A stretch of 37,568 nt of DNA, from the IMG/VR virus record IMGVR_UViG_3300048998_000085, positions 1 to 37,568 of that record. The stretch is one strand, 5' to 3'. A model generated the notes under the pieces. It was not told the origin of the DNA. It was given only the letters and a program-made list of their open reading frames with translations, and ran no database searches. The position numbers and the translations under genes are program-made. Below are positions 1 through 37,568 of this stretch, piece by piece (the stretch's first letter is position 1; each line of letters opens with the position of its first letter). This stretch comes from a virus (lineage: Duplodnaviria; Caudoviricetes).

Positions 1-127
1 GGCGCCCGGCCGGTACGCCGCCGGCTCGACACTACGTCGCACTACTGACAATGAAACCGCGGCGGGTAGGGCGCAGCGATCACCGGCAGGGCCGCCGGCA
101 GGCGAAACCGGCGGAAATTGCCAGCAG
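1..127. repeat. 127-bp direct terminal repeat, left copy (circular assembly overlap)
   Basis: Identical to 37442-37568 (ggcgcccggccggtacg...aattgccagcag). 127 is a common assembler k-mer length. Confidence 0.97.
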
Positions 128-139
128 CACGAACGCAAT

Positions 140-448
140 TCAAATCGGGCATTGAACCTCGAGCCCGGTGAGATCCTCGAGCGCAATGTGCGGCCGATAC
201 GTGAGCAGCAGCGGGCCGTGATAAAGGGCATTGAGACGGTGCCGATCCTCGCGCTCGGTGGTGAACGCGAGCCGAGACTCGCCGAGGCGCCGGTGAGTGA
301 GCTCGGCGACCGTGCCTAACATTTCATCCCATGCCAATTCGGCGCGCCGACCATCGGGCAGCGTGAGCACGTAGTAATTGCCCGGCTCCCACGATATCGT
401 TATCGACTTGACCCGCGCGGGGATCCTCTCGACGCGCCGGGTTATCAC
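140..448 (-). CDS. hypothetical phage protein
   Basis: GTGA overlap with the recT stop; coupled gene near the end of the leftward recombination operon. Confidence 0.65.
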   Translation of the reverse strand: MITRRVERIPARVKSITISWEPGNYYVLTLPDGRRAELAWDEMLGTVAELTHRRLGESRLAFTTEREDRHRLNALYHGPLLLTYRPHIALEDLTGLEVQCPI

Positions 449-1446
449 TTGCCGGCCTTAGCAGTGTTGCTGAGCCGTTTTTTCTTATCCGCGTAGGCGT
501 TGCCGACGATGGTTCGGTGGTCTTGATCGGGCAGACGCTCGGCTAAGCGCGCAGCCGCGGCCGCTTGCTCGAGCGTGGTTGCCGCATCAATGCGCGCGAT
601 GACCGCCTCGAGATCGAATTCTTGCGAGGGCGTTTGCACGGCCGCGTCGGTCTGAGCGGCCTTTTCCTGCAGGCTTGCAGGTTCGCCGTGCGTATCGCTG
701 GCCACCGTCTCGGCTTTCGCCGGCAATGGCTGATCGAGGATTTCCCCCGTGTCGTTATCGATTTGCGCAGGCGCACCCTTAGCGGGGAACTCGGCATCCT
801 TAGCGGGCGCCGACGAGCCGATGCGTTTATTTAGATCGGCCACGTTAGAGGCGTGCGTTACGTCGACCATTTCGCCGTCGATAATCCGATCGCCCTCGTC
901 CGGATCGAAGATCCCGCCCAAGCCGAACGCCACGCGCGCGCATTGGATCAATGCCCGATGGCGCAGCATGCGAGCGCCTGACTGATTCCAGGGATCGGTG
1001 GGGCGATAGCACTCGACGAAATACTCTCGAATCCGCGTCGGGCGGCTCCGATCCTTTCGATACATCGTGCATTGGATATAGGACGGCGCGCCTGCAAATT
1101 TATGGTCCGCGGGCAGATCCGGGCCGTACTCGAATTCCTCGCCGTCATAGACCGTGTTGTCATTGATAATCTTGATCCAACCATCAACGGACACGATCGG
1201 CACAATCCCGCCGCCCTTAGCGGGGAATGCCCATATCTGGCGCAGGAAAGGATTGAGCTTGTATTCGTTGCAAACGCCGATAAACGCCTGCAGCTGAGCG
1301 TCGGTGCCATTCTTGAAAATGGTCTCTTTCAGGACGTCATAAACGCGACCGCCGGAGACGCCGGTAAACTCGCCGAACTTTTCGAGTGCACTTTGCTTAG
1401 CGCGGGCGGCCTGGACGACTGGCGTTGTAGTTGTGGGTTGATTCAT
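445..1446 (-). CDS. recT: RecT/Bet-family single-strand annealing recombinase
   Basis: Motifs LNPFLRQIWAFP, IVSVDGW, CYRPTDPW...RMLRHRALIQCARVAFG.GGIFDPDEG; lies next to the exonuclease gene. Confidence 0.93.
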   Translation of the reverse strand: MNQPTTTTPVVQAARAKQSALEKFGEFTGVSGGRVYDVLKETIFKNGTDAQLQAFIGVCNEYKLNPFLRQIWAFPAKGGGIVPIVSVDGWIKIINDNTVYDGEEFEYGPDLPADHKFAGAPSYIQCTMYRKDRSRPTRIREYFVECYRPTDPWNQSGARMLRHRALIQCARVAFGLGGIFDPDEGDRIIDGEMVDVTHASNVADLNKRIGSSAPAKDAEFPAKGAPAQIDNDTGEILDQPLPAKAETVASDTHGEPASLQEKAAQTDAAVQTPSQEFDLEAVIARIDAATTLEQAAAAARLAERLPDQDHRTIVGNAYADKKKRLSNTAKAGK

Positions 1447-1452
1447 GGGGAG

Positions 1453-2370
1453 TTAGCCTCGGGAAAAATCGGGATTCGTTAGGCGGGTAGCCCAAGCGGG
1501 AAGTGATAACAATTGCACCTTGTCACTGTAGGCGCGCCAGTAGCCCGTCTGCAGCGATTGTGCGTAAAGGAGCATTGCATCCTCGCAACGGCGCGCGCCA
1601 AACGTCAAGGCGTTGGCTTCGAGCACATAAGCGGCGACACCGTGGGGCGGTTCGGATTCGACCGCTAGGAAGATAAAGGCCTTAAGCGATTCGTTACGCA
1701 GATGCTCATGCGCGTTGTTGTACCAGGCGGCCTGCAGATGGTAGAGATACTTTGCGCATGCTCGAGCGAAACCCTCCGGGCTCGCGTCGGCGCACGACTT
1801 CACGTCGACCGCGATTCTGTCGCCGCGCAGGTAATCGAATCGGGCCTTGCAGGGGATATTTAGGCGCGCATCCGTCCATTGAAAACTAACCTCAGACTCG
1901 GCCGTCTCGTCGAGCATGTAGGCCTGGAAAAAAGGATGCTTCCGGACGGCCGCGGCCATGCCTGCTATCGAGCGGGCATCGTCGGCGCGCAATACAAGCT
2001 TGCCCTCGCATTGCGCGTTGAACTCGCCCCACCATTTCATCGCCTCGACGCTCGACGGGCTCGGTTTTTTTGCCGCCCATTGAGCGGCCGTCGGTTTCTT
2101 CGGGGCATCCTCTGGCCGCGAGATAACCTCGTCCGGATAACGCTCGGGCTCGAGAATGGCCATGTGCAACGCGGTGCCGCGATCGAGGGCGCGAGTGGTT
2201 TCTTCCGACCAGAAGTCGCGGTCATACCGAAAATGCGCGGGTGAGCTCGAGACGATGCGTTTGCAGCCGTGGGCGCTTAGCGCCTCGATCGACAGATATT
2301 CGTTGTGGCCGAGATCTTTGCGGATCCCGACAACGTGGGGCTCGCGCGTGGGAGTGACGATGGCATTCAT
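1453..2370 (-). CDS. recE: RecE/exonuclease VIII-like PD-(D/E)XK nuclease (DUF3799-like)
   Basis: GTALH.AILEP, CKARFD...DVKS, YHLQAAWY, FIFLAVE motifs; paired with recT. Confidence 0.9.
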   Translation of the reverse strand: MNAIVTPTREPHVVGIRKDLGHNEYLSIEALSAHGCKRIVSSSPAHFRYDRDFWSEETTRALDRGTALHMAILEPERYPDEVISRPEDAPKKPTAAQWAAKKPSPSSVEAMKWWGEFNAQCEGKLVLRADDARSIAGMAAAVRKHPFFQAYMLDETAESEVSFQWTDARLNIPCKARFDYLRGDRIAVDVKSCADASPEGFARACAKYLYHLQAAWYNNAHEHLRNESLKAFIFLAVESEPPHGVAAYVLEANALTFGARRCEDAMLLYAQSLQTGYWRAYSDKVQLLSLPAWATRLTNPDFSRG

Positions 2371-2549
2371 TCGTGCAGGCGCCTCGGACGGTTAAATTGG
2401 TTAGTGGGGGGCGCGTGCTTGCGCAGTGCCAGCACAACCCCGACGATGACGGACACAAGCCCGCCGATGGCAAGGCCGGTTTCGCCCGCAAAACAAAAGC
2501 CGAGCGCCGATCCATAGGAGAGCACCGCCCAACGATCGCGCGCGGTCAT
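2367..2549 (-). CDS. small membrane protein
   Basis: Two hydrophobic stretches; ATGA coupling on both sides. Confidence 0.7.
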   Translation of the reverse strand: MTARDRWAVLSYGSALGFCFAGETGLAIGGLVSVIVGVVLALRKHAPPTNQFNRPRRLHE

Positions 2550-2686
2550 TTACGGGCCTCGCGGCATGCGCTCAACTCTTTCGTGTCTTTCCAATCCTGA
2601 ATGAACGCCGCCACCATAAAGGCGAGCACGCCACCGACGAGCACCGCGCTGATGAGCACTTGGATCCTGTTTTTTCTGTTTTTCAT
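2546..2686 (-). CDS. 46-aa single-TM protein (below the ORF-track cutoff)
   Basis: Read directly as MKNRKNRIQVLISAVLVGGVLAFMVAAFIQDWKDTKELSACREARK*; ATGA overlaps with both neighbours. Confidence 0.75.
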   Translation of the reverse strand: MKNRKNRIQVLISAVLVGGVLAFMVAAFIQDWKDTKELSACREARK

Positions 2687-3015
2687 AGCACGCCCTCGCT
2701 AGCGAATAAATCGTCGCGCACGATAGCGACGTCGCCGAGGATCATGTGCGTTGTGCCCGGCACGCAATTGCGCCAATAAAGGGCCGTTGCATCATCGTTC
2801 GGGGGCAGGCCTTTTCGGTGGCCGATATCGTCGACGATCATCACAAGCAACGGCTCGCCCAAGTGACGCAAAAGCACGGTGCAGCACGTGGCGGCGTTGA
2901 TCCGCTCGGCGAGGGCTTGGATATTCGGGCGCACCTTGACGTCGATTGGCTCGCTCGACTGGTCGGTGCGGATGATGCGATTTTCGACGGCCGCGCGATT
3001 GTCGGGGTTTAGCAT
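2683..3015 (-). CDS. DUF3846-like phage protein
   Basis: MIVDD.G...LP.N..AT.LY...I.GD.AI pattern; start moved to ATG 3015, which overlaps the upstream gene end. Confidence 0.65.
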   Translation of the reverse strand: MLNPDNRAAVENRIIRTDQSSEPIDVKVRPNIQALAERINAATCCTVLLRHLGEPLLVMIVDDIGHRKGLPPNDDATALYWRNCVPGTTHMILGDVAIVRDDLFASEGVL

Positions 3016-3206
3016 TGGCGGATCTCCTCGCGCAGCGCATGACAAGCGACCTCCCCGAGCATTTCGTTTGCGGCCGCTAGGGCGGCATGCTTGGCGGTTT
3101 GGCACATGGCCACCAGGCTAAGCGCGCCGGCGGCTCGAGCGGCTTGCTCGGCGTGGTTTGCGGCTTGCGCACATTTCAGCAAGTGCGCCAGATTCTTATG
3201 GTTCAT
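3009..3206 (-). CDS. hypothetical protein, first gene of the leftward operon
   Basis: AAGGA RBS upstream; downstream of a clear promoter. Confidence 0.7.
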   Translation of the reverse strand: MNHKNLAHLLKCAQAANHAEQAARAAGALSLVAMCQTAKHAALAAANEMLGEVACHALREEIRQC

Positions 3207-3238
3207 TGTTCGGTTTCCTTGTTATTCAACGCCCGCCG

Positions 3239-3267
3239 AATATAGCACTCGCGCAACTACGCAGCAA
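3239..3267 (-). promoter_or_regulatory. sigma70-like leftward early promoter
   Basis: Minus strand TTGCTG-N17-TATATT with an extended -10 TG. Confidence 0.7.
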
Positions 3268-3380
3268 ACGACCGACCATCGGGTTATGTGCACAAAGTTA
3301 CGCACGCGCTTAACGCTTTCGTCTATGATTCGTCACGTGCGCACCTAAGCGCGCGCGAAACCTAACCCGAGCAGCTGCAA

Positions 3381-3653
3381 ATGAACCAACAAACGCACCA
3401 TACCGAGCGCCTTGCTAAAGCGGCCGCGGCCATCAAAAGCCCCGGCATTTCCCACATCGAAGTGCTCGACGCCAAAAACCGCGAAGAATTCAAAGCCGGG
3501 CAGCTGCTTCGCGTGGTCCGCGAAACGCCGGCCTTTTATCACGTGCTCTCTCACGGTGGCGTCGAGTGGCGCGTAAGCAAAAAGACGAAGCGGCTTATCG
3601 GGACGCTTTGCTCTTTCGTGCGCACCAGCGCGCAACCGACGACGAACCTCTGA
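3381..3653 (+). CDS. hypothetical protein
   Basis: First rightward ORF after the divergent intergenic region; globular-looking sequence. Confidence 0.65.
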   Translation: MNQQTHHTERLAKAAAAIKSPGISHIEVLDAKNREEFKAGQLLRVVRETPAFYHVLSHGGVEWRVSKKTKRLIGTLCSFVRTSAQPTTNL

Positions 3654-3655
3654 GC

Positions 3656-3943
3656 ATGGCCCGACAGATGAAACCCTCGGCCTCAATCGTCCGGGCGCTG
3701 AAAGCCCTACCCGCAACGACCCGCTTTGCGGATCTGATGTTTACCCGCGACGACTTGTGCGACGCAGCGCGGGCGGCCAGCGTGGCGGCCAACCGTCAGG
3801 CCGAGGCGTTGCTCGGCGAGCATGGCGACATCGTTACGCACGAAAACAACGCACGCGATGCGGGCCTCGACGAGCAGATGGTCGGGTTTTGGCCCGCGGT
3901 GGTTGCCTCGATCGAGTGTGCCGACGACTTAGGCACTATTTAG
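3656..3943 (+). CDS. hypothetical protein
   Basis: ATG 2 nt after the previous stop (alternative ATG 3668); followed by a terminator. Confidence 0.6.
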   Translation: MARQMKPSASIVRALKALPATTRFADLMFTRDDLCDAARAASVAANRQAEALLGEHGDIVTHENNARDAGLDEQMVGFWPAVVASIECADDLGTI

Positions 3944-4042
3944 GGCGCGCGCGGGAAAATCGGTTAACATTTCGCTCGCGCTGATTGGGTTTCTTTCGCT
4001 CTTTGGGTTTCTTGCGGTTTCCACGCGACGATGCAGCACCAG

Positions 4043-4087
4043 GGCCCCGGTATTGATTGACCATCGATGCCGGGGCCTTTCCTTTTC
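4043..4087 (+). terminator. Rho-independent terminator
   Basis: 15-bp stem ggccccggtattgat/atcgatgccggggcc (two G-U pairs) followed by tttcctttt. Confidence 0.7.
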
Positions 4088-4092
4088 CGGGT

Positions 4093-4122
4093 TTGGCGAA
4101 ATCGTTAAGCGCGAGCTAAACT
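4093..4122 (+). promoter_or_regulatory. putative promoter for the cro-like gene (probably a leaderless mRNA)
   Basis: TTGGCG-N18-TAAACT ending 6 nt before ATG 4129; no SD present. Confidence 0.45.
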
Positions 4123-4128
4123 CGAGCA

Positions 4129-4482
4129 ATGACACTCGCAGAATATCTCGACTCGGGCAAAGGCTTAGGCCTGTTGCTCGCCGCAGGCCTCGGCGTGGCT
4201 GATACCTACGTCACGCAACTTAAAAACGGCACGCGTGGGATTTCGCCCGAGCGGGCGGTGCAGATCGAGCAGCTGACCGGCGGCCTGGTTTCACGCCTCG
4301 ATACGTGCCCGGATACGTGGTTCAAGCTCTGGCCAGAGCTCGCCGAGCGTTTGCCCAACCGTGTCCCGATTTCCTATCAGCCGCTTAAGCCGATGCAACC
4401 CGTGGCGCCACGGCCACACTCGCCGAACTATCGCGTCAGGCCCCCACGCAAGCCCAAGCCTAAAAACGACCTTTCAGCCTAA
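4129..4482 (+). CDS. cro: Cro-like (YdaS-type) HTH regulator
   Basis: LAAGLGV...VTQLKNGTRGISPERAVQIEQLTGG.V.R...CPD.W..LWPEL; position upstream of the replication gene. Confidence 0.85.
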   Translation: MTLAEYLDSGKGLGLLLAAGLGVADTYVTQLKNGTRGISPERAVQIEQLTGGLVSRLDTCPDTWFKLWPELAERLPNRVPISYQPLKPMQPVAPRPHSPNYRVRPPRKPKPKNDLSA

Positions 4483-4555
4483 TAAACATCGAATTGTCTC
4501 GGCTTAGGCCGGCTTTTGTAGGCGAAAGGCTCGATAATCAGGCCCTCGCACGTGC

Positions 4556-4819
4556 TTGGAAACCCCGCGCAGAATGACCCTAGCAACACCGGCAGCAGCA
4601 GGCGGCCTCCCCGACGGCATCGAAGCTGGTAGCGCCGCCGCCATCGTTTATCGATACCTCGAACGCCAACCGGCGGGCCATTCGGTACCCGTTCGCAAGC
4701 TCTCCAACTTCACGAATTACCCCGTTGCATCGGAGCTCTCGAGCGTCCTTAAACACGTGCCGCGGGTATTCACAACGACAGTGAGCCGCACGGGCAAGCT
4801 GTGGATAAGGCTTGCATAA
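4556..4819 (+). CDS. hypothetical protein, possibly winged-helix
   Basis: Fills the gap between cro and the replication gene; start uncertain. Confidence 0.5.
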   Translation: METPRRMTLATPAAAGGLPDGIEAGSAAAIVYRYLERQPAGHSVPVRKLSNFTNYPVASELSSVLKHVPRVFTTTVSRTGKLWIRLA

Positions 4820-4820
4820 C

Positions 4821-5795
4821 GTGGCTGACGACGAAAAAAACATCGATTCTTGGATGCCAATTTACATCGGCGATTACCTCGCCGATACGATGCACTTTAC
4901 TACCGAGCAGCACGGCGCATATTTGCTGCTGATTTTCCACCATTGGCGCTCCGGGCCGATCCCCGACGACGACGAATCGCTGGCCGCCATTACGAAAATG
5001 GCGCTTCCCGCGTGGCGCAAATTCCGTCCAAAGATCGAACCTAAGTTTATGATTGCAGACGGGTTTTGGACGCAGAAGCGAGCACTCCGGGAAAAGGAAA
5101 AGGCCGCCGGGGTATCCAACAAACGCCGCGACGCCGCCAACAAACGATGGTCAGGCGAAGGCGACGCGCCGAGCAAAGTCGATGCAAAAGGGCATGCAAA
5201 AGGCGATGCAAAACCGGATGCAAAACGCATGCAAACGGGTATGCAAAACACATACAAACGGCATGACAACCACAGTCACAGTCACAAAGAGATAAAAGAA
5301 AAGGCGGCGGCGTCTTTTCCATCGCCATTGCGCGAGGCCAGCGCCAACGACCCAAAACCGCCCGAAACGACGCCGCCGCCGCCTCTTTCGGCTTCGCCTC
5401 CCGAAAAGCCGGAACGACCTCCGCCAACCGCCGACCCAAGCGCCGACGTTGCCGCCCTCCTCGTCGCTCGAGGCGTGCCCGTTCGACCCGAAAACCTCGA
5501 GCGGTTGGCCCGTGAGGGCAGGACGGCCGAGCAGGTTGCCGCCGCGATCACCGAGCTCGAGGAGCGGGGAAAAAGCTTCACCGCCGCCCTCGTCGCCGAC
5601 GTCTGCGCCGATGCAGCAGCACCGCGGATTCGGGGCGTTGCCTCGGCATTCCCGCATTGGCGCCAAGACCCGGGGCACGCCGCGCAACTGTGCGAATCGC
5701 TCGGGATCCCCAACGCTCGCCCCGGTGAGTCGGCCGACGCTTTCCACCGGCGAGTGCTCGACGAGATCGCCCGCCAACGCAAAATCGCCCTATGA
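4821..5795 (+). CDS. DUF1376/YdaU-family replication initiator (lambda O analogue)
   Basis: WMPIYIGDYLADTMHFTTEQHGAYLLLI..W..GPIPDD; contains iterons; GTG 4821 has an AAGG RBS. Confidence 0.88.
   Translation: MADDEKNIDSWMPIYIGDYLADTMHFTTEQHGAYLLLIFHHWRSGPIPDDDESLAAITKMALPAWRKFRPKIEPKFMIADGFWTQKRALREKEKAAGVSNKRRDAANKRWSGEGDAPSKVDAKGHAKGDAKPDAKRMQTGMQNTYKRHDNHSHSHKEIKEKAAASFPSPLREASANDPKPPETTPPPPLSASPPEKPERPPPTADPSADVAALLVARGVPVRPENLERLAREGRTAEQVAAAITELEERGKSFTAALVADVCADAAAPRIRGVASAFPHWRQDPGHAAQLCESLGIPNARPGESADAFHRRVLDEIARQRKIAL
5182..5259 (+). repeat. iteron array, probable replication origin
   Basis: ATGCAAA at 5182, 5194, 5206, 5218, 5229 and 5241, plus variant ATACAAA at 5252; 11-12 bp period, inside the initiator gene. 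Confidence 0.8.
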
Positions 5796-6022
5796 GCCCG
5801 CCCCGGTACAACGACATCGCTAAGCAGGTTGGCCAGGTGGCGCAGCAGGCCGGCAACCTCCCGCTCGATCAGCCCGATCAACCCCGCGCGCATCGCACGC
5901 CGAGCCCCACGGTTTTGGCGTTTTGGGCTCGCATGACCAGGCCGCCCGAGCAGGCGATGGAATACGGGATTTTCCCGCCACATCACCGCCGGCGCGAGCC
6001 GGGCGACGACGACGACCAATGA
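5792..6022 (+). CDS. hypothetical protein with an acidic REPGDDDD tail
   Basis: ATGA coupling on both sides. Confidence 0.65.
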   Translation: MSPPRYNDIAKQVGQVAQQAGNLPLDQPDQPRAHRTPSPTVLAFWARMTRPPEQAMEYGIFPPHHRRREPGDDDDQ

Positions 6023-6279
6023 CCGAAAAAGTCGAACTTTCCCGGGCGCAGATGCTCGAGTATTCGCTCACCGTCGGCCTCGCGCTGGCCAAGCCCGAGG
6101 CGCCACGCCCGAAGCTTTACGCCCGGCATGACATCCTCACCGACGGCACCGCCTACGCGCTCGAATTTGACGGAAGAATCCGCCGGCTCGACGACTCCGA
6201 GGCCTATGCGCTCGGCTTGACCGGGCCGCGCGATACCGACGCCGTGCTCGCCTTTATCCGCGAGCTCGCCGCACAATGA
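6019..6279 (+). CDS. hypothetical protein
   Basis: ATGA-coupled start at 6019 (MTEKVELS). Confidence 0.65.
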   Translation: MTEKVELSRAQMLEYSLTVGLALAKPEAPRPKLYARHDILTDGTAYALEFDGRIRRLDDSEAYALGLTGPRDTDAVLAFIRELAAQ

Positions 6280-6569
6280 CCCGAAACCCTCCCCCGGTGG
6301 TACGCAACCCCGCCGAGGCGCCCGGAATGGTCCGGGATCTTGCCGCCTCGGCGGGTGCCAGCGAATCCCCCTCGAGCTCACTTATCCCCCGTTGTCGCCT
6401 CTACGCACCGGGGCGCGCATGGCATGGGTACGAGGGCAACGTGCTCTCGAAAACCGATAACGGTTGCGTGCTGGTGGTGCTCGACAAGCTCCCCGACGGT
6501 TGGCAATGGCGGCGCGCCTGGTTCGGCGCCGATCAGATCGAACCGATTTTGTGCAGGCCCGCGCCTTAG
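6276..6569 (+). CDS. hypothetical protein (SH3/KOW-like beta pattern)
   Basis: ATGA overlap; G.EG.V.....C.LVVLD...AWF...IEP pattern. Confidence 0.55.
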   Translation: MTRNPPPVVRNPAEAPGMVRDLAASAGASESPSSSLIPRCRLYAPGRAWHGYEGNVLSKTDNGCVLVVLDKLPDGWQWRRAWFGADQIEPILCRPAP

Positions 6570-6633
6570 GGCTATGCCGGTCAAAACCCCCACCTTTCAA
6601 CGCACGCGCAAGCGAGCTCGAGGAGATCCTTCG

Positions 6634-7086
6634 ATGTCGGAATTTCAATATTTCCTGTTGGGCGTTGTGCTGCTTTTCATCGCTGGCGCTCTCGCCTTTT
6701 GGGCTTTCACGCACTACGGCAAAACGCACGATCCATTCTCAGTCGATCTCGACGAGGAGCAGGACGCGAAGCCCGCTCGAGCGGCCCCGTTGCACGCACT
6801 GCAGCCCGAGGATTTCCGCCCGATGACGTCGGCCGAGTGGGCGCGATTCAACCTCGGCAAATCGGCGCGCCTGGACGACCCCGCTTTTAACGCCCCGCTT
6901 GGTAGCGCCAATGCAGGCGCTATGCCGCGCATCGATGAGCCCGTGGTCGACGTGCAGGCCTCGCTCGATCGCATCGCCGCCGAGGAGGCCGCCAAGCCCG
7001 GGGTTGATGTTCAAACCGACGAGGCCGGGCACGTCAAAACCATTCACTTAGGAGCAGCGCACCGTGAAGCTAACCCGCCTATTTGA
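6634..7086 (+). CDS. N-terminally membrane-anchored hypothetical protein
   Basis: AGGAG RBS at 6621 before ATG 6634; TM segment YFLLGVVLLFIAGALAFWAF. Confidence 0.75.
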   Translation: MSEFQYFLLGVVLLFIAGALAFWAFTHYGKTHDPFSVDLDEEQDAKPARAAPLHALQPEDFRPMTSAEWARFNLGKSARLDDPAFNAPLGSANAGAMPRIDEPVVDVQASLDRIAAEEAAKPGVDVQTDEAGHVKTIHLGAAHREANPPI

Positions 7087-7333
7087 TGGCGCCGAAGTCG
7101 AGGGATTTGAGCTCGGCGGCGACGAGCACGCCCAACGGCCGCCGCAATGGTTCTATGACGCGTGCACCGCTAACGTCGCGGTAATGTCGCGCGCCGAGGA
7201 CAACTCGCTATCGGTTGCCGTCAACGGACAGATAGCCCGGCAAGGCGATTGGGTGGTGCTGCAGGCCGGCGGGCTCATTAGCACGGTTAAGGCGTCGGAA
7301 TTCGACACGGTGCTCGCCCGTGCAAACCAGTAA
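7064..7333 (+). CDS. small phage protein, divergent PGDYG/KKPVVIEA-like family
   Basis: AGGAG RBS; VEGF...PQWF...GDWVV...G.I..VK...F pattern. Confidence 0.65.
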   Translation: MKLTRLFDGAEVEGFELGGDEHAQRPPQWFYDACTANVAVMSRAEDNSLSVAVNGQIARQGDWVVLQAGGLISTVKASEFDTVLARANQ

Positions 7334-7577
7334 GCCACCGCTACCGATAACGATGCGCCATCGGGTTGCGCATCTGCTAAGCTTGGCGCCCGTGCACATT
7401 GCGCACCGCCGAGACTCCGAAGGGACAATGTTTATCGGCGTTGTGTGCCAGCGTTGCGGGTGGTTCAAGCCGTACGGCCGATCGAAAGTACAGGGCCGCG
7501 GGCGGCACGAATTAGGATTTGATGGGCGGCCATACGTCGAGCCGCACATTGATTTTGCAAAGCTAGATCGACGATAA
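7320..7577 (+). CDS. hypothetical protein
   Basis: Fills the gap in the operon; contains CxxC. Confidence 0.5.
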   Translation: MQTSKPPLPITMRHRVAHLLSLAPVHIAHRRDSEGTMFIGVVCQRCGWFKPYGRSKVQGRGRHELGFDGRPYVEPHIDFAKLDRR

Positions 7578-7598
7578 AAACGAAATGGATCCGAACAA

Positions 7599-7880
7599 AT
7601 GGCAATCGACACAAATACGTTGCGCAGGCTTAGGCGCGAGCACGACGAGCTCAGCGCGCGAATCTCTAAGGCGTGGCTCGACCAGGCCGACGCGACATTC
7701 GCGAAGCTAGCGAGCATCGACCGCAACCTGCTACAGAAGCAGCTGAGCGTCATGCTCGAATACCGCGTGCTGCTGAGCATGCGGATCGACCGCATCACCG
7801 AGGCGGCCGACGACGAGCCCGAGGAGCAACCGCGCCAGATTCAAAACGGCACCAGCACCGAGGCGTCGATCAATGAGTAA
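7599..7880 (+). CDS. crAss001_48-like helical protein (candidate nucleotide-signal sponge)
   Basis: R...E.DEL..RI.K......F..L...DRNLL..QL.VM.EY..LL.MRI pattern. Confidence 0.7.
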   Translation: MAIDTNTLRRLRREHDELSARISKAWLDQADATFAKLASIDRNLLQKQLSVMLEYRVLLSMRIDRITEAADDEPEEQPRQIQNGTSTEASINE

Positions 7881-8400
7881 GCGAAAAATCCGGCGCCGCA
7901 CGAAAGATCTACTTTTCTATCTCGAGCACGTCGAGGCCGAGACGGCGCGATGCTTAGAGATCCAAAACAGGAATAGCAAGCTGCTGCAGGAGCGGTTCGA
8001 TAAGCTCGAAAAGTTTCAGCAGTTACCCCCACGCGTCGAGGAGCTTGTTAAGGATCTCTCCGACCGGATCGATCGGCTCGACACCGCCGAAAAGCAGCTG
8101 CAGGATCTCGCCCGCCAGGTTACAGACCATGAGGCGCGACTAAATAACTCGCTTCCCGGGCAAATGGACCGCGTTGCGGCGGTCGAGCGGGGAGTGGCGG
8201 AAACCGACGCGAAAGTGCAGGAGCAAATCGACCGCCTCGCGGATCTCGCCCGCCAGGTTGAGCAGCTGCAGATTTTCGCCGCAACGCCCGCGCCTAAGGC
8301 CGAGCCCGAGGCCGAGCACGTGCAGGAGGATCCTTTCGCCCGTGCGCGCAACCTGCAGGCGAAACTCGCCGACGGGCGCAAGTCGAGCTCAAAAGCATGA
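7873..8400 (+). CDS. coiled-coil hypothetical protein
   Basis: Heptad pattern; internal 19-bp repeat ggatctcgcccgccaggtt at 8103 and 8241. Confidence 0.75.
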   Translation: MSKRKIRRRTKDLLFYLEHVEAETARCLEIQNRNSKLLQERFDKLEKFQQLPPRVEELVKDLSDRIDRLDTAEKQLQDLARQVTDHEARLNNSLPGQMDRVAAVERGVAETDAKVQEQIDRLADLARQVEQLQIFAATPAPKAEPEAEHVQEDPFARARNLQAKLADGRKSSSKA

Positions 8401-8588
8401 TCGAACGCGCCGACCCCGCCCGATGGTTCCGGGCGCTCGGCGCGTGCTGCAAATGCGCGCGCCCCGCTCACGGCACATTGTTCGATTTCCGCAATGATTC
8501 GATGGGCGCTTATTGCACGACTTGCGCTAACCGCCGCTTGCGCGAGGCCGATAAAGCCAACGCCAAAGTGGCCCGCAAAGCAGCGTGA
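8397..8588 (+). CDS. small zinc-finger protein
   Basis: CxxC...CxxC; ATGA coupling. Confidence 0.7.
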   Translation: MIERADPARWFRALGACCKCARPAHGTLFDFRNDSMGAYCTTCANRRLREADKANAKVARKAA

Positions 8589-8589
8589 T

Positions 8590-9174
8590 ATGAGCTTGGC
8601 GATCGGCGTCGACCCCGGCAACTCTGGCGCGATTGCCCTAGTGTGCAGCGAGCGCGGCCTGCTGCAGATTGCCGCGTTGCCGCTTCGCACGCTTACGCCG
8701 GTCAACCGGGGAAAGGCGAAGCTAAAGCGCCGCGTTGATGAAAGGGCGTTGCGCTCGATCGTTCGCGCCTGGTCACTGCAGCGCAATTTCGCCGGCGAGA
8801 CGCGCATTGTTGCCGCGGTCGAACGGATGTTTTCAGGCGGCGTTGATGACGTGGTGCCGCCGGGCGTGCGGCAAGCAATGGGGCTATCGCAGGGCTTGGT
8901 TATGGGCGTGCTGGCCGCTTTCACGCATGAAACGCATACGCCCACGCCTCAGCAATGGAAACGAACTTACGGCCTCGGGAAAGACAAAACGCAGTCCGAG
9001 CCGATGGCTCGCCGATTCGTGCGCGGTTGCCCGGTGGTGCTCGGCCACGATAAGGCCGAGGCGATTTTGCTTGCGCATTGGGCACTCGGCGCGCTGCAAT
9101 TGCACGTGTCCGAGGACGACGACGAGGATAGCGGGGATTGGCCATTCCCGAGCAATGGTCGCCGCACCGCATAA
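8590..9174 (+). CDS. ruvC: RuvC-like Holliday junction resolvase
   Basis: AIGVDPG.SGAIA, AAVE, PQQWK, HDKAEAILLA; start moved to ATG 8590. Confidence 0.85.
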   Translation: MSLAIGVDPGNSGAIALVCSERGLLQIAALPLRTLTPVNRGKAKLKRRVDERALRSIVRAWSLQRNFAGETRIVAAVERMFSGGVDDVVPPGVRQAMGLSQGLVMGVLAAFTHETHTPTPQQWKRTYGLGKDKTQSEPMARRFVRGCPVVLGHDKAEAILLAHWALGALQLHVSEDDDEDSGDWPFPSNGRRTA

Positions 9175-9183
9175 TTCACGGGC

Positions 9184-9210
9184 AAAAAGAAACCCGCACA
9201 AGGCGGGTTT
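9184..9210 (-). terminator. terminator-like hairpin, U-tract stronger on the minus strand (possibly bidirectional)
   Basis: aaaaag-aaacccgc-acaag-gcgggttt. Confidence 0.55.
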
Positions 9211-9279
9211 GCAAATGCTTCGCGTGAATCGAATCCGAACGGGCCGATTATATGCCCGCTTTTCCTTTTGAGAGGTTGC

Positions 9280-10518
9280 ATGCAGCACGTCGATAAGCTT
9301 TTCGCCGCCGGCGCGGATAGTCGAGTGGTGCGCCGAATGCTCGACGACATCGAGCGCGCTAAGGGCTTATTAACGGCGCATGGTTTCGTGGTTGTGCCCG
9401 CTTTTGCTATCCCGTTGTTATTGATCCCCCTACCGTATGCCACCGAGGAGTGCAGAATAATGATTGATGCAGTAAAGGATCGGCTTGCTAATCTTGCCGA
9501 CAAAATCGGGGCTCTCGAGGCCGCCGCCGCTTCCGACGCTCGCGCCGTTATCGATTGGGCCGAGACCGAAATGCGCCTGGTGCTCGAGCAGATCGGCCAG
9601 CTGCGCAGCGTGGGTTTCCGCCCGGATCCCGAGCCTGAAAAGCCCGCCGACGCGTTGCCCGCGGTTTCCGTCAATCCTTTCCCGCTCGAAGGCGAGCATG
9701 CACCGAGCGCCGAGGAGCAGGAGCAACTCGATCAGGAGCTCGCCGAAGCAAACGAGCGCGGCCGCCTCGAGGGCCAAGTGCCGGGTACTTCACCCACCGC
9801 GCAAACCTCCTCACTTCCCGCCAACGATACGAACGACCCCGACGACTCGCTGCGCGGGGCTAATACGCTCGGCAACCAGGCGGACAATCAGCAGGACAAA
9901 ATGGCGGACAAACAGGACAAACAGGACAATTCGGGATATTCGAATAGTTCGGATTCGGGAAGTTCGGATAGTTCGGACACCGTGCGCAGCCCGCATGCCG
10001 CCCTATTCTCAAGCGGTCTGAGCACCGGCAACGATCTCAACGAGAGCACGAAAGACACCGGCGCGCTGCAGTCGTCCGAAGTCGAGGCGCTGGCTGTCTC
10101 GGGCATCGGCCCGGTACCGGCTAACGACGTGCAGGCACGTTTGACGCGCGACGCATCTAAGTCGAATGCGGATCTGGCCACCGTCTCGAGCACGGCCGGC
10201 GATCATCCGACCATTCTCTCGGCCTCGGGTGAGCCGATGACGCCGCCCCCGACGACGACGAAAGATCCCAAAATCATGGACGAGGCCGAGGCGAAGTCGC
10301 AAGCCGCGATCTCTGAGGCGTCGGCCGATGGCGAGCGCATGGCGCCTAACGATTTCCGCATGGGCGCGGGCGAGTCGACCTCGAGCTCGGGATTCGGCAC
10401 CGTTGGCCAAGCGCCCAAGGCTGACGAAACCGAAAAGCAGGTCGGCGGTGAAAAGGTAAGCAAAGAGCCCGCGGCCGCGGCCCCCACGCTGCAAAACGAT
10501 GCACCAGGCACCGCCTAA
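9280..10518 (+). CDS. large acidic, low-complexity hypothetical protein (alternative start 9460)
   Basis: Open frame with two RBS-supported ATGs (GAGAGG before 9280; GAGGAG before 9460); rich in D/E/S/A/P with DKQ and SSD repeats. Confidence 0.7.
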   Translation: MQHVDKLFAAGADSRVVRRMLDDIERAKGLLTAHGFVVVPAFAIPLLLIPLPYATEECRIMIDAVKDRLANLADKIGALEAAAASDARAVIDWAETEMRLVLEQIGQLRSVGFRPDPEPEKPADALPAVSVNPFPLEGEHAPSAEEQEQLDQELAEANERGRLEGQVPGTSPTAQTSSLPANDTNDPDDSLRGANTLGNQADNQQDKMADKQDKQDNSGYSNSSDSGSSDSSDTVRSPHAALFSSGLSTGNDLNESTKDTGALQSSEVEALAVSGIGPVPANDVQARLTRDASKSNADLATVSSTAGDHPTILSASGEPMTPPPTTTKDPKIMDEAEAKSQAAISEASADGERMAPNDFRMGAGESTSSSGFGTVGQAPKADETEKQVGGEKVSKEPAAAAPTLQNDAPGTA

Positions 10519-10705
10519 GCTTTATCGAAACGTGGCTTGTGTGTGCGGGAATTACTTCTTGCGCGGCGCAGGGATCACAAGCCACCGTCGAAACTGCGCC
10601 ATTTCCTGCAATACCCCGCCCGCGCGCCGATCAATCCCCGAATTGCGCGCGGCTAAACTCTGGCCATTCCCGAAGGGATCTAATGAAATCGTACCGTTGC
10701 CATAA
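10499..10705 (+). CDS. small zinc-finger-like protein
   Basis: CxCG..F...G...H...C pattern; C-terminal WPFP; overlaps both neighbours by about 20 nt. Confidence 0.5.
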   Translation: MHQAPPKLYRNVACVCGNYFLRGAGITSHRRNCAISCNTPPARRSIPELRAAKLWPFPKGSNEIVPLP

Positions 10706-10982
10706 GGTTGTCCGGGCTTTCCGGATAACGGGCCTGCAGCTGGCCACCGCCGACACGTCGGAGACGCTCGGGACCGACGAGGTTTTATTGTTGCCCGAGC
10801 GCGTAATCGTTACCTCGGATTGGATCAAAACCCGCGCGCACGACCGCCCGTGCGACGGGTATTTCGTCCAGTACGAGGACGGCTACACCAGCTGGTCGCC
10901 GGCGGCCGCATTCGAGTCGGGTTACTCCGAACTCGTCCACGAACCCGCAGCAGCACCGAAGGCGGCAAACGATGGCCAGTGA
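10683..10982 (+). CDS. conserved phage protein (YxCHKxVxA...GYxVxYxDGYxSWSP family)
   Basis: MKSYRCHKVVRAF...GYFVQYEDGYTSWSPAAAFESGY; AAGGGA RBS before ATG 10683. Confidence 0.8.
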   Translation: MKSYRCHKVVRAFRITGLQLATADTSETLGTDEVLLLPERVIVTSDWIKTRAHDRPCDGYFVQYEDGYTSWSPAAAFESGYSELVHEPAAAPKAANDGQ

Positions 10983-11292
10983 GGAAATCGCGACGCTAGT
11001 GCGCCCGCTTGGCAATCGCTTAGCGGTGCGCCCGGATGTCGCCTTGCCGGAGACGGATATCTTTATTCCGACCGGCTCGGGCATCGTTTGGGATTCGCAG
11101 CGCCATCTAGGCCGGCGGGGCGTGGTTGTCGCCGCCGGGCCCGGGGTTTATAACGCTAAGGGCGTTTTTTCCCCGACGGCCGTACCCGTGGGCGCCGTGA
11201 TTCGATACGGGGAATTCGAGTATCCAACGATCGAGGGCCTCTCGATCATCAGCGAGGCCGACGTTATCGGCATAGAGGAGTTAGCAAATTGA
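10972..11292 (+). CDS. groES: GroES/Cpn10-like co-chaperonin
   Basis: VRPLGNRLAV, GVVVAAGPG, VPVG..I.YG, IISEADVIGI. Confidence 0.88.
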   Translation: MASEEIATLVRPLGNRLAVRPDVALPETDIFIPTGSGIVWDSQRHLGRRGVVVAAGPGVYNAKGVFSPTAVPVGAVIRYGEFEYPTIEGLSIISEADVIGIEELAN

Positions 11293-11753
11293 TTAGAGAC
11301 GATCAGGTAGATCAGGAGGCGAGCCGCGTGCAAGCGATGTTTCGCAACCCCGCGCCGAACGCCCCGCATGACTTTCGCGTCATCAACGAATTGCAAAAGC
11401 GAATGGGGATCATCCGCGAGCTCACGCCCGACGAAACCGAGCAGCTGGTGCGCGACGAGGAAACCCGGATCCGCGGTGCGCAGCGCGCAAGCCTTTCGCC
11501 GGATCCGCAATACGATGCCGAGGGCCGTCTCGTCGAGGATCCGCGCGATACGCAAATCCGCGAGCTGCAGGCCGAAATGGCCGCTTTCCGTTCGATGATG
11601 GCCGAGCAGCGAAAGGAGCGAATTGCGATGGCGCAGGGCCAAACGACCGCCCCCGACCCTAACGAGGGCGCCCGCTTATCGGATCTTCCCACCAGTGCAA
11701 CCGCGCAACCCGAGGCGAGCGGCGACAATAGGCGCCCCAAAGCTAAGGCTTAA
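11289..11753 (+). CDS. hypothetical protein
   Basis: GAGGAG RBS; TTGA overlap with the groES stop. Confidence 0.7.
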   Translation: MIRDDQVDQEASRVQAMFRNPAPNAPHDFRVINELQKRMGIIRELTPDETEQLVRDEETRIRGAQRASLSPDPQYDAEGRLVEDPRDTQIRELQAEMAAFRSMMAEQRKERIAMAQGQTTAPDPNEGARLSDLPTSATAQPEASGDNRRPKAKA

Positions 11754-11767
11754 CGCACCGGGCACGA

Positions 11768-12133
11768 ATGGACGAAGCAGCACCACGCAAACGAGGCCGA
11801 CCGCCGATCGACGTCACGCCCGAACTGCGCCGCGAGGTTTACGTGCGCATTTCGTGCGGCATGCCGCTCGCGGCGGTTGCTAAGGTTATGCGCATGAACG
11901 AGCGCACCTTGCGTCGCCATTTTGGCGAGGAGCTCGAGGGCGCCCGGCTCGAAACGATCGTCACGCAGGCCTCGCAGGTTTACTCGCGCGGTCTGCGCGA
12001 TGATGCCGTCGGGCAGCGGGCCTCGGAGTTTTGGCTCAAGTGCGTCGGCGGTTGGAAAGAGACGGTAAAAATCGAGGAAACCCCTCAAACCCTTATCGTG
12101 CAGATCCGCGGCGACGATACGGTGGTTTTGTAG
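11768..12133 (+). CDS. terS: terminase small subunit
   Basis: RGRPP plus HTH (IS.GM...VA..M.M.E.TLRRHF..EL), FWLKC..GW.E; directly upstream of TerL. Confidence 0.85.
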   Translation: MDEAAPRKRGRPPIDVTPELRREVYVRISCGMPLAAVAKVMRMNERTLRRHFGEELEGARLETIVTQASQVYSRGLRDDAVGQRASEFWLKCVGGWKETVKIEETPQTLIVQIRGDDTVVL

Positions 12134-13495
12134 TTGGCTTTCGAGCTCACTCCGAAGCAAGTCGAGGGCCGCAACGTGCTCGGCTCGAGCGCCCGCCACG
12201 TGCAACTCGAGGGCGGATCCCGAAGCGGGAAAACGTTCCTAATCTGCTGGGCTATTTGTACGCGGGCATTGCTCGCGCCTAAATCGCGGCATGGGATATT
12301 CCGCTTCCGGCTCTCGCACCTTAAGTCGTCAATCATTGCCGACACGTGGCCAAAGATGGTCAGCGTTGCCTATCCGGGCTTGCGTGCGCCGATCCACAAA
12401 TCCGACTTTGTGGCCACGCTCCCGAACGGCTCCGAAATCTGGTTTGCCGGCCTGGACGATAAGCAGCGCACCGAAAAGGTTTTAGGCCAAGAATTCGCGA
12501 CGATCTATCTCAACGAGTGCTCGCAGCTGAGCTACGGTGCCCGTAACACGGTAATCACCAGGCTCGCGCAACGGGTGGAGATCGGGCCGCACGTGCCGCA
12601 GGCCGGCATGCTGCTACGGCCTAAGGCGTTTTATGACCTCAACCCGTCGACAAAATCTCATTGGGGTTATCGGCTTTTCTTAGAGGGCACCGACCCGGAA
12701 ACGAGGATCTCGCTCAACGATCGCGAAAACTACGCGCGGTTGCTGATGAATCCCGAGCACAACCTGCAGAACCTCGATCCGGAATATCTCACCACGCTTC
12801 GGGGCTTGCCCGAGCGGATGCAGCGCCGATTTTTGCGCGGTGGTTGGGCCGATGACAACCCGAACGCCCTCTTTCACGAAACCGATATCGACAAGTGGCG
12901 AGTCGAGGATACCGGCGAGCTCCCCGATATGGCGCGGGTAGTGGTGGCGGTCGATCCGTCGGGCGCCGGCGATGCCGACAACGAGGACAACGACGAAATC
13001 GGTATTGCGGTGGTAGGCCTCGGCGTTGATGGCGTGGCCTATGTGCTCGAGGACGCCACCATCAAAACGGGCCCGGCCGGTTGGGCTAACGTCGCCGTCT
13101 CGGCCTATCGCCGGCATCTGGCCGATGGGATGGTGGCCGAGGGCAACTTCGGGGGCGATATGGTGCGCGCCGTTATTTCGACGGCAGACCCGAATATTTA
13201 CGTGAAAATGGTCACGGCCTCCCGCGGCAAGGTTGTCCGGGCCGAGCCCTTTTCGCCGCTTTATGCCGACGGCCGCGTGCGCCACGTGGGGCGCTTTATC
13301 AAGGCCGAGGATGAGCTCTGCGCGATGTCGACGTCGGGATACCTCGGCGCCGGATCTCCCAACCGCGCCGACGCGATTATCTGGGCGCTCGCCGAGCTAT
13401 TCCCCGGTATCGTTAGCCCGCGCACAACAAAACCCGCGGCGCCAGCAATCCAACGGCCGCGCCTGGACGGCGCCGGCGGATGGATGGGCCGCTAA
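12134..13495 (+). CDS. terL: terminase large subunit
   Basis: Walker A GGSRSGKT, Walker B IYLNE, NP coupling motif, nuclease VVAVDP, SPNRADA; TTG start with GGTGG RBS. Confidence 0.96.
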   Translation: MAFELTPKQVEGRNVLGSSARHVQLEGGSRSGKTFLICWAICTRALLAPKSRHGIFRFRLSHLKSSIIADTWPKMVSVAYPGLRAPIHKSDFVATLPNGSEIWFAGLDDKQRTEKVLGQEFATIYLNECSQLSYGARNTVITRLAQRVEIGPHVPQAGMLLRPKAFYDLNPSTKSHWGYRLFLEGTDPETRISLNDRENYARLLMNPEHNLQNLDPEYLTTLRGLPERMQRRFLRGGWADDNPNALFHETDIDKWRVEDTGELPDMARVVVAVDPSGAGDADNEDNDEIGIAVVGLGVDGVAYVLEDATIKTGPAGWANVAVSAYRRHLADGMVAEGNFGGDMVRAVISTADPNIYVKMVTASRGKVVRAEPFSPLYADGRVRHVGRFIKAEDELCAMSTSGYLGAGSPNRADAIIWALAELFPGIVSPRTTKPAAPAIQRPRLDGAGGWMGR

Positions 13496-13516
13496 CCCGC
13501 AACAGGAATTCAACCG

Positions 13517-15814
13517 ATGGCCACCTCTGACCTCGCAACGCCGCCCCACCGCCTCACGCCCGACAAGCGCGCCTCGAAGGGCGCCGACGCAAAAATCATC
13601 GCCGAGGCGCGGGCATTCTTTGATGAGGTTGAGGCGGCCGAATCAGCCGACCGCGACCAGGCGCGCAAAGATATCAAGTTTTCCTATGGCGAGCAGTGGC
13701 CCGATGCGGTTTACAACGACCGCCAAACCGAGGACCGCCCCGCCCTCACGTTGAACAAGCTTGGCGCGTTTATCCGCTATATCTGCAACCAGCAGCGCCA
13801 GCAGCGCCCGCGCCTGAAAGTCTCGCCATGTGGCGACGGCGCGCAGAAGAAAACCGCCGATATCATTCAAGGCCTCTTACGGCACATCGAAGTGCAAAGC
13901 CACGCCGAATCGGCTTATGACATTGCATTCGAGTATGCGGTGCGCGGTGGCTTAGGTTATGTGCGCGTGCTCTCCGACTATGAGCCGAACAGTTTCAATC
14001 AGTGCCTCACGGTGGAGTCGATCCCCAACCCGTTTAGCGTGCGATTCGACCCGCACTCGATATTGCCCGACGGGCGCGACGCGATGGCGTGCATTATCTC
14101 GAGCAATATCTCTAAAACGCAATTCAGAAGCGATTACCCCGGATTCGATCCTGATTCGTGGGTAACAGACGGCGCCGACACCGGGGCGGGTTGGGTTGAA
14201 GAATCGACCGTGCGCGTGGCCGAGTATTACGTTATCCGCGGCAAAAAGCAGCAGCTATGCCTCCTCTCGAACGGCCTCCCGAAGTGGAGTGACGAGATCT
14301 CGCCGATAGTGCTTAAGGCTTCGGGCCTAAAGGTTGTCGGGCAGCGCATGGCGGTGCGCCGTCAGCTGCACTGGTACAAGCTCACCGCCGGCGCCATCCT
14401 CGAGCACTTGGAATTGCCGGGCCGATATATCCCGGTGGTGCCCGTGGTCGGCAATGAGCTTTATGTCGAAAACAAGCGACATCGTTATGGCGTGGTCAAG
14501 GATGCCCGTGACCCGCAATTGATGCTCAACTACTGGCGCTCGGCGGAAACCGAGCACGTGGCCCTCGGACCTAAGAATAAATGGCTGATGGTCGCCGGGC
14601 AGGACGAGGGCTTAGAGGGCGAGTGGGCCAACGCCAACCGCTCGAGCAACGCGGTATTGCATTACAAATCGGTGCTCGATAAGGCCGGCAATCCGGCGCC
14701 CGCCCCGCAACGCTCGCAGCCCGAGGCGGTGCCGCCCGGCATCGTCGAGCTCGCCAACCAGGCGGACACCGACCTAACGTCAGTGCTCGGCGTGATTGAC
14801 CCGAGCCAACGCATCGGCGGCAATCAGTCGGGCAAGTCGCTAGCCGGCGAGCGCCTGCAAAGCCAAACGTCGACGTTTAACTTTATCGACAACCTCTCGC
14901 GCTCAATCATGCACGTGGGGCGAATCCTGCTGGACCTAATACCGCACTACTACAGCGAAGCCCGCGTCATCCGGATTATCGGCGGCGACGGCAAGCCGCA
15001 ACAGGTCAAGCTGAATCAGCCCGTCGACGCGCAGGGCAACCCGCTCGAGGTTATCTACACCGGGGCGGGTGAATTCGTGACCTCGGCCGACGTCGACCAT
15101 GTGCTAAACGACGTGACAACGGGCTTGTATGAGATCGATCTCGACACCGGGCCCGGCCTGGACACGAAACGCGAGCAGGCGGTCGAGCAGATGACGCCGC
15201 TATTCGCCGCCGACCCGGTGCTGCGCGAAAAGGCGGGGGATATCTGGTTCCGGAATATGGACTTCCCCGGGGCCGACGCCATCGCCGACCGGCTCGCCGC
15301 GGGGAATCCGCTAGCCAACCTCGAGGAAATGGCCGACGTGCCGCCGGCGGTGGTGGCCAAAATGCAGGCCTTGCAGCAGCAATTGCAACAGGCGCAGGAG
15401 CAGATTAAGCAGCAGGAGCAGATCCTCAAATCCCGAATGGACGTCGAGGGCATGCGTCAGGCCGGCGCCGTGCACCGCGAGGAGATCAAAGCTCACGCCT
15501 CGATGCTCTCCGACAAGCTTTGGAGTCGCGAGGAGCAAAACCAAGTCGATAGCGTCGAGCGCACGAAAATGTTTGATATCGCGACGCGAGCTCAGACCGC
15601 GCATGGGGTGCAGGAACTTAAATCCTTTACCGACGTTTTGCTCGACAACAACAAAACCCCGGCCGAGCGTGCCACCGAGGCCGCCGCGGTTGATGGCTTT
15701 GCAGACGAAACGCAGGCCGAGGCCATGCAAGCGGCCCCGCAACCTGAAACCCCGCCCCCGCTTTCCGCTTGGCGCGACGAGGACGAGGACCAGGCCGAGG
15801 AGCTCCCGCAATAA
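13517..15814 (+). CDS. portal protein (P22-like)
   Basis: GEQW...RPALTLNKL, GGLGYVRV, IPVVPVVG, DARDPQLMLNYW.S; C-terminal Q-rich coiled-coil barrel. Confidence 0.95.
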   Translation: MATSDLATPPHRLTPDKRASKGADAKIIAEARAFFDEVEAAESADRDQARKDIKFSYGEQWPDAVYNDRQTEDRPALTLNKLGAFIRYICNQQRQQRPRLKVSPCGDGAQKKTADIIQGLLRHIEVQSHAESAYDIAFEYAVRGGLGYVRVLSDYEPNSFNQCLTVESIPNPFSVRFDPHSILPDGRDAMACIISSNISKTQFRSDYPGFDPDSWVTDGADTGAGWVEESTVRVAEYYVIRGKKQQLCLLSNGLPKWSDEISPIVLKASGLKVVGQRMAVRRQLHWYKLTAGAILEHLELPGRYIPVVPVVGNELYVENKRHRYGVVKDARDPQLMLNYWRSAETEHVALGPKNKWLMVAGQDEGLEGEWANANRSSNAVLHYKSVLDKAGNPAPAPQRSQPEAVPPGIVELANQADTDLTSVLGVIDPSQRIGGNQSGKSLAGERLQSQTSTFNFIDNLSRSIMHVGRILLDLIPHYYSEARVIRIIGGDGKPQQVKLNQPVDAQGNPLEVIYTGAGEFVTSADVDHVLNDVTTGLYEIDLDTGPGLDTKREQAVEQMTPLFAADPVLREKAGDIWFRNMDFPGADAIADRLAAGNPLANLEEMADVPPAVVAKMQALQQQLQQAQEQIKQQEQILKSRMDVEGMRQAGAVHREEIKAHASMLSDKLWSREEQNQVDSVERTKMFDIATRAQTAHGVQELKSFTDVLLDNNKTPAERATEAAAVDGFADETQAEAMQAAPQPETPPPLSAWRDEDEDQAEELPQ

Positions 15815-16110
15815 TGGCGACGCACACGAATATCGAAACAGCCGAGTCGATCGAGCTCACCGTATTGCGGCGGTTTTTCGAACAATGGAATGCGTTGCAC
15901 GCGATGGCTCGAGGCGGCACGCCGGCCGAAATAGCGGCGCAACGAACCACGCTGCAGCATTTCGCGCAACGTCTGTCGGATGCCGCGACCGACGTGCGAA
16001 TCGCTCAACAGGCGCGAAAAGAGGCGATAAGGGATGCCGAGCGCGCTCAATCCCCCTTTATCCCACCGCCGCGCATTTTGCCGCTCGATCCGCCCGAAGC
16101 GACCGATTAA
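15814..16110 (+). CDS. hypothetical helical protein
   Basis: TAATG coupling to the portal gene; GAGGAG upstream. Confidence 0.65.
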   Translation: MATHTNIETAESIELTVLRRFFEQWNALHAMARGGTPAEIAAQRTTLQHFAQRLSDAATDVRIAQQARKEAIRDAERAQSPFIPPPRILPLDPPEATD

Positions 16111-16223
16111 GCGACCGGATTGTGCATGCGAGTGGTTTAGTCGGTGCGTTAAGTGGCAAAATCCCCCCGTTAGTGATTGCCTACCGTTCGGCTTATTGAG
16201 CGGGATAAATCCGGGGGCCCCGA

Positions 16224-17168
16224 TTGGCCAGTGAGCAGCAGACTAGCGACGTGGTGGTCGTTACAAGTAATGACGTGGCGGAATTCACCGCACGCGCGGC
16301 GGGCTTAGCCCCCGCGTTGCCGGCTATTGAGGCGGACGACCCCGGGCACCAGGGATCGGACGAGCCGAACGGCAACACGGGCGAGAGTGAGCACGACGAT
16401 GCGGCGGCTAATGGCGCTACGAGTCTCGACGATGCCAGCAATGACGGCAACGCCAAGCAGCCACGCCTGCAGGCGCGTTTTGGAGAATTGACTCAACAGC
16501 GAAACCAGATGCGCGAGGAGCGCGACCGGCTAGCTCGAGAGCTCGAGGAACTGAAACGCGGCCAGCAGGCGGCCCCGGTGCAGCAGGCGCAACCGAAGGA
16601 AACCGACCAGGCGCAAGCCGAGGGCACGGATCCGGCGGGGGCACCAGCTGCGCCGGCGGCGGGCAACCCCGACGACCTACCGCAGCAACCCGCTAATGAC
16701 GCTGAGCCCGATCCCGCCGACGTGGTGCGGAAATGGCACATGCGGCTCGGCGTGCAGCTGCTCGCTACGCCCGACTTCGATGATGTTATGGCGGCGGCGG
16801 CTGATGTTCAGATTCCGCAAAGCATGACGAATGCCATCATGGAATCGGAGCAGGGCCCGGCGATTGCTTACCATCTTGCGCAAAACAAGGATCTCGCCAA
16901 GCGTTTGGCGGGCTCGCGCGAGTCGGTAATGCTTAGGGAATTGGGCAAGCTCGAGGCGACGCTATCCGCGCAAGCGGACGGCAGCACGGCGGCACCAGCT
17001 GCGCGAGCATCGGCGAGTGTGACGCAGCGACGCGCACCGCCCCCGCCCCCGATTTCCCCCATTCGCTCGGCCCGCTCAGACCCTCTCGACGCTCTAATCG
17101 ACGAAAACGGAGAGTTTCACGGCACGCCCGAGGAATATCAGGAACTAAGGCGAAAAGGGAAAATCTAG
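16224..17168 (+). CDS. scaffolding protein
   Basis: Lies between portal and coat; RF.ELT.QR coiled coil, AIMESEQGPAIAYHLAQN, RELGKLEA, PPPPISP, C-terminal Y...RRKGKI. Confidence 0.88.
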   Translation: MASEQQTSDVVVVTSNDVAEFTARAAGLAPALPAIEADDPGHQGSDEPNGNTGESEHDDAAANGATSLDDASNDGNAKQPRLQARFGELTQQRNQMREERDRLARELEELKRGQQAAPVQQAQPKETDQAQAEGTDPAGAPAAPAAGNPDDLPQQPANDAEPDPADVVRKWHMRLGVQLLATPDFDDVMAAAADVQIPQSMTNAIMESEQGPAIAYHLAQNKDLAKRLAGSRESVMLRELGKLEATLSAQADGSTAAPAARASASVTQRRAPPPPPISPIRSARSDPLDALIDENGEFHGTPEEYQELRRKGKI

Positions 17169-17226
17169 CGATAGATCCCGAGGCGGTGCCCGTTTGCAAA
17201 ACCTCTTAATTGCAAACTTAGGTGCC

Positions 17227-18591
17227 ATGAAAAAAGCTCTCCGCAAACCTCTCGCCGCCCGCTTGGCGGGTCTGTTCGCCCCCGCTCACGACGCTCTGCT
17301 GGGTTTCATGCAGCGCGCCGGCCTGGTGCTCGGCGTGAACAACGTTTTAACAATCTCGAAGATCACCAACGAGGCGCTGATGCTCCTCGAAAACGAGCTT
17401 GTTATCGCCAACGCCGTCACGCGCGAATACGATGCGCAATTCGCCGTGGTGGGCGCGAAAATCGGCTACACGTGTAACGTTCGCAAACCCGCTCGCTTTA
17501 TCGGCACCACGGGCCCGGCGCTCAACGTCGAGGACTTTAACGAGTCGTTCGCCCCGGTTTCGCTCACCACGCAATTCCACGTCGATACGCAATTCACGAC
17601 CGCCGACCTAACGCTGTCGATGGACGAATTCGCCGCGCGCTTTATCAAGCCCGCTATTGCGACGATCGCCAACCGCGTCGATCTGGACGGCGCATTCCAG
17701 CTGCGCAACCAAACGGCTAATACCGTCGGCGTGCCTGGTTCCCCGCCCGTGGGTACTAATCCCTGGATGCTGGCCAACGCCTACGTGACCGCCGAGGGCG
17801 CGCCGGCAATGTCCGACCGATTTACCATCGTTGAGCCGTTTACCTCGGCCAGCGTGGCGGATTCGATCAAGGGCCTATTCGTGCCGACCCCGCAGATCGA
17901 CAACGCCTATAAGCGCGCGGCCGTGCTCGGGCGCGACAATATGGGCTCGACGTGGGCGCTCGATCAAAACATCATCAGCCACACATTCGGCAACTGGACG
18001 ACGACCGCGGGTGCCATCACCATAAGCGGCGCCAACCAGGGCAACGCCTCGGGCGTGCCGCCGACGACAACCACGCTCAACCTGACAACCACGCAGGGCC
18101 TCACGCTGCAGCAGGGCGACGTATTCCAAATCGCGGGCGTCTATGGCGTCAACCCGCAATCGCGTCGCGCTTATGGCTCGAATCGTTTGCGCTCATTCGT
18201 TGTGCAGTCGGCCGTCACGACCGGCTCGGGCGCCTTTTCGGTGGTGGTTTCTCCAGCACTGATATACGGTGGCCAATTCCAGAATGTGAGCAACGTTCCC
18301 GCCAACGGTGCCGCAGTCACGCCGCTCTCGATCGCAGTCGGCGCGGCTAACGCCGTGGTTTCCCCGCAAAACGTCACGATTCACAAAACCGCGGCCGCGC
18401 TGGCAATGGCGGATCTGATCGTGCCCGAGGGCGTGCATTTTGCCGGCCGTGCCGCGTCGAAAAAATCCGGTATCTCTATCCGGATCGTTCGCGCTTACAC
18501 GATCAACAACGACTCGATCCCGACTCGGTGCGATGTTATCTACGGATACGCACCGCTTTATTCCGAGCTCGGTTGCCGCATCGCGGCCTGA
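17227..18591 (+). CDS. major capsid protein (P22 coat family) with a 36-aa N-terminal extension
   Basis: NNVLTISKITNEAL.LLENEL, KIGYT.NVRKP, GDVF.IAGV..VNP, RCDVIYG; AGGTG RBS before ATG 17227; residue 37 is a GTG codon (17335), a possible alternative start. Confidence 0.95.
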   Translation: MKKALRKPLAARLAGLFAPAHDALLGFMQRAGLVLGVNNVLTISKITNEALMLLENELVIANAVTREYDAQFAVVGAKIGYTCNVRKPARFIGTTGPALNVEDFNESFAPVSLTTQFHVDTQFTTADLTLSMDEFAARFIKPAIATIANRVDLDGAFQLRNQTANTVGVPGSPPVGTNPWMLANAYVTAEGAPAMSDRFTIVEPFTSASVADSIKGLFVPTPQIDNAYKRAAVLGRDNMGSTWALDQNIISHTFGNWTTTAGAITISGANQGNASGVPPTTTTLNLTTTQGLTLQQGDVFQIAGVYGVNPQSRRAYGSNRLRSFVVQSAVTTGSGAFSVVVSPALIYGGQFQNVSNVPANGAAVTPLSIAVGAANAVVSPQNVTIHKTAAALAMADLIVPEGVHFAGRAASKKSGISIRIVRAYTINNDSIPTRCDVIYGYAPLYSELGCRIAA

Positions 18592-18668
18592 CCGATCGTT
18601 AGAAGCAAAGCAGGGGGCGAGCTCTCGGGTTCGCCTCCCATTGGCTCTCACCTATTAGGAATTCAAAC

Positions 18669-19151
18669 GTGAAAAGCTTCAAAAAGTCGGCATTTGCCGC
18701 GGCCTTAATCGGCCTGTTCGCTCCGCTCGAGCGCCTGTTAACGCGTTATCAGCAACGCGCGGGCTTGATCCTGCAGGCCAACCCGGGCCCGGCGACGACC
18801 AATTCGTTTAGCCCGCAAATGTCGACCGGCAATGTCTCGAAAAACTGGTCGTTTCCGCTGAGCCTCACGCCGGCATCGGTGGCGGCCGCGACGGTTGCCG
18901 CGCAGACCTTTTCGGCGACCGGCTTAGGCCTGCAGGTTGGCGATATCGTGCAAGTCGCTTTCCAGGGCGCGCAAACCGCGGGCGTTTCGGTATCCGACGC
19001 TTATGTGTCGGCGGCCGACGCCATCACGATTCGATTCGTGAACGCGACCGCGGGCGCCGTGGTGCCTGCAGCTGGCACCTATCAGGTTTCGGGCATGCGT
19101 CCGATTACCTCGTCGCAACAATCGCTGAGCTCGCCGGCTATCAGCTGGTAA
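18669..19151 (+). CDS. putative capsid decoration/cement protein 1 with a 36-aa leader
   Basis: Follows the coat gene; AGGA RBS; beta-rich small domain LTPASVAA...QTF..GL.VGD.V.V. Confidence 0.75.
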   Translation: MKSFKKSAFAAALIGLFAPLERLLTRYQQRAGLILQANPGPATTNSFSPQMSTGNVSKNWSFPLSLTPASVAAATVAAQTFSATGLGLQVGDIVQVAFQGAQTAGVSVSDAYVSAADAITIRFVNATAGAVVPAAGTYQVSGMRPITSSQQSLSSPAISW

Positions 19152-19164
19152 GCACGCCCTCGAG

Positions 19165-19192
19165 CCCGCGCCAATCGATCGGCGCGGGTTTT
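19165..19192 (+). terminator. Rho-independent terminator after coat and decoration 1
   Basis: cccgcgcc-aatcgatc-ggcgcggg-tttt. Confidence 0.75.
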
Positions 19193-19218
19193 CCATTTCA
19201 AATTAGGAGGGCATCCTC

Positions 19219-19539
19219 ATGCCAGCTAATGACGTAGGCCGCGGCAATATTCTCTATGACGCGATTGTTACGCTTGCGCTAACGCCGGTTGCTGTCGCCG
19301 CGAATACCTCGGCCGAGCAATCTTTCGCACTAAAGGGCATACAGGTCGGCGATCACGTCGACGTCAATTGCCTAAGCGCGCAGACGAACGGAATCGGCAT
19401 TGTGAATTGCCGCGTTTCGGCGCCCGACACGCTGACCGTGCAATTCTCTAACAGCACGGCCGGATCTCTGAGCCCGGCGACCGCCAGCTATCTGGTCAAC
19501 GTGAACCGGGCAGTAACGCCGGCGAGTAACTTCTTATGA
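19219..19539 (+). CDS. putative decoration protein 2 (leaderless paralog of 18669-19151)
   Basis: AGGAGG RBS; aligns with decoration 1 (GN...L.LTP..VAA.T...Q.F...G.QVGD.V.V....AQT.G.....VSA.D.....F.N.TAG...PA...Y.V...R). Confidence 0.8.
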   Translation: MPANDVGRGNILYDAIVTLALTPVAVAANTSAEQSFALKGIQVGDHVDVNCLSAQTNGIGIVNCRVSAPDTLTVQFSNSTAGSLSPATASYLVNVNRAVTPASNFL

Positions 19540-19874
19540 GTTACGGCGGCGCTTTCTGTCCGAAGGGCCCGACTTTGGCGCTCGACGTCACGACCGGGGC
19601 CTCGGCCGTGCAGTCGATCGACGTCAGCAACGAGGGCGCCAGCTATGTCGCGTGGCGCTTTGCGTGGCAGGGCTCGGGCCTTTGTCAGATCAACTACGCA
19701 AAGGGCGGGGCTAACGCTCCGGTCATCACCACGCCGGTATCGGGATCTCGCTATGCGGGCTTTACGATGAATCCCGGACAAGTCGAGGTTTTCCAACTGC
19801 CGTCGAGCCTGCAGCTAATCGCGCTGGCCAGCATTGCGGGACGATTGGAAGTGACCCCGGGCGAGGGCTTCTAG
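19536..19874 (+). CDS. small virion protein, putative head-spike base
   Basis: Beta-strand-rich, ends ...LEVTPGEGF; precedes a spike-like gene. Confidence 0.7.
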   Translation: MSYGGAFCPKGPTLALDVTTGASAVQSIDVSNEGASYVAWRFAWQGSGLCQINYAKGGANAPVITTPVSGSRYAGFTMNPGQVEVFQLPSSLQLIALASIAGRLEVTPGEGF

Positions 19875-21125
19875 GTGAATGTGCGCGCTGGCCAGCTAAG
19901 GCGAAATGTGCGCACGTCGGGGGGGGCCATCGCGGCTCCCCCCGTCGGTTTTTTCACCGGCGGAATGAATCTGTTTTTCAACCAGGCCGATTATGACGCG
20001 TACCCGAATACGCCTAAGACGCTCGGCACCGCGGCGGCCTTAGTCACGGCGGGCATCACCGACGCGGGCTCGATCAACGGCACTTATTTCGACGCCGCGG
20101 GCGTCATGCAGACGAAAAGTGCGGGCACGGCGCCACGGTTGAACTACCAGGCCGGCGCGCTCGATTCGATGCTGGTCGAACCTGCAGCCACGAACCTATG
20201 CCCATTCAGTACGCAGATCGGGGGCAGCGGTTGGGCGTCGGGCAACGGCGCAAGCAATACCTTTTCCGGTACCGCTCCCGATGGCGTTACAACGTGGTCG
20301 GTGGTGAGCTTTGCGGCCGACATCGCAAGCCGGATTTACAACGCCATGCAGACGGTAACGCCGGCGGCGACGTATACGATCAGCTGCTACGCGCAGGCGG
20401 TCAGCGGCTCGCAGAATTTCCGGCTCGGGTATTTCGGCAATAACAGCGGCGCATTAGTGAACGGCGCCGATCTCACCGCGACGACGACGGTGCAGCGGTT
20501 TAGCTCGACTTTCGTACTCGGCGGCACCGAGGCGGGCATCTATCCCTACGTCAACAATTCGAGCGCGGGATTGCTGGTCAATGCCAACCTGAAAGTTTGG
20601 GGGATGCAGGTCGAGCTCGGCGCGGTGGCCACGTCGACGATTCTTAACACCGGGGCATCGAACCTCACGCGCTCAAACGGCGCGGCGCTAATTCCGACCG
20701 CCAATATTCCGAGCTATAGCCCGTCGGGCACTTTCGTAATGAAAGGCTATACGGCAGATTCGGCCAACACGCATGTTTTCGTCGACGGTGGCGCAGTCAA
20801 CACGCCGCAAATGTGGGCCGGAAGCAGCGCGGGGCAATCCGGCTTAGATGGCGTTTTTGCCTTTTCAGCGGGCGCGGCATCGTGGAATAACTTAGCAGCG
20901 CATCAGATGGCTTTCCGCAGCCAAGCCTCGACTTTCGGGCTATCGATCGACGGATTAGCGGCTACCGGCTCGACGAATACAACCACGCCGGCGACGTCGA
21001 CGAATCTTTACTTAGGCAGCAATGCAGGGGCGACCCCCGCAATCGGCGGAATGCGCCGATTTGCCTATTCCGCCACGCTGGCCAGCAACGCCCAACTCGC
21101 TCAACTTTCAGCAGGGACGCTATGA
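19875..21125 (+). CDS. head spike/fibre-like protein with carbohydrate-binding and LamG-like domains
   Basis: GTYFDAAGVMQT...PRL.Y...LVEPAATNL, YTIS.Y, WGMQVELG..ATS.I, LYLGS; GTG start with GAGGG RBS. Confidence 0.75.
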   Translation: MNVRAGQLRRNVRTSGGAIAAPPVGFFTGGMNLFFNQADYDAYPNTPKTLGTAAALVTAGITDAGSINGTYFDAAGVMQTKSAGTAPRLNYQAGALDSMLVEPAATNLCPFSTQIGGSGWASGNGASNTFSGTAPDGVTTWSVVSFAADIASRIYNAMQTVTPAATYTISCYAQAVSGSQNFRLGYFGNNSGALVNGADLTATTTVQRFSSTFVLGGTEAGIYPYVNNSSAGLLVNANLKVWGMQVELGAVATSTILNTGASNLTRSNGAALIPTANIPSYSPSGTFVMKGYTADSANTHVFVDGGAVNTPQMWAGSSAGQSGLDGVFAFSAGAASWNNLAAHQMAFRSQASTFGLSIDGLAATGSTNTTTPATSTNLYLGSNAGATPAIGGMRRFAYSATLASNAQLAQLSAGTL

Positions 21126-22057
21126 CGCAGCCACTCGATATCATTAAATCGGCACTGCAGGATCTCGGCATTGTTGCGGGCGAGGAGTCGATAAACGCCG
21201 ACGATGCGGCAATGGCGCTCACCAGGCTTAACCGCTTCGTCGCGTGGCTAAACACGCAACGCTTGGCGGTGCCCTATCTCGCCGAGGTTATTGTCGCGCT
21301 GCAGGCCAACGTATCGGCCTATAGCGTCGGGCCCTCGGGCTCGGCCGGCGCAACTTTTGTCGGCTCGATCTCCGGATTCGTGCTGACCATCACCAGTATC
21401 TCGGCCGGCGCCGCGGCTCTCGGCCAAGTGCTGTCGGGCTCGGGCATCACCGCGGGAACGCGCATCATCGGATACGGTACCGGCGAGGGCGACGTGCTGC
21501 TGGCCCCCGGCACGTATCAGGTCAATATCTCGCAGACCGTGGCGTCGACGACGATCTCGGCCAAGTATGAGCGGCCCTTGCAGGCGCGCACCGCATTCGT
21601 CCGGGCGCAGGGTTTCGACTTCCCGCTCTCGATCCTCTCAGCTGCGCAATTCGCCGGCCTCCCGTCAAAGACGCTAAGCAATAACGTGTGGCCCGTGTGC
21701 CTGTACCTCGAGGCGAGTTTTCCGAACGCGACGATCATGGTTAATCCGGTGCCCGCCGGCGCAACCGAAATGCACGTGTTTTGCGACGTGCAGCTGCAGC
21801 GTTTCACATCGCTCAACGAAACCATTGTGCTACCCGATCAATACGAGGCGCTCCTCGAGTACGGGCTCGCGCAATTGCTGCTGATGCCCTACGGGATCTC
21901 GGGCGATCGAGCCGGGCAGATCAACGCGGCGCTCGGGCAGGCGCTCGACGCCGTTAAGACCATGAATCGCCCGGTGCAACAGCCCTCGCAAGTCGACCCG
22001 ATCCTCGCCCGGCGCCCCACTAACGGCGCGGCCTTTATCCTTACCGGCGGTTACTAA
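21122..22057 (+). CDS. head-tail adaptor (P22 gp4-like) with an inserted beta domain
   Basis: DIIKSALQDLGIVA.EE....D...AL..LN; LPDQYEALLEYGLA..L...YG. Confidence 0.8.
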   Translation: MTQPLDIIKSALQDLGIVAGEESINADDAAMALTRLNRFVAWLNTQRLAVPYLAEVIVALQANVSAYSVGPSGSAGATFVGSISGFVLTITSISAGAAALGQVLSGSGITAGTRIIGYGTGEGDVLLAPGTYQVNISQTVASTTISAKYERPLQARTAFVRAQGFDFPLSILSAAQFAGLPSKTLSNNVWPVCLYLEASFPNATIMVNPVPAGATEMHVFCDVQLQRFTSLNETIVLPDQYEALLEYGLAQLLLMPYGISGDRAGQINAALGQALDAVKTMNRPVQQPSQVDPILARRPTNGAAFILTGGY

Positions 22058-23670
22058 TGCCTGACTTCGGATTCGTGGGCGACGCCTACGCCGCACCAGC
22101 TGCGCAGCAAGACGCGCAGGAGCTCATTAACTGGTACCCCGAAGTCGACCCCCGAAAGGGCGAGGGATCTCGCGGCGCGGTGGCCCTCTATCCGACACCA
22201 GGCACGCGCCGGTGCATCAATATGCAAACCGCCGGATTGAACGCGGGCGGGTTGGGGCCCGTGCGCGCGCTTTTCGCATTGCCTGGTGCGTCGACCTTTG
22301 CGGCCGCCTCGGTGGCGCTGGCCACCGTGCCGAATTCAACGCCGGCCGTGCTCGCCGTGATTGGCAACACGGTATGGATTTTGTTTACGCCGTTGCTCGA
22401 CGCGCCTCTCGTCAACGGTTACGTGTTGGCGGGCGTCAAGCTCGCCACGACGACGGGCCCGTGCACCATCACGTCGAACGGCCTGCAAGCGATGATTACC
22501 GATGGGGTAAACCGCTACGCGTGCGACTTTAACGGCTCGCCGCTCACGCTCACATTGCTAACCGACGGCGCATGGGCAGGCGGGGTGCGGTGCGATATCG
22601 TCGACAACATAATGATTTACAACAAGCCCAACTCTAAGCAGTGGGGCGCAACCAATGCACTTAGCACCGTTTCGGCCGCGTTATCTTTCGCCTCGACGTT
22701 TGCCAGCTATGACAATTTGCAATGCGTATTCACCGACCAGGGCCAAGTGGCGGCCATTGGCACGCAGACAACGGAATTTTGGTCTAACGCCGGCCTGTTT
22801 CCTTTTCCGTTTGCTCGGATCCCCGGCACCATTCGCCAATTCGGCACCGCGGCACCTTACTCGGTTGCGCGCTTCGGTCGCGGCTTTGCGATGCTCGGGC
22901 AATCGCAGCTGGGGCAAGCAATCGTCTTTCATGTGCAGAACTACGAATTTAAGCGGATCAGCACGCACGCAATCGAGCAGGATCTTATCGGGCAGACCAT
23001 TAGCGACGCTTTCGGGTTTGCGTATCAGCTAGAGGGCCATGAATTTTATGTGCTCAATTTCCCGACCGCCAATCGCACGTGGGTCTATGACCTCAATACG
23101 GGCATGTGGCACAAGCGAGAGAGCTATCAGCCCTATAACCCGCTCGACGTCGAGACGAAAATCGGCCGGTGGATTGTCAATTGCACGTGCGTTGTAAACG
23201 GGCAGGTGCTCGCCGGCGGGTACGACGGCAATATCTACACCCTCGACAACTCGCTCGGTTATGAGGAGATCGCTTATTACGGATTGGTGGTGCAGCAAGT
23301 GGTCCGCCGCGTGCGTCGGGCGCCGCACATTACCGCCGACTTTAAGCGAATCACTTACGAGGATCTGCAGATACAGTTTCAGCAGGGCACCGGCGCCGCG
23401 GTCGACCCGGCATTTAACAGCGTTGCGGGCGGCACCGTGACCGTCGGCGCCACCGACCCGCAGGCCATGCTTAGATGGTCCGACGATGGCGGTATGACGT
23501 GGGGAAATGTGCATCCTCGATCACTCGGCAAGATCGGGAAATATAAGGCGCGCACGCGCTGGACGCGGCTAGGTACGGCGCGCGATCGCGTATTCGAGCT
23601 CACGTGCACCGACCCGGTTTATAACGTCGTCATAAGCGCGGATCTGCGCGCCACCGTGCAGGGCCGCTAA
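22057..23670 (+). CDS. tail hub / packaged-DNA stabilisation protein (P22 gp10-like)
   Basis: INWYPE...LYPTPG, TTEFW.NAG, RISTHAIE, GHEFYVLNFP...TWVYD...WH, LRWSDDGG.TW, RLG.ARDRVFE. Confidence 0.92.
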   Translation: MPDFGFVGDAYAAPAAQQDAQELINWYPEVDPRKGEGSRGAVALYPTPGTRRCINMQTAGLNAGGLGPVRALFALPGASTFAAASVALATVPNSTPAVLAVIGNTVWILFTPLLDAPLVNGYVLAGVKLATTTGPCTITSNGLQAMITDGVNRYACDFNGSPLTLTLLTDGAWAGGVRCDIVDNIMIYNKPNSKQWGATNALSTVSAALSFASTFASYDNLQCVFTDQGQVAAIGTQTTEFWSNAGLFPFPFARIPGTIRQFGTAAPYSVARFGRGFAMLGQSQLGQAIVFHVQNYEFKRISTHAIEQDLIGQTISDAFGFAYQLEGHEFYVLNFPTANRTWVYDLNTGMWHKRESYQPYNPLDVETKIGRWIVNCTCVVNGQVLAGGYDGNIYTLDNSLGYEEIAYYGLVVQQVVRRVRRAPHITADFKRITYEDLQIQFQQGTGAAVDPAFNSVAGGTVTVGATDPQAMLRWSDDGGMTWGNVHPRSLGKIGKYKARTRWTRLGTARDRVFELTCTDPVYNVVISADLRATVQGR

Positions 23671-24617
23671 TGGCGACGCCTCAGATCCCCTATTCGCCTC
23701 TCGTCGATACCCTCCGCAATATCGCGCAGGAGTGGCGCAAGTGGTTGCTGCAAGTCGCCGATACCGCCTACAGCGCCGCGGCGACGTGGGTAGTTAATGG
23801 CGCAACCGTCACGGTGCTGTCGGGCGTCAACCGAATTCAGGCCGACTTTTCCTCAGCCGTCGCGGGTTTTCAGAGCAGCGTGACGAACGGGCAGACGGTG
23901 GTCGATGCGATACCCAACGGCACCAGCATTCAGGCCGGTTTCCGGGCCTGGAATAGCAACGCGGTAACGAATTCGAGCTTTGGCCATTTCGTCATCAATA
24001 ACACCGGCCTCTATATCGAGTCGGGCAAGGTTGGTGCCGGTGGTTACGTCCCGATGATTTTTTACGCCGGGGGCAATTCGCGGTTGCTGCTAAACGCGGC
24101 GGCGGGTTTCCAGATCTCGAGCTACGCGACCGACTGGAATGTGATTCTGAAATCGGCCAACCAGGCCGGCACCTTTTATCACATGAATCTGTCTGAGCCC
24201 GGCGGGGTTTCCTACGGAACCATTTATTCGGTTGGGGGCACGACGACCTACGCGACGACCTCGGATCGGCGCAAAAAACGAAACATCGAGGACGCCGCGC
24301 CGGCGCTGGCCAGCCTCTCGCGTTACCGCGTGGTGCAACACGATTGGAACGACTTTCCCGACGTGCATGTCGATTATTCATTCGTCGCGCAGGAGCTCGC
24401 CGACGTTGCCCCGATCGCGGTTGCGAAAGGCGGCCCCGGCGATGCACTGGTCGACGATGGATCCGGGGAATTCGTGCCCGACGGTTGCGTTTCGTGGGGC
24501 GTCGACCCCTCTAAGCTGGTGCCCTATCTTTTCAAGGTATGTCAGGAGCAACAGCTGCAGATCGAGGCGCTGCAGGCGTCGGTAAACTCGCTGGCGTCGA
24601 AACCCTCATCAGCGTGA
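23670..24617 (+). CDS. tail needle-position/fibre protein with a C-terminal peptidase S74 chaperone
   Basis: gp26 locus; TSDRRKKRNI (Ser at 24261), FVAQEL, LVPYL...QEQQ.QI..L. Confidence 0.8.
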   Translation: MATPQIPYSPLVDTLRNIAQEWRKWLLQVADTAYSAAATWVVNGATVTVLSGVNRIQADFSSAVAGFQSSVTNGQTVVDAIPNGTSIQAGFRAWNSNAVTNSSFGHFVINNTGLYIESGKVGAGGYVPMIFYAGGNSRLLLNAAAGFQISSYATDWNVILKSANQAGTFYHMNLSEPGGVSYGTIYSVGGTTTYATTSDRRKKRNIEDAAPALASLSRYRVVQHDWNDFPDVHVDYSFVAQELADVAPIAVAKGGPGDALVDDGSGEFVPDGCVSWGVDPSKLVPYLFKVCQEQQLQIEALQASVNSLASKPSSA

Positions 24618-24621
24618 CCTA

Positions 24622-25230
24622 ATGAAAAACTTTCTGCGCATCGCCACCGGGCAAAACATCGGGCAGCTAATGCTCGCTATTCATCGTCAGCCCGATCTAT
24701 GGCATGCGGACACCTACTTGCGCGACTTCCCGCAGGGCCCTTTCGAGGACGTCGACTCGATCCTGTTGCGGTTTCCCCCGCATCGGGTATTCGAGCTACA
24801 GGCCGACGCCGAAAAGTATCTCTCCACCATCGATCAGCACGAATCGGTCGACCAGGCCGCCTATGCTCGATTGCCCGAGGCGCGCTCGCATGTAATGGGG
24901 CTTATGAGTTTCGCCGGCGGCGAGCGGTTAGGGCGCGTGATGATTAACCGGATTCGGCCGGGCGGTCGGATCTTCCCGCACGCCGATACGGCCGCGCACG
25001 TGAGCTATTACACGCGCTTTCACCTATGCCTGCAGTCGGATCCGGGCTACGTGTTTCGGTGCGGCGACGAATCGGTTTTTATGGCGGCGGGCGAGATCTG
25101 GCGCTTCGATAACTCGCTCGAGCATGAAGTCGTGAACAACGGCAAGGACGACCGAATCTCGATGGTTGTCGACATTCGGACCATGCGGCCACCGGCGCCC
25201 GCGCCTGTTCAGCAGGGCACCCTCCAATGA
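24622..25230 (+). CDS. aspartyl/asparaginyl beta-hydroxylase-family 2OG-Fe(II) oxygenase
   Basis: GRVMI..I.PGG.IFPHAD, RFHL.L, GEIW.FDNSLEHEVVN...DRI..VVD (HxD...H triad). Confidence 0.92.
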   Translation: MKNFLRIATGQNIGQLMLAIHRQPDLWHADTYLRDFPQGPFEDVDSILLRFPPHRVFELQADAEKYLSTIDQHESVDQAAYARLPEARSHVMGLMSFAGGERLGRVMINRIRPGGRIFPHADTAAHVSYYTRFHLCLQSDPGYVFRCGDESVFMAAGEIWRFDNSLEHEVVNNGKDDRISMVVDIRTMRPPAPAPVQQGTLQ

Positions 25231-25694
25231 TTACGTACCACGTCGAGGAATATTCGGACGTTATCGACGAGCTCCGACCGCTTCTCGTGCGTCATTACGA
25301 GGAGCTTAGCGAGCACCGCGAGCACGGCATCGCGCTCGAGCCGCAGGATCTCGCCTACCGTCAGCGCGAGGCCGACGGATCTCTAACCATGTTTATCGCG
25401 CGCGAGCAGGGCGAAATCGTCGCCTACATGGTCACTTTCGTTTGCCCGGCTTTGCACTATCAATCGTGCTTATCGGCGCTCCCGGATATTTTCTACGTGT
25501 TACCCGAGCGTCGGCGCTCCGCCATCGGCTCGGAACTTTTCGACTTTGCCGAAAAGGCGCTAAGGCGCCGGGGCGTGCGCGCTTGGATTGTCGGCGGCAA
25601 AGTAAAACATCCTGTTGAGGCGCTTTTCGCGCACCAGCAATTCAGCCCGTTTGAATCCTTATGGATCAAGTGGCTCGAGCCTAATAAGGAGTAA
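25227..25694 (+). CDS. GNAT-family acetyltransferase (P22 gp14 position)
   Basis: DIFYVLPERRRSAIGSELF..AE..LRRRGV acetyl-CoA motif A. Confidence 0.85.
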   Translation: MITYHVEEYSDVIDELRPLLVRHYEELSEHREHGIALEPQDLAYRQREADGSLTMFIAREQGEIVAYMVTFVCPALHYQSCLSALPDIFYVLPERRRSAIGSELFDFAEKALRRRGVRAWIVGGKVKHPVEALFAHQQFSPFESLWIKWLEPNKE

Positions 25695-25699
25695 TCGAT

Positions 25700-27031
25700 A
25701 TGGTGGCGGCAGCAGTAGGAATTGCGGCGGTCGGTGCGGCTTCGTCTATGTATGCCGCCAACCAGCAGGCGGACGCCGCGGAAAACGCGGCTAATTTGCA
25801 ATCGCAGACCGCGCAGAATTCGGCGCAGTTGCAGCAGCAGGCCGCGGGCGTGGCATCGGGCAACCTCGGCCAAGCCGCGGGCGTGGCGGGGGCGCAGCTG
25901 CAGGCGGGCTATCAACCGTCAATGGATCTGATACAGACCGGCGCGCAGCAGGTCGCGAATCAGCAGAATCAGGCGCTCTCGACCATTGGCTCGCAATACG
26001 CGCCTTATACCGGGCTCGGTGCCAGTGCGGCCGGCCAGCTGCAGGCGGGCGTTAATGACGGCTCGCTGACCCGCGGTTTCACGACGGCGGATCTCGACGC
26101 GAATCTCTCGCCCGCTTATGCGTTTCAACTCGAGCAGGGCTTAGGCCAAGCGGGCGCGCAATTGAATGCCGCCGGCGGCCTGGTGAGCGGCAATGCGATG
26201 CAGGGCCTAAACACGTTTGCGCAAAACTACGCGCAGACCGCGTTTCAGCAGGCATATAACAATTACAACCAGAACCAGGCAAACGCCTTTACGCGACTGT
26301 CGACGCTGGCCAACCAGGGGCAGACGGCCGCCGGCGCCGTGGGTAGTGCCGCGCAAACGGCCGCCGGCGCGATCGGTGGCGCGCAACAGGCCGCCTCTAG
26401 TTCGCAAGCGGCTCTCACTAGCGGTCTGAGCTCGAATCTGGCCAACCTCGCCACGGGCACCGCGCAGACACAAGGCAACTACCTAACCGGCGGCGCGGGT
26501 GGTGCGGCTAACGCGCTCACCGCGGGCGCGCAAAACGCGGGCTTATACGCAACCCAAGCGGCCGCCGCTCAAGCCGCGGGCGTGGTCGGTGCGAGCAACG
26601 CCGCGCAATCCGGCATGAATAACTACATGGGGTGGAATTACCTCAACAGTGCGGGCAAGTCGGGCTCGAGCTCGAGCGCACTTGCTGAGGACGCCGCGGG
26701 ATCCGACGCGCGCATTAAATCCGGCATGGGCGAGCCCGAAAGCGCGCTCGATCGGTTGATGCAGATTCGGGTGGTGCAACACGATTGGAAAGACAACGCG
26801 GGCGCCTATGCGCAGCGCGCCGGGCAAATCGGACACGTCGACTTTTCATTCGTGGCGCAACAGCTGGCCGAGATCATGCCCGGGGCGGTGGTACCAGGCG
26901 ACAAGGGCGAAACGCCGCGCACGGTTTGGACCGTGGCCCCGTACCAGATCATCGCCGCGCTGGTTAAGGGCCTGCAGGAGCAGCAAGCGCAGATTGTCGA
27001 CTTGCGAGATCAATTGTTAGGAGGCCGCTAA
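25700..27031 (+). CDS. ejection/DNA-transfer protein (gp7-like) fused to a C-terminal peptidase S74 domain
   Basis: A/G/Q-rich, PY...G..A, SPAYAFQLEQG...GGLVSGNAMQGL..FAQNYA; GSDARIK (Ser at 26702), FVAQQL, LVKGLQEQ; TAAGGAG RBS. Confidence 0.85.
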   Translation: MVAAAVGIAAVGAASSMYAANQQADAAENAANLQSQTAQNSAQLQQQAAGVASGNLGQAAGVAGAQLQAGYQPSMDLIQTGAQQVANQQNQALSTIGSQYAPYTGLGASAAGQLQAGVNDGSLTRGFTTADLDANLSPAYAFQLEQGLGQAGAQLNAAGGLVSGNAMQGLNTFAQNYAQTAFQQAYNNYNQNQANAFTRLSTLANQGQTAAGAVGSAAQTAAGAIGGAQQAASSSQAALTSGLSSNLANLATGTAQTQGNYLTGGAGGAANALTAGAQNAGLYATQAAAAQAAGVVGASNAAQSGMNNYMGWNYLNSAGKSGSSSSALAEDAAGSDARIKSGMGEPESALDRLMQIRVVQHDWKDNAGAYAQRAGQIGHVDFSFVAQQLAEIMPGAVVPGDKGETPRTVWTVAPYQIIAALVKGLQEQQAQIVDLRDQLLGGR

Positions 27032-28783
27032 ATGGCTATCGATCCGAGCATTGCGCTCAATAAGGACCGCCCCGATACGCTGGCCACACTCGGGCAATTC
27101 GTCGCACTCGGGCGGCAAAAAACGGCGCTTGAGCGGGAACGCGGCACGCTGGAAACCGACATCGAAAAGTCGCGGGCCGATAGCTCTCGAGCCGTCACCG
27201 AGGCCGACGTCGCCGCGCGCACCGCAACGCCGCGCGTTGAGCAGCAGGGCGAGCAGACTGAGCAATCAAAGATTGCCACTAAGCACCAGCGTTACAACCT
27301 GCAAAGCGTGCAGGCGCAGGCCGGGCGCGACGCGCTGACCGCCCTTTATTCCAATCCCAACGTTATCAAGGCGTCCGATCCGAACCTAAGCGACGAGGAG
27401 CGCCATAAGCTCGCCGACAAAATCGCCGACGATATGGCCGACGCGCGCGATCGGCTCATACGCGATAGCGGCATTCCCCGGGCAACGGCCGAGGGCATGG
27501 TCGCACCGCTCATGCAGCAGGCATTGAACGACCCCGGCACCTTTCGCGACAAGCTCGGCAATATCATGCGGCAGTCGGTCGGCAGTAGTGGCCAAGCAGG
27601 CATCGCCCCGGGCGTCATGCAGCAGCAGGGCAACGGCCAGCAGACGGTAAACAACCAGCTAAACCCGTTGGCGGGCCCGACTGGTCCCGTGCCCGGCTCG
27701 ATGGTTCAACAGCAATTGTCCGTCGGCACGCCAACCGCAAACGAAGTCGGCACGCCGGGCGTTATCGGCCCCGCGCCAGGCACGGCGCCGGCGGCCTGGA
27801 CCGGCCAACCCCCCGCCGGCGGCCCGGTACCGATGGCCCCACAAATGGCACCGCAACCCGGGCCCGCGCCTGGTGGCGTCACGAATGGACCGGGGGGCAC
27901 GCTCAACGTACCGCCGCGCACATCAGACGGCCTCCCCGGCAATGCGCAGAATTTCCCGCGGATCCCGCCCGCCAACCAGGCGGCCGCAGACAAGGGCGGC
28001 GATCGAGCGCAGATCTTCGCCGAGGAGCGCGCTCGAGCGGTTGCCGCCGGCGACACGGCCAGCGTTGCCGCACTGGACGCTTACGCCGCGCAGCAGGCCA
28101 AGCAGCGCCCGGCACCAGCTGGCCAACCGATGCCGGCGGCCGTACCAGCTCCGGTTAGCGCGCCCGCAGGTTTTCAGCCGACCGGCGCAAGCCCCGAATT
28201 GCAACAGACCATCAAAATCGTTAACGCTGACCGCGAAAAGGCGGCGGCCGAGGCGTCCGGGGCATCCGAGCGCCGGGGCCTGCTGCAAAGCATTCGAGGG
28301 CTTGCAGACGAGGCCATCGTCGGACAAAACACCGACAAGCGCCAGATCGTCGCGGGCATTGCGGCTTACCTCGGCAACGCTCGAGCGGCCGAATCTAAGG
28401 CCTCCACCGACGAGCTCATAAAGGACACCGCGATACTCGCGGCCCGCTCGGGCGATACCGACGCCGCTCGAGCGATGGGCGAAATGGCGAGCCCTAACGT
28501 GAAAATGCAGGCCGCCGCGATCAAGGCCGCCGCTAATTACCTGATTGCTCGCGATACGCTGGCCCTCGGCAAAACGAAAGTGCTCGCCCCTTATGCCTCC
28601 AATCCGGAGAGTTACAACCAGGCGTTGCGGGTCTGGAATGAAAACGCCGACCCGCGGGTAATTCAGTTTATGAACTCAGAGCCGGCCGAAAAAGCGCGCA
28701 TGGTAAAGGGCATGACTGAGCCCGAGATCAAGGCCTTTCGGTCTAAAGTCGGCACGCTGCAGCAATGGGGAATCATTCAATGA
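27032..28783 (+). CDS. ejection/internal virion protein (gp20 position)
   Basis: MAIDPSIAL start, helical domains and a Pro-rich linker; AGGAGG RBS; synteny. Confidence 0.75.
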   Translation: MAIDPSIALNKDRPDTLATLGQFVALGRQKTALERERGTLETDIEKSRADSSRAVTEADVAARTATPRVEQQGEQTEQSKIATKHQRYNLQSVQAQAGRDALTALYSNPNVIKASDPNLSDEERHKLADKIADDMADARDRLIRDSGIPRATAEGMVAPLMQQALNDPGTFRDKLGNIMRQSVGSSGQAGIAPGVMQQQGNGQQTVNNQLNPLAGPTGPVPGSMVQQQLSVGTPTANEVGTPGVIGPAPGTAPAAWTGQPPAGGPVPMAPQMAPQPGPAPGGVTNGPGGTLNVPPRTSDGLPGNAQNFPRIPPANQAAADKGGDRAQIFAEERARAVAAGDTASVAALDAYAAQQAKQRPAPAGQPMPAAVPAPVSAPAGFQPTGASPELQQTIKIVNADREKAAAEASGASERRGLLQSIRGLADEAIVGQNTDKRQIVAGIAAYLGNARAAESKASTDELIKDTAILAARSGDTDAARAMGEMASPNVKMQAAAIKAAANYLIARDTLALGKTKVLAPYASNPESYNQALRVWNENADPRVIQFMNSEPAEKARMVKGMTEPEIKAFRSKVGTLQQWGIIQ

Positions 28784-31152
28784 GCGCGCTCGACGAGTTT
28801 GATTCGATTGTGGCCACCGTCAAACCGGCGGCCGCCAACCAGACCGCCGCGCCACGTAAAAGCAAGGGCCCGGCGGTTGATGCTTTCGATGACGTGGTGG
28901 CGGCGGTCAAGGCCGCACCGACGCCGGTACCGAGGAATCCGGACGACGAACCCGGGCGGGTTATGTCGACGCTCGCGGGCGTCAACAACGCGATCAACCG
29001 CACCGCCGGCGGGATCATGCAATTAGGCGGCAAGGGCCTAAAGGCGGTGGGCGATCTCACGAACAGCCCGACGATATCGAAGCTTGGCGACGATGCGCAG
29101 GAAAACGCCCGCGCAGGGCTCGCCAAAGCCGAGGCGGCGAATGCGCCCTACGCCGAGGCGCACCCTAATTTCAACACCGCCGGGGAGCTCGCCGGCGATA
29201 CGGCAATCGGCATCGCCGCGCCCGTGGGCAAAACGGTATCGACGCTCGGCAAGTCGGCCAATATCGTTAACCGGATGATTCACGGCGCCGTATCTGGCGC
29301 GGTGGGCGCTGGCGTGCAGGCGGTCGACGGCCCGGATGCCGACTTTTGGGCCGAAAAGGCGAAGCAGGTAGGCGTCGGCGCCGTCGCGGGTGGTGCTGGA
29401 TCCCCGATCGGCGAGGCGGTCGGCAAGGTTGCGGGCGCGGGCCTGGACGTGCTGAAACAAGGCTATCGAAAGCTCACCGGCAAGGCGGCCACCGCCGCCG
29501 AGGAGGCGGTTACAGCGGGTGAGGCGCAAGCGGCGGCCGATGCAGCGAGCGCAGCGGGCAAGAAACCGGCGGCAACGCCCGAATCCGGGGCGCCAACGGC
29601 CGCAAATGGTCGCGTTGAGCCCCGGGTACCGGATGCGACGGCGCCGAGCTCCTCGCGCGAATTAGTGGTCGTGCCCGCCAACGCCTCGCCCGATCTCAAA
29701 ATTGCGATACGTCAGGCGGCCGCCGAGGGCCGACCGCTCAACCCTGAGGCCATCGCCCGCCATATCGACGCGGAACGATTCGGGATCAAGCTCACGCAGG
29801 GCCAAGCCTCCCGCGATGCAAACGTCTTTTCGATCGAGCGCAATATGCGCACCGAAAACACAATGCAGCCGCGTTTTGCTGAGCAGGAAAAGCAGCTGAT
29901 TGATGCGCTCGACGGGATCCGCGGCGACGCGGCGCCGGGCTCGATCTCGACCGGCCGAGAATCCGCCGGCGAGCACATCATCGAATCGCTGAAAGAGGTT
30001 CAAGCCAAACGCGCCGACGAGATCAAGGCCGCTTATCAAAAGCTGGCGGACGCTAACGGCGGCGACTTGCCTATGGACGGCCCGGCATTCGTGGCGCGAG
30101 CGACCGAAAATCTTCACAAAGATATGAGCGGGGCATTCGTGCCTGCAGAATTCCAGACGATCATGCGCGAGATCGGCGACGGCTCGCGGCCGATGACGTT
30201 CGAGAATTTCGAGAATCTGCGCACTAAGCTCGCCTCGGCCATGCGAGCCACCAAGGACGGCAACGTCGAGCACGCTCTCGGCGTGGTGCGCAGCGCGCTC
30301 GAGGATATGCCGCTCGCGCCCGAGCTCGAGGCCGGGGCCGCTCGAGCGATCGGCAACGGCAACGCCGGCGCGACGCAGCTGCAGCACGTCAAGGAATTGG
30401 CTGACCAGGCGCGAAAGCTGGCGCGCGAGGAATTCATGCGCGCAGATCCTAAGCGCGGTGGATCGGCGGCCTATAAGGCGGTGGCCGACGAAACCGCGGC
30501 GCCGACCGATTTTGTCGCTAAATATCTGGTTCGAGAGCGCCATCCGGAAAAGCTCGCGCAGCTGGCCGAGCACCTAAAGGACGACCCGCTAGCACTGCAG
30601 GAAATCAAGGCCGGGGTTTTGCACCATCTACAGCAGGAATCCACGAATCACGCGGGCCTGTTTCACGCGGAAAAGTACAACCGCGCCGTGCGAGAGCTCG
30701 GTAAGTCGATCGACGTTATTTATTCGCCGGCCGAGGCCGAGCAGATCCGCGCACTCGGGCGGGTGGCCACCACGATTAAATCGGCGCCCGCGGCCTCGCA
30801 CGTCAACTACAGCAATACAGAGGTTGCACGCCTGCAGCATTCGGGCGATGCGTTGAAAGAGGGCAGTCGGGCGGCCGATCTCGTCGCCGGCACGCTTAAC
30901 GCGGTGGTGCCGAAAATGAACCTCGGCACGCTGGTAACGGGCGGCTATCGCGGGCTCGACCAGATGACGCAAAAGGCGGCCGAGCGTGCGGCCGCGCGCG
31001 AATCACTGCGCCCCGGGGCAGGCGTGGGCGGGCATACACCGCGCCAAGCAAAAGGCGAATCCGACGTCGCACGCAAAGCCGGGGCGGTTTCGCTCTCGTC
31101 GTTTGCAACTACTAACATCGGCAAGGATCAACGCAAGAAAAACGAGGATTAG
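28780..31152 (+). CDS. large ejection/internal virion protein (gp16 position)
   Basis: G/A-rich hydrophobic segments, LTQGQASRD, VNYSNT motifs; ATGA coupling at 28780. Confidence 0.78.
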   Translation: MSALDEFDSIVATVKPAAANQTAAPRKSKGPAVDAFDDVVAAVKAAPTPVPRNPDDEPGRVMSTLAGVNNAINRTAGGIMQLGGKGLKAVGDLTNSPTISKLGDDAQENARAGLAKAEAANAPYAEAHPNFNTAGELAGDTAIGIAAPVGKTVSTLGKSANIVNRMIHGAVSGAVGAGVQAVDGPDADFWAEKAKQVGVGAVAGGAGSPIGEAVGKVAGAGLDVLKQGYRKLTGKAATAAEEAVTAGEAQAAADAASAAGKKPAATPESGAPTAANGRVEPRVPDATAPSSSRELVVVPANASPDLKIAIRQAAAEGRPLNPEAIARHIDAERFGIKLTQGQASRDANVFSIERNMRTENTMQPRFAEQEKQLIDALDGIRGDAAPGSISTGRESAGEHIIESLKEVQAKRADEIKAAYQKLADANGGDLPMDGPAFVARATENLHKDMSGAFVPAEFQTIMREIGDGSRPMTFENFENLRTKLASAMRATKDGNVEHALGVVRSALEDMPLAPELEAGAARAIGNGNAGATQLQHVKELADQARKLAREEFMRADPKRGGSAAYKAVADETAAPTDFVAKYLVRERHPEKLAQLAEHLKDDPLALQEIKAGVLHHLQQESTNHAGLFHAEKYNRAVRELGKSIDVIYSPAEAEQIRALGRVATTIKSAPAASHVNYSNTEVARLQHSGDALKEGSRAADLVAGTLNAVVPKMNLGTLVTGGYRGLDQMTQKAAERAAARESLRPGAGVGGHTPRQAKGESDVARKAGAVSLSSFATTNIGKDQRKKNED

Positions 31153-31256
31153 TCGAACAAGGCGCGCAGGATCCGCACCGCCACCACGCCGACCAGCAGC
31201 ACCGGGCCGAACCAGACAACGCACATTACGGCCTTTTCGATCGTTTCATATTCCAT
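31149..31256 (-). CDS. 35-aa single-TM protein, antisense to the late operon (not in the ORF track)
   Basis: MEYETIEKAVMCVVWFGPVLLVGVVAVRILRALFD*; AGGAG RBS 9 nt upstream; its stop overlaps the stop of 28780-31152. Confidence 0.75.
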   Translation of the reverse strand: MEYETIEKAVMCVVWFGPVLLVGVVAVRILRALFD

Positions 31257-31332
31257 CGCGAGTGCTCCTATAGGTTATGCACTTGCGAAACCTTAACACC
31301 AAGCCCGAGCGGCAAGATAGGAATTCCGACAC

Positions 31333-31956
31333 ATGGCCACCGTATCAATCGCCCCGGGCATCGGCGCGGCTTATCAAGGATTGCTCGCCGACGGCCGCCC
31401 CAACGCCGGCGGCATGATTTACACGTACCAGGCCGGCACGTCGACGCCGCTTAGCAGCTACACCACGTCGGCCGGCTCGACCGCGCAAACTAACCCGATC
31501 GTTTTAGATTCGGCCGGGCGGCTCCCGGGCGGGGGCGAGTGCTGGCTCGATAACGCATTCGCCTATAAGTACGTCATTACCGACTCGCAGGGCGTGATAC
31601 AGCAAACGCTCGATAATATTTACCCGCCGGGCTCGATCCTCGGCCTGCAGCCGACGGCCTTATCGCCGGCATTCGCGCAGGGCATTAACGCCGGGGTGGC
31701 CAGCTATCAGAAAATCCCCGGGTTGATCCTTAATTACGGGCAGACGAACTCGATCGCCTCCAACGGCTCGCAAACCATCGTGCTACCGGCGGTCTATCAG
31801 ACGCAGCATTTGTTCGCCATTGCCACGCCGGCGGGATCCGCGGTCGGCACAACGCCAGTCTCGGCGGCCGTTAACCGGGTAAGTCTGTCTCAGCTAATCG
31901 TCTATAACTGGTCGAGCGTGGCGGCCGTGTTTAATTGGCTGTCGATCGGGCAGTAA
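31333..31956 (+). CDS. short tail fibre/tailspike-position protein
   Basis: N-terminal virion-attachment motif G.P..GG.IYTYQAGT.TP...NPIVLDSAGR; C-terminal YQK.PGLIL.YG...W.SIG fibre-tip (gp53-like) domain. Confidence 0.82.
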   Translation: MATVSIAPGIGAAYQGLLADGRPNAGGMIYTYQAGTSTPLSSYTTSAGSTAQTNPIVLDSAGRLPGGGECWLDNAFAYKYVITDSQGVIQQTLDNIYPPGSILGLQPTALSPAFAQGINAGVASYQKIPGLILNYGQTNSIASNGSQTIVLPAVYQTQHLFAIATPAGSAVGTTPVSAAVNRVSLSQLIVYNWSSVAAVFNWLSIGQ

Positions 31957-32066
31957 ACAACACCGCTCGACCCCCCGTCGGATGCCGTCGCTCGACCAGG
32001 CGCCCGACGGTTTCGCGCCCCGCCGGCGCCACGTAATGATGCCTCCTAACAAATCGCGGGGGCACC

Positions 32067-32420
32067 GTGAACGACGAACCGAACCGCCTCGGAATGCTCG
32101 AGCGCCTAGTCGCCGACGCCGAGCGCGAAATCATTGCATTGCGCGAGCGGTGCGCCGTGCTCGAGCAGCGAGTCGGCGCAGCCGCAACGTTGATTATCGA
32201 AAACACCAGAATCACGCAATCAACGCTAGATTCTGTCGGCTCGCTGCGCGTGGCCAACGATGCGGCCGTGGCCAGTCTGCGCACCGACATCGCCGACGTC
32301 GTTACCTTGATGCAGGGCTCGCGCTCGCTTTTCACGCTGGCCAAGTGGTTACTTGGCGCCGTCGCCGTGATTGGCGGGGCCGTGTCGGGCTATCTCGGGA
32401 TCACGCGGCTATGGCGCTAA
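32067..32420 (+). CDS. putative holin or holin-like protein (coiled coil plus C-terminal TM)
   Basis: First gene of the lysis cassette; TM segment WLLGAVAVIGGAVSGYLGI. Confidence 0.55.
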   Translation: MNDEPNRLGMLERLVADAEREIIALRERCAVLEQRVGAAATLIIENTRITQSTLDSVGSLRVANDAAVASLRTDIADVVTLMQGSRSLFTLAKWLLGAVAVIGGAVSGYLGITRLWR

Positions 32421-32947
32421 ATCCGAGAATCATGCCGCCGGCGATCGGCGCCGCGGTGGTGGCCATCCTGTTGCACTTTACCGGCGCAATGGAGGGCAAG
32501 GACAACGCCGTTTATTTCGATGGCATCGGCCGCGTGAATACCGCTTGTTTCGGCCACACCGGGCCCGAGCTCAAGCGTGGCATGCAATTCTCCGACGAGC
32601 AGTGCGCCGGCCTGCTAACCGCAGATCTCAAAACCGCATTCGATGGGGTTTCGGCGTGCGTAACCCGAGACGACCTCGATCCGCACGTGTGGGCGTCATT
32701 GACTGATCTTGCGTTTAATGTGGGCGTCGGCCCGGTCTGTGCGTCGACAATGGTGCGCAAGATAAACGCAGGGGAGGCGGCGCCATGCGACGAGTTTATG
32801 CGGTGGATTAAGGCGGGCGGCAAAGATTGCCGAGTGAGCTCGAGCGGGTGCCGGGGCATCGTCACGCGCCGGCGCGCTGAGCGGGCCTTGTGTGAGGCGG
32901 GGAATTTGCCCGATACCGCGGCGATCGAGCAGGACGGCACACAGTGA
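32411..32947 (+). CDS. GH24 lysozyme, probable SAR endolysin
   Basis: N-terminal A/G-rich hydrophobic segment, E-x8-D-x6-T then C.GHT, LAFNVG, C.EFMRW, GIVTRRRAER.LC; start moved to ATG 32411. Confidence 0.92.
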   Translation: MALNPRIMPPAIGAAVVAILLHFTGAMEGKDNAVYFDGIGRVNTACFGHTGPELKRGMQFSDEQCAGLLTADLKTAFDGVSACVTRDDLDPHVWASLTDLAFNVGVGPVCASTMVRKINAGEAAPCDEFMRWIKAGGKDCRVSSSGCRGIVTRRRAERALCEAGNLPDTAAIEQDGTQ

Positions 32948-33222
32948 TTGCCACAACGTTTCACGTGAAGCGGGGCCCCGACCGCCGAACCGGCGGGATC
33001 GATCGCCGAGCGGCCGGGCGTCGCGCCTCCGATAGCTTGCCGCCCATAGTGGCCTGCCGCGAGTGGCGAATCGTGGCACCGTCCGGTGACATCTTGGAAT
33101 GTCACGCACCAACTGAGAATGCCTGTTGGCTTGCTTTCGAGTGGATGACCCGGACCCCGCAACGCATCCTGACCGAGCGCGGTTATGTGTGCGAGCGATT
33201 CGCCCTCGTTAGGGATCTTTAA
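32944..33222 (+). CDS. hypothetical protein inside the lysis cassette
   Basis: GTGA and TAATG coupling; DRR repeats. Confidence 0.6.
   Translation: MIATTFHVKRGPDRRTGGIDRRAAGRRASDSLPPIVACREWRIVAPSGDILECHAPTENACWLAFEWMTRTPQRILTERGYVCERFALVRDL
32957..32972. promoter_or_regulatory. parS-like palindrome
   Basis: CGTTTCACGTGAAGCG matches 13/16 of TGTTTCACGTGAAACA, with 12 contiguous. Confidence 0.35.
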
Positions 33223-33662
33223 TGTTTGCTGGCGTTTTATGGGGGCCGTTGCTTAGTCTGCTGCTGGCGGTTTCGCTGGTATTTTCGGCCGTCACTGGCG
33301 GCGCCGTGTGGCGCTTTCAGCAGATCCGCGTCGAGAGTGCCGAGCTCACCGCGAAGAATACGAAAGCCAAGCTAAGCAACGCCTCCGATGACGTCAAAAC
33401 GCTTAAGCGCCAGCTGGTCGAAGTCTCGGCCAAGCGCGCCGAGCTCGACCGCGCGCTCGCCACGCAACGCACCGAAATCGATGCCTACGTGAAAGCCGCG
33501 GCCGCTCGAGCGCAAGCGGTCGACGAGAATATCGCCGCCGCGCGCGCCTCGATTGCACCGATACGTGGCCAGCTGGCCAACCTCGCGCAACGCGTCAAGC
33601 TGGCCAAGCCGGGCGCCACGTGCTCGGACGCGTGGGCCGACATCCGGACGTCAATGCAATGA
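33222..33662 (+). CDS. Rz: i-spanin (Rz-like)
   Basis: N-terminal TM, long coiled coil, C-terminal Cys; downstream of the endolysin. Confidence 0.82.
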   Translation: MFAGVLWGPLLSLLLAVSLVFSAVTGGAVWRFQQIRVESAELTAKNTKAKLSNASDDVKTLKRQLVEVSAKRAELDRALATQRTEIDAYVKAAAARAQAVDENIAAARASIAPIRGQLANLAQRVKLAKPGATCSDAWADIRTSMQ

Positions 33663-33949
33663 GTTATGCCGTGCTGCTGCTGCTGGCCGCAATCCTGATG
33701 CTCGAGGGATGCGCGCACATGCCCGAATCGATCAGGCCGGCGGCCGAGCGCATCGTGACCGTTGAAAAACCGATTCCGGCGCCGTGCCTCGATAAGTCGC
33801 AAATCCCACCGCCCGCGGTGCTGATGAATGACCGCAATTTGCTCTCGCTCGACGAATACCACGCGACGATTAAATCGTGGCAGGAGCGCCAAGCGTTGCG
33901 CGAAGAAACGATGCAGCTGCGCGCCGTCTTAACGGCTTGCGTTAAGTAG
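33659..33949 (+). CDS. Rz1: o-spanin lipoprotein (Rz1-like)
   Basis: Signal peptide with lipobox LEGC, V..PIP.PC, C-terminal L.AC; ATGA-coupled start at 33659. Confidence 0.85.
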   Translation: MSYAVLLLLAAILMLEGCAHMPESIRPAAERIVTVEKPIPAPCLDKSQIPPPAVLMNDRNLLSLDEYHATIKSWQERQALREETMQLRAVLTACVK

Positions 33950-33980
33950 CTAACCTCTCTCTCCTCGATCCCTGGAATTG

Positions 33981-34013
33981 GCCCCCGGCCTCAAAACCGG
34001 GGGCGTTTTTTTT
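33981..34013 (+). terminator. Rho-independent terminator ending the late operon
   Basis: gcccccgg-cctcaaaa-ccgggggc-g-T8, at the convergence of + and - genes. Confidence 0.9.
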
Positions 34014-34576
34014 CATGGGCAGCATGACAGGGAACCTCGACAATAAGAGCCCTCGATTTTTGCGTCTATCAATTCGCTTGCTTCAACGAACGAATCGTAA
34101 ACTTTCCCGCAGACGGCGCATTTGCACACGAGGCGCCCTTCTTCCGTATACCAAGCCCAATAAGGAAGCTTGTCCGGGGAGTCGGGGATCCCGCCCGCAT
34201 AAAGCGGGGGCGGCTTGCTCGGGTTGGATTCGGGAAAACTCGCGCTTAGCCCGTCATCAGTGTGATATCCGCAGAACGCGACGACGAGGTTTTGCAGCAG
34301 GGCGTCCGGATCTATTTCGTCCAGCGTGCCACGCATCGATGCGGCCCGGTAAGCGTATTTGCCCGCCTCTCGAATGATTCGCTCGAGCGGCTTGCGCCTC
34401 GGATCATCGGCGCCCATGCGAAACCGCATCGGGGGAATGTCGATCGGGCCCGCGTCGGCGGTCAGCCAATGATCGGCCGGCAGCGGAAAGCTTGCAGTAA
34501 AAAAACCGGATCCGTCGGGCAATCTGGTAATGCCGTCCTTATCGGGTTGCAGGGGGAAATCCTCGGGCGTGCTCAT
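34013..34576 (-). CDS. conserved phage hypothetical protein with a C-terminal zinc ribbon
   Basis: LPDGSGF...SFPLP.DHWL...PPM.FRMG...DPDALLQNLVV pattern; CxxC...CxxxxxC; GAGAG RBS before ATG 34576. Confidence 0.75.
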   Translation of the reverse strand: MSTPEDFPLQPDKDGITRLPDGSGFFTASFPLPADHWLTADAGPIDIPPMRFRMGADDPRRKPLERIIREAGKYAYRAASMRGTLDEIDPDALLQNLVVAFCGYHTDDGLSASFPESNPSKPPPLYAGGIPDSPDKLPYWAWYTEEGRLVCKCAVCGKVYDSFVEASELIDAKIEGSYCRGSLSCCP

Positions 34577-34683
34577 TGTTCTCTCTCGGGTTATCTGGTT
34601 TCGCAACGTTCGCATATTGGACCGCTTGCGCCATTGCTCGATTAGGCGTTGCAACTCGCGCTGACGCGCCGCCTCGCGCCTGG

Positions 34684-35061
34684 TCAATCGCTCGAGCGCA
34701 GATTCGATCGATGCGCGCTATTGAGCTCGAGATACTCGATTCGACGAATGCAGGCCTGCAGGGTTTGGCGCAGCACGTGCACCGCCGCCTCGAGCTCGCG
34801 CACGCGGTCGGGCTTCGGGTGCTGCGCATTCCACCGGGACAGATCCCGGCGGATCTCGTCGGCCAAGCGGAAACCCTCGAGCGGTGGCGGCGCCGCTTGG
34901 CTAACGTGCGTCGGATCAAATCCGCACATCAGCACCGTGCCAAGCCAAGCCTTTTCGTCATTCGTGCACGTGGGGCAAATACCGGGCCCGCCGCAGCGAG
35001 CTCTCGAGCCGTCGGGATTCGGGACAACCCAACCATGCGAGGACGTCGGCGGGCTTTTCAT
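34684..35061 (-). CDS. hypothetical protein with an HG.V.P.PDG..ARCGGP..C..C motif
   Basis: Cys/His motif; ATGA coupling. Confidence 0.7.
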   Translation of the reverse strand: MKSPPTSSHGWVVPNPDGSRARCGGPGICPTCTNDEKAWLGTVLMCGFDPTHVSQAAPPPLEGFRLADEIRRDLSRWNAQHPKPDRVRELEAAVHVLRQTLQACIRRIEYLELNSAHRSNLRSSD

Positions 35062-35222
35062 TTTCTCCCCGCCGCCAGGATGCGCAAGGCCGCGTCGTCT
35101 TTCGCCATTGCCACGCCGATCATTAGCAGCCGATCAGATGAGCCGGGTTTTAGTTTTGCAGCCTTGGCGTGCAGCTGTTTAGACTCGGCGCGCAATTGCT
35201 TTGCAAGCTCGGCATTGGTCAT
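35058..35222 (-). CDS. small basic hypothetical protein
   Basis: ATGA-coupled start at 35222 (MTNAEL). Confidence 0.6.
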   Translation of the reverse strand: MTNAELAKQLRAESKQLHAKAAKLKPGSSDRLLMIGVAMAKDDAALRILAAGRK

Positions 35223-35842
35223 AGCCCTCTCGCCCGTTTGAATTGAGCCCATGCAGCATTTACCTCGGCCATAGCCGCATCGGTGCCGCCCTTATCGGGA
35301 TGGCATGCACTGCGCGCGAATCGGTACGCCTCGCGCACGTGCTCGGTTTCGGCGTTGGCGGGCACCTTAAACACGTGATGCCACGGCCGCCCCGCCGGCG
35401 CGGGTAGGGCGGCAAAGCCGGTAAAAACGCGGTCGAGGATCTCGGCCGAGCCGTGCCGTTTGATTGCCCGCATGGCGTCTAACGTGTTGCCGATGGCGGC
35501 CAGATTGTCGGCGATGCGGTCATAAGTATCTATCGCGATGACACGCGAGCCGTGCACGGTTTGCCAGTAGACCGCGACGCCGACATCGCCGGGCTCGGAC
35601 GATGCCGCATCGATTCGCCCGTTAAGCCTTAGCTTTCGATTCGTGCTGATGACGATATCGTCTCGGCTGATTCCCGGGTGCATGCGCTCGAGCTCGAGCA
35701 CCACGCGGTCGACCGCATCCGGTATGCCGATGCGCCGGCCTTGCCTGGAAAAATTCCCCGACTTGCGAAAGCCGTGAGACGTGCGTTTCCAACCGTCCGG
35801 CCACGTCAGCGGATAGGCGCTGATTTTCTCGGGATCGATCAT
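35219..35842 (-). CDS. phage J-domain (DnaJ-like) protein
   Basis: AYPL.WP.GWKRT N-terminus, GVAVYW...AID.Y..IADNL.AI, C-terminal W..VF...AYR....HPDKGG...M.EVN.AW. Confidence 0.9.
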   Translation of the reverse strand: MIDPEKISAYPLTWPDGWKRTSHGFRKSGNFSRQGRRIGIPDAVDRVVLELERMHPGISRDDIVISTNRKLRLNGRIDAASSEPGDVGVAVYWQTVHGSRVIAIDTYDRIADNLAAIGNTLDAMRAIKRHGSAEILDRVFTGFAALPAPAGRPWHHVFKVPANAETEHVREAYRFARSACHPDKGGTDAAMAEVNAAWAQFKRARGL

Positions 35843-36270
35843 TGCGGCCTCGATAACGCCTCGAGCATGTCCTGTATCTCTTGCGAGATCCCCGGTGAGC
35901 GCGCCTTGCTTTCGCGAAGAATCGCCTCCTCTCGAACGCGATTCATTTGCGTGCTGACCTCGAGCGCGGCCTCGGCCATTTCGCGCGCGGCATCCTCGGA
36001 TCCGCAGCTGACCGACACCAATTCGAGCACCTGCAGCATGACGTCATCAAATGTCTTGCTGATCCTCGCGCACTCGGCCGGGGCGTTGGCCAGCGGGCCG
36101 CCCTCTTTGCGCATTGTTCGGATTAGGTACACGAAAAGCTTAGCGCGGTCGAAAAGCTGGACGCACGCGCGGAATCCATCCGCATATCTGTCGCCATTCA
36201 CGGCCCTAACCTCGGCGACGGCGCCGTCGAGAATTTCCTTGCGTTTCGTAAAGTCGGATTCGTATTTCAC
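35839..36270 (-). CDS. helical hypothetical protein
   Basis: GTGA-coupled start at 36270 (MKYESDF). Confidence 0.65.
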   Translation of the reverse strand: MKYESDFTKRKEILDGAVAEVRAVNGDRYADGFRACVQLFDRAKLFVYLIRTMRKEGGPLANAPAECARISKTFDDVMLQVLELVSVSCGSEDAAREMAEAALEVSTQMNRVREEAILRESKARSPGISQEIQDMLEALSRPQ

Positions 36271-36521
36271 TTTTGAGCCTCTGGTTTTTTCGCTTCGGTT
36301 AGGGTTTCGTCGGCACGCAGGCGCCAGTGAGTCGGTGTGTAGTACACATACATCGAGCCGTCGGGGATCCACCATAAGCGGCCGCGTCGCCGCAGGGTTT
36401 GCACATTGCGCTCGCCGTCCTTATCGTGAATCTTCGTCTCGACCTCGACCCCTTCGGGCGCGAGCACTTGGCTCGCGATATTCCAGAATGCACGCGCCTT
36501 GCCGTTAACGTGCGTTGCCAT
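36267..36521 (-). CDS. conserved small phage protein (DUF551-like PTHW motif)
   Basis: APEGVEVETKI.D..G.RN.Q.L.R.G.LW...DGSMYVYYTPTHWR. Confidence 0.75.
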   Translation of the reverse strand: MATHVNGKARAFWNIASQVLAPEGVEVETKIHDKDGERNVQTLRRRGRLWWIPDGSMYVYYTPTHWRLRADETLTEAKKPEAQK

Positions 36522-37072
36522 TAGTCGATTTCCCCGTCGCTATCGCCCACGCCCGCATCGCCGGTATTGTTCGCGCCTAATTCCAGCTGCGCGGCATCGC
36601 CCTTGCGAATCGATATCGAAATATCTTCGTCGAGCCACAACGTCGCTAAGGAGGCGCACTCCACCACGTCGAGCGGGCATTTCGCCTTGAACTCGAGCGG
36701 CGGGGATCCGCCGGGCGTGACGTCCAGGCCGAAGCTATCGAGTTTCACCTTATACAGATCTAAGTCGGCATCGCCCGAGGCGCCCCAGTGCAGGGTTATT
36801 TCGGCGTCTTTCACCAGCAGATCGAGCGGGACGTGCTTGATATATTCCGAGCGCGGCATCGCCGGTTGCGAGCCGTCGATCGTTTTTTGCATGCCGATAA
36901 CGTCGGTGCGATACAGACCGGCACGCACTTGCGGATCGATCAGATCGAGAATCGCGCTACTGTCAATCATCTTGAATGACAACGTGCCAGCGAGTGCCCA
37001 TTTGTCGCCGTGGCGCTCGCGCCTTAGCGCCACATTCGTAAGCTTTACGGCCTTTCGATCGAGCGCGAGCAT
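36521..37072 (-). CDS. conserved phage hypothetical protein
   Basis: TGATG coupling to the acb2 stop; KLTNV..R.E.HG pattern; acidic tail. Confidence 0.7.
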   Translation of the reverse strand: MLALDRKAVKLTNVALRRERHGDKWALAGTLSFKMIDSSAILDLIDPQVRAGLYRTDVIGMQKTIDGSQPAMPRSEYIKHVPLDLLVKDAEITLHWGASGDADLDLYKVKLDSFGLDVTPGGSPPLEFKAKCPLDVVECASLATLWLDEDISISIRKGDAAQLELGANNTGDAGVGDSDGEID

Positions 37073-37386
37073 CAAAAGCTCCCCGGTTGAGCAACCGCAC
37101 GCACTAGGGCCATTAGCGCGGTTTGCATATCTGTTTTGGCCATTGCCGCCCACCGCTCGGGCTCGGCCTGGTGCAATCTAAACGTCTCGTCATCCTTAAC
37201 CTGCAGATCCGACGGGCCATCGTTTGCGGCGGGCGTGCAAGCATGCCGTTGCTGCGCAATGTGTCCGCGCACTCTCGAGAGAGTGGTTGCGAATTGCGAG
37301 CCGAGCGCCTTGATCTCATTCATTAGATCGATCTCCTCGGCCGAGAGCTCGCGATATCCGGATATCTTCCGGTGCTGATTTTCCAT
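37072..37386 (-). CDS. acb2: anti-CBASS protein Acb2 (cyclic oligonucleotide sponge)
   Basis: MENQHRKISGYRELSAEEIDLMNEIK.LG...AEPERW.AMAKTDMQTALMALVRAVAQP.SF matches the Acb2/T4 Vs.4 family; AAGGT RBS. Confidence 0.92.
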   Translation of the reverse strand: MENQHRKISGYRELSAEEIDLMNEIKALGSQFATTLSRVRGHIAQQRHACTPAANDGPSDLQVKDDETFRLHQAEPERWAAMAKTDMQTALMALVRAVAQPGSF

Positions 37387-37422
37387 TGTGTGACCTTCTA
37401 ATAAGCCTGCTGGTTAATGTGC

Positions 37423-37447
37423 AAAAAAAGGCGCCCTTTCAGGCGCC
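37423..37447 (-). terminator. Rho-independent terminator, minus strand, spanning the circular junction
   Basis: A7-ggcgcc-ctttca-ggcgcc; separates the recombination genes from acb2. Confidence 0.7.
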
Positions 37448-37568
37448 CGGCCGGTACGCCGCCGGCTCGACACTACGTCGCACTACTGACAATGAAACCG
37501 CGGCGGGTAGGGCGCAGCGATCACCGGCAGGGCCGCCGGCAGGCGAAACCGGCGGAAATTGCCAGCAG
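37442..37568. repeat. 127-bp direct terminal repeat, right copy
   Basis: Identical to 1-127. Confidence 0.97.

Follow-up and report, generated by a model that had tools for sequence, protein, structure and literature searches.

A portable, optional N-terminal leader on virion proteins of uncultured phages, some of them betaproteobacterial prophages, likely a propeptide for a host protease

The stretch of DNA that we analyzed (the window; 37,568 nucleotides, IMG/VR record IMGVR_UViG_3300048998_000085) comes from an uncultured soil phage; the virus record is complete, at 37.6 kb, and has direct terminal repeats. One soil-metagenome contig, which is possibly the record's own source, spans the stretch unchanged; no RNA run is listed. 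The head module is P22-like: terminase, portal (PF16510), scaffold (phrog_8865; 16224..17168, + strand), and coat (PF11651) follow in this order, and 3' of the coat are two small paralogous beta-proteins and then a podophage tail module. The mature-length coat (17335..18591, +) belongs to phrog_283, and the gene product matches PF11651 from residue 39 with 114 bits (the curated cut-off is 24) and E = 8e-33. The first of the small beta-proteins is encoded by the gene that starts at 18669; its mature-length part (18777..19151, +) is a small jelly-roll beta-sandwich. The second (19219..19539, +) is a paralog of this domain (40% identical), and the pair is conserved in IMG/VR relatives.

The product of gene 18669 had originally been described as decoration-like. 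Its best structural matches are the C-terminal domains of trimeric tailspikes (Z of 7.1 or below), Foldseek found no match for the model in PDB at E = 0.001, and the 24 matches in BFVD are mostly uncharacterised proteins and tail spikes. With these matches, the description is plausible, and the protein is putatively a capsid decoration or a trimeric capsid spike. Strong GC-rich hairpins follow both the coat (18613-18638) and gene 18669 (about 19162-19191) on the + strand, at roughly -22 kcal/mol per 50-nt stretch. These are likely terminators or RNA-processing sites.

Elsewhere, the window encodes a GroES-like co-chaperonin (10972-11292, +; Cpn10, E = 6.5e-5) and a protein with a weak C-terminal match to the J-domain (35219-35842, -; E = 2e-4). 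The tail/ejection module includes an Asp/Asn beta-hydroxylase-like gene and a GNAT acetyltransferase gene (24622-25694, +), which are possibly a pair for modifying virion proteins. S74 intramolecular chaperone domains end two proteins (23670-24617 and 25700-27031, +), one of which is ejection-like (phrog_598). Near the end of the window is an Acb2/Tad1 hairpin-domain gene (37072-37386, -; PF24729, E = 4e-17), a candidate anti-defence nucleotide sponge.

Both the coat and gene 18669 have 36 residues ahead of these domains. The coat leader (17227..17334, +) has a basic start, a predicted helix to about residue 30, and then G-L-V-L-G; it is also present on the coat homolog P0056. The leader of the spike- or decoration-like protein (18669..18776, +) is also present on the homolog P0002. 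As the original prediction had it, the two leaders are alike and the domains behind them are unrelated. The leaders align without gaps and are identical at 17/36 positions, with a BLOSUM62 local score of 75 (20,000 shuffles averaged 20 and did not exceed 48). Their DNA is identical at 51/108 nucleotides: 16, 22, and 13 of 36 at the three codon positions, with the second the highest. For the downstream domains, BLASTP gives only a 13-residue match (E = 0.012), and the folds differ (P22 coat versus jelly-roll). A six-frame search of the window found no third copy, and both the scaffold and the 19219 paralog lack the leader. AlphaFold models of both proteins have a helix to residue 30-31 and then coil, at low confidence (the coat model, with a pLDDT of 57, was kept out of the fold search).

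Over 30-36 residues, each of the window's leaders is among the best matches to the other (rank 1-3 of 68), and they have L-F-x-P in common. Because of this motif and the mutual ranking, the sequences suggest that one leader was copied locally from the other gene. As for leaders co-evolving within a phage in general, six same-genome pairs were no more alike than permuted pairs (p = 0.17).

The leader appears to have been added in front of an ancestral start codon. Of the 53 homologs of gene 18669 other than itself, P0002 alone extends over the leader, with 94% of the query covered; coverage in the rest is at most 78%. Similarly, a search with coat residues 1-60 found a single leader-bearing homolog, P0056. 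We aligned relatives from 56 IMG/VR loci and counted only those with a visible N-terminus: at the position of residue 36, Met is present in 53/53 relatives of gene 18669 and in 44/44 relatives of the coat. This agrees with the expectation that homologs begin at residue 37, and the same register recurs in a second capsid subfamily, a scaffold family, and a tail-tube family. Because the relatives have Met at residue 36, removal of 36 residues would give the same N-terminus that the relatives have after removal of Met.

Starting from these leaders, we assembled a family of 69 distinct leaders with the core H-x-x-L-F-x-[YF]-M-x-R-x-G-[LM]-[VI]-L-x. A profile of four sequences also picked up a leader on a siphophage tail-tube gene. 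In IMG/VR, the core pattern lay near the N-terminus of a virion gene in 4/4 and 38/38 loci, which are partly redundant. The carriers include capsids (phrog_10, 283, 267, 334, 1005, 3437, and 4523/133), scaffolds (phrog_206 and 8865), and tail tubes (phrog_158 and 584), or at least 7 capsid, 2 scaffold, and 2 tail-tube families besides the window's spike-like protein; another carrier, P0058, has no PHROGs family. Thus, the same leader does occur on unrelated folds, as had been proposed for a check. We screened 30 carrier records in full, and all 37 matches were on such virion proteins, with no other class. The leader occurs once in 23/30 records and twice in 7/30 (always scaffold and capsid), and it is on one protein only in 11/12 near-complete records; the window has the sole pairing of coat and spike-like protein that we saw. 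The prevalence of single tagged proteins weakens the idea that the leader serves to co-target two head proteins.

A looser pattern matched 121 loci in metagenomes. A gap in scores (from 32 to 21 bits) separates 25 distinct strong matches, all on the same kinds of proteins, from chance matches scoring 21 bits or less. In GTDB, 4/6 matches are prophage genes (from Pararobbsia, Paraburkholderia, a Nitrosomonadales genome, and a betaproteobacterium); the other two, from Bacteroidota, are chance matches. One NCBI carrier is labelled Herbaspirillum. The named carriers are betaproteobacterial prophages. Three leader queries matched no cultured phage, the leader has no match in Pfam, NCBIfam, PHROGs, or PDB sequences, and we found no description of this motif in the open full texts that we searched. 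A stricter pattern with L-F-x-P matched 33 IMG/VR loci, and its 25 protein-level matches were the interiors of integrases and stray frames; because these are only stray matches, we regard L-F-x-P as a local sub-dialect (the window, P0002, P0056, and P0058). Searching a representative library with four leaders returned the window's protein, P0058, and two chance matches. Apparent N-terminal extensions in cultured phages of E. coli and Ralstonia were artefacts of start calls. In Ralstonia phage GP4, the capsid was traced from Ser2, and the available portion of the report does not mention cleavage (PMC9698820).

Some loci have other arrangements of note. In L107 (3907-4023) and L118 (3598-3714), the scaffold leader is stacked before a second start-like segment (Met and a Gly-rich run), like tandem leader types. 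In L098, genes that look HNH-like by eye (811-1284 and 2698-3468) flank a leader-bearing coat of the window's family, and replace the spike-like gene.

Conservation within the leader is anchored at the junction with the mature-length protein. We number residues back from the junction. The following percentages are inflated and partly circular, as a DNA pattern for the core was used to recruit most of the 69 leaders. In the helical part, H-16 (86%), L-13 (97%), F-12 (97%), Y/F-10 (93%), and M-9 (91%) are conserved; nearer the junction, so are R-7 (97%), G-5 (100%), L/M-4 (97%), V/I-3 (97%), and L-2 (96%). Residue -1 is more variable: G in 43/69, C in 8/69, and otherwise T, F, S, A, Q, R, H, or M; it is not a small residue in 9/69 leaders, including the Q in the window's gene 18669. 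Residue +1 is A in 54/69 and V in 11/69, and Met in just 1/69. With start codons guessed, leaders extend about 21-79 residues upstream of the junction (median 35). The net charge is about +4, and the leaders are hydrophobic; in 18/69, the Kyte-Doolittle mean over 19 residues is at least 1.6. In the window's coat, the 16-residue core (17287..17334, +), as defined by the profile of 69 leaders, includes H21, L24, F27, M28, R30, G32, L33, V34, L35, and G36. Four residues in the leader of gene 18669 (E21, T25, Q28, and Q36) differ from the family core, and this second leader may be decaying or relaxed.

These leaders are translated, and selection acts on the peptide, not on the RNA. In gene 18669, the start codon is GTG with an AGGA site 8 nt upstream, and the codon for residue 37 is GCC, as in the original argument for its translation; in the coat, residue 37 is encoded by GTG (17335), with no Shine-Dalgarno-like site before it. 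Across the family, the junction is followed by GCN in 40/49 leaders with DNA, so the leader must be translated. Identity by codon position is 0.64, 0.73, and 0.51 (57 leaders with DNA), and the RNA fold z-score is -0.7 (40 leaders).

To see how the leader is distributed within one capsid subfamily, we considered 80 loci that were recruited by capsid homology and not by the leader pattern. Typical leaders are present in 16 of these and divergent leaders in 5, while 59 have none; in the leaderless capsids, the likely start codon is at the junction or within 4 residues of it. The presence of the leader differs between capsids that are 97.2, 93.0, and 88.6% identical, and the ribosome-binding region is swapped along with it. 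A single cluster at 90% identity has 4 members with the leader, 7 that start with Met-Ala, and 1 with an internal start. When we placed 70 distinct full-length capsids on a quick tree, at least 6 changes were needed, or 11 if divergent leaders are included. Where the start of the scaffold gene could be seen, the scaffold had a leader in 3/6 loci with a typical capsid leader versus 0/19 loci without one. Because the leader comes and goes between capsids that are up to 97% identical, we regard it as a cassette that is optional, unlike an ordinary structural arm. The five divergent leaders (on the L329, L359, L366, L370, and L384 capsids) were found without any pattern. They are hydrophobic and end at the same junction, and their cores differ, with only Gly and hydrophobic residues near the junction being kept. 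They are possibly host-specific dialects.

We also searched for an enzyme that might process the leader. The 16 carrier genomes (the window plus 15 records, of which three are incomplete) have no gene in common besides the tagged protein, and the next-largest cluster spans 6 genomes. A phmmer search of the window's 47 called genes against the carriers agreed, with no shared gene, and none of the 47 contains HExxH. Among the window's genes and the genes of up to 400 amino acids from records G408, G410, G411, and G419, the only Pfam matches of the peptidase class were S74 chaperone domains, an M15 lysin, and an S24 repressor. The S78 prohead protease (PF04586) was found in 0/5 carrier records (four of them complete), and Pfam scans of 60 window frames were negative too; that the window lacks a prohead protease, as originally noted, thus agrees with both searches. 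The S26 peptidase profile matched 0/5 carrier phage records. BLASTP, phmmer, and Pfam could all miss a phage protease if it were small or remote.

On the host side, Prp (PF04327) was found in 0/5 genomes, namely the window and four carrier host genomes of unstated completeness, with the window's own host not among them; as a control, the same profile matched in 3/14. L27 has no N-terminal extension and starts with M-A-x-K-K in 5/5 carrier host genomes. So the proposed analogy to Prp fails at the level of the enzyme and its template. It had also been suggested that the leader mimics a host protein, and in the genomes searched (with up to 17-21 candidates scored per genome) no host protein has the tag at its N-terminus. 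That search gave matches in 2/401 genomes (order), 2/401 (class), and 16/400 (family, E up to 0.02). The true ones were prophage capsid genes, and the rest were internal segments (of a nitrilase-like protein and of a metallo-hydrolase that we take to be glyoxalase II) or stray frames. Besides the centre genome, there was 1 true carrier in 400 genomes (order), 0 in 400 (class), and 1 in about 400 (family), so the tag is rare.

We propose that the leader is a portable, optional tag on self-assembling virion subunits, and that it is probably a propeptide which is removed by a host-encoded protease; we put the probability of this at roughly 55%. We infer removal because several independent fusions replace the ancestral Met and keep the native small residue at +1, and we infer that the enzyme is the host's since the tag is not accompanied by any one phage gene across the carriers. 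Under this proposal, the protease would cut at or next to the junction and leave the N-terminus that leaderless relatives have. The reader would bind the predicted amphipathic helix (H-16, L-13, F-12, Y/F-10, M-9, and R-7), which would stop at the invariant G-5. The [LM]-[VI]-L strand would then enter the active site, where L-2 would meet a strict, hydrophobic pocket and residue -1 a tolerant one. Cleavage would follow residue -1 or occur one residue earlier: a strict L-2 and a tolerant -1 would imply either a protease that reads two residues before the cut or a cut directly after Leu. Before cleavage, the basic and hydrophobic tag might delay polymerisation by keeping the subunit bound to the inner membrane or to a chaperone. 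This benefit is the weakest step. We favor the membrane tether or chaperone handle; the fast turnover of the leader would also be compatible with a role in masking the subunits from anti-phage sensors. Some features of the sequences count against a host-cleaved propeptide: there is no N-terminal host template in the genomes searched (unlike L27 for Prp), residue -1 is not small in 9/69 leaders, and the leader of gene 18669 departs from the core. More tentatively, Betaproteobacteria might encode a sequence-specific leader peptidase that would be the equivalent of Prp in Gram-negative bacteria. To use it, temperate and lytic phages that are unrelated to each other might attach a swappable cassette to their capsid, scaffold, tail-tube, or spike subunits as a timer, a membrane tether, or a shield from anti-phage sensors until assembly, with divergent leaders as dialects for other hosts' enzymes. 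We consider this wider scenario to be speculative.

Could the leader be kept instead, as an amphipathic arm that tethers assembly to the membrane, binds a chaperone, or is packed inside the particle? The helix predicted in both window models, the charge and hydrophobicity of the leaders, and the failure to find a protease would all suit such an arm, and mutants of Staphylococcus phage 80alpha with uncleavable capsid and scaffold are reported to be viable (PMC5744158). But a retained arm leaves the exact Met register across several unrelated folds, and the loss of the ancestral Met, unexplained, and an arm of 21-79 residues would have to suit capsid, scaffold, tail tube, and spike alike. The chaperone version could draw on the window's GroES-like and J-domain proteins, but the GroES-like gene has no match in other carrier genomes or the fetched loci. 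Overall, we think that retention is unlikely. A cut by a small, highly divergent peptidase of the phage is less likely again. There is room for one among the many small genes without Pfam matches in the window, G408, G410, G411, and G419, which include a 98-residue gene between the portal and the scaffold (15814-16110). Still, no gene is common to the 16 carrier genomes, HExxH is absent from the 47 called proteins of the window, the S78, S26, and Prp profiles were negative, and the leader switches between near-identical capsids with the ribosome-binding region only.

Another idea is that the leader acts via RNA or translation, as a better start region or an operator, with the coat also being made from GTG 17335. 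The swapping of the cassette with the ribosome-binding region fits this, as do the many-copy classes to which the tagged genes belong and the identity at four-fold sites in the core (0.50 versus 0.34 expected), but this excess can stem from close relatives in the set. With second codon positions the most conserved, synonymous codons varying, fold energies unremarkable, and most junction codons not being start codons, we view a role in RNA as very improbable. Last, the leader might be a Sec, Tat, lipoprotein, or prepilin signal that is cut by the known signal or prepilin peptidases. Signal peptides follow the (-3,-1) rule, and prepilin sites have Gly and then hydrophobic residues. The basic start and the V/I at -3 with a small -1 (60/69) fit the former, and R-x-G followed by hydrophobic residues resembles the latter. 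Against this, all 69 leaders have charged or His residues at -20 to -6 (mean 3.7), the twin-arginine motif is found in 0/69, a lipobox in 1/69, and Glu at +5 after the Gly in 0/69, and no transmembrane helix follows the Gly. Also, capsids assemble in the cytoplasm. Export is the least probable of these explanations, with hardly any chance of being correct.

If the leader is a host-cleaved propeptide, how does it compare to known systems? The delta domain of HK97 and the propeptide of T4 gp23 are also N-terminal propeptides on capsid proteins, and they are cut by phage prohead proteases. In contrast, the S78 protease is absent from the five carrier records searched, the leader is also on tail tubes, and it precedes HK97-type capsids that retain their own coiled N-terminal region (L091, L145, and L413). 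P22-family coats are assembled with a scaffold and are not known to be matured by proteolysis. The window's coat domain, portal, scaffold, and gene order are like theirs, but the extra 36-residue leader is absent from 44/44 IMG/VR relatives with a visible N-terminus and from Xanthomonas phage PBR31.

The closest parallel is 80alpha: a host protease is reported to cut its capsid and its scaffold, and the same motif is also on a major tail protein (PMC5744158). There too, one leader is on non-homologous virion proteins of a phage without a prohead protease. The same paper describes pre-cleaved and uncleavable capsids as viable, the scaffold leader as required, and the purpose as unclear; so the leader is dispensable on the capsid, much as the leader here comes and goes on capsids. 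However, Prp-cut leaders are 13-14 residues long and end in an F↓A cut, while the leaders here have a median length of 35 and a predicted helix-plus-strand. The L27/Prp motif, MLxx(D/N)LQ(F/L)F↓A(S/H)KK, which PMC9405229 gives along with its phyla, is not matched by the consensus here, H-x-x-L-F-x-[YF]-M-x-R-x-G-[LM]-[VI]-L-x↓[AV], where the cut is putative. Furthermore, the carriers here are betaproteobacterial, and in the genomes searched there is no Prp, no extended L27, and no host template. By analogy, then, the leader probably works like the Prp-cut leaders of 80alpha, and it is not a member of that system by enzyme, template, or motif. Maturation of virions by a host protease has been described for phages of Firmicutes via Prp, and the reason for it is described as still open (PMC5744158). 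The leader family would extend this pattern to phages of Gram-negative bacteria without Prp, and to the P22 coat family, which normally is not matured. The defined motif is a bait for a candidate reader, and near-identical capsids with and without the leader are natural pairs that bear directly on what it does.
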